Source: Nostoc sp. DedSLP01
GTDB lineage: Bacteria; Cyanobacteriota; Cyanobacteriia; Cyanobacteriales; Nostocaceae
Length of the DNA: 64,000 nucleotides
Reading direction: 5' to 3'
Assembly (NCBI GenBank): GCA_034530875.2
Contig: JAVRCJ020000010.1
Location: 1 to 64,000 of the forward strand
In this document: one piece after another, positions 1 to 64,000 of the stretch
How the letters are laid out: every line of letters starts with the position of its first letter
How positions within the stretch are numbered: the first letter of the stretch is position 1
Made by a program: the position numbers and the translations under genes
The notes under the pieces: generated by a model
Told to the model about the DNA's origin: nothing
Database searches by the model: none
Seen by the model: only the letters and a program-made list of their open reading frames with translations

Positions 1-75
1 ACCTCATTTTCAGAAAGGTCTACGCGCCATGACGCTTATTCAGTCAGCATTATAGCCTTACTGTCACCCCTTCAG
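1..75 (+). mobile_element. Right end of an IS (probably IS4 family): transposase C-terminus and terminal repeat
   Basis: Frame 2..55 reads PHFQKGLRAMTLIQSAL*, resembling C-termini of cyanobacterial IS4-type transposases, followed by TGTCACCCCTTCAG as candidate terminal IR; rest lies outside the window. Confidence 0.6.
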
Positions 76-108
76 ACGGTATAAGCTGCTGCGGGCAATG
101 ATTCGCAT
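76..108 (-). pseudogene. 5' fragment of a HigB-like toxin gene interrupted by the IS
   Basis: ATG at 108 gives MRIIARSSLYR running directly into the IS end; GGAGGTGG upstream (about 125-132, minus strand). Confidence 0.4.
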
Positions 109-206
109 ACTGGATTATAATATTCCACCTCCAAGTTTATACAATTCGCTAATTAGATTTAAAGTTTGTGAATTACACAAGCTTCGGAACTGTTTTGCGC
201 TTTTCC

Positions 207-1439
207 CTACACTTTCTCTTTTGGAGGCGGGACGATGCTAAATTTATTTAAATTTGCGTCGATTTCTTTAAGTGTTTTAAAATCCTCTTCTGGTAAGGGA
301 TAGCTGTTACTGTTAAACAAACCTGCACTAAAAGCAGGATACTTTTCTAAGAATGAGAAAGCTTGACGAAACTGATAGGGTTGGGCTTTAATCGGTGCGT
401 CAAAGTGGCAGGGAATAATCCACTCAAAATCCCAACTTGCAACTTTATCAGCCCACTCGATGGTTTCTTTGGGTGCGCGGTTGAGAATTAATGTTTGTAA
501 AATTGGTGCTACGAACAATCGCCCGTCACCGCGTAGGGCTTCAAACGATCGCTGCCAATCATACTGCCATTTAAAGGGATACAATCCAAAATAAGCTTTT
601 TTTGAGCGTTCTGGTGCTTTTAAGGCTTCTCGGAACACCTGACTCCAAGGACGGATGTCCAAGCCGCTTGGTTGAAAGTATAAAGCAAACAAACAAATGC
701 GCTGCCATCCTTTGCGGCGATTTGCTTGAGTATCTGGAACAATGTCACCAGCATTATCCTTGGCATGGAATAGTAAGGGATATGAATCTAATTGGACAAT
801 GGCGGGTGGATCTTCTGGAATTGAAAGTACTGAATCTGTTACCAAAAGAGTATGCGATCGCTTGTGAAAAAAAGCAACTTCCGCAAACCTACCAGTCCCA
901 AGGTAAATGGGGCCGAGCATGGCATAATCAAACTCATCAGCAAAGGGTGTTTTGCTGCTATCTTCTGGAAGTAGCTGCGTGCGTTTTGCAGGTAAGCCAA
1001 GCCAGCTAAGGGGCAGATTTAGCGGGAAACTCCATTGATTTGGGGCTACAAAAACCTGTGCGGTAGGGAAGTATCTGGCGAAGGGACCGACGAAAACCTT
1101 GTGTTCCAAACCGGAGACAGTTGGCAGGATGATGTACTTCACATCACCGTGTTCAGCTACCAACTCATTCACAAGCCGGATGCACTCTGGGGTAGGTGCA
1201 ACAGGGGCATAAACCAAAAGACCTCCTGCTTGCAGCTTCACCACCGTCATGCGAATTGGCACGACAACGTAAAAAATCCCCTGAATCTGGTCAAAATTCC
1301 AGATTGTATCCTTGAGGACTTCTTTACGGATTGTCCGCCGCGTACCATACGGGTAGAGTGGCACAACAGGCCACAATCGCCAGGAAAAGTCCCTTGGATG
1401 AATCTGTTCTGCATTGACTATGCGTTCGTCATCAACCAC
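207..1439 (-). CDS. DUF4336 domain protein (metallo-beta-lactamase-like)
   Basis: SWRLWPVVPLYPYG, RMTVVKL, PTVSGLEHK, IIPCHF motifs. Confidence 0.8.
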   Translation of the reverse strand: MVDDERIVNAEQIHPRDFSWRLWPVVPLYPYGTRRTIRKEVLKDTIWNFDQIQGIFYVVVPIRMTVVKLQAGGLLVYAPVAPTPECIRLVNELVAEHGDVKYIILPTVSGLEHKVFVGPFARYFPTAQVFVAPNQWSFPLNLPLSWLGLPAKRTQLLPEDSSKTPFADEFDYAMLGPIYLGTGRFAEVAFFHKRSHTLLVTDSVLSIPEDPPAIVQLDSYPLLFHAKDNAGDIVPDTQANRRKGWQRICLFALYFQPSGLDIRPWSQVFREALKAPERSKKAYFGLYPFKWQYDWQRSFEALRGDGRLFVAPILQTLILNRAPKETIEWADKVASWDFEWIIPCHFDAPIKAQPYQFRQAFSFLEKYPAFSAGLFNSNSYPLPEEDFKTLKEIDANLNKFSIVPPPKEKV

Positions 1440-1493
1440 TGTGCGACTCCCTCCAAATTCCCCGATCTAAATTTTAATAGGATATTATATTTT

Positions 1494-1596
1494 GGCGTTG
1501 CTGAGTGGAAATGTGGATTAGGCTCACGCAGAGGCGCAGAGTCGCAAAGTTAATGAAATGCGATTTTTACATTTCACCTTCAAATTCAGCAATGGT
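1494..1596. mobile_element. Degenerate MITE-like element
   Basis: Ends GGCGTTGCTGAGT...ATTCAGCAATGGT form an imperfect IR; flanks TATATTTT / TAGATTTT resemble an 8-bp TSD; internal CGCAGAGG repeats. Confidence 0.5.
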
Positions 1597-1666
1597 TAGA
1601 TTTTTTGTTGGGCGCGAGTTCAATTATCGTGTAGTTATCTATTATTTTATATAAACTACGGTGAGA

Positions 1667-2248
1667 TTATTCTTTAATCTCAAATTCAACTTTATCGTAA
1701 ATATCTAATAAGGAGATTTCAAATTGAATAGAGGATAGTGTTAAAACACTATTTTCATCTTCGTATTCTGAAAAAATCCATTTTCTAGCTTCAGTTTTAT
1801 AATACTGCTCTACATGATGTGTGTACTGGTCTATTAAGACATATTCTTGAAAGCTGGGTATGCTACGATAAGCTGCAAATTTTTCATCTACATCATAACT
1901 TCTGGTAGATTTAGATAGCACTTCAGCAATCATCAAAGGATTGGTAATTGTATCTGTACGTCCTTCAGCAAATTCTAATGAACCTGCAACAACCATAACA
2001 TCTGGATATGTATGAATTCGCTTTTTCGGAATCCATAAACGTTGTTCAGCTACGAATACTCGATAAGGTTGTCGCTTCAAAGCAAAATTGAGGGCTGCGT
2101 AAAAATTACCAGCTATTTGATTGTGATTTGGCGTTCCACCTGTCATGGGTATAATTTGGCCATCTATATATTCACTACGATACTCTGAATTGACCTCTAA
2201 TTCTAGATATTCTGCTGGAGAATATTGGCGTTGTTCTTGTAATTGCAT
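1667..2248 (-). CDS. Uma2 family (PD-(D/E)XK) endonuclease-like protein
   Basis: EYIDGQIIPMTGGTPNHN, YPDVMVV, AEVLSKST; probable start MQLQEQ at 2248. Confidence 0.9.
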   Translation of the reverse strand: MQLQEQRQYSPAEYLELEVNSEYRSEYIDGQIIPMTGGTPNHNQIAGNFYAALNFALKRQPYRVFVAEQRLWIPKKRIHTYPDVMVVAGSLEFAEGRTDTITNPLMIAEVLSKSTRSYDVDEKFAAYRSIPSFQEYVLIDQYTHHVEQYYKTEARKWIFSEYEDENSVLTLSSIQFEISLLDIYDKVEFEIKE

Positions 2249-2379
2249 AAAATGAAACAATTTTGGATTTTGAATTAGTGCAAAAATTAAAAGTATTAGC
2301 AAGAGCTAGAAATATTTTGACTTATTTGAATTCATCATTCCTAACTCCTAACTTATAACTCCTAACTTATAATTAACTT

Positions 2380-3816
2380 TTACGCTGGTTTCCAAGTACC
2401 GTGGAAAGTGTGAGGAATGACGCTGGGTAATCCTAGTTTACAAACTGGTTCTGCATCTAAGCGATCGCTATCAAATATCCAAACTTCACTTTGATCGGAA
2501 TTACCATCATAAACTACAACTAAAATCCAACCTTGTTTGGGATTTTGATTATCTTGGGCGTAGATGGGTTCTGAGGTATAAATATTTTCTCCTAAGTCTA
2601 CTTCAGTAAGGGTTTCAGTTTTGTAATCAAAACGAGCGATCGCACTAAACCATTCTTTACCTGAATTCATTCTTTTTGGCAGCAATGCTACATAAGTATA
2701 ACGCCAAGGTTGTGCAACTTGCGATTTTGGCACTACAGGAAACTCACAAACGCGGTTGATAACTTCGTGGGTTGCTGTTAGTTTGGCAGTTTGAGGATTG
2801 AGATGCACTTGCCATAATGTTCCATGAGAATCTGTGTGCGTTTCACCAGTTGCAAATTCTCTGAGATATTCATTACTTTGTTGAAAATCTGAATATCGCA
2901 CCACATCCAAAATCACCGAACCGTCTTGATTTTCACAAGCATTGCCAAAATGCCATTGAAACCAAGGATCGGTTTCGCCACGACTCACTAAAGATAAGTT
3001 TTCCCTGTCAAAAATTAATACCTGAGTTCCTAACTTCGGTTCCCATAATAAAGAGTGACTAAAAGTAGTTAAACCAAGCATAAATTGCAGCATTTTCATC
3101 CGCATCGGTGGCATGAAAAACACCAAGTATCTTTGAGTTAAAACAAAATCATGTATTATTGAATAGCGATCTAATTTGAAAGCTGATTTTTGAATAATTT
3201 TGCCAGAGGTATCGCTTTTATAGAGATTCAGTTGTATAGAACTTCCTAAACTGATGCCAAAATTAAAAATTTCGCCTGTGTTTGGATCGCGTTTGTAATG
3301 AGCAGAATAGGGTAATCCATTATCCAAACCACCCAAATCATCTAATCCCTTTGTTTCTAGAGTTTGCAAATCAAGGGCATAAGGTTGAGTTGCTTCCCAC
3401 AAAGCCAACAGTTTATCTGGTAAAGCCAAGACTGAAGTATTAGCTGCATTCTTAATTTGCTGATTCCACCGCTTCCAAATCGGCCCCGGTGCGTGCATAC
3501 CATAAACAGCATAAAGGAATTTATCTGCTTGACTTTCAGCTTGATATTCTGCTGTTTGCACGTAGCGATAAACTCCGGTCACTCCTGCATCTGTGAAGTG
3601 GACGCTGAGAATTGCGCCATCTCCATCAAACCAGTGTCCCACGCGTACACCACCGCGTTCTAGCCGCGCGGGGCCATTGCGGTAAAGCGTACCACGCAAG
3701 CTATCTGGGACTTTACCGGAGAGAATTGGCAATTGGGTTGGGGGAAATTCTGTTGCTGGTTTAGCGATCGCACCTGCCCAAGCTCTTTTGTTTGACTTTT
3801 GAGTAATAGTTTGCAT
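2380..3816 (-). CDS. Carotenoid cleavage dioxygenase (RPE65 family)
   Basis: LYRNGP, HWFDGDG, SAHYK, IHDF, QWHFGN, PHTFHG: four His ligands. Confidence 0.93.
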   Translation of the reverse strand: MQTITQKSNKRAWAGAIAKPATEFPPTQLPILSGKVPDSLRGTLYRNGPARLERGGVRVGHWFDGDGAILSVHFTDAGVTGVYRYVQTAEYQAESQADKFLYAVYGMHAPGPIWKRWNQQIKNAANTSVLALPDKLLALWEATQPYALDLQTLETKGLDDLGGLDNGLPYSAHYKRDPNTGEIFNFGISLGSSIQLNLYKSDTSGKIIQKSAFKLDRYSIIHDFVLTQRYLVFFMPPMRMKMLQFMLGLTTFSHSLLWEPKLGTQVLIFDRENLSLVSRGETDPWFQWHFGNACENQDGSVILDVVRYSDFQQSNEYLREFATGETHTDSHGTLWQVHLNPQTAKLTATHEVINRVCEFPVVPKSQVAQPWRYTYVALLPKRMNSGKEWFSAIARFDYKTETLTEVDLGENIYTSEPIYAQDNQNPKQGWILVVVYDGNSDQSEVWIFDSDRLDAEPVCKLGLPSVIPHTFHGTWKPA

Positions 3817-3964
3817 ATTAAATTAGTCTCTAATAAATTATTAATCTACACAACTGTATTTTACATTTTCATCATGAATTAGTTGTATATTAGTGCGTCA
3901 GTCCAATGCCGTAACTCTTCCTACTGGCTGACTCCTGAATTCACCAATTTTAACTCCTGCTATA

Positions 3965-3980
3965 TATGAGCTAGCTCATA
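3965..3980. promoter_or_regulatory. Perfect 16-bp palindrome, candidate operator
   Basis: TATGAGCTAGCTCATA in the divergent intergenic region between the dioxygenase and the globin. Confidence 0.35.
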
Positions 3981-4042
3981 GTAACTGCTAGAAATAAACA
4001 GTAAATTGAAATCAATCAAGATTCTAAGTGGTTGAAAAAACT

Positions 4043-4501
4043 ATGATTAGCCAAAAAACAATAGATATCGTTAAAGCTACAGCGCCTATTTTAAAAAAAA
4101 GCGGTCAGCAAATCACAAATCGGATGTATGAAATTATGTTTCAAAATCATCCAGAAATCAAAAGACAATTTGATATGTCTGCTCAAGCAGATGGCTCTCA
4201 GCCTGCAAGATTAGCGACAGCAGTTTATAGTTATGCTAACCAAATTGATAACTTACCTGCTTTAAAATCAATGGTAGAAAAAATTGCCCATCGCCACGTG
4301 CAGACTCATGTTACACCAGAACAATATCCGATTGTTGGAGAAAGTTTATTGCACGCAATGAAAGATGTTTTAGGAGAAGCCGCTACAGAAGAAGTGATGG
4401 CAGCTTGGACTGAAGCTTATCAGGCATTAGCTGAGGTTTTTATTAATAGAGAACATGACATATATCTAGAAGATAAAAAACAACAATTTGTCTATTCCTA
4501 A
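4043..4501 (+). CDS. Single-domain globin (Vitreoscilla Hb / flavohaemoglobin globin-domain type)
   Basis: MISQKTIDIVKATAP, KIAHRHV, PEQYPIVGESLL, AWTEAY; no reductase domain. Confidence 0.92.
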   Translation: MISQKTIDIVKATAPILKKSGQQITNRMYEIMFQNHPEIKRQFDMSAQADGSQPARLATAVYSYANQIDNLPALKSMVEKIAHRHVQTHVTPEQYPIVGESLLHAMKDVLGEAATEEVMAAWTEAYQALAEVFINREHDIYLEDKKQQFVYS

Positions 4502-4566
4502 CAAAAACTTAAGCGTTGCAGAATACTAATAACTTCAAAAGCTCAAACTCTTGGTAGCTTAGGCAC
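4498..4566 (-). pseudogene. hicA: Truncated hicA toxin remnant
   Basis: GTG overlapping the hicB 3' end reads MPKLPRV*AFEVISILQRLSFC*: HicA-like N-terminus with an internal TGA. Confidence 0.7.
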
Positions 4567-4798
4567 TGGTTACTTCAAATGTAGTTAGCAAACAACGATA
4601 TGCTGTCTCAGAAAGTGGGAATTCTTCTAAATAAAGTTCTGTTGCTTCCCGTAAATTAGCAATAGCTTCTTCTATTCTCTCTCCTTGGCTAGCGGTTCCC
4701 ACCTCTGGACATTCAGCTACATAAACATCTTCTTCCCAATACAGAATTGCTGTAAAGGTACGAGTTTTTGTATCCTTAGCCTGTTGTAATGAACTCAT
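4559..4798 (-). CDS. hicB: HicB family antitoxin
   Basis: YVAECPEVGTASQGERIEEAIANLREATELYLE. Confidence 0.9.
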   Translation of the reverse strand: MSSLQQAKDTKTRTFTAILYWEEDVYVAECPEVGTASQGERIEEAIANLREATELYLEEFPLSETAYRCLLTTFEVTSA

Positions 4799-4839
4799 AG
4801 AGTGCTTATCTAGCTATCTTTTCATTTTCCTATTCTTGC

Positions 4840-7338
4840 TTAATCATTTGGAGGCAACAACATCCGCGCCTCAATAGCTTCCCAGGTTTGGGGCGACACC
4901 CGCACTGCTGCTTGTTTGCACTGGATAATGAGATGATTCGCGTAGAGATAATTTTCTAATGCTTTTATTTGTCCCTCAGATAAATCGATCATTTCTGGGG
5001 TGAGATGGAAAGCTTTGAGTAAGGTTTGTTGCACGTCTTCAGCAAATACCCGACGCACTTTCCTTGATTGTTTATCATCAGGAATTGTAGCTTTGAGTGC
5101 CTCTAGTTGGGCAATCAGCATAGTAAAGTTGACGTTATTGAAGATTTCTGATTTTTTTAGTTGACTAGTATTTTTGATAGTGTTGGTGATGGCAATGGCA
5201 TCGGCGTTGGCGATAGCGTTGGCGAAGTCGATGGCCTTGGCTATGGCGTTGGCGTTAACGATGACATTGGCGCTAGCATTGGCTATGGCGTTAGCGTAGG
5301 TTTTGGTGCTGGCGATGACATAGGCGTTGGTGTCGGCGTTGGTGTAGGCGCTAGCGATGGCTTTGGCGATGACGATGGCGTTGGTGTAGGCTCTGGTGAT
5401 TGCAGATGCACGTTTACGTACAGGTTTCCAATTACCACATGATCCAACTGTTACCTTTTCTGCCCAGTTTAATAAAGCCTGTAACTTAGGGGTACTAATG
5501 TATTTTTGCGCTTCCTTTTCCATCAACAACAGCAAATCATCTGCACCACCGCGCATTAATCCAGCTACTAGCAAAAAGACCTCTTTCCAGCGTTCATCTA
5601 CAAAATGTTCAGTAACTAACTTATTAACTTGGTGATGGTCATTTATATATTGTGCTGTTAAATATTCCTGTAGTGTCAAATGAGAAAATGAGTAGATATT
5701 CCTTGCTCGTTCTACTAAAATTCCCTGTTGAATAGCTATAGCATCTAAAACTGCCTCAGCGTCTAAATTTTTAGGTGCATTATCGTTATTATGCAGAGAG
5801 TCTTTAATTTGACTTACAAGTTCTTGGTGAGATAAAAATAACCGTTTTGATTTAAAGCTGTGATATGCAATCTCAGCCAGCATAATTTTCTCTACATCGA
5901 TGCCAAGCTGACGATAAATTGGTTTTGTTTGAATGCGTTTTTCAGCAGCCCATTTTTCTAATAAAATATCTAAAGCTTTACTGTAAAGCGTAGCTCGGTT
6001 TTTAGGCAAATCTTGAGATCCGTCATACACTAAACAAAGAAAAGTTAGCAACACAGGAGTTCTAGCTAATTCTTTAGTTGATTCTTGGTTTTTGATTAAC
6101 TCCCAGCACTTGTTTGCGGTTCCTACTCTTTTATCAACCTCTGAAGAAAACCAGTTTTGAATAAACTGCTGAATTTGAGCATCATCAAAATCGGCGATCG
6201 CAATTTCCATCAAATTTCTAAACTGCGATCGATAAGCAGCAGTCCGGCAAGAAATAATAAATCTATTTTTTTTATATTTATCGACGAAGAGTTGAATTTC
6301 GCTAATTACAAAATCTGTATTTTCCGTTGGTACTTCATCTAAACTATCCAACAAAATTATTAACTTGCCTTGTTCTAATGCTTTAGTGGTAAATTCTTCA
6401 GAGAATGGTAGCTGAGATGATCTGAATGTTTGTCTAATTACTTCTTCAATATTGATTTTGCTTTCAGTCAATAGTTTTAATTCAATAAAAACCGGAATAC
6501 ATTCATGTTGCAATTCACCAGATTTACCCTTGAGTGCTTCTAGTCCTACCTTCCGCAAAAATGTAGATTTACCAGCACCTGGTGCGCCGAGTACCATCAA
6601 ATATTGCTCCTCATTGGCAACTTTAATTCCCTCTTGTTTCTCAACATCTTTACGGTGGAATCTGCTGTTTATAACTTCACTTGAAATTTTTTGTAAGTCT
6701 TCATTTGATTCAAATTGCCAGCACCAAATATCACTTTCCTGCAAACATTGCACAGCCGTGTAAATTGAATCTAAATCTACAGGCTGCTGCATTCCCAATA
6801 TTTGCAACTTGTTATGTTGCCTGTGGTAGTTAATAATATACTGCTCAGATGCTTGATAAATTAATTTTTTTGTTTCCTCATCTATAGGGCGGTCAAGTGT
6901 GTTTATATAAATATCAACAAAATTTTTCACTGCTGTATCTGGTGCAACTTCCGGCAGTGCAATCAACCGATCTAAAGTCACATGGTTAACTCCAGACAGT
7001 GATAATGAGCGCAAAATATCATCAGCCGTACCTTCGACAACCACAACGCGGCTGAGTTCACCTCCAATAGGTTTTAAAGAAAGTTGCTGGAGTTCTTGAA
7101 TAGTATCACCCAGCATTTCGGCAAGTTGGCTTTTGCGCTGTTCAATTAATGCCTGTCGATAAGCCTCAGATGATGTAAACTGTTGAGGTTTCAGCGATGA
7201 ATTGTTTGCGTTTAATCTAATTTGATTTTCGTCTCCCAAACTCATAATTGCTCGAATTACCTCATTTCCCTTCGCACTCATCAAAACTTCTTGAAGCAGA
7301 GGGTCAATTTTGGCAATTTGGCTTTCGTTAAGTTTCAT
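4840..7338 (-). CDS. NACHT (STAND) NTPase with N-terminal propeptide-like domain, (A-x)n repeat and NCH2-like C-terminus
   Basis: Walker A GAPGAGKST, Walker B LLDSLDEV, ISCR, TPVLL, FSHLTLQEY; C-terminal ENYLYANHLIIQCKQAAVRVS. Confidence 0.9.
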   Translation of the reverse strand: MKLNESQIAKIDPLLQEVLMSAKGNEVIRAIMSLGDENQIRLNANNSSLKPQQFTSSEAYRQALIEQRKSQLAEMLGDTIQELQQLSLKPIGGELSRVVVVEGTADDILRSLSLSGVNHVTLDRLIALPEVAPDTAVKNFVDIYINTLDRPIDEETKKLIYQASEQYIINYHRQHNKLQILGMQQPVDLDSIYTAVQCLQESDIWCWQFESNEDLQKISSEVINSRFHRKDVEKQEGIKVANEEQYLMVLGAPGAGKSTFLRKVGLEALKGKSGELQHECIPVFIELKLLTESKINIEEVIRQTFRSSQLPFSEEFTTKALEQGKLIILLDSLDEVPTENTDFVISEIQLFVDKYKKNRFIISCRTAAYRSQFRNLMEIAIADFDDAQIQQFIQNWFSSEVDKRVGTANKCWELIKNQESTKELARTPVLLTFLCLVYDGSQDLPKNRATLYSKALDILLEKWAAEKRIQTKPIYRQLGIDVEKIMLAEIAYHSFKSKRLFLSHQELVSQIKDSLHNNDNAPKNLDAEAVLDAIAIQQGILVERARNIYSFSHLTLQEYLTAQYINDHHQVNKLVTEHFVDERWKEVFLLVAGLMRGGADDLLLLMEKEAQKYISTPKLQALLNWAEKVTVGSCGNWKPVRKRASAITRAYTNAIVIAKAIASAYTNADTNAYVIASTKTYANAIANASANVIVNANAIAKAIDFANAIANADAIAITNTIKNTSQLKKSEIFNNVNFTMLIAQLEALKATIPDDKQSRKVRRVFAEDVQQTLLKAFHLTPEMIDLSEGQIKALENYLYANHLIIQCKQAAVRVSPQTWEAIEARMLLPPND
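5183..5403 (-). repeat. Degenerate 6-nt coding repeat (GCC/ACC/GTC + NNC) encoding an (A/T/V-x)n tract
   Basis: AITRAYTNAIVIAKAIASAYTNAD...ANAIANADAIAITN; GC-rich relative to the rest of the gene. Confidence 0.85.
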
Positions 7339-8546
7339 AGGGCTGCGATTACCTGAATTAAACCTTTACCTTGGCGTTCCTTGTCGTGTCCCAAATCTTT
7401 ACAACTTGTCAGGAGTCCGTCAACTAAATCCAATACCGAAATTTGCTTATTATACTTCTCTAAGATTAACGCTGCTACACCAGAAACGATGGGAGTTGCC
7501 ATTGAAGTTCCCTCCCAAGCTTCATAGCCACCACCTTGAACTGATGAATAAACGCCTTGTCCAGGCGCAACCAAATAAGGAACATCATAAGAATGATTAT
7601 TAACTAATATTCTGCCACTGCCGCTAAAACTGGCAATTTTACTATCAAAGTTTGTTGCACCTACTGAAACTGAACTCCGACAGTTTGCTGGTGTTCTTGT
7701 ATTGTTACGCCCATCGTTACCAACAGCACAAACAGGCAGGATACCAACTGCCAATAAAGTATCAATAACATCGCTCATTTCATGAGCATACGTAGGAAGA
7801 CCTGCTGAAATGTTAACAATATTCACGTCTGGTCGAAGTGCTAGCCACTCCAGCCACATTACAAAATCTGATAATTTGCCAGTACCTTTTGGGATAAGTA
7901 CGCCATCAATCAGTTTAGTTTCTGGTGCAACCCCAACTTGCTGACCACAAATCAGTCCAGCTACGTGAGTACCATGACCATCCGTATCCTGGGAAACTGT
8001 TAACTGGATTTGCTTACTTCTATCATTAAAACTATAAGATTCAGTTACCTTACCTTGCAATTCTCGGTGTGTTGAATCGATACCTGTGTCAAGGACAGCA
8101 ATGGTAATACTTTTACCAGTGCCCGCAAACCCATTTTGACGTGCTATGTTGAGAGCGATCGCATCCAAATGCCACAATTCATCTTCGGTAAGTTCATCTT
8201 TGGTATCTGTATTTCTTTGTTGTGGCTGAATTAACTCAATCGGCCGATCCCGCAAAATTAAAGCATTAGGCAACTCTTCACGAATTCTGACCGCCTCTTC
8301 ATCCGGCATTTCTACAACACTTGCACCAGTAATACCTGAGTAATCTGGATACTTTGTTACTTCGCTTGTGTCGTTTTGTGCATCTTCTAACCACTGTTCA
8401 ATTTCTTGGTATACTTGGTTTTCCTGCCAAAAATTTACAACTTCTGCAACTTGCGCCTTACGACTTTCGGGTGTAAATTTTTTAGATTCAAGTTTTAGCG
8501 ATCGCGCTGCTGATGTTGCTTTAGGTCGAATAATATAAACGCTCAT
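7335..8546 (-). CDS. S8 (subtilisin-like) serine protease, no signal peptide
   Basis: VLDTG, GHGTHVAG, AVGNDG, GTSMATP; GAGGGG before ATG 8546; ATGA overlap with the NACHT gene. Confidence 0.93.
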   Translation of the reverse strand: MSVYIIRPKATSAARSLKLESKKFTPESRKAQVAEVVNFWQENQVYQEIEQWLEDAQNDTSEVTKYPDYSGITGASVVEMPDEEAVRIREELPNALILRDRPIELIQPQQRNTDTKDELTEDELWHLDAIALNIARQNGFAGTGKSITIAVLDTGIDSTHRELQGKVTESYSFNDRSKQIQLTVSQDTDGHGTHVAGLICGQQVGVAPETKLIDGVLIPKGTGKLSDFVMWLEWLALRPDVNIVNISAGLPTYAHEMSDVIDTLLAVGILPVCAVGNDGRNNTRTPANCRSSVSVGATNFDSKIASFSGSGRILVNNHSYDVPYLVAPGQGVYSSVQGGGYEAWEGTSMATPIVSGVAALILEKYNKQISVLDLVDGLLTSCKDLGHDKERQGKGLIQVIAAL

Positions 8547-8724
8547 CAAACACCCCTCATAATACCTACCAAATGGATAAGACAAAGAAGATATCTGCTT
8601 TATCAATACAGTATTACATTCTTCCTAATAGTAGATATTTAGCCTTGTCAGGTCATTTGGTAGGATATAAGCCAGCTTTACGTAATTCAATACAAAGGGT
8701 AAAACAGCTAATACAAGCTCTATT

Positions 8725-9480
8725 ATGACAACTACACCAACCTTCAATTCTTGGATTAACTGTCCCCAACCAAATCCTCAAGCAAACTTGCGTTTATTCT
8801 GCTTTCCTTACGCTGGTGGTAGCTCTATAATTTTTCGTACATGGGCTAATAGCCTACCTCGCAATGTCGAAGTCTGTGCTGTGGAATATCCTGGACGGGG
8901 AAAACAGATGAAGTTAGCACCTTACACGCGGTTAGAACCTCTTGTAAATGCGATCGCTCAATCTCTACTACCATATTTAGACAAACCATTCGCCTTCTTT
9001 GGGCACAGTATGGGTGCATTAGTTAGCTTCGAGTTAACTCGTCTACTGCGCTTAGAGTATAATATTGAGCCGTTTCACCTTTTCATATCTGCTCGTCGCG
9101 CCCCACAACTCCCGCCCATAAAACCACCTATCCACGTCTTACCAGACGCAGAGTTACTCGAAGAACTACGCACTCTCAACGGTACACCCAAAGCAGTACT
9201 AGAAAATCCAGAACTAATGCAAATCTTCCTCCCAGTTTTACGGGCAGATTTTGCAGTTCTGGAAACTTATATTTACACTCCACAACAGCCCCTAGACTCT
9301 GCCATTACTATATTTGGTGGTTGGCAAGACAAAGAAGTTAGCCATGAGGCTCTGCAAGCATGGCGAGAACAAGCAAGGTCTATCTCTTTACAAATGTTTG
9401 AGGGCGACCACTTTTTTATACACTCTCATCAAGATTCATTACTTAAACTTATATCTCAAGAATTGGGAGTTAGGAGTTAG
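8725..9480 (+). CDS. Type II thioesterase
   Basis: LFCFPYAGG, FFGHSMG, LRADF, GDHFF. Confidence 0.92.
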   Translation: MTTTPTFNSWINCPQPNPQANLRLFCFPYAGGSSIIFRTWANSLPRNVEVCAVEYPGRGKQMKLAPYTRLEPLVNAIAQSLLPYLDKPFAFFGHSMGALVSFELTRLLRLEYNIEPFHLFISARRAPQLPPIKPPIHVLPDAELLEELRTLNGTPKAVLENPELMQIFLPVLRADFAVLETYIYTPQQPLDSAITIFGGWQDKEVSHEALQAWREQARSISLQMFEGDHFFIHSHQDSLLKLISQELGVRS

Positions 9481-9528
9481 AAGTTGGGAATTCTCCCCTG
9501 CTTCCCCTGCTCCCCCTGCTCCCTTTTC

Positions 9529-9933
9529 CTATCTTCTTTGCGTGGCGATCGCTAATTTTGCCCCCGGCACTTCACGCACCCGATCCATCACAGCCACTAC
9601 CTTGCCGTGACCAACTTTTTCATCAGCATTAATAATCACTAACATTTCTGAGTTAGAACCAATTAAACTCCGCACTTGCTGCGTTAAATCATCAACTGCA
9701 ACTTGTTTGCGGTTTAAGCTTACTACTCCTTGTTCATCTACCGTAATGGTAATTTTGGAGGGAACTTGCTGTTGTTTTGCCGTCGCTGCCTTTGGTAAAT
9801 TTACTGGCAAACCTTCCGATCGCGTTAAAAACAAAGTTGACATGATAAAAAATGTCAAAATTGCAAAAATCACGTCAATCATCGGCACAATATTAATCTG
9901 TGCTGGAATATCTGGTTCATCTTGTAGCCGCAT
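9529..9933 (-). CDS. exbD: Biopolymer transport protein ExbD
   Basis: INIVPMIDVIFAILTFF, VNLPKA, INADEKV. Confidence 0.93.
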   Translation of the reverse strand: MRLQDEPDIPAQINIVPMIDVIFAILTFFIMSTLFLTRSEGLPVNLPKAATAKQQQVPSKITITVDEQGVVSLNRKQVAVDDLTQQVRSLIGSNSEMLVIINADEKVGHGKVVAVMDRVREVPGAKLAIATQRR

Positions 9934-10573
9934 AGGTCTTCTCTCCTCCTCTTTCATAACGACGACGGTAGAGCAATTCTAACTGTCCGCCATATTCCTG
10001 AATTAAGGCGATTTGCCGCTGGTACAATCCCCGGAAGGTGTTGGCAAACAACAGTATGAAGATAGCAACAATCAAGCCTGACGCTGTAGACACCAACGCT
10101 TCACTAATCCCAGCGGTAACACTTGCCGTTTTGCTACCTCCGACATCGCCCAGATTTAGAGAGGCAAAGGAAGCGATCAATCCTAATACTGTACCCAGAA
10201 GCCCCAACAGTGGAGCCAGACTAATAATTGTCTCAAAAATATTTTGGAAGCGTTTGAGTACGGGGATTTCTGCCTGCGCTTCGCTTTCCAACGCCAAACG
10301 AAATTCTTCTGGATTCGGCTCTTCTAATTCTAAAGCTGCAAGAAAAATCCGAGCAAGTGGCAAATCTGCATTCTGCTGGAGTTTATCCATTGCACCGACA
10401 ACATTATCGAGGCGATAGAGATGCAAAACATCCCGCACCACGCGGCTTTGACGCTTGTTAATCTTTACCCAAAACCTGATACGCTCAATAATCAGCGCCA
10501 CTCCCAATACTGAAAACGCCAGCAGCGGCCACATGACCACGCCGCCTGCTGCAAAAAGATTCTGAATTCCCAT
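9917..10573 (-). CDS. exbB: MotA/TolQ/ExbB proton channel protein
   Basis: APLLGLLGTVLGLI, GISEALVSTASGL. Confidence 0.93.
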   Translation of the reverse strand: MGIQNLFAAGGVVMWPLLAFSVLGVALIIERIRFWVKINKRQSRVVRDVLHLYRLDNVVGAMDKLQQNADLPLARIFLAALELEEPNPEEFRLALESEAQAEIPVLKRFQNIFETIISLAPLLGLLGTVLGLIASFASLNLGDVGGSKTASVTAGISEALVSTASGLIVAIFILLFANTFRGLYQRQIALIQEYGGQLELLYRRRYERGGEKTYAATR

Positions 10574-10618
10574 GTTCTCAAAACGTCATCAACAATACAC
10601 AGTAAGACTAGCAGAATC

Positions 10619-10690
10619 TTGAGAAAAGCTGAAACTTTTTCTCAATAATTTTTAAAATATAATGATAATTTTTTTTAATGCAATCTCATA
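10619..10690. promoter_or_regulatory. Fur-box-like AT-rich inverted repeats between exbB and tonB
   Basis: TTGAGAAAAG-CTGAAA-CTTTTTCTCAA and AATGATAAT half-site; iron-uptake context. Confidence 0.45.
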
Positions 10691-11081
10691 ATTTTTATAT
10701 AGTTACCTGAACAGAACTAATTATACACGACTAAAGAAGAAGGGTAAGGCAAAGTTATGACGCTTTATGCATTTTATTCAAATCTACATTTCAGTACGTA
10801 CAATAAATTTTGCTCAGTAGGCAATCTTTTAACTTATCCAAAGTCATATTTTTTTCGCAAACATACCTAAATTAGGCAGATAAGTTGTTCGCTTTATATA
10901 AATTAATTTAATGAAAATAAAAATTCTTTTTATTTAGAAACTGTGATATTGAGAGTTTTTCCAGAGTTTCGACCAATGTGGCAGTTACATCAAAGTAGGG
11001 CAAATAAATTTAATTTTTTACTTGAAATTTGTAACCTTGCATTCTAAGATGACTAAATTAGTGAGAATAGGTAGCAATAGC

Positions 11082-12506
11082 ATGAGCTTTTCCGGCATTA
11101 ATGTCGAGCAACGTTCTAAAGAAGTTGAGGCTCTCAAGTCTTTTCTGGCTTACAGTATATTAGGCTCACTGGTACTCCATATCGGCGTATTGTCCTCAGG
11201 TATAAGTAATTATTTAACAAGAATGCCTGAAGAGAACGATCTGCAAATAGAGGTGGCGATCGTTGATTCTCCGACTAGGGAACCAGAAAAACCACTTGAA
11301 GAAATTCCACAAGAACCCAAAAAAGAACCAGAGATTGTACAAAAACAACCTATAGAAACTCCACCAGCCGAAAAAGTTCAGCAGCAATTTGAACAGATTA
11401 CAGCAGTCGCGCAGAAACCACAACCGATAAATACGCGACCAATTACACCACAAGTTCCTGTAAAACCTGCACCCATTGCACGAACGGCTGCACCAACAGC
11501 TGCATCTGAAGATTCTAAAACAAGCTCAGCTGGTGGTGGCGGCGGTGGCGGCTCTGGTGTTGGTTTAGGTTCAGGTAGCGGTATCGCTGTCGGTACAAGC
11601 AGTGGAACCGGTCCTGGCGGAGGAACTGGCACTGGTACTGGCGGCGGCATTGGCAGTGGAACTGGAACTGGTACTGGTAGTGGAATTGGTAGCGGTACTG
11701 GTAGCGGAATTGGTAGCGGTACTGGCAGTGGAATTGGTAGTGGCACTGGCAATGGAATTGGCAATGAACCAGTAAACCGTCCGGTAGCAACAGCGCCAAC
11801 AGCGCCAACACCTCCAAAAATTAACACTTCAGGTAATAGTAACGGTCGTGCGGCTTGCCGCAAATGTGATTTTAAGTATCCAGAGTCATTTAAACGGCGA
11901 GGAATTGAAGGCCGTACAGGTTTGGCTTTTGATACTGACGAACAAGGTAACGTTATTAATGTGCGGGTAGCCAGTTCCAGCGGCAACCGCGAATTGGATG
12001 AAGAACACTTGAGACAAGCGCGTGAGTGGAAATTCAACCCAGCACAAGGTGGCAGACGAGGGGTAAGAGTCAACTCTGCGGCTTTTAAAGAAAATTCCCG
12101 GCAATACCGCCAATACCAACAACAAAGAAAAAAAGAAACAGAACAAAGAACCCAGCAAGCTACAGCCTCCAACTCCAATACCACAGAGGGAACTTCAAGA
12201 CGTAGGCGGCGAGAATTTACATCGTCACCTAATCAAGCTACAACCACAAGAACAGCAGAATCTCGATTGAATCGGCCGCTGCGTCGTCAGAGAGTGGAAA
12301 CTACTGCCACAAGCTCTCAAGGAACCGCCAGAGAGTCTCTACGCCGCGTTCGTAGCGAACGAGCAACTACTAATTCATCACAACAACCACAAGCAACTAT
12401 AAATCGACGGCGGCGAAGAACAAACGCTAACCAAAACAAGTTGCGGGAGTCTTTGCGTCGTTTACGCCAACCTCAAGCGCAACCCGCTACACCAAGTCAG
12501 CAGTAG
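11082..12506 (+). CDS. tonB: TonB family protein with Gly-rich linker and Arg-rich tail
   Basis: SLVLH TM anchor, Pro/Glu-rich region, YPESFKRRGIEG...SSGNRELD...WKFNPA TonB_C. Confidence 0.88.
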   Translation: MSFSGINVEQRSKEVEALKSFLAYSILGSLVLHIGVLSSGISNYLTRMPEENDLQIEVAIVDSPTREPEKPLEEIPQEPKKEPEIVQKQPIETPPAEKVQQQFEQITAVAQKPQPINTRPITPQVPVKPAPIARTAAPTAASEDSKTSSAGGGGGGGSGVGLGSGSGIAVGTSSGTGPGGGTGTGTGGGIGSGTGTGTGSGIGSGTGSGIGSGTGSGIGSGTGNGIGNEPVNRPVATAPTAPTPPKINTSGNSNGRAACRKCDFKYPESFKRRGIEGRTGLAFDTDEQGNVINVRVASSSGNRELDEEHLRQAREWKFNPAQGGRRGVRVNSAAFKENSRQYRQYQQQRKKETEQRTQQATASNSNTTEGTSRRRRREFTSSPNQATTTRTAESRLNRPLRRQRVETTATSSQGTARESLRRVRSERATTNSSQQPQATINRRRRRTNANQNKLRESLRRLRQPQAQPATPSQQ

Positions 12507-12538
12507 AGTTCGCCAAAAAAAACTCAAAACAAGTTGAC

Positions 12539-12585
12539 GCAACTGCGGAATCGCTTTGCTGCTCCACTAAATCTTCCGCAGTTGC
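12539..12585. terminator. Hairpin downstream of tonB
   Basis: GCAACTGCGGAA / TTCCGCAGTTGC 12-bp perfect stem with 23-nt loop; no clear U-tract. Confidence 0.45.
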
Positions 12586-12789
12586 TAAATTTCTTGTCAA
12601 GGCAAAAAAGGCATCAAACATTTATCTCGTAAATAGCGATCGCCTTTAGCATTTAGTAAGTCCTGCTTCAGAAGGACTCTAAAGGTAATGCGTTTTTAAC
12701 CATAAATTAACTAAACTTTATCAAAAATATTTCTTTTTTCTGTATATGTTTTTAAGTAGATTTCCATAAATTGTCTACTACAATTGACC

Positions 12790-13326
12790 ATGAAAATTTG
12801 TAACCCTTTACTTGGATTGACAATTGGCGTACTTTCCACAGCAAGCATTTCCGATATCTGTAACCTTCAAAAAGCAACTGCTCAATCTGTAATTATTAAC
12901 AATTATCAAGAGCCAGCTTGCGGCAAATCTTTTACTGGTACATATCTGACAACAATAAAAGATACCAAAGGAAAATTTTCTTCACGTGGGCTAATTACTT
13001 TGACTAAAGAAGGCAACTTTATTGTCAGTGACTCAAACCAAGGTGGTATTTCCGGTAAGTTCAATCCTTTTACCACTGCTCAAGGCACTTGGGTGTGTAC
13101 TGGAAAGAATTCGATCGCCGCTAGAGCAATCGACTTTTCTTTTTCAAACCGAGGCGGTACTGGTATTGCTCGAATTGATTATACTGCTACCTTCGATCCG
13201 AAAACTCAAACAGTACAAGGGAAAATCTCACTTCGTCTGTTCGAGCTACAAGCTAATCCACTAAGCGGTAACGGACAAGACGGAGGGACAAGCTTCTTTA
13301 CAGGAAAGTTTGTCACCGCTAAATAA
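12790..13326 (+). CDS. Hypothetical secreted protein
   Basis: Signal-peptide-like N-terminus (ATA-Q), beta-strand-rich body. Confidence 0.7.
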   Translation: MKICNPLLGLTIGVLSTASISDICNLQKATAQSVIINNYQEPACGKSFTGTYLTTIKDTKGKFSSRGLITLTKEGNFIVSDSNQGGISGKFNPFTTAQGTWVCTGKNSIAARAIDFSFSNRGGTGIARIDYTATFDPKTQTVQGKISLRLFELQANPLSGNGQDGGTSFFTGKFVTAK

Positions 13327-13446
13327 TATAAGACTATAGCAATCCTATTTGATTTGTGAAAAATACTTTGATAGCTGTTAACCGTTGACAGCGAACAAAC
13401 CTTTATCCAAGTTACACAAATCATTTAGGATGGCTATAGCCTTCAT

Positions 13447-15195
13447 TCAAGTTTGCTCCTGGCGACGATGGTTAGCCGCTTGCAATAACAAAGATTCGGC
13501 AAAAGCGATCGCATCACTCGCTGATTTTCCTCCAGCTAACTGTGCTAGTTCTTCCCGGCGAGTAGTTAAATTATCCAAAGCAGTAACTCGCACAACAGTA
13601 CGTTGTTCTACGCTACCATTGTTAGCTTTTTTACCTTTTCCTTGATTAACAGTTTGCTTATCCACCCGGAAATGACGATCTGCCATTGCTGCAACTAAGG
13701 GCTGGTGAGTAACACATAATACTTGGTTGCGTTGGCTTAACTGGTGTAATTTTTCTGCGATCGCTTGGGCGACTCTTCCGGAAACCCCAACATCAATTTC
13801 ATCAAATACCATTGTCCCGGCTGCATCAACCTGGGAAAAACAAGCTTTCAATGCCAATAAAAACCGGCTCATTTCCCCACCAGAGGCAATTTCTGTTAAA
13901 GGTTGCAATGGTTCTCCGGGGTTGGGACTAAACATAAAGGTAATTTTATCTGCTCCCGTAGCAGTTGGCGAAGTCGGCAAAATTTCCACTTGAAACTTCA
14001 CCTTTTCCATTGCTAAAGGCTTGAGTTCGGATATCAAACGCGATTCTAAATTAGCAGCCGCCTTACTCCGCAATTGAGTTAAGCGATCGCTTGTTTCGGT
14101 GAGTTTCTCCAAACACGCCTTTTCTTGCTGTTCTAGATTTTCGATGGATTGTTCGCTGTCGTTGAGTTGGGCTAATTCTGCTTGGATGCGTTGGTAATAG
14201 GCGATCGCTTCTGTTAATGTCGGCCCGTACTTGCGGCAAATTTGCTTTAATTCCCGAACCCGTTCTTCCACTTCTTCCAATCGCTGCGGATCGGCTTCTA
14301 AACTATCCCCATAAGCATTAATCTGCCTTCCCACTTCCATCACCGCAGCTTGAGCATCCCTGACTAACTCCAACAGATGTTGTAGTTGGGTATCGTATTC
14401 CACCATGTCATTTAATATCGCTTCACTGTCTCCCAATAAATCTGCGGCGGCGGGAGTTTCATTATCGTTTTGATATAAAGCCTGATAAATTTTGTAGCTC
14501 ATTTGTTGCAAATCAACTACATGATTCAGGCGTTCCCGTTCTTGTGCTAGCTGTTCCAATTCGTTGGGTTCGTCCAGATTTGCTGCTCCCAATTCTTGCA
14601 CTTGATAGGCGAGCAAATCGAGTTGTTGCAAACGTTCCCGTTCTGATGTCCGGCGTTTTTCCAGTGCTAGATGCGCCTGTTGGTACGCATTAAAGCTAGT
14701 GGCGACCTTTTGGCGTTGCTGCATTAACGAGTCACCGCCATACAAATCCAACCAATCGCGGACTTGGGCAGATTGTCCCACTTGCACAGTTTGGCCTTGA
14801 GCTGTGATTTCCACCAAGCGATCGCGCAATCCTGCCATTACCTGCCGATTGACTAACACACCATTCACCCGCGATCGGCTGCGGACATTACTCGCTGTAG
14901 CGCTGATTTCTCGGCTAATGACTAGGGAATTTTCATCTAGCAAATCGATTTCTTGTTCCGTTAACCAAGCAGCTAAAGGGGGATTTGAAGTGAAAGTCGC
15001 TTCTACCATTGCCCGACTTGTCCCTGTACGAATCACTCTACTAGAGACCTTCCCGCCCAAAGCAGCATCAATAGCATCCAAAATAATCGATTTTCCCGCG
15101 CCGGTTTCACCCGTCAGTACATTGAGTCCCGCGCCAAATTCTAATTCTAGTTCGTCAATCAGGGCAAAGTTTTCAATTCGTAAGCAAAGCAGCAT
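13447..15195 (-). CDS. recN: DNA repair protein RecN
   Basis: LTGETGAGKS, ASGGEMSR, FDEIDVGVSG, CVTHQP. Confidence 0.97.
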   Translation of the reverse strand: MLLCLRIENFALIDELELEFGAGLNVLTGETGAGKSIILDAIDAALGGKVSSRVIRTGTSRAMVEATFTSNPPLAAWLTEQEIDLLDENSLVISREISATASNVRSRSRVNGVLVNRQVMAGLRDRLVEITAQGQTVQVGQSAQVRDWLDLYGGDSLMQQRQKVATSFNAYQQAHLALEKRRTSERERLQQLDLLAYQVQELGAANLDEPNELEQLAQERERLNHVVDLQQMSYKIYQALYQNDNETPAAADLLGDSEAILNDMVEYDTQLQHLLELVRDAQAAVMEVGRQINAYGDSLEADPQRLEEVEERVRELKQICRKYGPTLTEAIAYYQRIQAELAQLNDSEQSIENLEQQEKACLEKLTETSDRLTQLRSKAAANLESRLISELKPLAMEKVKFQVEILPTSPTATGADKITFMFSPNPGEPLQPLTEIASGGEMSRFLLALKACFSQVDAAGTMVFDEIDVGVSGRVAQAIAEKLHQLSQRNQVLCVTHQPLVAAMADRHFRVDKQTVNQGKGKKANNGSVEQRTVVRVTALDNLTTRREELAQLAGGKSASDAIAFAESLLLQAANHRRQEQT

Positions 15196-15558
15196 CGAGC
15201 CAAATTCTCCTTCCGTAGTGCCGTTAGCGGTACCGGGGCGTTGAGCCGCGTGTTGAGTGCTGAGTTGTGAGTTGGAAGAAAATTTTGGAGTTAGTCAGGC
15301 CGCAAGCGATGTCTTTAGATTAAGACGACTTGGCACTTTCAACTCAGCACTGGGAAAAGCAGCAATACCTACTACTATTAAATTAATATGCCGATATTAG
15401 TGTAGCAAAGCAATGGGTAGTGGGGACTGGGAAACAGTTATTTTAATCCTAATCACCAATCCCCAGTCACTAATCCCCAATGCCCAATGCCCGATGCCCA
15501 ATCCCATAACATATTGTTACAATACTTAATACAATCGTTCTCAGCGGTGGCCTTTTCC

Positions 15559-17568
15559 ATGATTGTTAAGACACTTCCCCCTAATTCCGAACCAGTTCAG
15601 GAGGACAGTCGCAACGGCAACAGTAGCCAAGGCGAACTGCATATTATTGATGTGGTACCAGAAGATGGTACGCAAGACTTGGCAGTGTCGAGGCGTAGCC
15701 TGTCACACACATCGCCAAGACTTTTAGCAGCGCGAAGGGATACTAAAACAGCCAAACCTGAGACGCGTTACGATCCTGTGGAGATAGCGGCACATTATGG
15801 AAACCGACCTTTGGAAGTTTTAGGGCGGATTTTCGCAGTGTTGAGGCCAACCCTCTCGTTTGTATTTGGGTTGTGGTCTGATAGTAAACGGGGAATTGTC
15901 GTCAAAAATGACCGCCGTCGAGCTGTTCAGCTAAGAGAATTACTGACGCGACTAGGGCCTGCTTACATCAAAATTGGACAAGCTTTATCTACTAGACCAG
16001 ATTTGGTGCCTCCGGTATATCTGGAAGAATTAACTAAGCTACAAGACCAATTGCCACCTTTTGCCAACGAAATTGCTTACCAATTTATTCAAGAAGAACT
16101 AGGCGCACCTCCTCAAGAAATTTACGCCGAACTCTCGCCTCAGCCAATTGCTGCTGCTTCCTTGGGACAAGTTTACAAAGGGAAGTTGAAAACTGGTGAA
16201 GAAGTCGCGGTTAAAGTCCAGCGCCCTGACTTGAGAGAGCGAATTACTATTGATTTGTATATCTTGCGTAACATCGCCGGTTGGGTACAAAAAAACGTCA
16301 AACGGGTACGCAGTGATTTAGTTGGTATTCTCGATGAATTAGGCGATCGCATTTTTGAAGAAATGGATTACATCCATGAAGGTGAAAATGCCGAGCTATT
16401 TTTCGAGTTATACGGTCACATAAAAGACATTTACGTACCGAAAATTTACTGGGAATATACCAATCGTCGCGTGTTGACGATGGAGTGGATTAACGGCACG
16501 AAATTAACTCAAACTGAAGAAATTCGCGCCCAAGGTATAGATGCTCGTTATTTAATTGAAGTGGGCGTACAATGTTCTCTACGGCAGCTATTAGAACATG
16601 GATTTTTCCACGCCGATCCCCACCCTGGTAATTTATTAGCCACAACCGATGGCAAATTAGCTTATCTGGATTTTGGGATGATGAGCGAAATTAAACCACC
16701 ACAGCGTTATGGTTTAATTGAAGCGATCGTTCACGTGGTTAACCGCGACTTTGAAGGCTTAGCAAAAGACTACGTTAAATTAGATTTTTTAACACCAGAA
16801 ACAGATTTAACACCAATTATTCCCGCTTTTGCCAGAGTCTTTGCTGATGCTCAAGGAGCTAGTGTTGCCGAACTTAATATTAAAAGCATTACCGATGAGT
16901 TATCGGCTTTGATGTACGAATATCCTTTCCGCGTCCCACCATACTACGCTTTAATTATTCGTTCCTTGGTGACGTTGGAAGGTATTGCAATATATATAGA
17001 TCCGAATTTTAAAGTTCTCAGCGAAGCTTATCCTTACGTTTCCAAACGCTTGTTAACAGACCCAGCACCACAATTAAGAGCATCATTGCAAGATTTGCTA
17101 TTTAAAGATGGTAGATTCCGCTGGAACCGCTTAGAAAACTTGTTAAAAAATGCGCGTAACAGTCAAGATTACGACTTTAATTTAGTGCTGAATCAAGGGA
17201 TAGAATTTCTATCATCCGAACGCGGCGCTTTTATTCGCGACAAGCTAGTGGATGAATCTGTTAATGGGCTTGATGCTTTAGGTAAAAATATTTTGCATAA
17301 CTTTACCTATTTATTAAGAGAACGGGTAGGATTGGCAGCAGTTAATGAAACTCCAGCCGCGACAGTCGAACAACAGCAAACCTTGGAGCATATCAAACGC
17401 ATTTTAAATATTCTCCGAGAAACACGGGGCTTTGACCCGGTACAACTTGCACCTCAAATTGCTCAATTATTGGTAAATCCGGGGGTACAGCGTTTAGGTC
17501 AACAAGTAGCCACTCGCTTTACGCAAAAGGCTTTAGCCAGAGTGATTCGGGAGTTGCTGGCGTCGTAA
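15559..17568 (+). CDS. ABC1/AarF/UbiB family kinase
   Basis: LGPAYIKIGQALSTRPD, AAASLGQVY, VAVKVQRP, FHADPHPGN, LDFGMM; start uncertain (upstream ORF part is STRR). Confidence 0.92.
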   Translation: MIVKTLPPNSEPVQEDSRNGNSSQGELHIIDVVPEDGTQDLAVSRRSLSHTSPRLLAARRDTKTAKPETRYDPVEIAAHYGNRPLEVLGRIFAVLRPTLSFVFGLWSDSKRGIVVKNDRRRAVQLRELLTRLGPAYIKIGQALSTRPDLVPPVYLEELTKLQDQLPPFANEIAYQFIQEELGAPPQEIYAELSPQPIAAASLGQVYKGKLKTGEEVAVKVQRPDLRERITIDLYILRNIAGWVQKNVKRVRSDLVGILDELGDRIFEEMDYIHEGENAELFFELYGHIKDIYVPKIYWEYTNRRVLTMEWINGTKLTQTEEIRAQGIDARYLIEVGVQCSLRQLLEHGFFHADPHPGNLLATTDGKLAYLDFGMMSEIKPPQRYGLIEAIVHVVNRDFEGLAKDYVKLDFLTPETDLTPIIPAFARVFADAQGASVAELNIKSITDELSALMYEYPFRVPPYYALIIRSLVTLEGIAIYIDPNFKVLSEAYPYVSKRLLTDPAPQLRASLQDLLFKDGRFRWNRLENLLKNARNSQDYDFNLVLNQGIEFLSSERGAFIRDKLVDESVNGLDALGKNILHNFTYLLRERVGLAAVNETPAATVEQQQTLEHIKRILNILRETRGFDPVQLAPQIAQLLVNPGVQRLGQQVATRFTQKALARVIRELLAS

Positions 17569-17613
17569 ATTTTGTCAAGGAAGCGATCGCCAAAACGTAC
17601 AGTCCACCAAAAT

Positions 17614-17640
17614 TAGGGGCGCACTGCTGTGCGCCCCTAC
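17614..17640. repeat. REP-like hairpin
   Basis: TAGGGGCGCAC-TGCT-GTGCGCCCCTAC. Confidence 0.7.
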
Positions 17641-17935
17641 TGGTTTTTGGAAGTATCATAATTTATCGAGTGTAATTGGTAATTTCGTAGACTTAGTGGA
17701 ATTCTTTACCAAAACTAGGGTGTACGGTGGAAAAAATTTTTATATTATACACCTTGGTCTGAGATTAATAACGGTAGAAGTCCTAGAGCCTTGGGTTTGA
17801 CAGGAGGCGATCGCCACGCTAAAAACTTGAAATAACCGAGCCTTTATATAGAATTTGCGTGAATTTAATCAGCATGATATTAAATGTTTAGTTACGCACT
17901 ACAATAAACTCGGAATCAAGTAGTAAGGTGATATC

Positions 17936-18625
17936 GTGAGTAAAAAAATACTTGTTGTTCTAACCAGCGTTGAAAAATATCCAAATTTAAATCGTGCTAC
18001 CGGATTGTGGTTTACAGAGGCTGTCCATTTTGTCAAGAAAGTTAAAGAGGCTGGCTATGAAGTTGATTTTGTCAGTCCACAAGGTGGTTATACACCAATT
18101 GACCCCCACAGCCTGTCACTCAAAGATCCAACTGATTGGGAATGGTATCAGAACAAAGAATTTATGAATGGTCTTGGGGCGGCGCTAAAACCAAGCCAAG
18201 TCAAACCAGATGATTACGTTGCGATTTACTATGCTGGCGGTCACGGGGTAGTCTGGGATTTTCCTGACAACGAAGAATTACAGGCTATCAGCCGCAAAAT
18301 TTATGAAAAAGGTGGGTTTGTCTCTTCCGTTTGTCATGGAACTGCGGGCTTGCTGAATATTAAATTGTCAGATGGAACGCTGCTGGTTAAGGACAAAGAA
18401 ATTACTGGTTTTTCCAACCAAGAAGAAGAACTTGCCGAACTAGATAAAGAGCTTCCTTTCTTGACGGAAACCGAATTAGTAAATCGAGGAGCTGTTTACA
18501 AAAAAGCAGATAAACCTTGGGCTTCTTTTGCTGTTGCAGATACGAGAGTCATCACTGGACAAAATCCAGCATCTAGCGGCGCTGTTGCTGACTTACTGAT
18601 TGCAGCTCTAAAAGAGAAGGCGTAA
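17936..18625 (+). CDS. DJ-1/PfpI (Hsp31-like glyoxalase III) protein
   Basis: TGLWFTE, AGGHG, SVCHG, ITGQNPAS. Confidence 0.92.
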   Translation: MSKKILVVLTSVEKYPNLNRATGLWFTEAVHFVKKVKEAGYEVDFVSPQGGYTPIDPHSLSLKDPTDWEWYQNKEFMNGLGAALKPSQVKPDDYVAIYYAGGHGVVWDFPDNEELQAISRKIYEKGGFVSSVCHGTAGLLNIKLSDGTLLVKDKEITGFSNQEEELAELDKELPFLTETELVNRGAVYKKADKPWASFAVADTRVITGQNPASSGAVADLLIAALKEKA

Positions 18626-18628
18626 AAC

Positions 18629-18760
18629 CAATTCGCAATGGGCTACGCCCCGCTACGCTAACGCAATTCGCAATTCGCAATTTGCAATTCACAATTTGCA
18701 ATTAAGAAATTCAGATGATACCTGGATTTGAAAATTACGAATTACTAATTACGAATTGTT
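18629..18760. repeat. STRR heptamer arrays (CAATTCG)n / (ATTACGA)n with embedded small dispersed repeat
   Basis: Direct reading; GGGCTACGCCCCGCTACGCTA insert at 18640-18660. Confidence 0.85.
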
Positions 18761-18798
18761 TTGGCTGTCTTGAAAATGGCGGTAAGAAAATTGCCATA

Positions 18799-18830
18799 AA
18801 AAAAGCCTCTGGTAGAAATACCAGAGGTTA
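18799..18830 (-). terminator. Intrinsic terminator of clpC
   Basis: CCTCTGGTA-GAAA-TACCAGAGG stem with A-run on + strand (U-tract on -). Confidence 0.7.
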
Positions 18831-18944
18831 ACGATATAATACCATTTCACTTAATGTTTGTCTGAGATGCCCCTGCTTCTCTGCCTAAATAAGAGGCTAG
18901 AGTGTTCCTAAAATATTACAGCAAAAAGCGATTAGGTATAAATG

Positions 18945-21398
18945 TTAGCCAACATTGGCTAATAGCAACTCTCGTTTTGCTGATTTTTGGACTCTTACTT
19001 GAGAGTCATCATCGACATCTACCAGTGCTGTGTCTCCGTCTGTAATTTCACCAGATAAGAGCGCTTCAGCCAGAGAATCTTCTAAGAGGCGCATAATTGC
19101 CCTACGTAATGGTCTAGCACCATAGCTGGGATTATAGCCTTCTTGGACTACGCGTTCTTTGAAGCGATCGCTAACTTCTAAAGTAATTCCTTTTTCCGTC
19201 AAGCGGTTAGCAACATCACGGAGCATAATGTCAGCGATTTGCTTAACTTCATCACGAGAAAGCTGGGTGAAGACGATAATTTCATCAAGACGGTTGAGGA
19301 ACTCAGGACGGAAGTAATTTTTCAGTTCTTCATTTACCAAGTTGCGAATGCGGTTGTAAGTAGCGTCGGCTTGGGTGTCAAAATCAAAGCCTAAACCACT
19401 ACCACCTTTTTCAATCACCTTGGAACCGATGTTAGAGGTCAAAATAATCAGCGTGTTCTTGAAGTCCACTTTTCGACCTTTGGCATCGGTGAGTTGCCCG
19501 TCATCCAAGATTTGCAGTAGCATATTGAATACATCGGGGTGTGCTTTTTCAATTTCGTCAAAAAGCAGTACTGTGTATGGTTTGCGCCGCACTAATTCGG
19601 TTAGCTGTCCGCCTTCGTCGTATCCGACATAACCAGGAGGCGAACCAATCAATTTGGAGACGGTGTGGCTTTCCATGTATTCGGACATATCTAAGCGAAT
19701 CATCGCTTCTTCCGAACCAAAGAAATAAGCTGCCAATGCTTTGGCTAATTCGGTTTTACCAACGCCAGTGGGCCCGGAAAAGATAAAGCTAGCAATGGGA
19801 CGGTTGGGATTTTTTAAGCCGACGCGGGCGCGACGGATGGCGCGAGATACGGATGTAACTGCTTGCTCTTGACCGATGAGGCGCTGGTGCAGAGTGTCTT
19901 CTAAATGCAAGAGCAACTCTGATTCCGATTCAGTCAGCTTGTTGACTGGGACGCCAGTCCAAGAAGCCACGATTTGGGCGATGTCTTCTTCATCGACGAT
20001 CGCAGTATTGACAGATTTTTCGTTTTCTGATACCAAAGCTTCCAGTTGAGCAGTGAGTTCCAATTCTTGGTCGCGCAGTTGTCCAGCTTTGTCAAAATCT
20101 TGGGCTTTGACTGCTGTTTCTTTAGCTTTGGTAACGGTGGCGAGTTCGCGCTTGAGTTCTTTATTGGCAGAACCTTGAGAGTTCCGCAGGCGAACGCGAG
20201 AGCCAGCTTCATCAATTAAGTCTATTGCTTTATCTGGCAGGAAGCGATCGCTAATATAGCGGTCTGACAACTTGGCTGCTGCTACTACTGCGGCGTCAGA
20301 AATTGTGACTTTGTGGTGTTGTTCGTAAGCACCGCGCAAGCCGTAAAGAATTTGTACGGTTTCTTCGACTGATGGTTCGCCGACCATAATCGGTTGGAAA
20401 CGACGCTCTAAGGCAGCATCGCGTTCGATATGCTTGCGATATTCATCGAGGGTAGTAGCGCCGATGCACTGGAGTTCGCCCCGTGCTAAAGCGGGTTTGA
20501 GGATGTTAGCTGCATCCAAACCGCCTTCTGTACCGCCAGCGCCAACTAAGGTGTGAATTTCGTCAATGACCAAGATGATATTGCCTACAGAACGGACTTC
20601 TTCAACAACCTTTTTAATCCGTTCTTCAAAATCGCCGCGGAAGCGAGTTCCAGCCACCAATAAACCCATATCCAGGCTGATGACTTGCTTATCTTGTAAC
20701 GATTCGGGGATATCTTGATTAACAATACGTTGAGCTAGACCTTCAGCGATCGCCGTTTTACCAACTCCTGGTTCCCCAATCAACACTGGGTTATTCTTAG
20801 TACGGCGACCGAGAATTTGGACAGCACGCTCAATTTCCTTCTCACGACCAACCACAGGATCGAGTTGTCCTGCTTGCGCTAATTTGGTCAGATTTCTGCC
20901 AAACTCTTCCATAGTTAGCGTTTGGGTGCGTTTTTGGTTACCATTACCAGCAAAAGCTGGTGCATTTTCACCCAAACGGCGAATAATCGCACTGCGGACG
21001 GTTTTAAAATCAACTCCTAGATTTTGCAATACTTTGGCAGCGACACCTTCGCCGGCATCAGTTAATCCTAAGAGTAAGTGTTCGGTATTAATGTAATTCT
21101 GTCCTAAACTATGAGCTTCTTTAAAAGCTTGCTCGAACAGGCTTTTAACCTTAGGAGTAAAAGGAATTTCTGGTGGTACAAAGCCAGAACCTCTACCAAT
21201 AATTTTTTCGACCTCGCGACGTGCGTCTTTGAGAGTAACGCCTAATTCAGCCAGCACTTTAGCAGCAACCCCAGTTCCTTCTCCCATTAAACCCAGGAGA
21301 ATTTGTTCAGTTCCTACGAAGTTGTGTCCCAGGCGACGTGCTTCCTCCTGAGCTAGCATGATTACTCTAATGGCTTCGGAAGTGAAGTGTTCAAACAT
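18945..21398 (-). CDS. clpC: ATP-dependent Clp protease ATP-binding subunit (ClpC paralogue)
   Basis: Clp_N repeats, [19 protein letters not shown] loop; starts [14 protein letters not shown]. Confidence 0.93.
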
Positions 21399-21589
21399 AG
21401 CGGGTTCTTGCTCCCTTGCTGCTTCGATTTTGGGTGATATAAGATTCACCCTCATCTAAAGATTTTTGTATTTTCTTATGGACTAATGTAACTTTATTTA
21501 AATTAACCGACAGTGGTGAGAGCCGTAAGACCCCAGGTGTAGTAGCCGTCAGGGACTACTGAGGGGGCAGGGGACTAGGGGAGAGATCG

Positions 21590-21665
21590 GGAGATGGGGA
21601 AGTGTGGGGAGTGTGGGGGAAAGATTTCTTCCCCATCCTCCCACACCTCCTGCTTGCCCAATGCC
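21590..21665 (+). repeat. Dispersed G/C-arm repeat, core GAAAGATTTCTTCCCC (copy 1)
   Basis: Inverted copy at 22046-22147; third copy at 55223-55310. Confidence 0.85.
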
Positions 21666-21749
21666 CCATATCCAATGCCCAGTCCCTAATGCCCCTGTGT
21701 CAGATAAACTAAAAATTTAGGACTCACCACTTGAAAGTCAGGACTTACG

Positions 21750-22046
21750 ATGAGTGAAGCAATGGGCGGTAAAGATCAACAGCACCCTCTTTATAACCGC
21801 GATCGCCCCCTTATTAATAGTTTACTCGCTCAAGAAGCGACAGACTATAATTTGGCAGAATTAGCTAGATTGCGAATTCGTTATCAAGGCTTTCCAGGGG
21901 CGAGAGATATTCAACAAGATTTAGATAAAGTTTTGCAACAGTGGGGTTTGACGGAAGCGCAACTTTTTGAGAAAACTCGCCAACTCCACGACGTAGGAGG
22001 TATTTATAAAAGTCGGGGCAAGAAAGAAGAACAGGATTGGAATTAG
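21750..22046 (+). CDS. DUF3288 family protein
   Basis: DQQHPLY..DR, LAELARLRIRYQGFPGARDIQ, EEQDW. Confidence 0.85.
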   Translation: MSEAMGGKDQQHPLYNRDRPLINSLLAQEATDYNLAELARLRIRYQGFPGARDIQQDLDKVLQQWGLTEAQLFEKTRQLHDVGGIYKSRGKKEEQDWN

Positions 22047-22147
22047 GAATTGGGCAAGCAAGGGGTGTGGGAGGTGTGGGAGGATGGGGAAGAAATCTTT
22101 CCCCCCACACTCCCCACACTTCCCCATCTCCTCATCTCCCCTGCCCC
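22046..22147 (-). repeat. Dispersed G/C-arm repeat (copy 2, inverted)
   Basis: Reverse complement matches 21565-21665. Confidence 0.85.
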
Positions 22148-22213
22148 CTGCCTCCTTAAAGTCCAGCAGTTGGCAACGGTTTAGAATTTCCGTCCAGTTA
22201 TGGCGGGGAGAGG

Positions 22214-22708
22214 TCAATTACATCCTAAAGACTCACGCGTATCTACACCAGTTTTAGAATTGACGCCACTTGCCTTTGTACACAGCTTTTTCACTTGCGT
22301 TCCATCTAAAACTGCATTGGTGAAATCAGCGCCAGTAATATCAACATTATCGAATGTAGAACGCAGCATCATTGCATCGCTCAAGACTGCATCACCTAAA
22401 TCAGCATTTTTAAATCTTGCTAGATAGGCTATGCCATTACTAAAATCTACGCCATGCAGATTTACTCCCTCTAATACAGTACCGTTAAACACCACACCGC
22501 GTAAGTCAGCATTACGGAAGTTAGCATTTTCTAAATCGATATTGGTAAACTCAGTGCCAATTAAACTTTGACCAGAGTAGTCCTTGCTCTGAAACTCTTC
22601 TCCAGCAGAACGGGTAATGCTGGAAGAACTTGCAGCTTGCGCCGAGAGGGGAAAAACAAAAAGAGCTATGGCTAAAACAAAGCTAGCGAGTATTTGCCGA
22701 TACTTCAT
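22214..22708 (-). CDS. Pentapeptide repeat protein (secreted/lumenal)
   Basis: Signal peptide, A(D/N)LXX repeats, C-terminal LC...TGVDTRESLGC. Confidence 0.92.
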   Translation of the reverse strand: MKYRQILASFVLAIALFVFPLSAQAASSSSITRSAGEEFQSKDYSGQSLIGTEFTNIDLENANFRNADLRGVVFNGTVLEGVNLHGVDFSNGIAYLARFKNADLGDAVLSDAMMLRSTFDNVDITGADFTNAVLDGTQVKKLCTKASGVNSKTGVDTRESLGCN

Positions 22709-22907
22709 AATGTTAAATTAACAAATCTCAACACTTCCACCATTAACTATTAAACCTTAGTAGAGAGTTGGGTGAGGTAAAGACAAGGGTTAATCGCGTC
22801 TCTACAAGATTTAGGAGGCTTGTGTTTGTTATCTGAAACTATTCTCTCAAACCCGAAAGCATCTCGTAGGATAGATAGATGTTGAGGTGCGATCGCATAA
22901 AATACCT

Positions 22908-24044
22908 GTGGCTAATCAAGAAGATAACGCCCAATCTTTGGCGCGGACTGTTTTATATCAATTGGGTGTTGAACTCAAAGCACGCTTTACTAGCTTTGGT
23001 GGTTGGGAAATGCCCGTACAATTTAGTGGTATTAGCCGCGAACACGAGGCTGTCAGAAATGCGGCTGGCATGTTCGATATTTCCCACATGGGTAAATTTA
23101 CCTTCCAAGGTAAAAACCTCATATCCCAACTCCAGTCTTTAGTACCCTCAGACTTGAGCCGCTTGCAACCCGGTCAAGCACAATACACTGTCTTGTTAAA
23201 TCCCCAAGGCGGAATTATTGACGACATCATTGTTTATTATCAAGGTGAAGACACGACTGGTATCCAAAGGGCATTTATTATAGTTAATGCAGCAACCACT
23301 GCCAAAGACAAAGCATGGCTATTGCAAAACCTCGACCAGAATGAGCTGCAATTCCAAGACCTTTCACCCGAAAAAGCCTTAATTGCCGTACAAGGGCCAA
23401 AAGCTATTAAATATCTCCAACCCCTAGTACAACAAGACTTACAACCAATTAAAGCATTCGGTCACCTCGAAGCAACGGTATTAGGTAAACCAGCTTTCAT
23501 CGCCCGCACGGGCTACACCGGAGAAGATGGCTTTGAAGTCATGCTAGATCCTAATGTGGCATTAGAATTGTGGCAAAGTCTCTATAATGCTGGCGTCATT
23601 CCCTGTGGGCTTGGTGCAAGGGATACTCTGCGCCTAGAAGCAGCAATGGCACTTTACGGACAAGATATCGATGACACCACCACACCTTTAGAAGCGGGTT
23701 TGGGCTGGTTAGTTCACCTAGATACCAAAGGTGATTTTATTGGTCGGGCAGTTTTGGAACAGCAAAAAGCTGCGGGAGTGCAACGACGTTTAGTAGGTTT
23801 ACAAACCCAAGGACGCAACATTGCTCGTCATGGCTACCAAATTCTCTCAGCAGGTAAAGTATTAGGTGAAGTTACTAGCGGTACTTTATCGCCTACGCTT
23901 GGCTATCCCATTGCTTTAGCCTACGTTCCCACCAAATTAGCAACTGTTGGTCAGGAATTAGAAGTTGAGATTCGGGGCAAAGCTTACCCAGCAGTTGTGG
24001 TGAAACGTCCCTTCTATCGCTCAAAAAATCGTGTCGCTAACTGA
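22908..24044 (+). CDS. gcvT: Glycine cleavage system aminomethyltransferase T
   Basis: FGGWEMPVQF, FDISHMG, RTGYTGEDGFE, GLGARDTLRLEA; start approximate. Confidence 0.97.
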   Translation: MANQEDNAQSLARTVLYQLGVELKARFTSFGGWEMPVQFSGISREHEAVRNAAGMFDISHMGKFTFQGKNLISQLQSLVPSDLSRLQPGQAQYTVLLNPQGGIIDDIIVYYQGEDTTGIQRAFIIVNAATTAKDKAWLLQNLDQNELQFQDLSPEKALIAVQGPKAIKYLQPLVQQDLQPIKAFGHLEATVLGKPAFIARTGYTGEDGFEVMLDPNVALELWQSLYNAGVIPCGLGARDTLRLEAAMALYGQDIDDTTTPLEAGLGWLVHLDTKGDFIGRAVLEQQKAAGVQRRLVGLQTQGRNIARHGYQILSAGKVLGEVTSGTLSPTLGYPIALAYVPTKLATVGQELEVEIRGKAYPAVVVKRPFYRSKNRVAN

Positions 24045-24248
24045 TAAGTCCTGAGGTTTTTGAGGAATAATGTGTTTTCAGTAGTGCTGAGTTCCGAGTA
24101 GCAACTAAAAGAAGCGAAAGTCATATTTTTTCACCCATTACTCAGCACCGCTTGTGTGAGTTACTCAATCTACAGTAAGGTTCATTACCAGATATGGCTT
24201 GGATAACTATTAGAACAATGATTTTTTTGATAAGGGAGAGGAAGTGAA

Positions 24249-24635
24249 ATGTCTTTATATCCTGAAGATTTCAGATATTTAGATTCTCATGAATACGTGC
24301 GGCTAGATGGCGATATTGCCACCATTGGTATTACCGAGTTTGCTGTAAATCAATTGGGTGATATCGTGTTTTTGGAACTGCCAGATGTTGGCGAAGCTCT
24401 CAACAGAGGAGAAAACTTTGGCACAATTGAATCAGTAAAAGCCGTTGAAGAACTGAATTCACCAGTCACCGGCACAGTTGTAGAACGCAATGATGTTTTG
24501 ATTGACGAACCCGAACAAGTATCAGATGACCCCTACGGTGAAGGATGGTTTTTGAAAGTGCGCGTCGATGACCCCGATGAAGTGAATGAGGCTATGACTG
24601 CTGATGAATACCGCGCCCTAGTAGAAGGGGAGTAG
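24249..24635 (+). CDS. gcvH: Glycine cleavage system H protein
   Basis: IESVKAV lipoyl-Lys motif, DPYGEGW. Confidence 0.97.
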
Positions 24636-24947
24636 GCAAAGGGGTAGGGGAGGTAGGGGGCAGGGAGAGAAGTTAGAGTAAGTCTTTCCCCTTTCTCCCT
24701 TACCCCTTTCCCTTTCCCCATACCCAATGCCCGATTTCTTGAAAAATTAAGTTATCAAATTTTAGATATAGCAGTAGTCAGATATGTTAGGACATAATGA
24801 CAAGCTTAAATGCTAGCAATAGCAATACTTTTCCCTCCTGCCTTCTGCCTCCTGCCTCCTGCCTCCTGCTATAAATTGATAAATTACACTAACTTCTTAT
24901 CAGTATTTGTTGCAAAATATGAAATAGTATTATCTGGAGAGTAATTT

Positions 24948-27887
24948 GTGGTATTGAATCTCCCTAATTTAAAGTCTAGCGATCGCCATCTGCTAAACGA
25001 AACGAGTCAAAAGTTAAGTAGTTTTGCCCCCAGACACATTGGCCCAAACTCCGATGACATCCAGCAAATGCTTGAAGTCTTGGGGTTTTCTAGTTTAGAT
25101 GAACTCATCGACCAAACAGTACCCCAGGCAATTCGCCTCAAGCAACCCCTAAATTTACCAGAGGCAGAAAGTGAATACGCAGCGCTGGCATTGTTAAAAA
25201 AAATTGCTAGCAAAAACCAAGTTTTCCGTTCGTATATTGGTATGGGATATTACGACAGTATTACCCCTCCAGTTATTGCACGTAATATCCTAGAAAATCC
25301 CGGTTGGTATACTGCTTACACTCCTTATCAGCCAGAAATTGCCCAAGGACGATTGGAAGCACTGTTGAATTTCCAAACCATGATTATCGACCTCACAGGT
25401 TTGGAAATTGCCAACGCTTCATTACTCGATGAAGCCACAGCCGCCGCAGAAGCCATGAGCCTCAGCTATGGGGTTTCTAAAAATAAGGCCAATGGCTATT
25501 TTGTTTCTCATGATTGCCATCCCCAAACCATTGATGTGTTGCAGACTCGCGCTCAACCATTGGGGATTAAAATCATTGTCGGCGGCCATCAAACATTTGA
25601 TTTTGAGGAACCGATTTTTGGTGCCGTTCTGCAATACCCAGCAAGCGATGGCACAATTTACGATTACCGCGCTTTTATCGAAAAAGCCCATGCTCAGGGT
25701 GCATTGGTGACGGTAGCAGCAGATCCTTTAAGTTTAACTTTGCTTACCCCTCCGGGTGAATTTGGTGCTGATATTGCTGTGGGTAGTACGCAACGTTTCG
25801 GTATACCCTTGGGCTTTGGCGGCCCTCATGCAGCGTATTTTGCAACTAAAGAAGAGTATAAGCGAGCAGTTCCAGGGCGAATTGTCGGAGTATCAAAAGA
25901 TGCTCTTGGGAAGCCTGCATTGCGTTTAGCTTTACAAACCCGCGAACAACATATCCGCCGCGAAAAAGCTACTAGTAATATCTGCACAGCGCAGGTGCTA
26001 CTGGCGGTGATGGCGAGTATGTACGCCGTTTATCACGGCCCTACTGGACTTAAGCAAATTGCCGAAAAGATCCATTCCTTGACGGTATTGCTGGCAGAAG
26101 GACTCAAGCGTTTGGGTTACAAAATCAGTTCCGAACATTTCTTTGATACGCTGCGCGTGGAGTTGGGAACGCGCAACCTGCAAGCAATTCTGGAAATTTG
26201 TCAAAGAAGGAATATTAACTTGCGCGTTTTTGATGATACTGCTGTTGGTATCTCTCTAGATGAAACAACTACAGTAGATGATTTAGTTGAACTTTGGGAG
26301 ATTTTTGGAACGCCTGAGAGTCTATTTTTCGGTTTTAAAGAAATTGAAGACTTAATTGCAGCACAGCACAACTCACCTGTGCAAAATTCAACCCTCGCCC
26401 GCACTAGCAACTACCTAACTCATCCAGTATTTAACCGCTATCACTCAGAAACAGAGTTATTGCGCTATCTCCACAGGCTAGAAAGCAAGGACTTGTCGCT
26501 AACAACATCGATGATTCCTTTGGGTTCTTGCACAATGAAGTTGAATGCAACTGCTGAGATGATTCCGGTAACTTGGGAAGAATTTGGCAAGATTCATCCT
26601 TTTGCCCCACCATCCCAAACGCAAGGTTATCAAATTTTGTTTCAGCAGCTTGAAGCATGGTTAGCTGAAATTACTGGTTTTGCCGGAATTTCTCTACAAC
26701 CAAATGCAGGTTCTCAAGGTGAATACGCTGGGCTTTTAGTAATTCGCCAATATCATGAAAGTCGGGGAGAAGCACACCGCAACGTCTGTTTGATTCCCAC
26801 TTCAGCACACGGGACAAACCCAGCCAGTGCGGTAATGTGCGGCATGAAGGTAGTGGCAGTTGCCTGCGACTCTCAAGGTAACATTGACGTTGAGGATTTG
26901 AAAGCGAAAGCTGAAAAGCACAAGCAAGAACTCGCCGCCTTAATGGTGACATATCCCTCGACTCACGGTGTTTTTGAGGAGTCAATTAAGGAAATCTGTG
27001 CAGTTGTTCATACCCACGGCGGACAAGTTTACATGGATGGGGCAAATATGAACGCCCAAGTGGGAATTTGCCGTCCTGGGGATATTGGCGCGGATGTCTG
27101 TCATTTAAACTTGCACAAAACTTTCTGTATTCCTCACGGTGGCGGCGGCCCTGGTATGGGGCCTATTGGTGTTGCTTCTCATCTCGTGCCATTTTTGCCG
27201 GGACATCCTGTTGTCACTATCGACAAGTCAGGTGGAAAATCTCATCTTGGTGCTGTAGCGGCTGCACCTTGGGGTAGTGCGAGTATTTTGGTGATTTCTT
27301 GGATGTACATTGCCATGATGGGTACGGCTGGTTTAACCCAAGCAACAAAAGTGGCAATTCTCAATGCTAACTACATCGCCAAGAGACTTGAATCTTACTA
27401 TCCCGTTTTATATCAAGGGAAAAATGGTTTAGTTGCCCATGAATGTATTTTAGATTTGCGATCGCTCAAAAAATCTGCGGCGATCGAAATCGATGATGTT
27501 GCCAAGCGTTTGATGGATTACGGTTTCCATGCGCCCACTGTTTCCTGGCCTGTGGCAGGTACAATCATGGTGGAACCAACAGAAAGCGAATCGAAACAAG
27601 AATTAGATCGTTTCTGTGATGCCTTGATTGCTATTCGTCAAGAAATTGCCGAAATCGAATCAGGCAAGGCAGATATCCAAGATAATCTTTTGAAGAACGC
27701 ACCTCATACTGCTGAAAGTTTGCTCAGTGGAGAATGGGATCATCCTTATTCCCGCGAACAAGCTGCCTATCCTGCGCCTTGGACGCGCGAACATAAATTC
27801 TGGCCTGTTGTCAGCCGCATTGATGCAGCCTTTGGCGATAGGAATTTTGTTTGTTCTTGTCTGCCAATGGATGCTTATTCTTCGTAA
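24948..27887 (+). CDS. gcvP: Glycine dehydrogenase (decarboxylating) P protein
   Basis: [32 protein letters not shown]. Confidence 0.98.
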
Positions 27888-27913
27888 AATCATATACTTT
27901 AGTTAAAACTTGC

Positions 27914-27955
27914 TCCCCCCAACTTTCGTTTCTAGAAAGTTGGGGGGATTTTTTT
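27914..27955 (+). terminator. Intrinsic terminator after gcvP
   Basis: TCCCCCCAACTTT...AAAGTTGGGGGGA followed by T-run. Confidence 0.85.
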
Positions 27956-27998
27956 AGAATAAACTTTCTTTCTGCATAAGATGGAAATATTTATAGTT

Positions 27999-28099
27999 CA
28001 ATACAGTTCAGATAAGACCAAAACCCTTGTAGAGACGGCGATTTATCGCGTCTCGAAAACCCAAAATTTTTGCCAGTAGCCCTTAACTGAAACATATTG
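27999..28099. mobile_element. MITE with 18-bp TIRs and 10-bp TSD (Nezha-like architecture)
   Basis: TIRs CAATACAGTTCAGATAAG / CTTAACTGAAACATATTG (14/18 match); identical ATTTATAGTT at 27989-27998 and 28100-28109. Confidence 0.88.
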
Positions 28100-28106
28100 A
28101 TTTATA

Positions 28107-28344
28107 GTTGAGGTTCAGAAGGTTAACGTCGAGCCTCAGAAGGTCAACGTCGAGCCTCAAAAGGTCAACGTTGAGCCTCAGAAGGTCAAAGTTGAGCCTC
28201 AGAAGGTCAACGTTGAGCCTCAGAAGGTCAATGTCGAGCCTCAGAAGGTCAATGTCGAGCCTCGGAAGGTCAACGTCGAGCCTCGGAAGGTCAACGTCGA
28301 GCCTCAGAAGGTCAACGTCGAGCCTCAGAAGGTCAACGTTGAGC
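28107..28344. repeat. 21-bp tandem repeat, 11 units plus partial
   Basis: Consensus GTCGAGCCTCAGAAGGTCAAC, no spacers. Confidence 0.95.
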
Positions 28345-28746
28345 TTTGAAACTCGAAATAGCTAGGAAATGTCTACAAAGGCTACGTCTACGTGCTTTGG
28401 CAATGAGTGTGAGAATCGAAGCGCAGAGGCGCAGTATTTCGACTTCGCTCAATAACCGGGCGCGGAGGAAGAGTTTGAGAGGATGCGTTAGCGCAGTTTA
28501 CCAAAGGTATAGCAATAAACAAGACTGTTAGGACATCAACAGATCGTAAAACTTAGACACAAAAAGACTTTTTACCCAGTCCCCAGCAATGCACTGAGCT
28601 TGCCGAAGTGTCCCCAGTCCCCAGTCGCCAGTCGCCAGTCCCCAGTCCCTTGCTATATCGCTATTATATGTGTGTATTTGCTGAATTTTGGCATCTGTCG
28701 TTAGGATAAGTTACAGGCGTAAAAATTATTTCTACTGCTAGCGAAG

Positions 28747-30312
28747 ATGAATATTGACCCTGTAGTTAATGTACTTAAAAGTATTGCTAAACCTGCGGCT
28801 TCTCTAGTTATTAATCAAGCTCAACGCAATGAAACTGTAGTTAGAACTTTAAAACAATTCAATTTTGACCCAGTACAACCGCCTAAAGATGTTGATGGTG
28901 TTTATGTTTATTCTTTAATTGAGTATGGTGTAGATAAGCCGGAAGTACTGCTGAATCTTTTTCGAGAAAGAGAAATTAAAAATGCTTTTTGGAGTGCTTA
29001 TACTTCAAACAATCCTTTGGGTTTTTATAAAGAAGTAGAAAAGTTTTTGCAGGGGAAGGATTCAGAATTTGATATCCGATTGATGAAAATTGAACTGCGA
29101 TCGCAGTTGGAAGAGTTTGGAGAAATATTTATTAAGGTTGCTAAAAGAAGTAAATCAATTGAGTTTCAGCCTTTTCCTAAATGGAATTTAGACGAGTATC
29201 CAACAGAATTTAAGTCGTTAATTAGAGAAAAAATTCGCTCGTTTTGTGGTCGTCAGTTTGTTTTTGACGCATTTAAGCAATTTTGCAATAAGAATCGCAG
29301 TGGTTATTTTACAGTAGTGGGTGATGCGGGGATGGGGAAGAGTACCATTGCTGCAAAATACGTCTGGGACAATAAATCGCCATGCTATTTTAATATTCGC
29401 CAAACTAGTAGCAATCGAGCGGAGCTATTTCTTGAAAGTATTCGCCAGCAATTAACTAAGCGTTACCAGTTGCAGAATGTCGAGAAGGCTAATTTAGCTG
29501 ATTTACTAGAACAAGTTAGTAAAAAAATTCCTGTTAGCGAACGTCTGGTAATTGTAGTTGATGCTTTGGATGAAGTGGAGCAAGAAGCTGGGGGAAATCT
29601 TTTAGATTTACCAACGGCGCTACCAGAACGTGTCTATTTTCTGCTGACTAGACGACCATATACTATAGATAAAAAACGCTTGTCTGCACCAGATGTCCCG
29701 ATGGAGGAGCTAGATTTAAGGGCAAATGACTATGTTAATTTGAGCTGTGAAGATATTAAAAAGTATATTGGGTTATTTTTGAATGTCGATGAAGACCATA
29801 AGAAGGCACTTAGACAATGGATTCAAGACCGCAAAATTGATGAGAATGATTTTGTTGAGCAGGTAGCAACTAAGAGTGAAAATAATTTCATGTACCTGCG
29901 CTATGTCTTGCCAGGAATTGCTAAAGGTGACTATAAAGACTTGAGTTTAACGCAATTACCCGATGGTCTTCAAGACTATTATCAAGTTCATTGGGAACGT
30001 ATGGGGATGGATGCAAAGCCCCAAGAAGTAAAAGTATTTATCCTGTTTATTTTAGTGGAGATTGGTACACCAATTCCTTGTGAGATGATAGCAGATATTG
30101 CTGAACAGGATGAATATGAGGTGCAATTAGTTTTAGAAGAGTGGGTTGAGTATTTGAAGCAGCAGGATATAAAAGGAGAAATCTGCTATAGCATTTATCA
30201 CGCTAGTTTTTTAGACTTTTTGAAAGCAAAACGGGTTTTGGATTCTAAACGGAAGCTATTTCAAGAGGTTAATCAACGCATTGCAGACTACCTTATCGGG
30301 AAGATGGCGTGA
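28747..30312 (+). CDS. STAND/NACHT-like ATPase with N-terminal helical domain
   Basis: FCGRQFVF, GDAGMGKST, IVVDALDEV, SENNFMY, LPDGLQDYY, YHASFLDFL. Confidence 0.85.
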   Translation: MNIDPVVNVLKSIAKPAASLVINQAQRNETVVRTLKQFNFDPVQPPKDVDGVYVYSLIEYGVDKPEVLLNLFREREIKNAFWSAYTSNNPLGFYKEVEKFLQGKDSEFDIRLMKIELRSQLEEFGEIFIKVAKRSKSIEFQPFPKWNLDEYPTEFKSLIREKIRSFCGRQFVFDAFKQFCNKNRSGYFTVVGDAGMGKSTIAAKYVWDNKSPCYFNIRQTSSNRAELFLESIRQQLTKRYQLQNVEKANLADLLEQVSKKIPVSERLVIVVDALDEVEQEAGGNLLDLPTALPERVYFLLTRRPYTIDKKRLSAPDVPMEELDLRANDYVNLSCEDIKKYIGLFLNVDEDHKKALRQWIQDRKIDENDFVEQVATKSENNFMYLRYVLPGIAKGDYKDLSLTQLPDGLQDYYQVHWERMGMDAKPQEVKVFILFILVEIGTPIPCEMIADIAEQDEYEVQLVLEEWVEYLKQQDIKGEICYSIYHASFLDFLKAKRVLDSKRKLFQEVNQRIADYLIGKMA

Positions 30313-30313
30313 T

Positions 30314-32314
30314 ATGGGAGAATTTGCTGACAAATTAGCGGCACAAAGTCCTGCTTTTGTTCGTGCTTACTTGGGTAGTTTAGCGCCAAGCTTGGTAAAG
30401 TCGGGAAAATTAGAAAAGTATTACCAAACTCTGACTGATTTTGATTTCATCACTGCCAAGATTAACTATCCTGAGTTTGGGGTGCAGCTACTAATTGATG
30501 ATTATGATTTGATTGATGGTGAAGAGACATTAAATTACTCAGAATATAACTCTGAAAAAGTCAAAAGTCTCAAATTGATTCAAGGAGCATTGAGACTGTC
30601 AGCGCATATTTTAGCAGTAGATAAAGGGCAACTAGCAAGTCACTTGCATGGACGGTTACTAAATCAGAAAATGCCAGAGGAAATTCAGGAATTACTGGCA
30701 CAAATAAAGCAAGGGAAGACTACCCCTTGGCTGTGTCCCTTGACTCCTAGCTTAACGCCACCAGGGAAAGGCTTACTCCGCACCCTCAAAGGTCATATCA
30801 ACTTGGTAAATGCCGTCGCTGTCACTCCCAATGGACAGCAAGTAATTTCCGCCTCCTCTGACAACACCCTCAAAGTCTGGAATCTGGCAGATGGCAAACA
30901 AATCCTCACCCTCAAAGATCATATCAACTCGGTAAATGACGTTGCTATTATCTCCAATGGGCAGCAGGTAATTTCTGCCTCCTCTGACAACACTCTTCAA
31001 ATCTGGAATCTGGCAGATGGCAAAGAACTCCTCATCCTCTATGGCCATGCAGAATCGGTAAATACCGTCGTCGTCACCCCTAATGGGCGTCAGGTAATTT
31101 CCGCCTCTTCTGATAAGACCCTCAAAGTCTGGAATCTAGCAGATGGCAAAGAGCTAATCACCCTTAAGGGTCATACCGAATCGGTAAATGCCGTCGCCGT
31201 CACCCCTAATGGGCAACAGGTAATTTCTGCCTCCTCTGACAACAAACTCATAGTCTGGAATCTGGCAGATGGTAAAGAAGGATTTTTTAATTTTATGATG
31301 AATCTAATAACTGGAAGGCAACTCCTCATCCTCTATGGTCATACCGAATCGGTAAATGCCGTCGCCGTCACCCCCAATGGACAACAGGTAATTTCCGCCT
31401 CCTCTGACAAAACCCTCAAAGTCTGGAATTTGGCAGATGGCAAAGAACTTCTCACCCTCTATGGTCATGCCAAATCAGTAAATGCCGTCGCCGTCATCTC
31501 TAATGGACAGCAAGTAATTTCCGCCTCCTCTGACAAAACCCTCAAAGTCTGGAATTTGGCAGATGGCAAAGAACTTCTTACCCTCTATGGTCATACCGAA
31601 TCAGTAAATGCCGTCGCCGTCACCCCCAATGGACAACAGGTAATTTCCGCCTCCTCTGATACGACCCTCAAAGTCTGGAATCTGGCAGATGGCGAAGAAG
31701 GATTTTTTAGTTTTATGAAAAATATAATAACTGGAAGGGAACTTCTCGCTCTCCATGCTAACTTCTTTGCTCTGAATACTCATATCTTTTCAGAAAATGC
31801 CGTCGCTGTCACTCCCAATGGGCAACAGGTAATTTCCGCATCCCGCAGCAAGACACTCAAAGTTTGGAAACTGGCAGATGGCAAAGAAGGATTTTTTAGT
31901 TTTATAAGGAATCTAATAACTGGAAGGCAAATCCTCACTCTCAGAGGTCATACCAACTCGGTGAATGCCGTCGCCGTCACCCCCAATGGGCAACAGTTAA
32001 TTTCCGCCTCCCGTGACAAGACCCTCAAAGTCTGGAATCTGGCAGATGGCAAAGAACTCCTTACCCTCAATGGTCATACTTCCTGGGTAAATGCTGTCAC
32101 CGTTTCCCCCAATGGGCAACAGGTGATTTCTGCCTCTTGGGACAACACCCTCAAAGTCTGGAATCTGGCAACAGGGGAGGTCATTGCCACCTTCACAGGG
32201 GAAAGTTCCATTAATTGCTGTGCAGTTGCACCCGATCGCATGACAATTGTGGCAGGGGAACGATCGGGTAGGGTGCATTTTTTGCGCCTTGAAGGGATGA
32301 GAGGTAATTCGTAG
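30314..32314 (+). CDS. APAF1-helical-domain + WD40 repeat protein
   Basis: LTDFDFITAKI...LIDDY...LIQGALRLSAHIL followed by 10 near-identical and 1 divergent WD40 repeat. Confidence 0.9.
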   Translation: MGEFADKLAAQSPAFVRAYLGSLAPSLVKSGKLEKYYQTLTDFDFITAKINYPEFGVQLLIDDYDLIDGEETLNYSEYNSEKVKSLKLIQGALRLSAHILAVDKGQLASHLHGRLLNQKMPEEIQELLAQIKQGKTTPWLCPLTPSLTPPGKGLLRTLKGHINLVNAVAVTPNGQQVISASSDNTLKVWNLADGKQILTLKDHINSVNDVAIISNGQQVISASSDNTLQIWNLADGKELLILYGHAESVNTVVVTPNGRQVISASSDKTLKVWNLADGKELITLKGHTESVNAVAVTPNGQQVISASSDNKLIVWNLADGKEGFFNFMMNLITGRQLLILYGHTESVNAVAVTPNGQQVISASSDKTLKVWNLADGKELLTLYGHAKSVNAVAVISNGQQVISASSDKTLKVWNLADGKELLTLYGHTESVNAVAVTPNGQQVISASSDTTLKVWNLADGEEGFFSFMKNIITGRELLALHANFFALNTHIFSENAVAVTPNGQQVISASRSKTLKVWKLADGKEGFFSFIRNLITGRQILTLRGHTNSVNAVAVTPNGQQLISASRDKTLKVWNLADGKELLTLNGHTSWVNAVTVSPNGQQVISASWDNTLKVWNLATGEVIATFTGESSINCCAVAPDRMTIVAGERSGRVHFLRLEGMRGNS

Positions 32315-32348
32315 TTCGTAATTCGTAATTGAGAAACTACACAATATA

Positions 32349-32924
32349 TTACTGACAGAGGATTTCATTGACGTTAATGTTTACATCAGGGAAGGCTTTA
32401 ATTGATAAACTTTGACTGCTAGCGAACTTTTGCATAAGCTGATATCCTGCGGCTGTTGGTTGTTGATAAACTTCCACAATTTCTTCGTTAATATTTACTA
32501 ACCAAACTTCAATTATGTTTGCTTGTGCATATAAAGGGATTTTCTCTTCCCGGTCATACTCGATAGTTGAATCAGCTACTTCAATTAATAAAAAAATATC
32601 CTGGGGTTGGGGGTGTGCAGTGGCGTAAAAATCATCACGGGGTTTGAGTAATGCTACATCTGGCTGAGGTTGTGAGTTATCGTTCAGTTTCACAGGGTCT
32701 TGAATAGCAATGAGAACTCTATCCCGTAACTTCTGAGACAAGAGTTTATTTAACCGTTTCACACAAGCAGCGTGTTTTGTTCCAATAGGCGACATATCAA
32801 TAATCTCTCCCCGAATCAGTTCCACTCGCTCATCTTCTGTGAGAATCCCCGACTCAACCATCTTATGATATTGCTCAACTGTGAATTTCCGTCTTAGCAA
32901 TTGTACAGTCACGATCGCCTCCAC
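32349..32924 (-). CDS. Uma2 family endonuclease-like protein
   Basis: RKFTVEQYHKM, VELIRGEII, PQPDVALL, IEVADST. Confidence 0.9.
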   Translation of the reverse strand: MEAIVTVQLLRRKFTVEQYHKMVESGILTEDERVELIRGEIIDMSPIGTKHAACVKRLNKLLSQKLRDRVLIAIQDPVKLNDNSQPQPDVALLKPRDDFYATAHPQPQDIFLLIEVADSTIEYDREEKIPLYAQANIIEVWLVNINEEIVEVYQQPTAAGYQLMQKFASSQSLSIKAFPDVNINVNEILCQ

Positions 32925-32957
32925 TGTTGCCTTATCTTTTAATTATTCCTCAGAATT

Positions 32958-34136
32958 ATGAACTCACCACCCAAACCACCCACTGCAATCAATTCCAGAG
33001 GACATCCCACAGATTTTGAGCAAATTATTCAAGCCAAAAGCCTAAACTTTGTCGATCGCAAATTTGTCTTCACGGCTATTAACAACTTTCTCCACCGCCA
33101 TCGCCACGGTTACTTCACTATCATTGGCGCACCCGGTAGCGGTAAAAGTGCAATTCTCGCCAAATATGTGACAAACAATCCTCAAGTTATTTATTACAAT
33201 GCCGAACTTGAGGGTAAAAATCGTGCTGACGAATTTCTCATAAATATCTGCACGCAACTCATTAATCAATACTCGCTTAATTACACCTCTCTCCCTAATA
33301 ACGCCACAGAAGGAAGTTGGTTTTTCTCTAGTCTTCTCCAGCAAATCAGCGATGAGTTAGAACCTCATCAAAAACTAATAATTGCCATTGATGGGTTGAA
33401 TTGCATTGACCGCAACAGCCAACCATCTGGTACAAATCTGTTTTATCTCCCCCGCTATCTCCCGGATAAGGTCTATTTCCTCGTCACTCGTAGACCTTTC
33501 TTGCGGGACAAGTCGGGTTTATTAATTGAAACGCCGTCGCAAAGTCTTGATTTAGCAGATTATCCAGAAGAAAATCGGCGGGATATTCAAGCTTATATTC
33601 AAAATTACCTAACTCCTCAAGAGATCCCCCCAACCCCCCTTGAAAAGGGGGGCAATATTTCGCCATTGTTAAGGGAAGGTAGGGGGGATCTTAAATCTTG
33701 GTTGAGTCATCACCAGATTAATGAGGAAGAATTTAGCGATCGCCTCACCACTTTGAGCGAAAATAATTTTATGTATGTTAGCCAGATTGTAGGTGCGATC
33801 TTAGAAAATTTCTACCCGGAATCTTTGGAGTGCGATCGACTCCCGCCTGGTTTAGAAGCATATTATCACCAGCATTTACACAAAATGTTTCCACCCGAAG
33901 AAGGGACGGAACACAGCACAGATGTGTTAAATGTCTTAATACAGCAAGAAAAAGCAATATCTGTAGATGCTATTGCTAATATAATCAATACAGATGAATA
34001 CGAAGTTGAAGAAGTTATAGAAAATTGGCTTGAATTTTTACACCAAGAACAAATTGACGGAGCAATCTATTATAGTCTTTATCATTCCAGCTTCCGTCAC
34101 TGGTTAGGTACACAACAAATACAATCTTCTTATTGA
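32958..34136 (+). CDS. STAND-like ATPase, paralogue of 28747..30312 lacking the N-terminal domain
   Basis: FVDRKFVF, GAPGSGKS, IAIDGLN, SENNFMY, LPPGLEAYY, YHSSFRHWL. Confidence 0.82.
   Translation: MNSPPKPPTAINSRGHPTDFEQIIQAKSLNFVDRKFVFTAINNFLHRHRHGYFTIIGAPGSGKSAILAKYVTNNPQVIYYNAELEGKNRADEFLINICTQLINQYSLNYTSLPNNATEGSWFFSSLLQQISDELEPHQKLIIAIDGLNCIDRNSQPSGTNLFYLPRYLPDKVYFLVTRRPFLRDKSGLLIETPSQSLDLADYPEENRRDIQAYIQNYLTPQEIPPTPLEKGGNISPLLREGRGDLKSWLSHHQINEEEFSDRLTTLSENNFMYVSQIVGAILENFYPESLECDRLPPGLEAYYHQHLHKMFPPEEGTEHSTDVLNVLIQQEKAISVDAIANIINTDEYEVEEVIENWLEFLHQEQIDGAIYYSLYHSSFRHWLGTQQIQSSY
33622..33691. repeat. Palindromic REP-like element translated in frame
   Basis: AGATCCCCCC...GGGGGGATCT with internal CCCCCTTGAAAAGGGGG hairpin; encodes IPPTPLEKGGNISPLLREGRGD. 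Confidence 0.8.
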
Positions 34137-35005
34137 CTATTGATTAATTCCTGCAATTCTTTTCGTAAAGATAAAGGCTCATAACCCAAAGAAAATGCTT
34201 TAGAACTATCCAAAGAAACATCTGCTGGTCTAGGTGCTGCCATTTTCACATCTTGTTGCCGACAGGCTTTGATTCTAGTAGCTGATAGTTCAAATACTTC
34301 TGCTAATAGCAGACCAAAATCATATCGGGACAATCGCTCTTTTCCACCCAAATGAATAATACCATTGACTTTTTCTAAGGCTAATAAAAGTCCTTTTGCC
34401 GCACTTGTGCCACTTACTGGTGTGCGGAATTCGTCAATAAATAAATTGAGTTCTTTGCCGTCTTTTAAAGTTTGAATAAATGGTTGAATAAAGCTTTTTG
34501 CTGTGGGTGTTTCTGCGCCAAACATTAAAGGCATTCGACACACTGCGGTCATGGGATATCGCTCTAACATACCTGCTTCAGCTATGGCTTTTTGTTCGCC
34601 GTAAATGCTTACAGGGCAGACCGAATCTGTTTCGCGATAAGGAGCATTTAAACCATCAAAAACTAAATCGGTTGATGTCAAAGCGCAAGGAATAGAATTA
34701 TCAGCACAAAGTCCGGCAAGATTACATGATGCAGTAACATTAATTGCGTGTGATTCTTCGGGGTGGGTTTGGCAAAAGTTTGGTTGTGAATGAGCAGCTG
34801 TATGAATAACCGCTGCTGGTTTGATAGTATTAAATATCTGCTGTAATTCTTGAAAGTCTGTTAAATTAACTTTTAATATTTTAATGCCAGGAATTTCTAT
34901 AGGATGCGATAAATAAGTGCCATAAATTTCCCAGTCTTGTTTTGCAAGTTGACAAAGATGCCATCCTAAAAAACCACTGACACCAGTAATTAATAATTTT
35001 TTCAT
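34130..35005 (-). CDS. NAD(P)-dependent oxidoreductase, RmlD-like SDR
   Basis: ITGVSGFLG, STDLVFDG, YGEQK. Confidence 0.88.
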   Translation of the reverse strand: MKKLLITGVSGFLGWHLCQLAKQDWEIYGTYLSHPIEIPGIKILKVNLTDFQELQQIFNTIKPAAVIHTAAHSQPNFCQTHPEESHAINVTASCNLAGLCADNSIPCALTSTDLVFDGLNAPYRETDSVCPVSIYGEQKAIAEAGMLERYPMTAVCRMPLMFGAETPTAKSFIQPFIQTLKDGKELNLFIDEFRTPVSGTSAAKGLLLALEKVNGIIHLGGKERLSRYDFGLLLAEVFELSATRIKACRQQDVKMAAPRPADVSLDSSKAFSLGYEPLSLRKELQELINSQ

Positions 35006-35030
35006 GTTCCATTGAATGAGGTTATGCTAC

Positions 35031-35594
35031 CTATGGGAACCACCAAAACCTGTTGCTTTGGAACTGAAACCGCCCATACCCAAGAAATTGACCGTGGGAA
35101 TTTTCACCCACTGGAAATGCTGTCACGCCAAGTAAGTAAACACCAGAAAAACTGGGATTCTTTACAGGACGGAGGGCAATTGTAACTGTTTGTCCTGGAG
35201 TCACAGGAGGGTCAAAGTTCACGGTAATTGTGCGTGTTTTGCGTTCTCTGGTGACTGGGCCTAGCGATAATTGCGCTTCTTTGCGATCGCGCGTTCCCAC
35301 AAAAGCACGAGTATCATCAAGATCGTACCGGATATTCTCCGATCCTTCACGTTGAGCAATGGTTACCTTCCCAAGAGATTCTCCAGCATTTTCCGGCAGA
35401 TTGATAGTGAAATAGTAAGTTGCGCCCCAAACATTTACATCTTTATAAGTAGTTGTCGCCTCAACCAGTCTCGGTGGTTGCACAAAATAGACTAGACCAT
35501 CCCTAAGTTGCACGGCTTGAGCCACTGGAACAGTAATTTCTGCAACACCAATTGCTAACGAAAGCGTTATGCCAAATAAACTTGCAGCACGCAT
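35031..35594 (-). CDS. DUF2808 family secreted protein
   Basis: Signal peptide, FVQPPRLV, FDPPVTPGQT, GQFLGYGR. Confidence 0.8.
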   Translation of the reverse strand: MRAASLFGITLSLAIGVAEITVPVAQAVQLRDGLVYFVQPPRLVEATTTYKDVNVWGATYYFTINLPENAGESLGKVTIAQREGSENIRYDLDDTRAFVGTRDRKEAQLSLGPVTRERKTRTITVNFDPPVTPGQTVTIALRPVKNPSFSGVYLLGVTAFPVGENSHGQFLGYGRFQFQSNRFWWFP

Positions 35595-35627
35595 GGCCGA
35601 ATATAAATTATTTAAATAAAAGTATTC

Positions 35628-36065
35628 TCACTTCAATTCTAATTCTTTCGGAATCAGCGACTTAGGAATGATAGAAACTTGCTTTTCCGAATCAGAAGGT
35701 TGAGTGTACCACCAAGCCCAAGCAATTAAAACTGCTTGAAAAGGAAGCCTGAATACGTGTACCCAAGGTGAATTTGGTATATATTCCAGCTTAATATGAT
35801 TAACCGCCATATTAATATTCGCGGGAAAAACAGCAATGAAAAGAGCAATAAGTCCCCAAGCCGCAGCTTGACTTACAGGCGGGACTAATAACCCAATACC
35901 ACCTAAAATTTCATAAAAACCACTCAGATAAACTAATTCCAAAGGATAAGGAAGCTGTGGTGGCATAATTTTCACATAAGGTTCTGGAATCAAAAAATGT
36001 GTGATTCCAACGAAAATAATTGCTATAGAAAGGATGACACGTAAACGTTCCTTATGCTGATTCAT
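35628..36065 (-). CDS. DoxX-like membrane protein
   Basis: GITHF, LVYLSGFYEILGGIGLL, AVFPANI, RLPFQ. Confidence 0.85.
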   Translation of the reverse strand: MNQHKERLRVILSIAIIFVGITHFLIPEPYVKIMPPQLPYPLELVYLSGFYEILGGIGLLVPPVSQAAAWGLIALFIAVFPANINMAVNHIKLEYIPNSPWVHVFRLPFQAVLIAWAWWYTQPSDSEKQVSIIPKSLIPKELELK

Positions 36066-36248
36066 CAGTTTTGCCTCATTATATACTTACCGCTATAACC
36101 TCAGTGTGACCGACAAATGCCCAATCCGCCTTGAGTCCATAGGATGAAAATGTTATTAGTCATTGGTCATTAGTCATTAGTCATTGATTATTTCTTGGTT
36201 ATTTCTGCCTCATTTCCCCATTCCCTACTCCCTACTCCCTATAAAAAT

Positions 36249-38417
36249 ATGACCAATGCCTTTAACCGACTCGCACCCTTCATCCAAGAATACATTTACC
36301 ATCACCAATGGACTGAATTACGACCAGTCCAAATTGCCGCTTGTCAAGTCATATTTGACACCGATGCTCACTTACTAGTCGCTGCTGCAACCGCTGCCGG
36401 TAAAACAGAAGCAGCCTTTCTCCCAGTTTTGACTGTATTACACAACTACCCTTCTTCTACCATAGGTGCGTTATATATTAGTCCCATCAAAGCATTAATT
36501 AACGACCAATTTGAGCGCCTCAACGACTTACTTAAAGAAGCAGATATTCCAGTTTGGCATTGGCACGGCGATGTTTCTCAAACTCGAAAAAACAAACTTT
36601 TAAAAAATCCTCAAGGCATTTTACAAATTACACCAGAATCTTTAGAAAGTTTATTAATTAATAAAAATAACGAGCTACTTCGGTTATTTGGTGATTTAAG
36701 GTTTGTGATTATCGATGAAATTCACGCCTTTATGGGTTCAGAACGCGGTTGCCAAATTATTTGCCAATTACAACGTTTAGCAAAAGCCACACAAAAACAA
36801 CAGCGTCGTATTGGTTTATCCGCAACTCTCGGCGATTATTCCTTAGCTGAAGAGTGGTTGCGTTCTGGAACTGATAAGGAAGTAATTACTCCTAAAATAG
36901 ATGGAATCAAGCGTCAAATCAAACTAGCTGTAGAACATTTTTATATTAATGATGAAGTTGATGAATCAGAGGCAACAGCTTACGAACAATATATTTTTAA
37001 TCTCAGCAATTCTCGTAAATGTCTCATCTTTGCAAATAATCGCACCCGCACCGAATCTATAATTGCATCATTGCGAAAAATTGCCACAGAACAAAAATTA
37101 CCAGATATATATCACGTGCATCACGGGAGTATAGCTACTAGTTTGCGGCAAGCAGCTGAAAATGCCATGCGCGAACCGAATAATCCTGCTGTGACTGCTG
37201 CAACTCTGACTCTGGAATTAGGCATAGATATCGGTCATTTAGAGCGAGTGATTCAGTTAGATTCACCCTTGTCTGTAGCTAGTTTTTTACAGCGTTTGGG
37301 GCGCAGTGGTAGAAGAGGTGAAGCTGCTGATATGCGCTTTATTTGCACTGAAGAACAGCCATTATCAGAAGCTTCTTTACCAGAGCAAATTCCCTGGCAA
37401 CTTTTACAATGTATCGCTATTATCCAACTTTATGTAGAGGAAAAGTGGATTGAACCAATTCAACCGATTAAATATCCTTTGAGTTTGCTTTATCACCAAA
37501 CCATGAGTATTCTAACAGCAACGGGGGAAATTTCACCTAATGCTTTAGCTAAACAAATTTTTAGTTTGCCGCCTTTTGCTGCGATTTCCCAAGAAGATTT
37601 TCGGCTATTGCTACGTTATTTAATTGATATTGGTCATATTCAACAGACTGAACAAGGTAAATTAATCCTGGGTTTGGCAGGAGAAAAGGTGGTAAGGAGA
37701 TTTCAGTTTTATGCTGTGTTTGCTGAGCAAAAAGAATATATTGTGAAGCATGGTACAACGGAAATTGGTAGTATTGCTGCGCCGGTTCCTGTTGGGAATC
37801 AATTTGGTTTAGCTGGGAGAACTTGGGAAGTTGTAGAAGTTGACTTTAAAAAAAGAGCTATTGTTGTGAAACAAGCTGAGGGTAAAGCTAGTGTTTATTG
37901 GCGCGGTGGTGGTGGGACAATTCATACAAAAGTTTTACAACGAATGCGGCAAGTTTTATTTGAGGATGTGGAGTATAGCTATTTGCAAAAGAATGCTTTG
38001 CAAAGATTACAGACGGTTCGTAAATTCCTGCGGCGGGTGGCATTAGAGAAGCAGAATATTTTGGAATTGGAAAAAGGTAAATGTTGTATTTTTCCTTGGA
38101 TGGGTACTCTTGGTTACCGAACTTTGGAAAGATTGCTTAATTCTTTCTGTTGGGAATCGTTGGAAATTAAAAGTATTGGTGGGATAAGTCCTTATTATTT
38201 GACAGTTAAATTAGGTAAGGGGAAATTTGAATATCTTTCTCGTGAAATTGCTTCGTTATGCGAGCAAAGAATTAGTGCAGAAGATTTAGTTAGTAATTCA
38301 GAAGCGCCGGAAATTCAAAAGTATGATGAATTTATTCCTCATCCACTTTTACGAAAGGCTTTTATTAATGATTATTTAGATATGGAAGAACTGCGGCAAG
38401 AAGTGGCAAAGTGGTAA
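36249..38417 (+). CDS. Lhr-like DEAD/DEAH-box helicase
   Basis: TAAGKTEAAF, PIKALINDQ, TPESLE, DEIH, LSAT, HHGS, TLELGIDIG, QRLGRSGRR. Confidence 0.9.
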   Translation: MTNAFNRLAPFIQEYIYHHQWTELRPVQIAACQVIFDTDAHLLVAAATAAGKTEAAFLPVLTVLHNYPSSTIGALYISPIKALINDQFERLNDLLKEADIPVWHWHGDVSQTRKNKLLKNPQGILQITPESLESLLINKNNELLRLFGDLRFVIIDEIHAFMGSERGCQIICQLQRLAKATQKQQRRIGLSATLGDYSLAEEWLRSGTDKEVITPKIDGIKRQIKLAVEHFYINDEVDESEATAYEQYIFNLSNSRKCLIFANNRTRTESIIASLRKIATEQKLPDIYHVHHGSIATSLRQAAENAMREPNNPAVTAATLTLELGIDIGHLERVIQLDSPLSVASFLQRLGRSGRRGEAADMRFICTEEQPLSEASLPEQIPWQLLQCIAIIQLYVEEKWIEPIQPIKYPLSLLYHQTMSILTATGEISPNALAKQIFSLPPFAAISQEDFRLLLRYLIDIGHIQQTEQGKLILGLAGEKVVRRFQFYAVFAEQKEYIVKHGTTEIGSIAAPVPVGNQFGLAGRTWEVVEVDFKKRAIVVKQAEGKASVYWRGGGGTIHTKVLQRMRQVLFEDVEYSYLQKNALQRLQTVRKFLRRVALEKQNILELEKGKCCIFPWMGTLGYRTLERLLNSFCWESLEIKSIGGISPYYLTVKLGKGKFEYLSREIASLCEQRISAEDLVSNSEAPEIQKYDEFIPHPLLRKAFINDYLDMEELRQEVAKW

Positions 38418-38470
38418 TCGTATTGTTAGATAATTCTGAATTCAAAAGTCAGAAATCTGTTGAGAAGTTC

Positions 38471-38926
38471 TCACGGATGGGGTGGTATAAAACTAGTTGG
38501 GTTCACAGGTGTGACTTCAGAAGCATAGCGGTTAAAGTCCCTAACGTTGAAAGTTAAGATATGGGTTAGTCTGTTGACTAACATTGAGGCTACAAGCCTA
38601 GCATCGTGGACATTTACCCCCACTACCCCATACTGTAAAATTAATCGCTTCCACTCTGGATAAATCTCAGGTACATCTGGCAGTACCAAGAAGAAACTTT
38701 CTAAACGCTCCAGTTCCGTCCTAGCTTCAGCTATGGTTAAGCCTAAGCCGTTCCTTTGGCTAGGTCGTGTTGCACTTCGCCAAAACTCTATGAGGTTTTG
38801 TGAGGTAATAAAAAGCTCTGACTCTGCGACTCGTAAAGTTGAGATTGCATTCAGTGTATCTGCATACATTGGGTGGTGTGGCTGTACGCTTAGTAACAAT
38901 AAGTTGGTATCGACAAGATAAGTCAC
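38471..38926 (-). CDS. PIN domain (VapC) toxin
   Basis: YLVDTN, QNLIEFW, VHDARLVA, TFNVRDF. Confidence 0.9.
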   Translation of the reverse strand: MTYLVDTNLLLLSVQPHHPMYADTLNAISTLRVAESELFITSQNLIEFWRSATRPSQRNGLGLTIAEARTELERLESFFLVLPDVPEIYPEWKRLILQYGVVGVNVHDARLVASMLVNRLTHILTFNVRDFNRYASEVTPVNPTSFIPPHP

Positions 38927-39256
38927 TTAAATATCTTCGGACTCCTCATCATCGTATATTCCCGCCCGACTTAAAGCATACTCAGATAGTAAGGGCGTAT
39001 CTCGCCTATGGCTCTCTGCCCATTCCCGAAAAGCTGTTATCCACTCAAGAGCCGTCGCAGTTTTGTAAAATGGTTGCTCCTGTTTTGATTTCATCAACTG
39101 CTCAAGCAATGCATCCAAATGTGGCTTAACCACTTCAACAGGGAGCTTAGTTACGTTTGCTAACACCTGTACAACGCCTTCTAACTCTTCTGTGTTAGCG
39201 TCTGGGGGTAATGGTAGTATTTGATTGTTATTGTTGATCGCGCTATCAGTTTCCAC
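38927..39256 (-). CDS. Putative cognate antitoxin
   Basis: Small acidic gene abutting vapC; FREWAESH...PLLSEYALSRAGIY. Confidence 0.75.
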   Translation of the reverse strand: METDSAINNNNQILPLPPDANTEELEGVVQVLANVTKLPVEVVKPHLDALLEQLMKSKQEQPFYKTATALEWITAFREWAESHRRDTPLLSEYALSRAGIYDDEESEDI

Positions 39257-39477
39257 AAATAATGCTGAAATTACTTCCTAGTTTAATTATCATGGTTTTA
39301 AGCTCCACAGGCAAAACCAGAGAAACGGAATTATTGGGGTAGCTGCTTGCTAGCAGGAATGATGATTAAAGGGAAGCCGAAAAAGTCTTCGCCTGGGCAA
39401 ATGAGTTTACCTTGGGACATGTTGATTAATTCGTGAAAAAATAGGCTGTAATTAATATTTACAAATTTCTGAAAGCC

Positions 39478-40749
39478 TTAAATATTACACTTTACAAGTC
39501 TCGATGCGAGAGAAGAGAATAAACGAAAACGAACGAACGAACCAAAAAGGAAACGACGGCGACGACAACCAACGAACGCATTGAATTCCGAAGAACCGTA
39601 GGTGTCCCTAAACTTTTCCCAAGCTTCTTTGTCATATTTACCATCAAGTTTACCACCAACACTTAGGTAAATTTCCTTTTGAACGCTGAAGCCAAAACGC
39701 CCGTTGCTATATTTTACCCACAAGCGATCAATTGTGCGGAGGTCTTTGCAAGGAAAGTTCAAGAATTCTTTCTCTCTAATCCAATCATGTTCTTTACGAC
39801 CTACAGCTTGAAGCATCACTAAGTAAGTTTCATTATCAGCTTCTTTCCAATATCCTACTGCTAGGTAGTCTCGTAGTTTTCTGTAATCTACCCCTACTTC
39901 TGAACTCAAATCATCGGATATAGTTTGGTCAAGTAATAAATATAACCATCCTTGTATAGATTTTGGACGTTCATTTGCTTCTAACCTCATTCCCTCAATA
40001 ATTGCAAAATTTAATTGTTCGCTAATATTTGGATTGTGTTGCTTTGGTTCTATTAAATCAGCTTGATGATATTTGCGATCCCAGGAACTTGTAGGATATT
40101 CACCTGTAACTATATAGTAAAGTGTTGCCGCTAAACCGTAAATATCTACTGCTATATCTTTACTACCCATCATCTGCTCATAAGGAGCAAAGTTTTTATT
40201 ACCAAAACTTCTAGAAAAAGAAGTTGCTGGGGCAATATCTCCTGCTAAACCAAAGTCTATTAAAATTGGTAGGTTACCGCTTCGCAACATGATATTGCCG
40301 GGGTGAATATCACGATGCACTATTAAATTTTGATGCATCGCTGTTAGTGCATCTCCAATTTGGCAAATGTATTTTATAGCTTCTGCTTCTGGTAGTGGTG
40401 TTATTAATTCACCTTCAATTAAATCAATTAAATTTTTACCAGCAATAAATTCCATTACTAAGCATGGTGTATTGCTGTCGCCTTCTTCAAAATAATCAAT
40501 TACCCGCACAATGTTTGGGTGAGGTTCTTGGCAAAGTTGACCTAATAATTCAGCTTCTTGGATAAATTTCTCTACATAGCGGGGATATTGTTTATCTCTT
40601 TTGAGGCGCATATTAGGCGTTTTAATGACAACTGGTAGGTTAATTCGGCTGTGTATAGCTTTATAGGTAATGCCGAAAGCACCTTGTCCTAATTCGTCTT
40701 CAATGATGTATTTACCATTTTGTAGTTGATGACCTTTATTCCAGTACAT
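39478..40749 (-). CDS. Ser/Thr protein kinase with C-terminal GUN4-like domain
   Basis: LGQGAFGITY, HRDIHPGN, IDFG; LSSEVGVDYRKLRDYL..WKEADNET..FPCKDLRTIDRLWVKYSNGRFGFSVQKEI. Confidence 0.93.
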   Translation of the reverse strand: MYWNKGHQLQNGKYIIEDELGQGAFGITYKAIHSRINLPVVIKTPNMRLKRDKQYPRYVEKFIQEAELLGQLCQEPHPNIVRVIDYFEEGDSNTPCLVMEFIAGKNLIDLIEGELITPLPEAEAIKYICQIGDALTAMHQNLIVHRDIHPGNIMLRSGNLPILIDFGLAGDIAPATSFSRSFGNKNFAPYEQMMGSKDIAVDIYGLAATLYYIVTGEYPTSSWDRKYHQADLIEPKQHNPNISEQLNFAIIEGMRLEANERPKSIQGWLYLLLDQTISDDLSSEVGVDYRKLRDYLAVGYWKEADNETYLVMLQAVGRKEHDWIREKEFLNFPCKDLRTIDRLWVKYSNGRFGFSVQKEIYLSVGGKLDGKYDKEAWEKFRDTYGSSEFNAFVGCRRRRFLFGSFVRFRLFSSLASRLVKCNI

Positions 40750-40820
40750 ATTTTTATTAGTTAGAAGTTTTTTATCTCACGCAGAGGCGCAGAGGTGCAG
40801 GAAAAAGAGAGATATAGGAG

Positions 40821-41843
40821 TTAATTTGGTGGTTTTGTTGGGGGTAGTGTTGGTGTTAATTTTTCTGTGGGTGAAGGCGATGGTTTGATGAAGATTTCTC
40901 GAATATCTTGTTGGAAAATTCCTGTGAATATTGCTATGACTGCAAGAATTAAACCTATTATTGTAAGCCATAATTCGTAATTAATTCTTCTTGATTCTGG
41001 TTCATTTGTATTGATAACAAGTATCGATTTTAATCCGAGTGAATCTAGCCAAGCTTGAATCGATTGGGGGCGTTTTTTGGGGTCTAAATCCATTGCCCAA
41101 AGAATATTACGATTGATGTTATCGCTAATTTGAGGATTTAAGTCTTTTGGTTCTGGTAATGGAGTATGATTTTGCAGGCGTTCTTTGGCGCTGGTTGGTA
41201 CTTGTCCTGTCAATAAGTTGTAAAGTGTGGCTGCAAGTGAATAAACGTCGGTATATGCCCCTAGTTCAATTGTGTGTGAATATAGTTCAGGTGGCGTAAA
41301 ACCTGCTTCGGCTTCTGTTTCTAAGTTGCTGACACTCAGTTTTTTACTGTCGATTCCCCGTGCTAGCCCAAAGTCAATTAACACAGCTTCTTTTGAACCA
41401 GCCCTAATCATAATGTTGGCTGGCTTGACATCTCTATGCACCAGGTTATTTTGATGTACTACCGTTAACGCTTCGCCGATTTGTTGGATGTATTGCAGGG
41501 CGTCTGCTTCTGGCAAAATATTCTGTGGGCGATGGGCTAAATCGATTCCGGCGATGTACTCCATTGCTATGCACCACAAATCCTCCTCCTGAAACGGATC
41601 TTCTAAGAGGCGCACAATATGGGGATGTTTGCATTTAGCTAGTTTGAAGGCTTCTTGGACAAATCTTTCTTGCAACCTTTTGAAGTCTGCTTGGTTCAAT
41701 AATCGATCGTCCAGGGTTTTGACGACAATGCGATCGCCTTTTTCATCTTTGGCGAGATAAGTAATGCCAAAACGTCCCCGCCCTAATACACTTTCGAGGG
41801 TATATTTACCCCCTTGCAACTGCTTTGGAACTGCCCAAACCAT
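40821..41843 (-). CDS. Ser/Thr protein kinase with C-terminal TM segment
   Basis: LGRGRFGITY, HRDVKPAN, IDFG; LWLTIIGLILAVIAIFTGIF. Confidence 0.92.
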   Translation of the reverse strand: MVWAVPKQLQGGKYTLESVLGRGRFGITYLAKDEKGDRIVVKTLDDRLLNQADFKRLQERFVQEAFKLAKCKHPHIVRLLEDPFQEEDLWCIAMEYIAGIDLAHRPQNILPEADALQYIQQIGEALTVVHQNNLVHRDVKPANIMIRAGSKEAVLIDFGLARGIDSKKLSVSNLETEAEAGFTPPELYSHTIELGAYTDVYSLAATLYNLLTGQVPTSAKERLQNHTPLPEPKDLNPQISDNINRNILWAMDLDPKKRPQSIQAWLDSLGLKSILVINTNEPESRRINYELWLTIIGLILAVIAIFTGIFQQDIREIFIKPSPSPTEKLTPTLPPTKPPN

Positions 41844-41957
41844 CAGCTATGACTGTGAGACACTTGTGTTAATTTTGGCATATAGCAAGGGACTGGGGAC
41901 TGGGGATTGGGGACTAGGTAAAGTGACTAAAGCCTCTTTGACTCCTGAATTCTGAAT

Positions 41958-42359
41958 TTAGGGCAAAAACCGATCTAAAGCTGCTTTTAATTGTTCAATT
42001 TCAACTTCCATATTGCCTTCTTTTGCTGCTCTAGCAATACATTCAGTTAAATGTTCGTCTAAAACAATTCGCGCTACTCGATCTAATGCACCCCGTACTG
42101 CGGCAATTTGTAACAAAACATCAGGACAAGGGCTATTTTGTTGCACCATTGTTTTAATACCACGAATATGTCCTTCTATACGCGACAGTCGATTGACAAT
42201 TCGCCGTAATGACTCTTCGCTATGGACGTGAGGATGGGTTGACTCTCCATGCTCGTGAGTATGGTCTGGATGTTCGCCATCTGTATCGTGATTATGAGAG
42301 TGTTCTGCTTGCTGGGATTTTGGCAAGGATTCTTTAGTTAATCGATTCGATCCATTCAT
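41958..42359 (-). CDS. inrS: CsoR/RcnR family metal-sensing repressor (InrS-like)
   Basis: His-rich N-terminus, HPHVHS, NRLSRIEGH, PCPDVL, HLTEC. Confidence 0.85.
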   Translation of the reverse strand: MNGSNRLTKESLPKSQQAEHSHNHDTDGEHPDHTHEHGESTHPHVHSEESLRRIVNRLSRIEGHIRGIKTMVQQNSPCPDVLLQIAAVRGALDRVARIVLDEHLTECIARAAKEGNMEVEIEQLKAALDRFLP

Positions 42360-42414
42360 GGTTGATCAAAGGACTTGTAGTACTAAAATCCTAGCCTAGT
42401 AATTGACCGAAAAT

Positions 42415-42630
42415 TGGGGAGGTGGGGAGATGAGGGGATGGGGAGATACGGAGGTGGGGAGATGAGGGAGTATTTTAACTTGGTTAACGAGTCTTTCATA
42501 CTCGTGAATGAGCCTTTGAACTCCATTAATGAGTCTTTGATACTCGTGAATGAGTTTTTGAACTAAATGAACATAATTCTAAAACTCTTCCTCATCTCCC
42601 CATTCCCCCACCTCCCCACTCCCCAATCTC
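42415..42630. repeat. Composite repeat: G-rich arm / core with four 21-bp units / C-rich arm
   Basis: Core 42468-42587 matches 51118-51195. Confidence 0.85.
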
Positions 42631-43868
42631 TACTGACGATTGGCTCTTTCTTGAGGAATAATCTCTGTTATCACTCTATTGCCAGAATTACCGCCTTTGA
42701 CAACAATATTTTCTGTTTGCAAATTGCCAACGGCTGTTTCACCAGTAAAATTTAGGGGGGGATCTATTTGTCGATAATTTACATTGCCTTGAGCTTCAAC
42801 TAATTTATTGTCTAAATACCAAGTTAATTTATCAGATCTCAATGACTGGCTACGCTGACCAATGGCGTTGACGTTACCTGTTAAATAAACCGTTTTTTGC
42901 GGGATTTTCATTTCCCCTTGATTGGCTGTAACCGTAACTTTTTCTACGCGTTGGAACATGCGAGTGGGGGAGTTTGTGGTGACGGTTTCGGCGTTCATGT
43001 TCCAGGTCATAGAGTTACTAGCTATTTGCAATGGTGGGTCTAGTAAATCTAATTGGGCATTTTTTTGGACGATCGCTATTTTAGTCTTTAGGTTGACTTC
43101 GGCTGCATTACCCTTGCCACGATCGCTAATTTGATTATTTTTATAGCGGTCAATTTCAATGGGGCGATCGGCAATTAATCTTTCTTCTTTAATTTTCCAG
43201 TTCAACTGCTCGGTTCGCATTTGCAATTGGGGATCGACAGAATTTGCTATCACTCCCCCAGAAAACTGTATCTCCTGTTCGCGCGTTTTTACTCGTGCTT
43301 CTTGCGCCAGTGCTTGTAGTTTTTTATGAGTTCCGTTAATCTGGTTGCGGACAATCAATAAACCTTCTTGGGGACGCCATTCTAGTTCGTTACCCCGCAA
43401 AACAATTCCATTGGTCGGGTCTGTGGCAAATATTTTTCCCTTGAGAAATAGCTGTTTTCCATTTTGTTCGATGTCTGCAACATCTGCTTTGACTTGGTAA
43501 ACTACTTTGCCATCTTGGTATAGTTCCCCATAAGGATTTTCCGCCTGACCAATTTGTTTTTCTTTAGTATATTTTGCCCTTTTAGCTTGGACTTTCCAAA
43601 TCGGTCGTCCCACTTCATCTGCTTGTTCTAAAGTGACATCAAAGAATGTCAATTTACTATCTTGGGGAGATGAATCATCGTTATTTTGCTGAGAAGCTGT
43701 GGGAGATTTCCCCCCACAGCTAACTAATCCAATTATTAAAAAAAAGTTCAAAATTAAAATAAAGAAAGAGGAAAGTTGGAAAGTGGGTGACGAAGAAAAT
43801 TTACTTCCTCTGCTCCCTGCTCGCTGCCCTTCAACCTCTCTCACTTTATGATTAAACAGATACTTCAT
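42630..43868 (-). CDS. lptC: LPS export periplasmic protein LptC-like
   Basis: Lipobox-like LVSC, repeated beta-jellyroll segments; cyanobacterial NYN-lptC context. Confidence 0.75.
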   Translation of the reverse strand: MKYLFNHKVREVEGQRAGSRGSKFSSSPTFQLSSFFILILNFFLIIGLVSCGGKSPTASQQNNDDSSPQDSKLTFFDVTLEQADEVGRPIWKVQAKRAKYTKEKQIGQAENPYGELYQDGKVVYQVKADVADIEQNGKQLFLKGKIFATDPTNGIVLRGNELEWRPQEGLLIVRNQINGTHKKLQALAQEARVKTREQEIQFSGGVIANSVDPQLQMRTEQLNWKIKEERLIADRPIEIDRYKNNQISDRGKGNAAEVNLKTKIAIVQKNAQLDLLDPPLQIASNSMTWNMNAETVTTNSPTRMFQRVEKVTVTANQGEMKIPQKTVYLTGNVNAIGQRSQSLRSDKLTWYLDNKLVEAQGNVNYRQIDPPLNFTGETAVGNLQTENIVVKGGNSGNRVITEIIPQERANRQ

Positions 43869-44503
43869 TCTTGGATTTCCAGGTGTCCATCGCTAGTTCT
43901 TGGGTCTTCCAAAAATCCCATACTCGATAATGGTCGGTACGGATAACTTTGACGAGGGGTTTTTTGAATATCCTCTTTGATGGCTTCTAAATCAATGTAG
44001 CGATCGCTTACATTAATTAAGCTGTCACTAGTCATGGAACGCAAACTCACCACCTCTACCCTTACACCACGATAGCTCACGGAATTAACTGCATAAGCCA
44101 AATCGCCATCACCGCTAACTAAAACTGCGGTATCATAAGAATCAACTAACGCCATCATATCGACTGCTATTTCTACATCCAGGTTGGCTTTTTTAGAGCC
44201 ATCTGGCAGTTGTACCAAATCCTTAGCAATTACTCGATAGCCATTGCGACGCATCCACAGCAAAAATCCCTGTTGCTTCTCGTTTGTCCGGTCTACACCA
44301 GTGTAGAAAAAAGCTCGCAGTAAGCGAGAACCTCCGGTTAATCGACACAACAATTTCGTGTAATCGATTTCAATTCCTAATTGAAGGGCAGCGTAAAATA
44401 GGTTTGAACCATCTATAAATATGGCGACTCGACCCCGGTTTTCTAAAACCTGTTCTGGGGTAAATATCGAGTCATTTTCTAAATTATTCAACATTGTTGT
44501 CAT
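43865..44503 (-). CDS. NYN domain protein (LabA/DUF88 family)
   Basis: FIDGSN, KANLDVEIAVD, VSGDGD. Confidence 0.9.
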   Translation of the reverse strand: MTTMLNNLENDSIFTPEQVLENRGRVAIFIDGSNLFYAALQLGIEIDYTKLLCRLTGGSRLLRAFFYTGVDRTNEKQQGFLLWMRRNGYRVIAKDLVQLPDGSKKANLDVEIAVDMMALVDSYDTAVLVSGDGDLAYAVNSVSYRGVRVEVVSLRSMTSDSLINVSDRYIDLEAIKEDIQKTPRQSYPYRPLSSMGFLEDPRTSDGHLEIQE

Positions 44504-44658
44504 ACCTCAGTTTTATCCCTGTTATTTTTGATACAAATTAACCAGTTTTAGATTCTAGTCACAGCGGTTTATGATAATGTTCCGGGGCTAATTAGGTTAA
44601 GCCACGATAAATTTTTACCAGAGAAAAGAAATCGAACAAAATTAGAGTTTGATATGGA

Positions 44659-46263
44659 CTAATCGTTTTTTGGTGGTTCTATGCGCTTAAAAATTGGTTG
44701 GGGTGTACCCAACGGTTGTTTACTAGATAGTACTCCCCACGCTGCATGGGTAGCAAAAGGAGCATTAAGCGAACTTTGTATGCGATCGTTAAAATTTATT
44801 CCAAAACCCAACTGCCGATAAATCTCGCTACTGATGTTTGGAATAATTGGAGATAGCAGGTAAGCTGCTAGTCTAACCGATTCTAGAACTGCATACAGAA
44901 CTTCTTCGACTTCCTGCTGCTTTCCCTGTTTATATAACGACCAAGGAGCTTGTTCATCAATAAACTTATTTCCGGCTTGCACCAGTAAAAGGGCCGCTTC
45001 GCAGGCTTGATTGAAAGCTAGCTGTTCGTATGCTTGTTTTACCTGTTCCCCCAGACGTAAACCAATTGTTTTTAAAGGATTTTCCTCAGAGATTGTTTCG
45101 TTGCCGATCGCTGGTACATTATTCTGGGCGCAGTATTTCTTCACCATATTCAGGGTACGATTAAGCAAGTTACCTAAGTCATTTGCTAAATCTGCATTCA
45201 GAACATTAATGAACCTAATTTCATTAAAGTCGCCATCCTTGCCAAATTCGATTTCCTTAAGGAAGTAATAACGAACGGCATCGCTACCATAGCGTTGAAC
45301 GAGCTCTACAGGATCGAGTGTATTACCCAGGCTTTTGCCCATTTTTTGACCATCTTTAGTTAAAAAGCCATGTCCAAATAGCCGTTCTGGTAAGGGGAAA
45401 CCAGCTGATAAAAGCATTGCTGGCCAGTAAACTGCATGAAAGCGCAGAATATCTTTACCAATTAAATGCAAATTAATCGGCCACCACTTTTCTAAGGCAT
45501 TGGCTAAAGTTGGCTGTGCATCTGGTTCTAGTAATGCAGTTACATAACCGAGTAGTGCATCAAACCAAACATAAATGGTGTGCTTGGGATCGCTTGGTAT
45601 GGGAAAACCCCAATCTACATTGACTCGTGAAATCGAAAAGTCTTGCAAACCTTGATTGACAAAGCTTAGGACTTCGTTGCGCCGACTTTCTGGTTGAATA
45701 AAATCCGGTTTTAACTGATAAAATTCTGTCAGTTTATTTTGATATTTAGATAAACGAAAAAAATAGTTTTGTTCGTCTCGCCACTCTACTTCTTTATTAG
45801 TATGAATTGGGCAACGGTGTCCTTCTAAAAGCTCTCGTTCTTCTTTGAATTCTTCACAGGATACGCAGTACCATCCTTGTTGTTGCCCTTGATAGATATC
45901 GCCAGATTCCCATACTCGCTCAAAGAATTCTTTAACAATCGCTGCATGACGAGGTGCTGTAGTCCGACTAAAGCGATCGTATTGAATATCGAGCAATTTC
46001 CATAAACTCTCAAAGCTAGGCACAATTTCATCACAAAAATCTTGTGGAGCTTTGCCTAAACTTTCTGCCGATCGCTGAATTTTTTGCCCATGTTCATCTG
46101 TACCTGTAATTAGTAGTACCTCATGCCCCAAAAGCCTATGAAATCTGGCTACTACATCGGCTGCGATCGTTGTATAAGCACTGCCTATATGGGGGACATC
46201 GTTTACATAATATAAGGGTGTTGTCAGGGCGAATGTATGTTCTGTTTTATTCACTAGATTCAT
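44659..46263 (-). CDS. metG: Methionine--tRNA ligase
   Basis: PHIGSAY, GTDEHG, YVWFDAL, KMGKS. Confidence 0.97.
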   Translation of the reverse strand: MNLVNKTEHTFALTTPLYYVNDVPHIGSAYTTIAADVVARFHRLLGHEVLLITGTDEHGQKIQRSAESLGKAPQDFCDEIVPSFESLWKLLDIQYDRFSRTTAPRHAAIVKEFFERVWESGDIYQGQQQGWYCVSCEEFKEERELLEGHRCPIHTNKEVEWRDEQNYFFRLSKYQNKLTEFYQLKPDFIQPESRRNEVLSFVNQGLQDFSISRVNVDWGFPIPSDPKHTIYVWFDALLGYVTALLEPDAQPTLANALEKWWPINLHLIGKDILRFHAVYWPAMLLSAGFPLPERLFGHGFLTKDGQKMGKSLGNTLDPVELVQRYGSDAVRYYFLKEIEFGKDGDFNEIRFINVLNADLANDLGNLLNRTLNMVKKYCAQNNVPAIGNETISEENPLKTIGLRLGEQVKQAYEQLAFNQACEAALLLVQAGNKFIDEQAPWSLYKQGKQQEVEEVLYAVLESVRLAAYLLSPIIPNISSEIYRQLGFGINFNDRIQSSLNAPFATHAAWGVLSSKQPLGTPQPIFKRIEPPKND

Positions 46264-46641
46264 GCAAAATAAAATTAACTTATTAAAACGTTTTACATCT
46301 TAGTTTCGGAAAGAAAACCACGCAATTATATAACATTACTAGCATTTTTTCCAATAACACCTTAATATTAGCAAATTTATCCGGTCACCAATTGTTTTAT
46401 AATATGCATTAATTCAACTGCTTTTTGCTTAAAATACAGAAATTTACTATTAAAGAATTTTTCCGAATACTTTTTATTACATAATATTATTGTGTTTAGG
46501 AATACATAATACTCAGAGGAATCTATCTCTATTTCTAGATTTAGACATTTCTATCTTAAGACGGTCATGGTATTGGTAAAGAAATGTAAAACTTAAATTA
46601 AGAAAAACTGCCATATTTACCGAAATATATATTGATTAGGT

Positions 46642-47364
46642 ATGAGTCTAAATAGTCCGACTCTGATTTCTCAAGGTTTGTTAGCGGGGCTTTCAACACA
46701 AATGTTTCGCTACAATGAAGACCGCATTCCGCGAGATGCTAGCGTCTTGGTAGTCAGCAATCACCGCAGCTTTATGGATGCACCGATTTTAATGGCGGCG
46801 CTATCAAATCCAATTCGCTTTGCTTGCCATCACTACATGGGACAAGTGCCAATCCTGCGCGAGATTGTTACCGGACAATTGGGATGTTTTCCTTTGGAAG
46901 AACCCCAAAACCGCCAACAAAGCTTTTTTGTGCAATCGCAAACGCTATTGCAATCGCGGCAAATGGTAGGAGTCTTTCCCGAAGGAACAGAACCAATGAT
47001 AAAATTTACCGTGCCAAACACAGTAGGTGAATTTCAGCGGGGATTTGCTCATTTGGCATTGCGGGCTGATGTGCGGGATTTAGCAATTTTGCCAGTTGCG
47101 ATCGCTTCAATTGAAGAAGTCAATACTTCTGGTTTTCCCCTCAGATTATTGAGTTTATTCGACCCTTCAGAACCTTTATTTAGACAACCAGGTTGGCATC
47201 CTTTAGTAATTTATCGTCGGGTTGCCGTGTTAATTGGTCGTCCTTATTGGATTACGCCTCAACATCAAAAAAGATATCATGGCAAACAAGCCAGAACTGT
47301 TGTGGCTGAACTAACCGAATATTGCCATAACGAAATTAGCGACTTACTGGATCGAGGTTGCTAA
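46642..47364 (+). CDS. Lysophospholipid acyltransferase family protein
   Basis: NHRSFMD (HX4D) and FPEG motifs. Confidence 0.88.
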   Translation: MSLNSPTLISQGLLAGLSTQMFRYNEDRIPRDASVLVVSNHRSFMDAPILMAALSNPIRFACHHYMGQVPILREIVTGQLGCFPLEEPQNRQQSFFVQSQTLLQSRQMVGVFPEGTEPMIKFTVPNTVGEFQRGFAHLALRADVRDLAILPVAIASIEEVNTSGFPLRLLSLFDPSEPLFRQPGWHPLVIYRRVAVLIGRPYWITPQHQKRYHGKQARTVVAELTEYCHNEISDLLDRGC

Positions 47365-47530
47365 TACTATTTTGAGTCGCACCAAAGATACGCTGACAGC
47401 ACAACTGAATAATCGCCACGGGTTTGAGTTGCTTATTTTGAGGGAAATTTTTGCGTTTGGTCGCAAGCAGCAAACAATTAACAGCCCAAAAGTTTTATAC
47501 CATTAACTAGTGACCAATGACCGATGACCA

Positions 47531-48361
47531 ATGACTACTACAGAAGTTGAACTCAAGCCTTGTTTCCTGACACCGAAACGATTACAGCCAGAATATCCGC
47601 TATTTGTATATTTACCGGGGATGGATGGAACAGGTCAACTATTGCGATCGCAGACAGCCGGATTAGAAGTTGGCTTTGATGTCCGCTGTTTCGCAATCCC
47701 TCGCCAAGACCTTACCAGCTGGGATGTACTGACAAACAATGTATTAGACTTGATTCACGGCGAATTAGAAACAAGTTCCCACAGGAGACCAGTTTACTTA
47801 TGTGGCGAATCCTTTGGCGGTTGCTTGGCCATGAAAGTAGCGATCGAAGCACCGCATTTATTTAAACGCATTATTTTAATTAATCCAGCTTCAGCCTTTA
47901 AACTTCGCCCTTGGTTGAATTGGGCATCGCAAATTACTTACTTAGTCCCATCAGAACTATACGATATCGGTGCGCTAGGATTATTGCCGTTTTTAGCATC
48001 TTTGCCCCGGATTTCTCGCAGCGATCGCCACGAACTGTTAAGAACTATGCGTTCTGTACCATCAGAAACAGTTCTGTGGCGATTGTCTTTGCTGCGGGAA
48101 TTTGAGATTGATGAGAATAAATTAGCCCAGTTAAAGCAACCAGTTTTGTTAATTGCTGGTGGTAGCGATCGGCTTTTGCCTTCTGTGACTGAAGTCAAAC
48201 GGCTAGGGAATATCATACCAGATACTGAGATTGTGGTGCTGCCCGAATGCGGACACGCTTGCTTGCTAGAACAAAATATTAATCTCTATGAAATCCTTAA
48301 GGCTAACGATTTTCTCGAAAATCAAGTTGATATCGGTAAACACCAAGAAGTGAAAGGATAG
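47531..48361 (+). CDS. Alpha/beta hydrolase
   Basis: YLPGMDGTG, GESFGG, DRLLPS, GHACLLE. Confidence 0.88.
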   Translation: MTTTEVELKPCFLTPKRLQPEYPLFVYLPGMDGTGQLLRSQTAGLEVGFDVRCFAIPRQDLTSWDVLTNNVLDLIHGELETSSHRRPVYLCGESFGGCLAMKVAIEAPHLFKRIILINPASAFKLRPWLNWASQITYLVPSELYDIGALGLLPFLASLPRISRSDRHELLRTMRSVPSETVLWRLSLLREFEIDENKLAQLKQPVLLIAGGSDRLLPSVTEVKRLGNIIPDTEIVVLPECGHACLLEQNINLYEILKANDFLENQVDIGKHQEVKG

Positions 48362-48423
48362 GCTAAAGGGCGATCGCATCATCGTGCAAAACGCCCATCA
48401 GCCATTAAATGCAGATTAAGCCT

Positions 48424-49521
48424 CTAAGCAAACTTGGTTGGTGAAATTCCCAATTTCATTAACTTGTTTTTGCTGGGTCGTCCACTAATTAAACAAACAT
48501 CTTGAAATGGAAATATCCAGTAACAGTTTAAGAAAAAATCTTCTAACACTTCCAATTCTTTATGTAAACTATTTACACCTAAAACTGAGTAACAAAAGTC
48601 ATAATAACAACCGTAAGCAATTGATAACTTAGGCAACCACATTCCCTCATTACCACGAATGTAATGATTTTCTAAAATTATCCCTAAATATCTGTCTATA
48701 ATTTTAAAAAAGTCATATTCCTCTAGCTGATTTAGAGGAAAATATTGTTTAATTAAACTTTGTAATTGCAAACGAGACTGCTTCAATAAATCTCTAATAA
48801 TTATCCTTTCTCTTTCATCCCAAATTTGCATGAAATATCCAAATATTTCCTGAAAAAGAGTTCGGTTTGAACTGGGAATATTTATATTATCAATTCTAAA
48901 ATTCTTAAATTCTATCGGTTCTTTGGTGTCAAAAAAAACATCATGATGATTCCAAGATTGATAATCAGTCAAACCTTTCAAAATGTTTAATCTTTCTAAA
49001 TCATCTTTATTTAACCTGAGTTCGGCAAACTTCACCCTCTCAACCTCCCTCTCCTGTTTAGCGAGGGAGGGGCAAGAAAAATCAAGGTTTTGCTCACCTC
49101 TCATGGTAGCAGATAGGCTGGGGATGAGGTCAAAAAAGTACTCGGCGAACTCATCTGTACTTGATATTTCTGTACATATTTTTTTGAATTCATTTCTATC
49201 TATTATTGTCCATATTGAGCCACCCCACAATTTACATAATATATCAAACAGTATGCCCCAAATTAAATGTTCTCCCGTGTGTTTATTTAATACTAAATTA
49301 ACAAATTCTTTAATAATTATATCTAATGCTATATACAGAGTATCGACAAAAATAATTTTAGGTTTAGATAATTCAGCGGCGCGATAAAGTGAAAGAGTAT
49401 TTGCTCTTGCTTTACTTCTGTCAATAATATCTGAGTTAATAAATATTTTCTGCCATTTTTCTTTATAGATTGGAATTAATGCTGATTGTTCAACAGTGAG
49501 TGTGGTTTTAGATAATGACAT
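48424..49521 (-). CDS. DUF6745-like protein
   Basis: LTVEQSALIPIYKEKW N-terminus; DFCYSVL...CYWIFPFQDVCLISGRP C-terminus; AT-rich. Confidence 0.7.
   Translation of the reverse strand: MSLSKTTLTVEQSALIPIYKEKWQKIFINSDIIDRSKARANTLSLYRAAELSKPKIIFVDTLYIALDIIIKEFVNLVLNKHTGEHLIWGILFDILCKLWGGSIWTIIDRNEFKKICTEISSTDEFAEYFFDLIPSLSATMRGEQNLDFSCPSLAKQEREVERVKFAELRLNKDDLERLNILKGLTDYQSWNHHDVFFDTKEPIEFKNFRIDNINIPSSNRTLFQEIFGYFMQIWDERERIIIRDLLKQSRLQLQSLIKQYFPLNQLEEYDFFKIIDRYLGIILENHYIRGNEGMWLPKLSIAYGCYYDFCYSVLGVNSLHKELEVLEDFFLNCYWIFPFQDVCLISGRPSKNKLMKLGISPTKFA
49028..49131. repeat. Degenerate palindromic REP-like element in frame within CDS
   Basis: GC-rich CCTCCCTC...GAGGGAGG hairpin block inside an AT-rich gene. 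Confidence 0.65.
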
Positions 49522-49924
49522 ATTTTTATAAATTTTGATTGCAAATGGTATGTATTTTCTCGAATTAGTTTTGACCTATTTTAAAAAATAATTTTTTAAA
49601 GTTGCTCAGAAATAATACTGAATAATTATCTCGGTTTTCTCTGAGCGCGAATTAGAACTAGATTCAGTTGCTCTCTGCCAGCAATCGCAGGTAATTCACA
49701 AAATGAGATTGTAAAAAGATTGGGTGCGTTAACTCGATAAATATTTGCTATTTGAGAAGGTTAAATTTTATTAATATTGGATTCTCAGTTATAAAATAAT
49801 AACTTTAGATTAATCAACAGTATTATTTAGGTCAGTTTTGGAAAATTGTACTTCTCGGGAGATGTCAAGAATTTGTACTTCGCTACAAACTGAAGAGAGA
49901 GGCTGTAGAGAATGGTGTATAGCA

Positions 49925-51091
49925 ATGACAGAGAAATCCCCAGAAATAGAGGTGAAAAAATTAGTTAATTCACCTACACAAACTTCAGAAGTAAAAATTC
50001 AGGTTCGCCCATCGGTAGAAAATCAACCCTCTACATTAGAAGATATTGCCCAAAATATTGCTGAGACAGCTAAAGCAGTTTTAGACACAGTAATAGGTTT
50101 GGGAGAAGCTGCAACGAAACAAACACACAAATTCATTGAAGAAACAACTCTAACCAGCGGTCAATTTGTCAATAGCCTGAGTGAAAATTGGCTGATTAGA
50201 AAACTATCTGGAGTATTAAATCTCAATTGGCTATTTGGTGCTACTGATGCTGTTGATTTAGAAAAAGCAGAAGTGGCGGTAAAAAAACTCAAGGAAGAAT
50301 ATCCCCAGGAATCACCAAGCCAAATTGCTCACCGCATCATGGTGGACAAAGCAGCAAAAGCTGGTGGAGTTGGTTTGGCAACAAGTATTTTGCCGGGATT
50401 TGCACTAACATTTTTGGCAATTGATTTAGCAGCGACAACAAAATTGCAGTCAGAAATGGTTTATGAAATTGCATCTGTCTATGGACTAGATTTAAAAGAT
50501 CCTGCCCGCAGAGGTGAAGTTTTAGCAATTTTTGGTTTGGCCTTGGGTGGAGGGCGTCTATTGAAAGCCGCGGGATTAGGCTTGTTGCGAAATGTGCCTT
50601 TTGCCGGTGCAGCGATCGCCGCTAGTTCAAATGCGACGATGATCTATTCATTGGGATATGCTGCTTGTCGATTTTATGAAGCCAAATTAGATGAATCAAC
50701 TGCTCTTGATTCTCCGCAGACAATAGCGGCATTAAAACAAGAGAGTGAAGAGTATCTGCAAAGTGCGATCGCTCAACAAGCCATCATGGATCGAATTTTA
50801 GTTCATATAATCCTAGCAACTCATCCCGAAAAAACCTGGTCAGAAATTTTGCCACAATTGCAAGCTGCAAATTTAAGTCCTGCTTCCTTAAAAGCCATTG
50901 CCGAAAATATCAAATCACCCCAGCCCTTAGATACACTGCTAAATCAGCTAAATCGTGATTTTGCCATACCATTATTGGCTCAGTGTAAAAAAATTGCCAA
51001 ACTTGACAATCAGAGTACACCAGTAGAGCAAGAAATAATTAATGCGATCGCTAATAAATTTCAGATTGATGTAAATGAGATTGGGGCATAG
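49925..51091 (+). CDS. EcsC/DUF697-like protein
   Basis: AAKAGGVGLA, MVYEIASVYGLD, VPFAGAAIAASSNA. Confidence 0.7.
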   Translation: MTEKSPEIEVKKLVNSPTQTSEVKIQVRPSVENQPSTLEDIAQNIAETAKAVLDTVIGLGEAATKQTHKFIEETTLTSGQFVNSLSENWLIRKLSGVLNLNWLFGATDAVDLEKAEVAVKKLKEEYPQESPSQIAHRIMVDKAAKAGGVGLATSILPGFALTFLAIDLAATTKLQSEMVYEIASVYGLDLKDPARRGEVLAIFGLALGGGRLLKAAGLGLLRNVPFAGAAIAASSNATMIYSLGYAACRFYEAKLDESTALDSPQTIAALKQESEEYLQSAIAQQAIMDRILVHIILATHPEKTWSEILPQLQAANLSPASLKAIAENIKSPQPLDTLLNQLNRDFAIPLLAQCKKIAKLDNQSTPVEQEIINAIANKFQIDVNEIGA

Positions 51092-51094
51092 GGC

Positions 51095-51300
51095 AAGGAG
51101 GGAGATGGGGGGATGGGGAGTGTTTTAATTTGGTTAATGAGTCTTTGATACTCGTGAATGAGTATTTGAACTAGATCAACACAATTCTAAAACTCTTTCT
51201 CATCTCCCTACCTCCCTATCTCCTCACCTCCCCACCTCCCTATCTCCCTATCTCCCCACCTCCCCATCTCCTCATCTCCCCACCTCCCTACTTGCCCCAT
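51095..51300. repeat. Composite repeat, second copy (two 21-bp units)
   Basis: Core 51118-51195 homologous to 42468-42587. Confidence 0.85.
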
Positions 51301-51371
51301 AAGCGATACATGAAACAAGAATTTTGAGCAATACTGGTACAAGAACGAATATTTTAGATAAAAATCCTGAA

Positions 51372-52853
51372 ATGACAATTCAACCTAGTGATACGCCTTT
51401 GCTAGAGTGGGCAGGCGATAGTTTGGCAATTGGATTATTTGAAGATGCAGTAGAGTTAACCGGAGAACTGGCAACTTTAGATCGAAATTTTGCCGGAGTC
51501 TTGAAAGAACTGATTGCTGAAGAGGAATTTAAAGGTAAAGCTAACAGTACCATTTTCACTCGTGTCAGTGGTAATAGCCCAGTCCGTAAATTGATTGTGG
51601 TGGGTTTAGGAAAACCAGAAGCACTCAAAATAGATACACTGCGACGCGCTGCGGCTGCGGTAGCCAGAGTAGGCAAAAAGCAAAAAAGCAAAATTCTCGG
51701 TTTGAGTTTTCCATTATGGAATAACGATCCAGATGCCAGTGCCCAAGCGATCGCTGAAGGTATAGAATTAGCACTTTACCAAGATGTTCGCTTTAAATCA
51801 GAACCAGAAGATAAAGGGCAACAAATAGAAACAGTAGAATTACTAGGTTTTGCCGGCCAAGAAGCAGCCATCAACCGCGCCCATCAAATAGTTTCTGGGG
51901 TAATTTTGGCACGGGAGTTAGTAGCAGCCCCAGCGAACGCAGTAACACCGATTACCTTAGCAGAAACAGCTCAAGCGATCGCTAACGAACACGGTTTGCA
52001 ACTGCAAATTCTGGAAAAAGAAGACTGTGAAAAGTTGGGTATGGGTGCTTTTTTGGGAGTAGCCCAAGCTTCTGATTTGCCACCAAAATTCATTCACCTC
52101 ACTTACAAGCCAGAAGGTACGCCGAAAAAGAAACTGGCAATTATTGGTAAAGGCTTAACCTTCGACTCCGGCGGACTGAACATTAAAGGTGCAGGTAGTG
52201 GCATCGAAACCATGAAAATTGATATGGGCGGTGCAGCAGCAACCTTGGGTGCGGCAAAAGCGATCGGCCAAATCAAACCAGATGCCGAAGTTCACTTTAT
52301 TTCAGCCGCAACCGAAAACATGATTAGCGGTCGCGCCATGCACCCCGGAGACATTCTGACAGCATCAAACGGTAAAACAATCGAAGTCAACAATACCGAC
52401 GCAGAAGGACGTTTGACGCTGGCAGATGCTTTAGTTTATACCGACAAATTGGGATTAGACGCGATCGTTGATTTAGCGACCCTCACAGGTGCCAACGTTA
52501 TTGCCTTGGGCGACGATATTGCTGGCTTATATACTCCCGATGATGCAGTAGCTTCCCAATTGGAAAAAGCCGCCCAAACATCAGGAGAAAAGATTTGGCG
52601 GATGCCAATGGAAGAAAAATATTTTGAAGGGCTAAAATCTGGCATTGCCGACATGAAAAACACCGGCCCCCGTCCAGGTGGTGCCATCACTGCCGCCCTT
52701 TTCCTCAAAGAATTCGTTAAACAAACCCCTTGGGCGCACTTAGATATAGCCGGCCCAGTCTGGACAGATAAAGAAAACGGCTACAACAGCTCCGGAGCAA
52801 CCGGGTACGGCGTTCGGACGCTGGTTAACTGGGTATTAGAAACTGGGGAGTAG
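51372..52853 (+). CDS. pepA: Leucyl aminopeptidase (M17)
   Basis: [32 protein letters not shown]. Confidence 0.96.
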
Positions 52854-53067
52854 GGAGTAGGGAGTAAGGGGACAAGGGAAATAAATCCCCACTCCCTATT
52901 CCCCACTCCCCATTCCCCACTCCCTACTCTTCAACATTTCGTGCTATCTTGGGCTTGCCAGAGAAAATGTTGCGATATTAACAAAAGTAATTCGGCTATT
53001 CTGAAAGTTAAGCTTTTTGGACAAAGCCATCTGGTAAAATTTGTAAGGTTTCTAGAAGCTCTAAGCA

Positions 53068-54090
53068 ATGGGATCGACTCGTGTACGGATCGCAATTGAT
53101 GCAATGGGAGGGGATCATGCACCCGCTGAAATCGTTGCTGGCGCATTGCGAGCAAGGGAAGAATTGGGTGTAGATATATTGTTGGTTGGCGATCCCCAAC
53201 AAATTGAAGCTGCCTTACCGCCAAAAACAAATTTAGGGCAGGTGGAGATCGTGACTGCACAGGAAGCGATCGCAATGGATGAGGAGCCTTTAAACGCAGT
53301 TAGACGCAAACGGAACGCTTCTATTAATGTGGCGATGGATTTGGTCAAACAGCAACGGGCAGACGCGGTATTTTCAGCCGGTCACTCTGGCGCAGCTATG
53401 GCATCAGCTTTGCTCCGCTTAGGAAGATTACCAGGAGTAGACCGCCCAGCCATTGGGACTGTTTTTCCGACGATTATTGCTGGTAAGCCAGTACTAGTAC
53501 TTGACGTCGGCGCCAACGTAGACTGCCGTCCCAAGTTTTTAGAGCAGTTTGCTGTCATGGGGTCGGCTTACAGTCGCTACGTCTTGGGTACAGCAGAACC
53601 TAAGGTGGGTTTGTTGAATATCGGCGAAGAAGACTCTAAGGGCAATGATGCGGCAGTCCGCGCCCATCAGTTACTTCGTGAAAACTCTCAAATTAATTTT
53701 ATTGGCAACGCCGAAGGGCGTGATGTGCTTTCCGGTCGTTTTGATGTGATAGTCTGTGATGGCTTTGTCGGCAATGTCTTATTAAAATTTGCCGAAGCAG
53801 TCGGAGAAGTAATTCTGCAAATCTTACGGGAAGAATTACCCCAAGGCTTACACGGTCAAATCGGCTCAGCACTTTTAAAACCAAACCTGAAGCGTATCAA
53901 GCAGCGTATGGATCACGCAGAACACGGCGGCGCTTTACTCTTAGGCGTAGATGGAGTTTGTTTGATCGGTCACGGAAGCTCGCAAGCACCTTCAATATTT
54001 AATGCAATTCGCATGGCCAAAGAAGCTGTTGACAATGAGGTACTGCAACGAATCCAGTCCCAATATATCCTAGAGCGCGAAAGCGGTTAG
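53068..54090 (+). CDS. plsX: Phosphate acyltransferase PlsX
   Basis: IAIDAMGGDHAP, LDVGAN, VCDGFVGN. Confidence 0.97.
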   Translation: MGSTRVRIAIDAMGGDHAPAEIVAGALRAREELGVDILLVGDPQQIEAALPPKTNLGQVEIVTAQEAIAMDEEPLNAVRRKRNASINVAMDLVKQQRADAVFSAGHSGAAMASALLRLGRLPGVDRPAIGTVFPTIIAGKPVLVLDVGANVDCRPKFLEQFAVMGSAYSRYVLGTAEPKVGLLNIGEEDSKGNDAAVRAHQLLRENSQINFIGNAEGRDVLSGRFDVIVCDGFVGNVLLKFAEAVGEVILQILREELPQGLHGQIGSALLKPNLKRIKQRMDHAEHGGALLLGVDGVCLIGHGSSQAPSIFNAIRMAKEAVDNEVLQRIQSQYILERESG

Positions 54091-54203
54091 TCATCGATCG
54101 TTGGTCATTAGTCATTGGTCATTGGTCATTGGTCAATTGTCATTTGTAAAGCACAAAGGACGATTGACAAAGGACAAAAAGCTGATAGCTCGGGAGATTA
54201 GGT

Positions 54204-55196
54204 GTGCATAATTTAGGCATAGCAATTACAGGAAGTGGCTCAGCAGTACCAGCAACTTCCCTACACAACCAAAGATTGACTGAACTGGTTGAAACTTCAG
54301 ACGAATGGATTACCACAAGAACTGGAATTCGTCAACGGCGATTGGCACTGCCATCTGAGTCATTGACTGTACTCGCTACTGCCGCCAGCGAACGGGCGAT
54401 CGCAGATGCCGGAATCAAAGCAGAAGACCTAGATCTGATTTTACTGGCGACTTCCACCCCTGACGATTTATTTGGTAGTGCTTGTAAGATACAGGCCCAA
54501 TTAGGAGCAAGCAAAGCAGTAGCTTTTGACTTGACAGCTGCTTGTTCCGGCTTCGTATTTGGACTGGTTACAGCAGCCCAATATATTAGAACAGGTGTAT
54601 ATCAAAATGTACTCCTGATAGGAGGAGATATCCTCTCTCGCTGGGTAGATTGGGAAGACCGACGCACCTGTGTGTTGTTTGGTGATGGTGCAGGGGCAGT
54701 AGTATTGCAGGCGTCGAAAAGCGATCGCTTATTGGGATTTGCGCTCAAAAGCGATGGTACTCAAAACCATCAGCTCAACCTTGGCTATACAGGCTCATCT
54801 CAAGAAATACTTTCTGGGATCGATGTCACCAAAGGCGCTTACCAACCCATCACTATGAACGGCAAAGAAGTTTACCGCTTTGCCGTCAACAAAGTGCCAG
54901 AAATCATTGACAAAGCCTTATTCCAAGCCAACCTCACAGTTGAGCAAATAGATTGGCTAGTGTTACATCAAGCCAATCAACGGATTATTGATGCCGTTGC
55001 CCAACGCCTAAATATCCCAGAACATAAAGTTATTAGTAATCTTGCAAACTATGGCAATACCTCCGCTGCTTCCATTCCTCTAGCCTTAGATGAAGCAGTG
55101 CGCCAAGGCAAAATTAAACCTAATGACATCGTTGCTGCATCCGGCTTTGGTGCCGGTCTTACATGGGGTGCAGCAATTTTTCAATGGGGAAGATAG
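54204..55196 (+). CDS. fabH: Beta-ketoacyl-ACP synthase III
   Basis: AACSGF, HQAN, GNTSAAS. Confidence 0.97.
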   Translation: MHNLGIAITGSGSAVPATSLHNQRLTELVETSDEWITTRTGIRQRRLALPSESLTVLATAASERAIADAGIKAEDLDLILLATSTPDDLFGSACKIQAQLGASKAVAFDLTAACSGFVFGLVTAAQYIRTGVYQNVLLIGGDILSRWVDWEDRRTCVLFGDGAGAVVLQASKSDRLLGFALKSDGTQNHQLNLGYTGSSQEILSGIDVTKGAYQPITMNGKEVYRFAVNKVPEIIDKALFQANLTVEQIDWLVLHQANQRIIDAVAQRLNIPEHKVISNLANYGNTSAASIPLALDEAVRQGKIKPNDIVAASGFGAGLTWGAAIFQWGR

Positions 55197-55222
55197 GGAT
55201 TGGGGACTGGGGACTGGTGACT

Positions 55223-55310
55223 GGGGAAGTGTGGAGAGTGCGGGTACTAGGGAGGAAAGATTTCTTCCCCATTCTCCCACACCTCCCACACTCCCTGCTT
55301 GCCCAATGCC
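55223..55310 (+). repeat. Dispersed G/C-arm repeat (copy 3) within STRR arrays
   Basis: GAAAGATTTCTTCCCCATTCTCCCACACCTCC...TGCTTGCCCAATGCC. Confidence 0.8.
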
Positions 55311-55370
55311 CAATGCCCAATCCCCAATGCCCAATCCCCAATATCCACTCGATCGCTGACTAAATGACCA

Positions 55371-56252
55371 ATGACTAAAACTGCATGGGTGTTTCCCGGA
55401 CAAGGTTCTCAAGCACTGGGAATGGGAATAGATTTATTAGATATACCTGCCGCTAAAGACAAATTTGCCCAGGCTGAGGCAATTTTAGGCTGGTCTGTGA
55501 CAGAAATATGTCAAACCCAAGAAGAAAAGTTATCACAGACGCTGTATACTCAGCCAAGTCTTTATGTGGTAGAAAGCATTCTTGCTGACCTGATGCGGGA
55601 GCGAGGACACAAACCAGATTTAGTTGCTGGTCATAGTTTGGGAGAGTATGTTGCCCTTTATGTTGCTGGTGTCTTCGAGTGGGCGGCTGGTTTATATCTA
55701 GTGAAGCGTCGTGCCGAACTCATGGATAGTACCTCTGGTGGGATGATGGCAGCCTTGATGAACTTTGACCGCGAACAGTTGGAAAAAGCGATCGCCGCAA
55801 CGCCTGATGTAGTAGTGGCAAATGATAACAGTCCGGCTCAAGTGGTAATTTCAGGTACAGCCGACGCTGTACAAACGGTCATGTCTCAAGTAAAAGCCAA
55901 GCGTGCTATTCCTTTAAAAGTTTCTGGGGCATTTCATTCACATTTAGTTGCCGCAGCTGCTGCGGAATTTCAAGATATTTTGCAATCTGTGGAATTTCAG
56001 CCAGCTGTTGTGCCAGTTTTATCAAACATAGAACCAACTCCGTCTAGCGATGCTGCAATTTTGAAGCAACGCCTCAACAAACAAATGACGGGTTCGGTAC
56101 GCTGGCGAGAAATTTCTCTAGAATTACCAGCTAACGGTATCCAGCAAGTAATAGAAATTGGCCCTGGTAAAGTTCTAACTGGCTTGATTAAACGTACTAG
56201 TCCAGATTTAAGCCTCAAAAACATCGCTAGTGCTGCTGATTTGCCTGTTTGA
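55371..56252 (+). CDS. fabD: Malonyl CoA-ACP transacylase
   Basis: FPGQGSQ, GHSLGE, SGAFHS. Confidence 0.97.
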   Translation: MTKTAWVFPGQGSQALGMGIDLLDIPAAKDKFAQAEAILGWSVTEICQTQEEKLSQTLYTQPSLYVVESILADLMRERGHKPDLVAGHSLGEYVALYVAGVFEWAAGLYLVKRRAELMDSTSGGMMAALMNFDREQLEKAIAATPDVVVANDNSPAQVVISGTADAVQTVMSQVKAKRAIPLKVSGAFHSHLVAAAAAEFQDILQSVEFQPAVVPVLSNIEPTPSSDAAILKQRLNKQMTGSVRWREISLELPANGIQQVIEIGPGKVLTGLIKRTSPDLSLKNIASAADLPV

Positions 56253-56667
56253 TAGAAGAAAGGCAGGAGGCAGAGGGCAGAAGGAAGAAAAGGTACAAAC
56301 CTTGACCCTTGTGGGCAAAAAATCAAAACATTCTTTTCGAGATGCAAGGTACGAGAAAAGATACGTCCTATTCAAACCTCTTCCCTTTATGAGAGAGGTT
56401 TTCCTTCTGCCTCCAGCATAGCTACCGCCCTTGGCAGATTGATTTTTTAGAGGATGTTTTAAAAGTACATCAGATAGAAACTTTGGGCAGACAAAGGAGA
56501 TGAGGTAAACAAGACTTCTTGCAGAAGTCGAGAAAAGGGGAAGGGGGAAGGGGAAAAGGTTTGGTATTTTCCCTTTCCCCTTTAACCTTTTTCCTTTGAC
56601 CACAAGAGTGCAAAAAGCCTCTGTAAAAATAGTATTTACTACACCTTTTATTGTTGAATTTCAGCAA

Positions 56668-57444
56668 ATGCCACTTGAATTACAAAATCTCACAGGCGGT
56701 TACACCACAGTACCAGTTGTCCAAAACATTAATCTCAGCCTACAAACAGGAGAATGGTTGAGTTTAGTTGGTGCTAATGGTTCAGGTAAGTCTACTTTAC
56801 TTAAATTACTCAGCCGTATTCTTTCTCCACAGCAGGGAACAGTACTACTTGATGGCAAAGCAATTCATTCTCAACCGCCAAATATAGTTGCACAGAAACT
56901 AGCATTGTTACCGCAACAACAAATAGTTCCCGTTGGCTTAACAGTGCGACAGTTAGTAAGTTTAGGGCGTACACCACATCAACCTTGGTGGCAATGGGAA
57001 TTAAATGCTGAAGATTGGCTAAAAGTCGAAGCTGCAATTCAAAAAACGCAATTACAAAAATTAAGCGATCGCTTAGTCGAACAACTCTCAGGTGGTGAAA
57101 AACAACGGGCTTTTTTAGCTTTAGCACTAGCCCAAGAACCAAAAGTGTTATTATTAGATGAACCTACGACTTTTTTAGATATCAATTATCAATTGCAACT
57201 GCTGGAAATACTTAAAGAACTGAATCAGCAGCAAGAATTAACTATTATTACAGTTCTACACGAACTCAATTTAGCAGTACGTTATAGTTCTCGTATTGCA
57301 TTATTAAAACAAGGTCATATCTGGCAAGTTGGTACACCTGAAGAAGTTATAACACCAAATGCGATCGCTCAAGTTTTCGGTGTAGAAGCAGTGATTATTC
57401 AGACGCCCGTCGGCTTACATGTTTGTGCTATTTCTGCTATTTAA
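56668..57444 (+). CDS. ABC transporter ATP-binding protein (iron-siderophore/cobalamin type)
   Basis: GANGSGKST, LSGGEKQR, LLLDEPT, LGRTPH. Confidence 0.9.
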   Translation: MPLELQNLTGGYTTVPVVQNINLSLQTGEWLSLVGANGSGKSTLLKLLSRILSPQQGTVLLDGKAIHSQPPNIVAQKLALLPQQQIVPVGLTVRQLVSLGRTPHQPWWQWELNAEDWLKVEAAIQKTQLQKLSDRLVEQLSGGEKQRAFLALALAQEPKVLLLDEPTTFLDINYQLQLLEILKELNQQQELTIITVLHELNLAVRYSSRIALLKQGHIWQVGTPEEVITPNAIAQVFGVEAVIIQTPVGLHVCAISAI

Positions 57445-57675
57445 CGAAGGCAGGAGGCCGTTTTTTAACGAGGATTTATACCCCATTCCAAAAACTTTTC
57501 GCCTTAAAAGGCTGTCTTCGTAGCGGGACGAAGTACGGTTTTTGACCCGATTTTTTTGATAAACTTTTAATCTGCTAACGCCAACTGGCACAACGTCTGA
57601 ATATTCATGCAGGAAGTCTATTAATTATTCTCCGCGTCCCCCATCTCCCCATTTTCCATACCTTCCTTGAATTTA

Positions 57676-57793
57676 TACAGCAGGTTGCGACTAAATGAGG
57701 TACACAACTGGAGAATTAAATATAGAAATTCTTCTTCTACCTCCTGCCTCATAACCAGTTAATTTGTACCTCATGCAAATCAAAACTGCTGTA
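57676..57793. mobile_element. MITE with TA ends and about 29-bp imperfect TIRs
   Basis: TACAGCAG...ATGAGGTACA / TGTACCTCAT...CTGCTGTA (21/29 match). Confidence 0.8.
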
Positions 57794-58754
57794 AATTAAT
57801 CCTCTTCGATAAGATTGATTTGGGTAACATTCCATGTACGCCTTTTTGAGGACTATTTACAACTTGAGTGATGCGAAAATTTACAGCTAAACTACACAAT
57901 ACATAAGCATCTTCTCGGGATAAATTTACGAAGCGTTCTAAGAAATCGATCGTATTTTTTAAAGCGAGTTCTAAGGCTTCATCTAAAGTTTGAGCAAAGC
58001 CCATTGTGATGATATGAGTCGGAGTTTCTGCGATTGGTGTTGTTAGTTGTAAATCCTTGCGAAGTTTGAGTGTAATTCTACCATTCATAGAAGTTTCAAT
58101 GGCAGTTACATTAACTTCGCCATCTCCTTGTGCAGCATGTCCATCACCAATGGAAAATAATGCACCTGGAACAAAAATCGGCAAAAATAAGCGAGAACCT
58201 GCTTGGAGTTCTTGATTGTCGATATTACCGCCGTAAGAACCTGGCGGAATAGAAATTCGAGAAGTTTCTGGAGTAGCAACGCCAAGAATTCCAAAAAACG
58301 GTTTGAGGGGAATCTCGATCCCCGCACCTGGTGGAAATTCAGCAATATTGTTTGCTAAATCCAAAGGAATAAATCTTAAAGCAGGTTGAGAAAATTGATG
58401 TGGTAAGGCTCCCCAACCTGTACGAATTGCATTGAAACCCACAGGTAAACGAGGTGCGATCGCTTCTAATTTTACTTCTAAAACATCACCCGGTTCTGCA
58501 TCCCGCACGTAAATTGGTCCTGTAAGTAAATGCGGCCCTCCACCAATTTTGCGTTCTGGTAAAAGATTTTGGCAAATGTCGAGAAATTCTGGTGTGAGAA
58601 ACTCTGCTGGTGCTTTTTCATAAACGTAGTAACCAGTATAAGTTTCGACGTCAACTGTATCCCCAGAATCAATAGTCAGTGCTGGCTTTAGCAGATGGGA
58701 AAAACCGCCCAAATGTACGGTTTCTTTGGTAGCTTTTAAAATGTAGTGAGCGAT
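57780..58754 (-). CDS. Acetamidase/formamidase family protein (apparent non-canonical ATC start)
   Basis: HLLTGPIYV, PGDVLEV, GGNID, GDGHAAQGDGEV; frame extends upstream of TTG 58712 to ATC 58754 behind a GGAGG SD. Confidence 0.85.
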   Translation of the reverse strand: MAHYILKATKETVHLGGFSHLLKPALTIDSGDTVDVETYTGYYVYEKAPAEFLTPEFLDICQNLLPERKIGGGPHLLTGPIYVRDAEPGDVLEVKLEAIAPRLPVGFNAIRTGWGALPHQFSQPALRFIPLDLANNIAEFPPGAGIEIPLKPFFGILGVATPETSRISIPPGSYGGNIDNQELQAGSRLFLPIFVPGALFSIGDGHAAQGDGEVNVTAIETSMNGRITLKLRKDLQLTTPIAETPTHIITMGFAQTLDEALELALKNTIDFLERFVNLSREDAYVLCSLAVNFRITQVVNSPQKGVHGMLPKSILSKRINLQQF

Positions 58755-58934
58755 CGCTCTACCTCCTCTTTGTGTAATTCGTAATTCGTAATTTGTAATT
58801 CGTAATTCGTAATACTCGCCAAGGCGTGAGAAGCAAGCTACGTAATGGGCTACACCCCGCTACGCTAACGTAATTACTGTTGCGTAAGGGTTTTAGGCAT
58901 TTCAAATGGTATATTTATTTCCACGCCAGCTGGA

Positions 58935-60017
58935 CTAGGTTTGTTGGCGTATCCTTTGCCAGACAGTAAAGCCTAAAAGAATAATAATGCTAACAGCGGT
59001 AGCCAACATCACAGCCAAAGTCATACCTTGTATTCTCATTGCCAACAAATTGCAAACTAAGGTAATTCCCCACAATGTAAACGCTGCATGGCGCTGGGAA
59101 AGTCCCCAAGCCAGCAAGCGGTGATGTAGGTGGTCTTTGCCAGGAGTACTTAGAGGATTATTTCCTGCTAAGAGCCGCCGCACAAATACTTGAGTAGTAT
59201 CTAACACCGGCAATAACAAAAATAAAACTGTGGGTATCAGGGCATAGACTGTGTTTTGTTGCAGTTTGCCTAAAATACTAGTTGCTGCCAGCACATAGCC
59301 AAAAAAGTATGCTCCAGCATCGCCCATAATAATCCTTGACGGATGGAAGTTATGGCGCAAAAAGCCAAGCGCCGCGCCCCCCAAGGCTGCCAATACCAAT
59401 ATTGCTGCTGCACGATTGTTAAATTGGGCTGCAACCGCTAACAAACTCATGGCGGTAATAAAGCTAATTCCTCCCGCCAAACCATCCATACCATCCATCA
59501 AGTTAATGGCGTTGGTAATCCCTACTACCCATAGTACCGTCAGGCACATAGACAAAAGGGAGTCGATGGGAGTGCCAAACAAAACTCTAACACTGATGCC
59601 GTTAGCTACCAGTAAGAGCGCTGTGACAATTTGCGCCCATAAACGAACAGAGGGCGGTAAGCCGAACTGATCGTCAATAAAGCCCACAAGGACTAATATT
59701 GAACCTCCCAAGAGAATAGTCAGCACCTGAGCCAATACATTTTGCAGTTCGATGGGTCGTAAAAGACTGGCTAATACCAGCGCGGCAATTACGCCTGCGT
59801 AGATAGCTAGACCCCCTGCATTCGGTAAAGGTTCTCGATTGAGCCGTCGTGCGTTTGGTTGGTCAGCCCAACCCACCCGCAAGGCGAATTTGCGTACTGT
59901 CGGAATTAAACGCCAGGTTACAACCCAAGCTAAGAGGAACGTAAACACTACTGCCAACCAGCCGCTGCCGCTAGGTTCGGCAATACCAAGGAACTTAAGG
60001 GAGTTGTATAGGTTCAT
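58935..60017 (-). CDS. MraY/WecA family undecaprenyl-phosphate GlcNAc-1-P transferase
   Basis: GFIDD, NAINLMDGMDGLA, MGDAG, HLHH; multiple TM helices. Confidence 0.9.
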   Translation of the reverse strand: MNLYNSLKFLGIAEPSGSGWLAVVFTFLLAWVVTWRLIPTVRKFALRVGWADQPNARRLNREPLPNAGGLAIYAGVIAALVLASLLRPIELQNVLAQVLTILLGGSILVLVGFIDDQFGLPPSVRLWAQIVTALLLVANGISVRVLFGTPIDSLLSMCLTVLWVVGITNAINLMDGMDGLAGGISFITAMSLLAVAAQFNNRAAAILVLAALGGAALGFLRHNFHPSRIIMGDAGAYFFGYVLAATSILGKLQQNTVYALIPTVLFLLLPVLDTTQVFVRRLLAGNNPLSTPGKDHLHHRLLAWGLSQRHAAFTLWGITLVCNLLAMRIQGMTLAVMLATAVSIIILLGFTVWQRIRQQT

Positions 60018-60117
60018 CTCCCAATTCAAGCATTAATGCCAGTATCTAGTATGAGCATCATCATCTGTATATTAATAAATTTTTTATTTCCATTTGTAAC
60101 TTGACTTGTGGGAGACA

Positions 60118-60144
60118 TTAGCACTCTTGGCCTGTGAGTGCTAA
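60118..60144. promoter_or_regulatory. CIRCE element (HrcA operator)
   Basis: Perfect TTAGCACTC-N9-GAGTGCTAA upstream of groEL. Confidence 0.97.
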
Positions 60145-60173
60145 ATTGTCTAATGGAAGCGCTTGAGAAATAA

Positions 60174-61820
<1,647 letters not shown>

Positions 61821-61910
61821 GCTGCGATCGCCTGCCTATGTAAGAATTCACAAGTACAGCCAGAAATATCTCTAGCTTTACTCCTGGATCTCAAGATAAA
61901 TATTTTTGCA

Positions 61911-61943
61911 GCAGTTTGTCTTGTCAAGGCAAACTGTTTTTTT
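61911..61943 (+). terminator. Intrinsic terminator after groEL
   Basis: CAGTTTGTCTTG-T-CAAGGCAAACTG followed by T-run. Confidence 0.75.
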
Positions 61944-62218
61944 ATACCATTGCTGATTTAGAAGCAATATGTTATTTCTATTGCTGATAACTTACTGAAT
62001 CTAAATAAACTCAATTATTCAAATTTTTATTAGTTAGTTGTAAATACTACTGACTACTAAAAAAATGTTGATGACCAAATAAGCCACGTAAATAACTGCG
62101 AAATTTAGAAATGACCCTCTTTCTATTAATTTTTGTAAAATAACGTGTATCTCATTAGCCCTTTCTCAAATGACTAATGACTAATGACTAATGACCAATG
62201 ACTATTAGGTAATATTTC

Positions 62219-63361
62219 ATGCCACCAAAACTGCGCCGCGCTATAAAAGTAGTAACTAAGGCATTTCAAGAAGAGTTCCATCACCAACCGGGAACTATAC
62301 CAGGAACAATTTTTATTGATGCGGACGCTCCACCGCCAATAATTTTCTTAATAGACTATAGCCAGACGAATGTTATTCGCGAACAAATAGCAACTCCAGA
62401 AGAATGTATTCCATATCTAGAGATGGAAACTGTTTCTTGGGTAGACGTACAAGGTTTAGGTTCTCAAGATATATTACAAAGATTGGGTCGAGTTTTTGAT
62501 TTACATCCTCTGGTTTTAGAAGATGTGGTCAACGTACCAGAACGTCCGAAAACAGAGGATTATGAAGACCAATTACTTTTTATTGCTCGCATGGTAGTAC
62601 CAAAGGAAACAACATGTGGTTTTTACAGCGAACAAGTAAGTTTAATTTTGGGGAAAAATTATTTGCTCACAGTCCAAGAAGAACCAGACCATGATTGCTT
62701 TGAACCAGTGCGATCGCGGATTGAAAAAGGCAAAGGGATCGTTCGGTCTCAAAGAGCCGATTATTTAGCTTATGCTTTATTAGATGCTATTATTGATGGT
62801 TATTTTCCAGTACTGGAACTTTATGGCGAAAAAATTGAAGAATTAGAAGAAGAAGTAATAGTTAAACCTACTCCGCAAACACTACAAAATATTTATCAAA
62901 TTAGGCGAGAATTACTACAACTACGTCGCGCTATCTGGCCGCAGCGAGATGCAATTAATTCCTTGATTCGAGATGGCAGCGATTTGATTAGTGAAGACGT
63001 GCGAATCTACCTGCGAGATTGTTACGACCATACCGTGCAAGTAATGGATATGGTAGAAACTTACCGAGAGCTAGCATCCGGATTAATGGATGTATATCTT
63101 TCAGCAGTGAGCAACAAAATGAATGAAATCATGAAATTTTTAACAGTGGTTTCGTCAATTTTTATTCCATTGACTTTTGTTGCTGGAATATATGGTATGA
63201 ATTTCAATACTGAGAAATCACCATATAATATGCCTGAATTGAATTCGTATTGGGGTTACCTAATATGTTGGGCGGTGATGGTGGCGATCGCAGCTGGTTT
63301 ACTATTGTTCTTTTGGCGACGAGGCTGGCTGCAAAACTCTGTCCCAACTAAACGGAGTTAA
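62219..63361 (+). CDS. corA: Magnesium/cobalt transporter CorA
   Basis: LHPLVLED, YGMNF signature, MPEL. Confidence 0.96.
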   Translation: MPPKLRRAIKVVTKAFQEEFHHQPGTIPGTIFIDADAPPPIIFLIDYSQTNVIREQIATPEECIPYLEMETVSWVDVQGLGSQDILQRLGRVFDLHPLVLEDVVNVPERPKTEDYEDQLLFIARMVVPKETTCGFYSEQVSLILGKNYLLTVQEEPDHDCFEPVRSRIEKGKGIVRSQRADYLAYALLDAIIDGYFPVLELYGEKIEELEEEVIVKPTPQTLQNIYQIRRELLQLRRAIWPQRDAINSLIRDGSDLISEDVRIYLRDCYDHTVQVMDMVETYRELASGLMDVYLSAVSNKMNEIMKFLTVVSSIFIPLTFVAGIYGMNFNTEKSPYNMPELNSYWGYLICWAVMVAIAAGLLLFFWRRGWLQNSVPTKRS

Positions 63362-63425
63362 ATATTCCAGGCGATCTATGAGTCTCATATACATTCATTA
63401 GTACCGGGAGTTAATATTTTTCAAT

Positions 63426-64000
63426 ATGAGGAGTAGCGACCAAAATTTAATAGTTTTGACTATTTATATTATTGGTGTCATCTATGTTTTTAACCGCATG
63501 GTTGAATCTATTGACGACCAAATTAAGTTTGAATTTAAAAAAGGAATTGTCGATGACCAACTAAGAGAACAAAATCTCGATGACAAAATAGGCATTTCCT
63601 TTAGATTAAAATCTTCATATCCCATTGACGAACTGAAAGATTTATCGATGAGTATCGAAAATAAATCTGAGAATATTGCTGTATACGTCGATTGGGATAA
63701 TACCTCCTTGGTAGTCGAACATAGCAAACAATCGCGCCGAGTAATTCGCAAATCACCAGACTTAACCCGCGACTTAGCTGTACCTCAAAGCCCCAGCTTG
63801 ATTGTTCCCAAGAAAACACTTTCTGAAACAGTGACAGCAGAAGATGTTTTACAACGCCAAGAAAATGGAACTTACTCAGCCCAAAAACCACTAATTGATA
63901 TTAACGGACTGCAAAAAGGGCAAAAAAAATTGTACAACGACTTTATTAATAGAAGAAAGGAGTTAGAATTTTCCCTACAATTAGTATTAAGAATATCTGA
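63426..64000 (+). CDS. Hypothetical membrane-anchored protein, partial (runs off window)
   Basis: Read manually: MRSSDQNLIVLTIYIIGVIYVFNRMVESIDDQ...YVDWDNTSL...; open to the window end. Confidence 0.8.
   Translation, partial: MRSSDQNLIVLTIYIIGVIYVFNRMVESIDDQIKFEFKKGIVDDQLREQNLDDKIGISFRLKSSYPIDELKDLSMSIENKSENIAVYVDWDNTSLVVEHSKQSRRVIRKSPDLTRDLAVPQSPSLIVPKKTLSETVTAEDVLQRQENGTYSAQKPLIDINGLQKGQKKLYNDFINRRKELEFSLQLVLRIS

Follow-up and report, generated by a model that had tools for sequence, protein, structure and literature searches.

We propose, at a probability of about 45%, that an NLR-like NACHT protein of Nostoc sp. DedSLP01 carries the inhibitor of a separately encoded S8 protease and likely gates this protease. 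The two genes lie in a window of 64,000 nt (contig JAVRCJ020000010.1, positions 1 to 64,000). The comparisons support the S8 and NACHT genes as a conserved unit, and they support the placement of S8 and its partner domain in the variable N-terminal slot of a bacterial NLR. The preliminary description of this DNA reported an S8 protease with intact D/H/N/S catalytic motifs and no signal peptide, an ATGA overlap with a NACHT gene with intact Walker A/B motifs, and a decayed toxin-antitoxin locus beside the pair, and each of these features is borne out. It also took the protease as a separate effector controlled by the NACHT protein. The two-gene unit is indeed conserved, but the NACHT protein also starts with a module of its own, a predicted propeptide-like domain at residues 1-130.

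The S8 subtilase gene (7335..8546, minus strand) encodes 403 aa, starts with the ATG at 8546, and has a Shine-Dalgarno-like GAGGGG site 5' of this codon. The protein has no signal peptide; its N-terminus lacks a hydrophobic stretch, the highest 18-residue Kyte-Doolittle mean being 0.19, and hydrophobicity above 1.8 (12-residue window) is seen in just 2 of 120 S8 homologues. The catalytic domain (7362..8117, minus strand) matches Pfam S8 (PF00082) at residues 144-395 (E 2.7e-42), and D153, H191, N277, and S348 are kept here and in all 13 aligned intact alleles, with a dN/dS of 0.28 for residues 120-403. The AlphaFold model has a pLDDT of 93.9, and its top Foldseek match is unprocessed pro-subtilisin E. 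Judging from this model and from motif counts, residues 1 to about 108 (8223..8546, minus strand) form the protease's own propeptide, which is modelled as beta/helical insert/beta-alpha-beta and ends in D100-R-P-I-E-L-I-Q-P108. The propeptide end of the family reads D-[QR]-P-I-E-L-I-[QR]-P, and all 80 S8s counted carry P108. The Atlas look-alikes of this propeptide, which we use as leads only, include I9 and the CspB prodomain at 0.88.

The NACHT gene (4840..7338, minus strand) encodes 832 aa and follows S8 with a stop/start overlap that reads ATGA on the minus strand (7335..7338), an overlap also present in the metagenome locus L049. Its product has a three-part layout consisting of a variable N-terminal module, a NACHT, and a C-terminal sensor region. 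The NACHT NTPase domain (residues 246-399; 6142..6603, minus strand) matches Pfam PF05729 (E 2.2e-13; 50.8 bits against a cut-off of 26.7). Walker A is GAPGAGKS (residues 251-258) and Walker B is LLDSLDE (D331, D334, and E335); the latter reads DGLDE in most alleles, and the Walker motifs are found in 17 of 17 alleles. A hypervariable Ala/Asn/Ile/Tyr repeat segment at residues 641-725 (5164..5418, minus strand; tandem repeats at 5176-5350) is a candidate sensor. This segment is variable in length and shows a dN/dS of 0.82, and otherwise different NACHT alleles have stretches of it in common. The C-terminus is an NCH2 helical domain here (residues 741-829; 4852..5118, minus strand; Pfam PF22727, E 2.3e-16) and consists of HEAT repeats in the fusion P0031.

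Residues 1-130 of the NACHT protein (6949..7338, minus strand) are predicted to be a separate domain with the subtilisin-propeptide (I9/PopD-like) fold, a putative S8 inhibitor or docking module by its modelled fold and motif. The AlphaFold model of this domain has a pLDDT of 94.8 and contains the beta-alpha-beta-beta-alpha-beta core of the propeptide fold. A VIA comparison with 48,161 chains places the Tk-SP propeptide first (Z 10.4, rmsd 2.6, 86 aligned). The next nine places, ranks 2-10, also go to subtilase propeptides, including those of CspB, subtilisin, PCSK9, and EpiP, with POIA1 (PDB 1v5i) at rank 12 (Z 6.0). Foldseek puts the same propeptide families first, with no match reaching E 0.001. 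The Atlas similarity is 0.92 to PopD, 0.91 to I9, and 0.90 to the CspB prodomain; the domain has 135 of 256 features in common with PopD (family PF27478), where 170 is typical within one family. At the sequence level, none of 96 domain members matches Pfam I9, Pfam, PADLOC, and NCBIfam assign no named family to residues 1-130, a PDB sequence search with the domain profile gave nothing significant, and direct BLAST of the domain against S8 gave no match. The C-terminal extension of the domain resembles the end of the cognate S8 propeptide, and hhalign aligns the two weakly (E 5.6e-4, probability 30%). This tail reads D-R-L-I-A-L-P in the present fusion, and the commonest residues in stand-alone members are D-[RQ]-P-I-E-L-I-[RE]-P. 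Pro at D+6 occurs in 9 of 21 fusions versus 12 of 111 stand-alone members, and Pro at D+8 in 4 of 21 versus 61 of 111.

The pairing put forward in the preliminary description extends to other genomes of filamentous cyanobacteria. The fused NACHT gene lies downstream of S8 at 14 of 15 S8 loci, the fifteenth stopping at a contig edge. All 10 S8-bearing genomes among 401 cyanobacteria have the domain downstream, as do, directly downstream, all 13 full-length S8 genes in 127 genomes of the genus; these three sets overlap. No intact S8 of this family without the domain directly downstream was found in the 127 or the 401 genomes. A metagenome scan gave almost only generic S8s and was used as a control: the domain is found at none of 79 generic S8 loci (26-37% identity; many of the contigs are short), and the single in-family S8 locus of the set carries it. 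Because of this composition, the neighbourhoods of stand-alone members beyond cyanobacteria rest on two loci: L049, from a metagenome, where the contig stops within the partner, and L048, a distant cyanobacterial case. The distribution is patchy, with S8 and the fused NACHT in 13 of 127 genus genomes. No copy was found in a plasmid search, which returned one generic S8 at 29.5%, or in a search of viral contigs.

The domain family outlined here, which we describe as predicted bacterial propeptide-like S8 partners, comprises 244 clusters at 50% identity and has no match in the Pfam copy searched. Its members mostly stand alone at about 130 aa, 118 of the 150 best matches being no longer than 170 aa, indicating that protease and partner usually do not require an NLR. 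Separate fusions join the domain to TIR, to TIR plus EAD7-like, and to bDLD1-like domains, and its NACHT fusion occurs across very divergent NACHT cores and several cyanobacterial families. In the NACHT fusions it replaces the N-terminal module of the NACHT protein and is not added to an existing one. Unfused loci in the same chromosomal slot have a short hydrophobic N-terminal helix (13 of 14) or an HTH-like N-terminus (1 of 14), so that one locus has three alternative NACHT N-termini. Unfused alleles begin near the position equivalent to the end of the domain, and unfused relatives are about as common as fused ones (54 of the 118 best homologues). One truncated S8-like ORF that is apparently secreted (G465) also shows a weak domain match (E 8.6e-6) in its propeptide region, and this match was excluded from the fusion count.

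Four genomes have lost the S8 catalytic part and kept the domain, and the reverse was never seen; these genomes seem to form a single clade, with one or two loss events, which makes the one-sided pattern weak evidence. The S8 remnants contain stops and differ by 6-11%. The dN/dS of the domain is 0.50 after S8 loss versus 0.27, suggesting that selection on the propeptide-like domain relaxes once S8 is lost. The changes in the four genomes are R61Q (three of four), G93D (two of four), and D123N (one of four), and G93D also occurs in L193, an allele whose S8 is intact. In all four, the fused NACHT ORF has stayed open (836-846 aa), and its core shows a pN/pS of 0.26-0.63 with 59-113 differences per pair; stops are expected from about 5% of random changes in this ORF. 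An open and selected NACHT without S8 indicates either some protease-independent use or refreshment by recombination.

In the mechanism that we propose, the S8 and NACHT genes, both intact, are inherited together, and S8 would fold on, cleave, and shed its own propeptide as subtilases do during maturation. The fold and motif suggest that the domain would occupy the propeptide's site on mature S8, with the D-R-L-I-A-L-P tail in the substrate cleft. By analogy with other NLRs, the Ala/Asn segment and NCH2 may sense a cue, probably infection, that leads to nucleotide exchange and oligomerisation of the NACHT. This rearrangement could withdraw the tail from the cleft, because the tail runs directly into the NACHT linker, or could free S8, and the resulting cytoplasmic proteolysis would arrest or kill the cell. 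More tentatively, this NLR may be wired in reverse, bearing a copy of its effector protease's propeptide in place of the effector itself or a like-binds-like adaptor, and signalling by lifting inhibition, and the 130-aa mimic may be a new immune coupling module that NACHT-NCH2, NACHT-HEAT, TIR, and TIR-EAD7 sensors have taken up to control one cytoplasmic subtilase family. NLRs in the available literature act through a fused effector or an effector recruited by an adaptor; if the proposal is true, gating of a separate protease by a tethered propeptide mimic would be a further way of linking a sensor to its output, with a logic near that of guard-type toxin-antitoxin defence. Natural alleles without the protease or with another N-terminus, and the two-gene size, make the system easily tested.

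The continued purifying selection on an open NACHT ORF after S8 loss, the many stand-alone members of the domain family, and the abundance of close unfused NACHT relatives would also be expected if a self-contained S8 and inhibitor cassette, resembling a toxin-antitoxin pair, had simply been joined to a NACHT gene. Inhibition would then be constant and the NACHT would signal, uncoupled, through its own helical region. We regard this as rather unlikely, since the fusion is kept across deeply diverged NACHT cores in several cyanobacterial families, the domain replaces rather than extends the N-terminal module, its fusion to immune-type domains has happened repeatedly, and the tail differs between fused and stand-alone members at D+6 and D+8.

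Gating could also run in the opposite direction, the domain being docking bait and a zymogen cap, with S8 cutting after about residue 128-130 and freeing a NACHT with a new N-terminal helix as the real effector. The tail mimics the autoprocessing region of S8, unfused alleles begin close to the matching position, and activation by proteolysis is common among defence effectors according to the available part of a recent study (bioRxiv 10.1101/2025.11.14.688446). However, the helix to be exposed is far less hydrophobic (mean Kyte-Doolittle value 0.59, n=61) than the unfused N-terminus (1.52, n=51), the fusion P0029 is without most of the linker, and the NACHT is still selected without S8. Pro is also frequent at the predicted P1-equivalent position, a register that we take to be that of subtilisin propeptides, and we consider cleavage by S8 an improbable route. 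Very improbable, in our estimate, is developmental or stress control without immunity, in which the domain retains a leaderless protease until the NACHT receives a signal, and the protease then has an export or differentiation role. The Atlas similarity to PopD fits this, as do the lack of a defence island and the exbB/exbD/tonB-like genes that adjoin the Nostoc loci; PopC, in the available text, likewise lacks a signal peptide, is restrained by PopD, and exits via a TonB-dependent transporter (PMC6434023). The exbBD/tonB neighbourhood, however, is kept where S8 is absent and was not seen at the loci of other genera; a functional link to S8-NACHT was rejected. The patchiness and the rapid change of the sensor segment are more in keeping with a conflict system than with a core developmental one. 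The gated-protease reading remains the one that we favour.

Kinship with IetAS-type modules, suggested in the preliminary description, did not hold. IetAS/SgiAT, as far as the available text goes, is likewise a two-gene system that couples an S8 protease with a P-loop ATPase (PMC5006074), but that ATPase is of the AAA type, whereas the partner here belongs to the NACHT/STAND proteins and has a propeptide-like domain dedicated to the purpose. The S8 matches IetS in the catalytic core only (36.9 bits on a 749-position model) and scores 30.3 bits on the IteS model NF042956, whose cut-off is 900; no IetA match was found in the NACHT protein, and a PADLOC scan gave only a weak mad8. With 403 aa against about 750 aa, the sub-threshold NF042956 score, and no IetA-type partner, this identity was rejected. 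Because the domain is predicted to mimic the S8 propeptide, the closer parallel is a PopC/PopD-type protease/inhibitor pair plus an NLR. In the available accounts from Myxococcus xanthus, the protease likewise lacks a signal peptide and shares an operon with its restraining complex partner; PopD is lost through FtsH-dependent degradation under ppGpp, and secreted PopC generates C-signal (PMC6434023, PMC4320627). PopD is described there as a small free protein that is degraded on starvation, whereas the partner here is the N-terminus of an 832-aa NLR.

POIA1 (I9; PDB 1v5i) and Plasmodium SUB1-ProM also have a propeptide fold encoded apart from the protease, and SUB1-ProM, encoded next to subtilase genes, acts as an inhibitor of its cognate enzyme (PMC6993865). 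In the available descriptions both are free inhibitors, neither being fused to an NTPase switch as the domain here is. The bacterial NACHT/NLR-related proteins of Kibby et al. (bioRxiv 10.1101/2022.07.19.500537) are alike in having a NACHT with an NCH-type C-terminus and a variable N-terminal module, and in being frequent in cyanobacteria. Their peptidase effectors in the available text are fused caspase, trypsin, transglutaminase-like, and SMT4 domains; that text names no S8 and no propeptide-like domain, and in the present pair it is the predicted inhibitor that is fused, the protease having a gene of its own. We did not find the S8 and propeptide-mimic NACHT arrangement described in the literature, although the domain table of Kibby et al. 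might list it, and the seven supplements of PMC13581612 make no mention of S8 subtilase, Inhibitor_I9, PopD, NCH2, or propeptide. The available account of fungal S8/NACHT/WD40 NLRs beside gasdermins also ties S8 to NACHT in a cell-death pathway, but in that account the NLR itself contains the protease, HET-Q2 is without I9, and the target is the adjacent gasdermin (PMC8851545), none of which applies to the present pair. No gasdermin gene was found in the flanking ORFs of the window or in 66 neighbours of 12 other loci (E 1e-8), and a gasdermin-protease (HET-Q-like/bGSDM) identity was rejected.

A defence setting, for which the preliminary description suggested PADLOC, was not seen: 66 neighbouring ORFs of 12 loci gave only generic helicase, methyltransferase, ABC, Uma2-like, oxidoreductase, and subtilase matches and no defence island. 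A promoter/terminator scan was at chance level (13 versus 11.5). The decayed toxin-antitoxin locus consists of a hicB-like gene (4559..4798, minus strand), a profile match below cut-off that is often found 3' of this NACHT gene whether or not S8 is present, and a truncated remnant with a stop at codon 8 (4498..4566, minus strand), presumably hicA, judging by sequence pattern and position behind hicB. At L022 this ORF is intact, and an intact hicAB-like pair lies 3' of the NACHT gene.

In the window, the S8 subtilase gene (8546-7335, minus strand, 403 aa) and the NACHT gene (7338-4840, minus strand, 832 aa) are flanked, together with hicB (4798-4559, minus strand) and a minus-strand hicA remnant, by a globin gene (4028-4501) on one side and a stand-alone thioesterase gene (8725-9480) on the other. 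The preliminary description had reported an ATGA overlap of the two genes, intact catalytic residues (D153/H191/N277/S348), no signal peptide on S8 and both Walker motifs in the NACHT gene, and all of these are borne out; it overlooked a separate N-terminal domain of the NACHT protein (residues 1-130, here the partner domain), which has no match in Pfam, PADLOC or NCBIfam. S8 and the NACHT gene are each single-copy in this genome, and its other NACHT paralogues are below 35% identity and lack the partner domain. To judge by named relatives with S8 identities of 73-89%, the window derives from a Nostoc-like cyanobacterium. On the globin side, a Uma2 endonuclease-like gene, an RPE65-family carotenoid oxygenase and the single-domain globin (1667-4501) are ordinary genes kept at the slot across strains, and exbD, exbB and a TonB-like gene that contains a long Gly/Ser/Thr repeat (9529-12506, named by sequence patterns) adjoin the thioesterase.

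The proposal that S8 and NACHT form a conserved pair holds in neighbourhood surveys. In three overlapping sets, within which related genomes are not independent, the fusion of partner domain and NACHT lies directly downstream of S8 in 14 of 15 loci (the 15th stops at a contig edge), adjoins S8 in all 10 S8-bearing genomes among 401 cyanobacteria, and adjoins all 13 full-length S8 genes in the genus-level set of 127 genomes, 17 of which carry the fusion. Both genes are frameshifted in one of those 10 genomes (G194), and the 401-genome set holds two further domain matches, one with both genes decayed and the other a distant stand-alone copy that follows an S8 of 33% identity. The pair in Scytonema hofmannii PCC 7110 consists of the neighbouring locus tags WA1_43165 and WA1_43170. 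The partner domain is found at 0 of 79 generic S8 control loci, and the single in-family locus of the control set has it, again with the ATGA overlap. Since the genomic surroundings differ between genera, the unit moves as a cassette. At three loci (L021, L022 and L041) a gap of ~200-250 nt replaces the overlap.

The partner domain is predicted to have a propeptide fold. Its AlphaFold model (pLDDT 94.8, 96-sequence alignment) resembles the propeptides of Tk-SP (Z 10.4, rmsd 2.6, 86 aligned), CspB (Z 7.7), subtilisin (7.4) and PCSK9 (6.8), and the inhibitor POIA1 (6.0). Foldseek also places subtilase propeptide families on top, but with no significant E-value, and the ESM Atlas, which marks the family assignment as uncertain, gives PopD 0.92, I9 0.91 and CspB prodomain 0.90 behind three unnamed clusters. 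A full HMMER search yields 244 clusters at 50% identity, the best 150 of which comprise 118 proteins of at most 170 aa, 22 NACHT fusions and 10 other longer proteins. Other fusions join the domain to TIR (P0086), to TIR and an EAD7-like domain below cut-off (P0037), and to a region with a weak bDLD1-like match (P0099); an unknown region (P0054), a coiled-coil/transmembrane region (P0076) and a helix-hairpin-helix region (P0106) are also seen. On a domain tree that left out 17 of 151 rows by length, a single clade (support 0.86) holds 21 of the 23 NACHT fusions together with several short members, two lie elsewhere, the TIR/EAD fusions are separate, and fusion type changes 7 times, versus at least 17 in shuffles.

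The best structural matches of the S8 model (pLDDT 93.9) are unprocessed pro-subtilisins, and the predicted S8 N-terminus runs strand, helical insert, strand-helix-strand, in the same order as the partner domain. Across 80 homologues the S8 propeptide ends in D-[QR]-P-I-E-L-I-[QR]-P, and stand-alone partner-family members carry the same D-[QR]-P-I-E-L-I-x-P-type consensus; a profile alignment pairs the two tail regions (E 5.6e-4, probability 30%). Because the consensus is common to both and the alignment pairs these regions, the partner would most simply be a second, separately encoded copy of the S8 family's propeptide. The tail is altered in NACHT fusions, where Pro is shifted from D+8 (4/21 fusions versus 61/111 stand-alone members) towards D+6 (9/21 versus 12/111). 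If D+6 is the P1 position, as we presume by analogy with subtilisin propeptides, Pro there would hinder cleavage of the fused tail. Four S8 alleles are longer by 17-45 aa (L018:6001-7305, L193:3847-5109, L042:6243-7604 and L045:4312-5655), with the L018 and L193 insertions in the linker to the catalytic domain, just past the motif. The partner-domain profile also gives a weak match to the propeptide region of a truncated S8-like ORF (L196:4738-5556) that appears to carry a signal peptide.

Within the genus, 50 of the 127 genomes have a close NACHT core, and 12 of 14 unfused loci examined adjoin the same thioesterase. Thirteen of these 14 have a short hydrophobic start and one has an extension that we take to be HTH-like, which has no Pfam name. 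Among the best 118 NACHT homologues, the partner domain is present in 64 and absent in 54. The commonest allele at the slot (L171-L184, L003, L004) is NACHT-NCH2 with a hydrophobic Gly/Ala-rich N-terminus of ~35 aa, a type found in 51 of the 118; this may be a membrane-acting helix of what we would label the Bell/HeLo type. As fused, short-hydrophobic and HTH-like alleles occupy the same slot, three N-terminal modules alternate there, S8 plus the partner domain being one of them; this matches the effector swapping that Kibby et al. (bioRxiv 10.1101/2022.07.19.500537) report for bacterial NACHT proteins. In a FastTree of 41 thinned NACHT cores, fusions occupy deep branches and the short-helix type is nested among them (support 0.95), with unfused proteins sampled near the query only.

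S8 plus NACHT fusion is a real, conserved bacterial NLR variant, a bacterial NACHT protein by domain content, and apparently undescribed so far. PopC/PopD and SUB1/SUB1-ProM (PMC6993865 for the latter) likewise couple a subtilase to a propeptide-like partner. PADLOC and NCBIfam profile scans rule out identity with IetAS, and the PADLOC scan of neighbouring ORFs rules out a gasdermin system. No NACHT protein with a propeptide-like domain was found in the literature searched, though Kibby Table S1 and other supplements may list one; the arrangement is absent from the accessible portions of Kibby et al., PMC7159879, PMC8195603, PMC8851545, bioRxiv 10.1101/2021.06.07.447441, bioRxiv 10.1101/2025.11.14.688446, PMC13581612, PMC6434023, PMC4320627, PMC5006074 and PMC6993865.

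Beside the directly observed anatomy, co-inheritance, alternative modules and selection, the pair offers a specific, cheaply testable mechanism. The partner domain very probably binds and inhibits S8; the state of the NACHT protein would then gate the protease, and the gated pair would act in defence. For this whole chain, a propeptide-mimic NLR gating a separate protease in defence, we estimate a probability of about 0.45. In four related genomes an internal deletion has removed the catalytic Asp and His of S8; there the partner domain is relaxed (dN/dS 0.50) and family-conserved positions are altered, one of them also in L193, whose S8 is intact. Because the domain relaxes and conserved positions change once S8 is lost, this supports a domain function tied to S8. 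The reverse loss, an intact S8 without the domain, was not seen in the surveyed genomes. All NACHT ORFs of the same four genomes remain open (pN/pS 0.26-0.63) while the S8 remnants are 6-11% divergent, with stops, so NACHT output seems independent of the protease or NACHT is refreshed by recombination. This argues against simple protease gating and leaves some room for an uncoupled fusion, in which domain-S8 inhibition and NACHT signalling are independent, a reading we consider unlikely. One locus (L015) has lost NCH2 and kept the partner domain and S8. That S8 instead cleaves and thereby activates the NACHT protein is distinctly improbable; the fused tail would resist cleavage under the P1 assignment.

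Developmental control of the PopCD type seems very improbable. The exbBD/tonB genes beside the Nostoc slot recall PopC secretion as described in PMC6434023; these genes are also present where S8 is absent and were not seen beside S8 loci of other genera. No defence island was found among 66 neighbouring ORFs of 12 loci, which gave only generic PADLOC matches, and a hicAB-like pair often follows NACHT, with or without S8.

Pooled pairwise dN/dS over 12 intact alleles (divergent L193 excluded), whose pairs are not independent and show recombination, is 0.28 for the S8 catalytic domain, 0.34 for its propeptide, 0.27 for the partner domain, 0.30 for NACHT, 0.23 for the helical domains, 0.47 for the NCH2 region and 0.82 for an Ala/Asn repeat segment. 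This segment varies in length and is common to otherwise different alleles, the behaviour to be expected from a diversifying sensor. In the window it is an Ala/Asn/Ile/Tyr segment (5164-5418) composed of 12-42 nt repeats; long open frames run through it on the opposite strand and in shifted frames as well (as Gly-Val or Pro-Thr repeats), and frameshifts lie within it in L003 and L015.

Follow-up and report, generated by a model that had tools for sequence, protein, structure and literature searches.

Why an NLR-type NTPase should begin with a domain resembling a subtilase propeptide, and what such a domain would do to the subtilase encoded next to it, is the question raised by a gene pair of Nostoc sp. 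DedSLP01. The pair lies in the window analyzed here, a stretch of 64,000 nucleotides, and comprises the following features.

7335..8546, minus strand: S8 subtilase gene, 403 aa, with its ATG at 8546 and GAGGGG upstream (Pfam PF00082, E = 2.7e-42)
8223..8546, minus strand: propeptide-like N-terminal region of the protease itself, aa 1-108, with the C-terminal end D100-R-P-I-E-L-I-Q-P108
4840..7338, minus strand: the whole fused NACHT-NCH2 gene, 832 aa, with a 4-nt overlap between its start and the stop of the protease gene
6949..7338, minus strand: propeptide-fold domain, aa 1-130 of the NACHT protein (AlphaFold2 model, fold match, family and predicted complex)
6949..6972, minus strand: tail DRLIALPE of the propeptide-fold domain, predicted to lie in the protease cleft
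6142..6603, minus strand: NACHT NTPase domain, aa 246-399 (PF05729, E = 2.2e-13)
5152..5406, minus strand: hypervariable low-complexity segment, aa 645-729, rich in Ala, Asn, Ile and Tyr; a candidate sensor (identity comparison, 23 homologues)
4852..5118, minus strand: NCH2, NACHT C-terminal helical domain 2, aa 741-829 (PF22727, E = 2.3e-16)

The ATG of the NACHT gene overlaps the TGA of the upstream protease gene, as ATGA, and promoter and terminator counts at the locus did not rise above chance level. A preliminary description of this DNA had proposed that 7338-6949 on the minus strand encodes a second copy of a subtilase propeptide; this interval does correspond to residues 1-130 of the 832-aa NACHT-NCH2 protein, and the motifs quoted in support occur in both protein sequences.

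The protein as a whole has the layout of bacterial NLR-related NACHT proteins, with an N-terminal effector slot, a NACHT domain containing Walker A (GAPGAGKST at 251) and Walker B (LLDSLDEV at 329) motifs, and a C-terminal sensor region. Of 100 fused homologues, 97 retain Walker A and 92 show a pattern of the Walker B type. The putative sensor segment, aa 645-729, has a mean identity of 42% across 23 homologues, compared with 61-79% in other regions, and one relative (P0009) that is 92-99% identical over aa 1-600 is nevertheless only 42% identical here; degenerate tandem repeats at 5176-5350 fall within its coding region. The other NACHT proteins of the genome have different N termini that lack the propeptide-fold domain, which fits an exchangeable effector slot. 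Pfam detected no other recognizable effector in the NACHT protein, and PADLOC and NCBIfam returned no defence model above cut-off for the domain.

The neighbouring protease reads as an active S8 subtilase, its Asp-His-Ser triad (D153, H191 and S348) and oxyanion Asn (N277) being intact at the motif positions, and these motifs are invariant in 19 of 19 aligned S8 catalytic domains. No hydrophobic signal peptide was found (N-terminal hydropathy 0.37), and the peak 11-residue hydropathy of the protease N termini compared is at most 1.1 in 14 of 15 and 1.8 in the other. A cytoplasmic location is not thereby proven, because PopC of Myxococcus xanthus has no signal peptide yet is secreted (PMC6434023). 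The protease's own N-terminal region is conserved in 15 aligned orthologues and was modelled by AlphaFold2 as a ferredoxin-like fold (pLDDT 82), for which propeptides were among tied matches at Z 5-5.7 in a fold search that was not discriminating. We considered and rejected an identity with IetAS, a system of an AAA ATPase and an S8 peptidase: NF042956 scored 30 bits against a cut-off of 900, and for the PADLOC model of IetS, 749 positions long, the match covers only residues 146-286.

AlphaFold2 modelled residues 1-130 of the NACHT protein from 114 sequences with a pLDDT of 90. The model has the propeptide topology plus an N-terminal extension, arranged as the extension (1-25), beta1, a helical insertion with the motif YRQALI, a GG turn, a beta-alpha-beta unit and the tail D123-E130, and it contains the four-stranded sheet and two helices of the predicted I9/subtilase-propeptide fold. 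Among 48,161 solved chains the best match was the Tk-SP prodomain (3afg; VIA Z 10.6, rmsd 2.6, 86 aligned), followed by CspB, subtilisins BPN' and E, Tk-subtilisin, PCSK9, a chain named 'PAM protease', and EpiP (Z 6.3-7.8); only the Tk-SP match exceeds Z 8, and a Z under 8 alone can reflect a common arrangement. The ten best chains are all protease entries with a prodomain-sized match, nine of them named subtilases, and the first unrelated chain, at Z 6.0, ranks below all ten. The propeptide-like (I9-like) fold proposed in the preliminary description is thus independently confirmed as the predicted fold by the model and these matches. Foldseek gave no match to the PDB at E≤0.001, though the same propeptides ranked first, and none to viral models at that threshold. 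The sole coherent match of the domain's sequence profile to the PDB was the Tk-subtilisin propeptide, in register, at E = 1.2. In an atlas of protein features, the neighbours of the domain were the PopD, Inhibitor_I9 and CspB_prodomain clusters, and a second query placed it nearer I9 than PopD. Pfam, NCBIfam and PADLOC contained nothing meaningful for residues 1-130; PF05922 (Inhibitor_I9) did not match the domain at E≤1 or any of the 114 family members at E≤0.1, and we therefore file the domain by its fold and inferred action rather than as a member of PF05922. Its dN/dS of 0.10-0.43 (21 pairs of 7 sequences) indicates purifying selection.

The resemblance to the neighbour's own propeptide, noted by eye in the preliminary description, proved marginal. 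The single pair is not significantly similar (BLASTP E = 2.0; Smith-Waterman score equalled by 209 of 2,000 shuffles), and profiles built from 114 domains and 15 propeptides gave a marginal likeness that does not extend beyond the C-terminal half. When the tail columns of the family were kept, hhalign returned E = 0.0013 at a probability of 18% over 38 columns; trimmed to the 130 columns of the domain it returned E = 0.018, a value reached by 3 of 150 column shuffles, the alignments spanning 34-38 C-terminal columns. Among the 10 S8 N-terminal regions of the genome the neighbour's scored highest (17.5 versus at most 14.7), and the shared piece ends in the tail motif, D-R-P-I-E-L-I-Q-P in the protease and D-R-P-I-E-L-I-x-P in the stand-alone consensus. 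Neither method aligned FTSSEAYRQA with FTPESRKAQ, the parallel proposed, although each is placed where the long helix starts in its model. A remote common ancestry of the two regions is plausible. A recent duplication of the neighbour's propeptide is not shown by these comparisons, and the wording 'second copy' is not supported, as the domain belongs to an older stand-alone family and bears only this marginal likeness. A distant S8 protease and stand-alone protein pair in another genome (G017) is weakly similar to both domains (E = 0.0046 and 0.016); it may be a lead, not a proof, for an origin of the domain by duplication of a prodomain.

An interface between the domain and the S8 catalytic domain, which the idea of a decoy prodomain calls for, was predicted in the canonical pose. 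ESMFold2 scored the complex of the catalytic domain with residues 1-143 at 0.91, compared with 0.01 for the best of three controls; 116 of 157 solved pairs attain the mark for this score, as do 2 of 215 mismatched ones, and the pass may reflect recall by the model of propeptide-subtilase complexes that have already been solved. The runs shared at least 86% of contacts, and the partner pLDDT was at least 80. In the predicted pose the sheet lies on surface helices, D123 touches protease residues 224-226, and residues 123-130 contact H191, S247-G249, N277 and S348, while a family-specific helix (R61, L64, I65 and R68) adds predicted contacts at protease residues 236-237 and 266-268. The near-invariant residues D123 (97%), R61, G92 and G93 fall within this predicted interface; taken together, its 40 positions are no more conserved than the 90 others (p = 0.26). 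In the model, the domain has the helix-capping Asp and the C-terminal tail in the cleft that are typical of I9-like inhibitors.

According to PMC6993865, the Asp that caps the helix in propeptides precedes the cleavage site by seven residues, and P4 is hydrophobic, a register in which D123 would be P7, I126 would be P4 and P129 would be P1. Most stand-alone members of the family combine a P1 residue of Ile or Val with Pro at P2' (62/93). The NACHT-fused members have Pro at P1 in 76 of 95 cases and at P1' in 9 of 95. Counted on representatives at 50% identity, after removal of 22 rows that lack the motif and 10 that are too short, Pro occupies P1 or P1' in 14 of 20 NACHT-fused and 17 of 91 stand-alone proteins; the shift does not represent many independent events, because most of it falls in a single clade with weak support. 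Proline at these positions hinders cleavage, and we infer that the inhibitor would therefore stay tethered to the NTPase, largely in that one clade. The last residue of a propeptide affects its potency, as the available part of PMC10580911 describes.

To which family the domain belongs was addressed by a profile search, which recovered 344 representatives at E≤0.001 among 1.84 billion; the copy of Pfam that we searched contains no family matching the domain. The 146 new proteins listed include 104 of 118-160 aa, 34 longer and 8 shorter ones. Pfam identifies a NACHT domain in 19 of the 34 longer proteins, one of which has HEAT repeats in place of NCH2; 2 carry TIR, one of the latter with an EAD7-like C-terminal stretch below the Pfam cut-off; a separate search for longer homologues found NACHT in 75 of 79 matches, the named ones cyanobacterial. 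The relatives that the preliminary description had envisaged, stand-alone or joined to other partners, thus exist. Overall, 228 domain-bearing proteins divide into 119 stand-alone proteins, a class set by length in which some may be fragments, 100 NACHT fusions and 9 other fusions. In a FastTree tree of 156 rows, from which 72 redundant or partial rows were omitted and in which many forks are open, all but 2 of the 39 NACHT fusions (37) cluster in a single group of weak support, together with 7 domain-only rows, whereas the 7 fusions of other kinds are dispersed over the tree. None of 39 and 33 pattern matches to the domain in viral contigs was confirmed, and tblastn with one stand-alone member found no relative in plasmids and phages. 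Taken together with the models, these searches suggest that the domain belongs to a family of propeptide-like inhibitors that is widespread in bacteria, mostly stand-alone and paired with one S8 subfamily.

The composition of the family bears on two alternatives. In the first, the fusion would be passive: the domain would inhibit the protease constitutively, as an indispensable antidote and as its stand-alone relatives probably do, and the NACHT part would signal without controlling it. The stand-alone forms (119/228) need no NACHT, the NACHT part may be lost, as several domain-only proteins (some perhaps fragments) nest in the NACHT clade, and the domain is also joined to unrelated partners. 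Against this reading, the NACHT fusion is retained across Nostocales, Aphanothece, Crocosphaera and Symploca records, with intact Walker motifs, a diversifying C-terminal segment and no other recognizable effector, and we regard a passive fusion as unlikely. The second alternative was also raised in the preliminary description: as in the recruitment of caspases through CARDs, an oligomerized NACHT protein might use the domain as an adaptor, gathering proteases or displacing their own propeptides and so activating them. The domain does occupy the slot in which bacterial NACHT proteins carry adaptors (available text of bioRxiv 2022.07.19.500537), it binds the protease in the model, and it is found with TIR and EAD7-like adaptors. 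Against this, the modelled pose fills the active site, the site predicted being that of the zymogen's own propeptide, which points to block rather than activation, and recruitment is made less likely because homologues that stand alone downstream of this protease offer no partner to which it could be recruited. Subtilases, moreover, are active without clustering. Recruitment of this kind therefore seems to us distinctly improbable. Inhibition remains the preferred reading: in the light of the model, the 'decoy prodomain that holds the protease inactive' of the preliminary description is the best reading of residues 1-130, and the domain is very probably a second propeptide, encoded in trans, that inhibits the matured protease.

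The distribution of the two genes ties the domain to this protease. Of 401 cyanobacterial genomes, 11 contain the domain (12 with a deeper profile), and a profile of the protease's propeptide found exactly the same 11. Both genes have long open frames in nine of these genomes; in G168 the protease is frameshifted before the catalytic Ser and the NACHT protein is truncated, and in G170 both genes are remnants. In the phylum Chloroflexota, the stand-alone domain occurs in 6 of 401 genomes, each time behind the protease, and the protease profile in 5 of 386, all five of which also hold the domain; a weak match in G493, inside a protein that we take to be DNA polymerase III alpha, was false and is excluded from this count. 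Among 24 fetched loci whose domain aligns with the stand-alone forms, the protease is directly upstream in 17, with spacing from a 10-nt overlap to a 29-nt gap; one has a remnant, three have too little upstream DNA, and in three none was detected. The protease was accompanied by the domain in 16 of 16 genomes, although these come from two phyla and include kin that are not independent. Within the genomes and loci sampled, then, the domain sometimes persists where the protease is missing, but no protease of this kind was seen to lack the domain. Distances between proteases correlate with those between domains among the cyanobacteria, where again kin are not independent; the correlation among 10 non-cyanobacterial loci was not significant (321 of 5,000 permutations).

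The cassette occupies several different chromosomal sites and is present in 1 of 8 congeners, and neither a defence-island appearance nor a conserved substrate or defence neighbour was seen among 21 scanned neighbours or, by eye, in 11 extended loci. This distribution bears on a further alternative, in which the domain would keep the protease from export or from a self substrate, as PopD does, and the NACHT part would make its removal depend on a physiological cue and not on infection. The popCD operon has the same order, protease then small partner (PMC4320627), the subtilisin-like protease PopC has no signal peptide and is held by PopD (PMC6434023), both points from the available parts of these papers, and an atlas cluster named PopD (PF27478), presumably the Myxococcus protein, ranks fifth among the neighbours of the domain with a score of 0.93 and 157 of 256 features, which is no more than a lead. 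The family call for the domain was marked as uncertain by the atlas, however, and a cassette present at differing sites in just 11 of 401 cyanobacteria, and in one congener out of 8, is a poor fit to a core developmental pathway; we judge a role of this kind to be quite improbable.

On balance, we favour a mechanism in which the inhibitor domain plugs the neighbouring S8 protease and the NACHT module releases or exposes it on a trigger that is likely infection related. The protease, which has no signal peptide, would mature in the cytoplasm and, having lost its own propeptide, would be caught by the second, trans-encoded one, with proline at P1 or P1' protecting the fused linker from cutting. 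A change in the NACHT protein, either nucleotide-driven oligomerization after sensing through the variable segment or destruction of the NACHT protein itself, would free the protease, whose broad specificity would then kill or arrest the cell. We are less sure of NACHT gating of protease release in defence than of inhibition itself. An immune character appears likely from the NACHT effector slot, the variable segment, the HEAT-NACHT, TIR and EAD7-like fusions, and the patchy presence at differing sites. More tentatively, the locus may represent an 'inverted inflammasome', in which the NLR jails a protease instead of recruiting and activating it, the propeptide mimic having been grafted repeatedly onto NACHT and TIR scaffolds, and in which sensing by the scaffold, or loss of the scaffold through destruction, sets loose a subtilisin lethal to the infected cell of the multicellular cyanobacterium.

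The domain shares its predicted fold, the helix-capping Asp at P7, the hydrophobic P4 and the tail in the cleft with subtilase propeptides and stand-alone I9 inhibitors. Stand-alone propeptide-like inhibitors are known in eukaryotes, and the I9-type inhibitors of MEROPS include peptidase A inhibitor 1 of Pleurotus ostreatus, the peptidase B inhibitor of yeast, propeptide-like inhibitor 1 of Arabidopsis, TgMIC5 and Plasmodium SUB1-ProM, the last of which is encoded beside its subtilases, as is the domain described here (PMC6993865, available text). Unlike these known inhibitors, the domain is bacterial, has an N-terminal extension, is fused to an NLR-type NTPase, and contains a helical insertion, long and conserved, through which a second contact is predicted. 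The popCD operon of M. xanthus offers the nearest bacterial logic by analogy: there too a subtilisin-like protease without a signal peptide is followed by its operon partner, and PopD binds PopC and restrains it until PopD is degraded (available parts of PMC6434023 and PMC4320627). The domain shares with PopD a position directly behind a subtilase lacking a signal peptide. PopD, in contrast, is described as blocking secretion during development and is removed by FtsH-D, whereas the partner here is the N-terminal domain of a NACHT protein. If homology holds, the domain family may explain how PopD restrains PopC.

Bacterial NACHT proteins, which are common in cyanobacteria, have the same layout of effector slot, NACHT and C-terminal sensor; their N-terminal effectors include caspase, trypsin, papain-like and deSUMOylating peptidases, nucleases and TIR, with EAD, death-like and HTH adaptors, and the available text of the same survey (bioRxiv 2022.07.19.500537) names no protease inhibitor or propeptide among them. 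Term searches of PMC13581612 (with its 7 supplements), PMC12642450 and PMC7159879, as far as their text was available, returned no such NLR-inhibitor system, and the literature covered, which excludes most subscription journals, yielded no description of an NLR-fused propeptide-like inhibitor. The closest eukaryotic parallels are the fungal S8/NACHT/WD40 NLRs and HET-Q2, in which an S8 protease is likewise coupled to a NACHT receptor and, for HET-Q2, likewise lacks a signal peptide (PMC8851545, available text). The fungal NLRs fuse the protease itself, whereas here the inhibitor-like domain is fused and the protease is separate; HET-Q2, in addition, has no I9 domain and has a gasdermin substrate encoded next door (PMC8851545), whereas no conserved substrate gene is found here. 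The feature described here is a real and conserved one, a putative coupling of NLR and protease built from a family of propeptide-like inhibitors. Its two genes form a cassette of 3.7 kb, and the hypervariable segment gives a starting point for learning what is sensed by NACHT-NCH2 proteins. In known NLR-protease circuits the protease is fused to the receptor or recruited by way of adaptors; with an inhibitor occupying the effector slot, a third type of circuit would arise, in which the protease is activated by being released.

In the window, the cassette of the S8 subtilase gene and the NACHT gene, whose product begins with the predicted propeptide-fold domain, is bordered by the following genes.

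2380-4501 and 8725-9480, carotenoid oxygenase, globin and thioesterase genes flanking the cassette
4559-4798, (-) strand, HicB-like ORF of 79 aa (PF15919, E=0.0026, below the cut-off)

The thioesterase gene also adjoins the cassette in several other Nostocales loci. The HicB-like ORF starts 41 nt past the NACHT gene stop, and no intact ORF for a toxin partner was seen adjoining it in the window.

The domain is also found in four other fusion proteins.

P0101, domain fused to TIR plus an EAD7-like domain
P0143, domain fused to TIR
P0159, domain fused to a region with a weak match to a death-like domain (bDLD1, E=0.025)
P0103 (L026:5998-7803), domain fused to a 470-aa region

These fusions appear to be independent of one another, and P0103 is the only one of the four seen behind the protease.

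Where the domain is encoded as a separate small protein, three homologous loci and one more distant pair carry further genes or relatives.

L030:3-1540, two protease paralogues, one before and one after the stand-alone domain
L033:686-2062 and L034:43-2250, (+) strand, hemocyanin/prophenoloxidase-like gene (Hemocyanin_M and _C) after the protease and stand-alone pair
L042:7415-9856, (-) strand, genome G017, distant S8 protease, then a distant stand-alone homologue

The second paralogue at L030, a partial sequence since the contig stops within it, is likely to be a pseudoprotease, because its catalytic-His motif reads GLGTFVAG in place of GHGTHVAG. In the L033/L034 lineage, the hemocyanin/prophenoloxidase-like product could be a substrate activated by the protease.

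Apparently decayed or incomplete forms of the cassette were also observed. P0268 (355 aa), in which the protease's own propeptide is fused to the central part of the NACHT domain, lacking Walker A, is apparently a deletion remnant of it. Stand-alone gene copies lie on four related metagenome contigs; the upstream protease is itself a remnant in L025, and none was detected upstream in L024, L032 or L037.

In G017, the distant stand-alone homologue has E=6.5e-7, and the prodomain of the accompanying protease begins with the same KI-S/D-P extension. This pair may represent a sister family in which a duplication of the prodomain is still traceable.

Follow-up and report, generated by a model that had tools for sequence, protein, structure and literature searches.

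A decayed copy of a probable hypervariable, frame-proof gene ending on GUN4-like sensor proteins of cyanobacteria

The window analysed here is a 64,000-nucleotide stretch of Nostoc sp. DedSLP01 (assembly GCA_034530875.2, contig JAVRCJ020000010.1, positions 1 to 64,000). The locus described below carries a minus-strand open reading frame that fuses a protein kinase to part of a GUN4-like domain, followed by a variable segment (V), a terminal block that is conserved as DNA and the remnant of a convergent gene (Table 1). The kinase matches Pfam Pkinase over residues 15-234 with 128.6 bits, well above the curated cut-off of 31.7, which places the protein among the Hanks-type Ser/Thr protein kinases. 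Residues 283-379 match Pfam GUN4 with 103 bits, although only over profile positions 2-100 of 141. A full GUN4 core (PF05419) with the Arg-bearing loop end and C-terminal helices is not encoded by the ORF.

Table 1. Features at the end of the kinase-GUN4 gene (positions in the window).
Feature	Position	Strand	Basis
Ser/Thr kinase and truncated GUN4-like fusion ORF, 423 aa	39478..40749	-	ORF list, Pfam
Kept part of GUN4-like domain (profile positions 2-100 of 141)	39613..39903	-	Pfam
Junction of 76-nt frameshifting deletion, codons GDRVGWR...AP gone	39605..39612	-	Orthologue comparison
GHL codons GGACACCTA, no longer in the frame of the upstream gene	39599..39607	-	Alternative frame reads stop-GHLRFFGIQCVRWLSSPSFPFWFVRSFSFILFSRIETCKV-stop
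Variable segment V; its A-free tract of 60 nt spans 39521-39580	39521..39598	-	Composition, orthologue alignment
Terminal block conserved as DNA, with weak hairpin and three stops	39445..39520	-	Scan with 17-mer CGCRTCSAGACTTGTAA
Remnant (44 codons), C-terminus of convergent RAYT-like Y1 transposase gene	39302..39436	+	Stop-to-stop ORF ...RNYWGSCLL...PGQMSLPWD

The coding strand contains no adenine from 39521 to 39580 (plus-strand counts A31, C16, G13, T0) and a single one from 39506 to 39580. Beyond the tract lie a hairpin, TCTCG-CAT-CGAGA (39499-39511, minus strand), and three TAA codons at 39494-39492, 39487-39485 and 39480-39478 (minus strand), one in each frame with a spacing of 7 nt. An earlier note, made from the letters of this DNA, had described these features, and the base counts and positions confirm it; translation likewise confirms the three frame endings that it gave, SSLASRLVKCNI, LFSRIETCKV and SLLSHRDL, each closed by a stop. 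The alternative frame at the end of the window gene reads GHLRFF...LFSRIETCKV between two stops. By our own arithmetic, a genome of 8.57 Mb with an A frequency of 0.2955 should contain ~0.013 A- or T-free runs of at least 60 nt; the actual counts are 19 A-free and 19 T-free. Judged by eye, the other runs are mostly C/T-rich tandem repeats of a heptamer type, unlike the tract in the window. Because runs this long are so rarely expected and the other runs are mostly another kind of repeat, the tract is non-random and atypical for its genome. Tandem Repeats Finder detects only (AACG)x3.8 in it (39528-39542) and no homopolymer run, and the 3-mer diversity of the window V lies below that of composition-matched shuffles (z -2.94).

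Eight orthologues of the gene (L212-L219) emerged from a DNA-level search across 127 genomes of the genus. Compared in pairs, eight of the nine copies (the window included) are 0.87-0.92 identical over the gene; values for the ninth, L219, against the rest are 0.73-0.79. An intact GUN4 domain reading ...EKFGDRVGWR...GHLP is present in all eight orthologues. All eight also have a segment that the window lacks, 76 nt long when measured against L212, and the orthologue alignments end at query positions 1191-1196, corresponding to window positions 39610-39605. As 76 is one more than a multiple of three, the window gene is in a shifted frame from GHL onward. The ORF survives the deletion because its V contains no A and the block provides a stop in each frame. 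The frame in which the window gene now ends is the product of this frameshifting deletion in the GUN4 domain. We therefore read the window copy as apparently broken in its sensor domain, and not as a working variant, with a kinase part that looks whole, and regard it as a fossil rather than an active locus. The end of the window gene probably represents the decayed form of a gene ending that is widespread on GUN4-like sensor domains in cyanobacteria.

In the interval that separates the GHLP codons from the tail, the nine orthologous copies, including that of the window, have nine unrelated V of 35-91 nt, and the window V aligns to none of the other eight. Averaged over all pairs of the nine, identity is only 0.11-0.26 at alignment columns 1411-1500, the core of V; most 30-column windows across the kinase and GUN4 domains reach 0.85-0.96, and the terminal block 0.76-0.85. 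The interdomain linker is alignable and differs by indels only. This bears out the earlier note, which took the stretch ahead of the tail to be very variable and to tolerate indels; the orthologues are not identical here, with V of differing length and at the level of random sequence between alignable flanks. The boundaries of V are sharp, lying immediately 3' of GG.CA.CT.CC and immediately 5' of TTCTTCTCTCGC. In the pair L060 and L128, flanks with identities of 0.95 upstream and 0.97 downstream enclose unrelated V of 29 and 86 nt.

No second copy of the window V was found in its own genome, where chance matches reach at most 18 nt, and none of the V of L010 and L008 in G006 and G024, respectively. 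The V of L128 occurs in its own genome only among 127 genomes of the genus. Gene conversion from silent cassettes is thus unsupported as the source of V, which is single-copy wherever searched, and we rejected it. Three metagenome contigs whose flanks are identical also have identical V. A metagenome scan for closer copies returned 11 loci; the sequence of the gene end is unchanged in contigs from three runs of one study, which may be where this DNA came from (contigs drop rare variants), and contigs of a fourth run, a soil metagenome, contain tails of relatives only. A plasmid collection contained no near-identical copy of the locus. To judge from these comparisons, V is rewritten fast relative to a flank divergence of ~3-13%, with no rewriting seen within populations at the level of contigs.

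The stability of V where flanks are identical is what would be seen if there were no dedicated mechanism at all, V being an unconstrained loop in rapid drift through ordinary replication slippage and the block a combination of coding sequence and the 3' end of an often dead neighbour. We consider this account doubtful. The adjacent non-coding spacer and the linker are alignable at ~0.76-0.85, whereas V is at random level in 9/9 orthologues, and the sharpness of the V boundaries also speaks against it.

The properties of V across the family were determined on 101 loci, selected by a stricter GHLP rule from the at least 119 loci that contain the tail pattern described below. V is 13-152 nt long (median 54) and has a mean base content of A.186, C.128, G.378 and T.308; the A content of the coding sequence upstream is.302. 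An A-free run of at least 60 nt is present in 3 of the 101 V, and the window tract is an extreme of a family-wide A-poor tendency. The adenine loss emphasized in the earlier note holds as a tendency, C being lower still. Since C is depleted more than A, stop-codon avoidance alone is insufficient to explain the composition. The same note had described the tract as open in any frame, which is true of the window V and fails as a rule for the family: although only 4 of 101 V have a stop in the used frame, the two unused frames contain stops in 58 and 51 of them. Codon periodicity is weak in V, with a Cramer V of.05 as opposed to.13 upstream.

The segments are also more repetitive than both composition-matched shuffles and coding controls of the same length (p ~3e-6 for both measures). 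G runs of at least 6 occur in 18 of 101 V, and runs of at least 5 in 35. This cryptic simplicity and the G runs of at least 6 favour an unconstrained loop that changes by slippage. Stretches of at least 10 nt copied from the upstream flank are found in 3 of 99 V and internal repeats of at least 10 nt in 7 of 99; direct flank copies are only slightly enriched, and inverted ones (2/99) are not. With long exact local duplications this rare, slippage is at best a possible main source of V.

Downstream of V, the 17-mer CGCRTCSAGACTTGTAA identifies the terminal block in at least 119 loci, which are cyanobacterial in 71 of 80 cases among the matches listed and come from several orders. Conservation of the block starts ~10 nt upstream of this pattern and continues to ~45 nt past the last stop. 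A GHLP-like motif lies upstream of the pattern in 103 of the at least 119 loci, and the position of the stop divides these into endings at +14 (SLLS(H/R)RDL, 23/103), +21 (LFSR(I/V)ETCK(L/V), 45/103) and +28 (SSLASRLVxCNI, 23/103), with 12 of 103 ending elsewhere, 7 of those prematurely. A protein census that does not depend on CGCRTCSAGACTTGTAA assigned the best 120 of 740 GUN4-like proteins to tails A (40), C (39) and B (29) or to others (12), with one visible misassignment of a C tail to A and five A-like tails among the others. The tails of the eight orthologues are A in three, B in two and C in three. Both counts support the statement in the earlier note that GUN4-domain proteins end in all three ways, and the triple-stop tail that it pointed out is conserved and read in all three frames by intact genes.

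The block has the same sequence whichever frame the intact genes use. In the comparison with L219, identity reaches 0.81-0.95 over the tail but 0.73-0.79 over the gene, so that the block is conserved at least as well as the coding gene. Both observations weigh against a locus with no dedicated mechanism. The 45 nt conserved past the last stop are beyond what three-frame coding can explain. As the block contains a short Ser/Leu-rich tail and a stop for each frame, a V of any length still gives a complete protein. The frame tolerance sits in the terminal block and not in V.

In the 8.57-Mb genome of the strain, the 27-nt tail motif occurs three times when up to 6 mismatches are allowed, twice after GHLP codons and once, in the window, after GHL. 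The DNA fold of 39440-39525 is close to that of shuffled sequences (z -0.78), indicating a weak hairpin, and a CCAGA variant that breaks one of its pairs is present in 16 of 67 family loci. RNAalifold on 93 block sequences (the row of the window being 14 nt short) gave -0.34 kcal/mol and three pairs, none of them covarying. Within 39200-39800, there was no Rfam match at E values up to 1 and no intrinsic terminator was found.

A stop in every frame, together with intact genes that end in each of the three tails, could also indicate a phase-variable switch, in which slippage on homopolymers or short repeats, or during transcription, toggles a gene among three C-termini; the 35 of 101 V with G runs of at least 5 would suit such a switch. 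We regard it as improbable. The tract in the window has no homopolymer run and no repeat other than (AACG)x3.8, and most genes would be unable to toggle because of the stops in the unused frames. Contigs, which drop rare variants, show no length variants either. Simple-sequence contingency loci undergo phase variation through slipped-strand mispairing. Like them, V is a repetitive, indel-prone tract within a coding region whose length changes shift the frame. In contrast to contingency loci, a frame shift leaves the GUN4-like gene on, with a short tail ending every frame; most V are not regular repeats, and the contigs of three runs contain no length variants.

The position of V within the sensor domain was derived from the structure of Gun4. 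In a phmmer comparison, an intact orthologue matches the Gun4 structure 1Z3X with an E value of 2e-20; the alignment pairs V with ...LTNQLRGVQVL... and the frame-B tail SLLSH with ALLNH of Gun4, which tentatively favours B as the ancestral frame of the tail. By this alignment, V corresponds to the end of the α6/α7 loop and to helix α7. The accessible part of the report on Synechocystis Gun4 (PMC1084334) describes a porphyrin modelled over Leu210, after Pro208, with its carboxylates held by Arg214 and Arg217, the former being essential. We infer from the residue names that GHLP represents Gun4 residues 205-208. Because phmmer places V opposite the region of Arg214 and Arg217, V would stand in place of the ligand-contacting end of the α6/α7 loop and helix α7 of Gun4. 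The GUN4-like proteins thus resemble the porphyrin-binding Gun4 (PDB 1Z3X, 1Y6I) in a homologous core that extends up to GHLP and differ from it in the replacement of the Arg214/Arg217 loop and helix α7 by V. The Pfam GUN4 match ends at profile position 124-132 of 141 in 9/9 members tested, irrespective of the tail frame, and stops short of the tail whichever frame is read, while that of the true Gun4 of the strain (C9) reaches position 141.

Kinase, caspase, TIR, NACHT-like, AAA or CHAT modules form the N-termini of the family, the same set that Kaur et al. list for cyanobacterial GUN4 fusions in the accessible part of their study (PMC7159879). The variable proteins of cyanobacterial DGRs, as far as the portions of two surveys available to us describe them, carry a variable region of the C-type-lectin/FGS kind at the C-terminus, behind kinase, caspase or TIR modules (PMC7517822, PMC7159879). 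On this partial account, the GUN4-like family resembles them in its N-terminal effector and signalling modules, in a hypervariable extreme C-terminus that is presumed to be a ligand-binding surface, and in the conserved DNA that follows. It differs in its GUN4-like fold, in the use of all three reading frames, in having no template repeat that could be found and no linked reverse transcriptase, and in the nature of the changes in V, which are replacements and indels of variable length and not fixed-length A-to-N substitutions.

It is very improbable that the locus is itself a DGR target, rewritten by adenine-directed mutagenic retrohoming from a template repeat. The adenine depletion of V, the 3'-terminal location of the variable region in a multidomain signalling gene with a small hairpin after it, and two RVT_1 genes in the genome (C12, C5) would be in line with this idea. 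However, the RVT_1 genes are on contigs other than that of the window, V of orthologues are unalignable and unequal in length, and the fold is GUN4 rather than C-type lectin. The earlier note had pointed to an A-rich template near a reverse transcriptase as something to look for; an A-tolerant ungapped scan of the whole genome on both strands found nothing but the tract itself to fit, and the best non-self candidate, with 16 incompatible positions of 102, is simply A-rich. We rejected the DGR reading on account of the missing template repeat, the replacement and length variation and the wrong fold. The note's own remark that this is not classical DGR behaviour agrees with the lack of a template repeat in the genome and with differences that consist of replacements and indels.

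Our data are best described by an indel-driven hypervariable cassette that is closed by a frame-proof terminal block, a reading to which we assign a probability of about 0.6. The ending consists of the conserved GHLP codons, a V of 13-152 nt and the terminal DNA block. V, which is G/T-rich, cryptically repetitive and private to each genome, is swapped wholesale between related species and might arise from repeated local deletion combined with the re-copying of short motifs or stuttering synthesis, at a site that may be fixed by the block. V lengths are not multiples of three, so lineages move among frames, and frequent frame changes would hold the block under selection in all three. This constraint may explain why ~40 nt are kept whatever frame is used.

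A hypervariable frame-proof gene ending is apparently undescribed; no published account of one on GUN4 proteins was found in the literature covered, that outside subscription journals. In multicellular cyanobacteria, GUN4-like C-termini are borne by proteins with kinase, caspase, TIR, NACHT and CHAT modules, architectures that are also diversified by DGRs. Should V be a ligand-binding loop that varies on purpose, it would represent a second, RT-free way to vary such sensors. A DNA block constrained in three reading frames would be an unusual coding solution in itself. Gene callers and alignments will misjudge such gene ends, and frame-shifted copies like that of the window look intact.

The cassette and the three-frame selection on its block leave over the 45 nt conserved past the last stop, the depletion of C in V and the linkage to a RAYT-like gene. 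For these reasons, we tentatively retain a nuclease-triggered mechanism, at odds clearly below even. In 43 of 101 loci, a convergent RAYT-like gene adjoins the block at a fixed distance, as a full-length gene in 15 and as a remnant in 28. A full-length protein of 252 aa (L009) matches Pfam Y1_Tnp with 67.7 bits (cut-off 23) and displays visible HUH (HVH) and RYIHANP motifs; it scores 69.2 with NCBIfam REP_Tyr_transpos, under the cut-off of 80. The window remnant is 68% identical to the L009 copy and to a second remnant of the same genome, on contig C35, that adjoins an orphan GUN4 3' fragment. The family is present in 28 of 41 related genomes; copy numbers per genome are 0-6, and most copies are broken. 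Among 30 RAYT-like loci of relatives, 18 have a tail-like motif and the other 12 are mostly 5' fragments or cut by contig ends; a GUN4-like domain precedes 8/8 of the inspected loci on the RAYT side.

These observations raise the possibility, which we hold with reserve, of a putative RT-free diversifier in which the RAYT-like Y1/HUH protein would read the block as ssDNA and nick the boundary of V, with error-prone or untemplated repair then rewriting V. The fixed distance, the tail motif with its preceding GUN4-like domain and the Y1_Tnp membership of the neighbour all point to such a role. V is also poorer in A beside full RAYT genes (.12 vs.195, Mann-Whitney p.035, the loci being non-independent). 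In the accessible part of the DGR survey, IS200/IS605 transposases near 9 cyanobacterial variable proteins are read as agents of dispersal (PMC7517822).

Several findings argue against this diversifier. The nine orthologues of the window gene have nine different V, yet the RAYT-like gene is a remnant in 9/9, with the same 5' truncation in at least five, and neither the genome of the strain nor five orthologue genomes yielded an intact family member. A search of 11 full-length loci for an inverted copy of the block past the RAYT gene gave no consistent match, and the hairpin of the block is weak and lacks covariation. The turnover of V with no intact RAYT-like gene at hand also favours the account without a dedicated mechanism. 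Either V turnover has no need of the RAYT-like enzyme, or intact copies acted earlier in trans and have been lost several times. The earlier note had suggested a trans-acting diversifier, which the results at this locus do not support: the sole linked candidate is the RAYT-like Y1 gene, here a remnant, and no population-level variation was seen.

The linked gene resembles RAYT/REP and IS200/IS605 systems, whose Y1 HUH transposases act on hairpin ends, in encoding a Y1_Tnp protein with a hairpin-bearing conserved block at its 3' end. The block differs from a REP element in that it is not a dispersed repeat, with just the three copies in this genome, and the gene has no inverted block partner on its far side; the REP_Tyr_transpos score below the cut-off the few, mostly broken copies per genome and the constant company of GUN4-like genes further distinguish it. 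It is possible, though we would not bet on it, that a RAYT-like HUH nuclease starts the events that rewrite V. We give no better odds to its fuller form, a cyanobacterial RT-free diversity-generating system in which a domesticated RAYT-like nuclease, in cis or in trans, would rewrite the putative ligand-binding loop of GUN4-like sensor domains in proteins of an immune or cell-death type, the block having evolved for the three-frame ending. Strains with an intact neighbouring Y1 gene provide a direct test of the RAYT role. On pNPUN01 of Nostoc punctiforme PCC 73102, the gene at this place is just 84 codons long. An intact copy, which counts in favour of the diversifier, is present on pNFSY08 of Nostoc flagelliforme CCNUN1, where it follows a CHAT-domain gene and is annotated as 'transposase'.

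GUN4-like sequence recurs elsewhere in the Nostoc sp. DedSLP01 genome. At locus L006, an orphan 3' fragment is preceded by an alpha/beta-hydrolase-like gene and consists of a 45-codon ORF ending ...GHLPLGGVDPKYHSLFSRVETCKL*. It is followed by a 75-codon remnant of the RAYT-like transposase gene, and both the terminal block (tail) and the remnant can be aligned to their counterparts in the window. The paralogue at L002 carries an in-frame TGA ahead of the GHLP codons and has a diverged tail, in which the frame in use is the one ending KLVDCNI*; it is probably a further decaying GUN4-like copy. On the same contig (C5:354798-354931) lies a tract of 134 nt composed almost solely of G and C homopolymer runs, possibly an assembly artefact.

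Features in the window and in other loci
Feature	Location	Strand	Basis
Orphan 3' fragment of GUN4-like gene with RAYT remnant	L006 (own genome, C35:65599-68712), about 1500-1960		ORF and alignment to window
GUN4-like paralogue L002	Own genome, C5:121910-122305	minus	
Tandem array of GHLP-codon segment (GGGGGCACCTCCCGACTTTCT...)	L175 (G033:C2:1-3103), around 1150-1310	reverse	
Second Ser/Thr kinase gene, 340 aa	Window 40821-41843	minus	Pkinase 133.6 bits
Pair of short, abutting ORFs: one of 109 aa, followed by one of 151 aa that starts MTYLVDTNLLLL	Window 38471-39256	minus	ORF list

The left boundary of the variable segment V is duplicated in several loci. In L175, the GHLP-bearing segment is present four times in tandem immediately ahead of the tail, and duplications of a similar kind occur at this boundary in L008, L009, L058, L203 and contig C32. 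The kinase-GUN4 linker also varies in length. Orthologues L217-L219 have a common insertion of about 120 nt (columns 885-975 of the orthologue alignment), to which L218 adds short tandem repeats (ACTACATCTGATGACCAA). Unlike V, these linker changes are ordinary, alignable indels.

Window positions 39250-39419, which take in the RAYT remnant plus the spacer that separates it from the following gene, show 93-94% identity in four orthologue genomes; the kinase gene, at 84-92%, lies somewhat below this. It is odd, and unexpected for a dead gene piece, that the remnant and spacer exceed the kinase gene in identity. The window's small ORF pair may encode an antitoxin and a PIN-type toxin. Immediately upstream of the kinase-GUN4 gene, and in tandem with it, stands the second kinase gene, which has no GUN4 domain; the same tandem pairing is found in relatives as adjacent matches on one contig.
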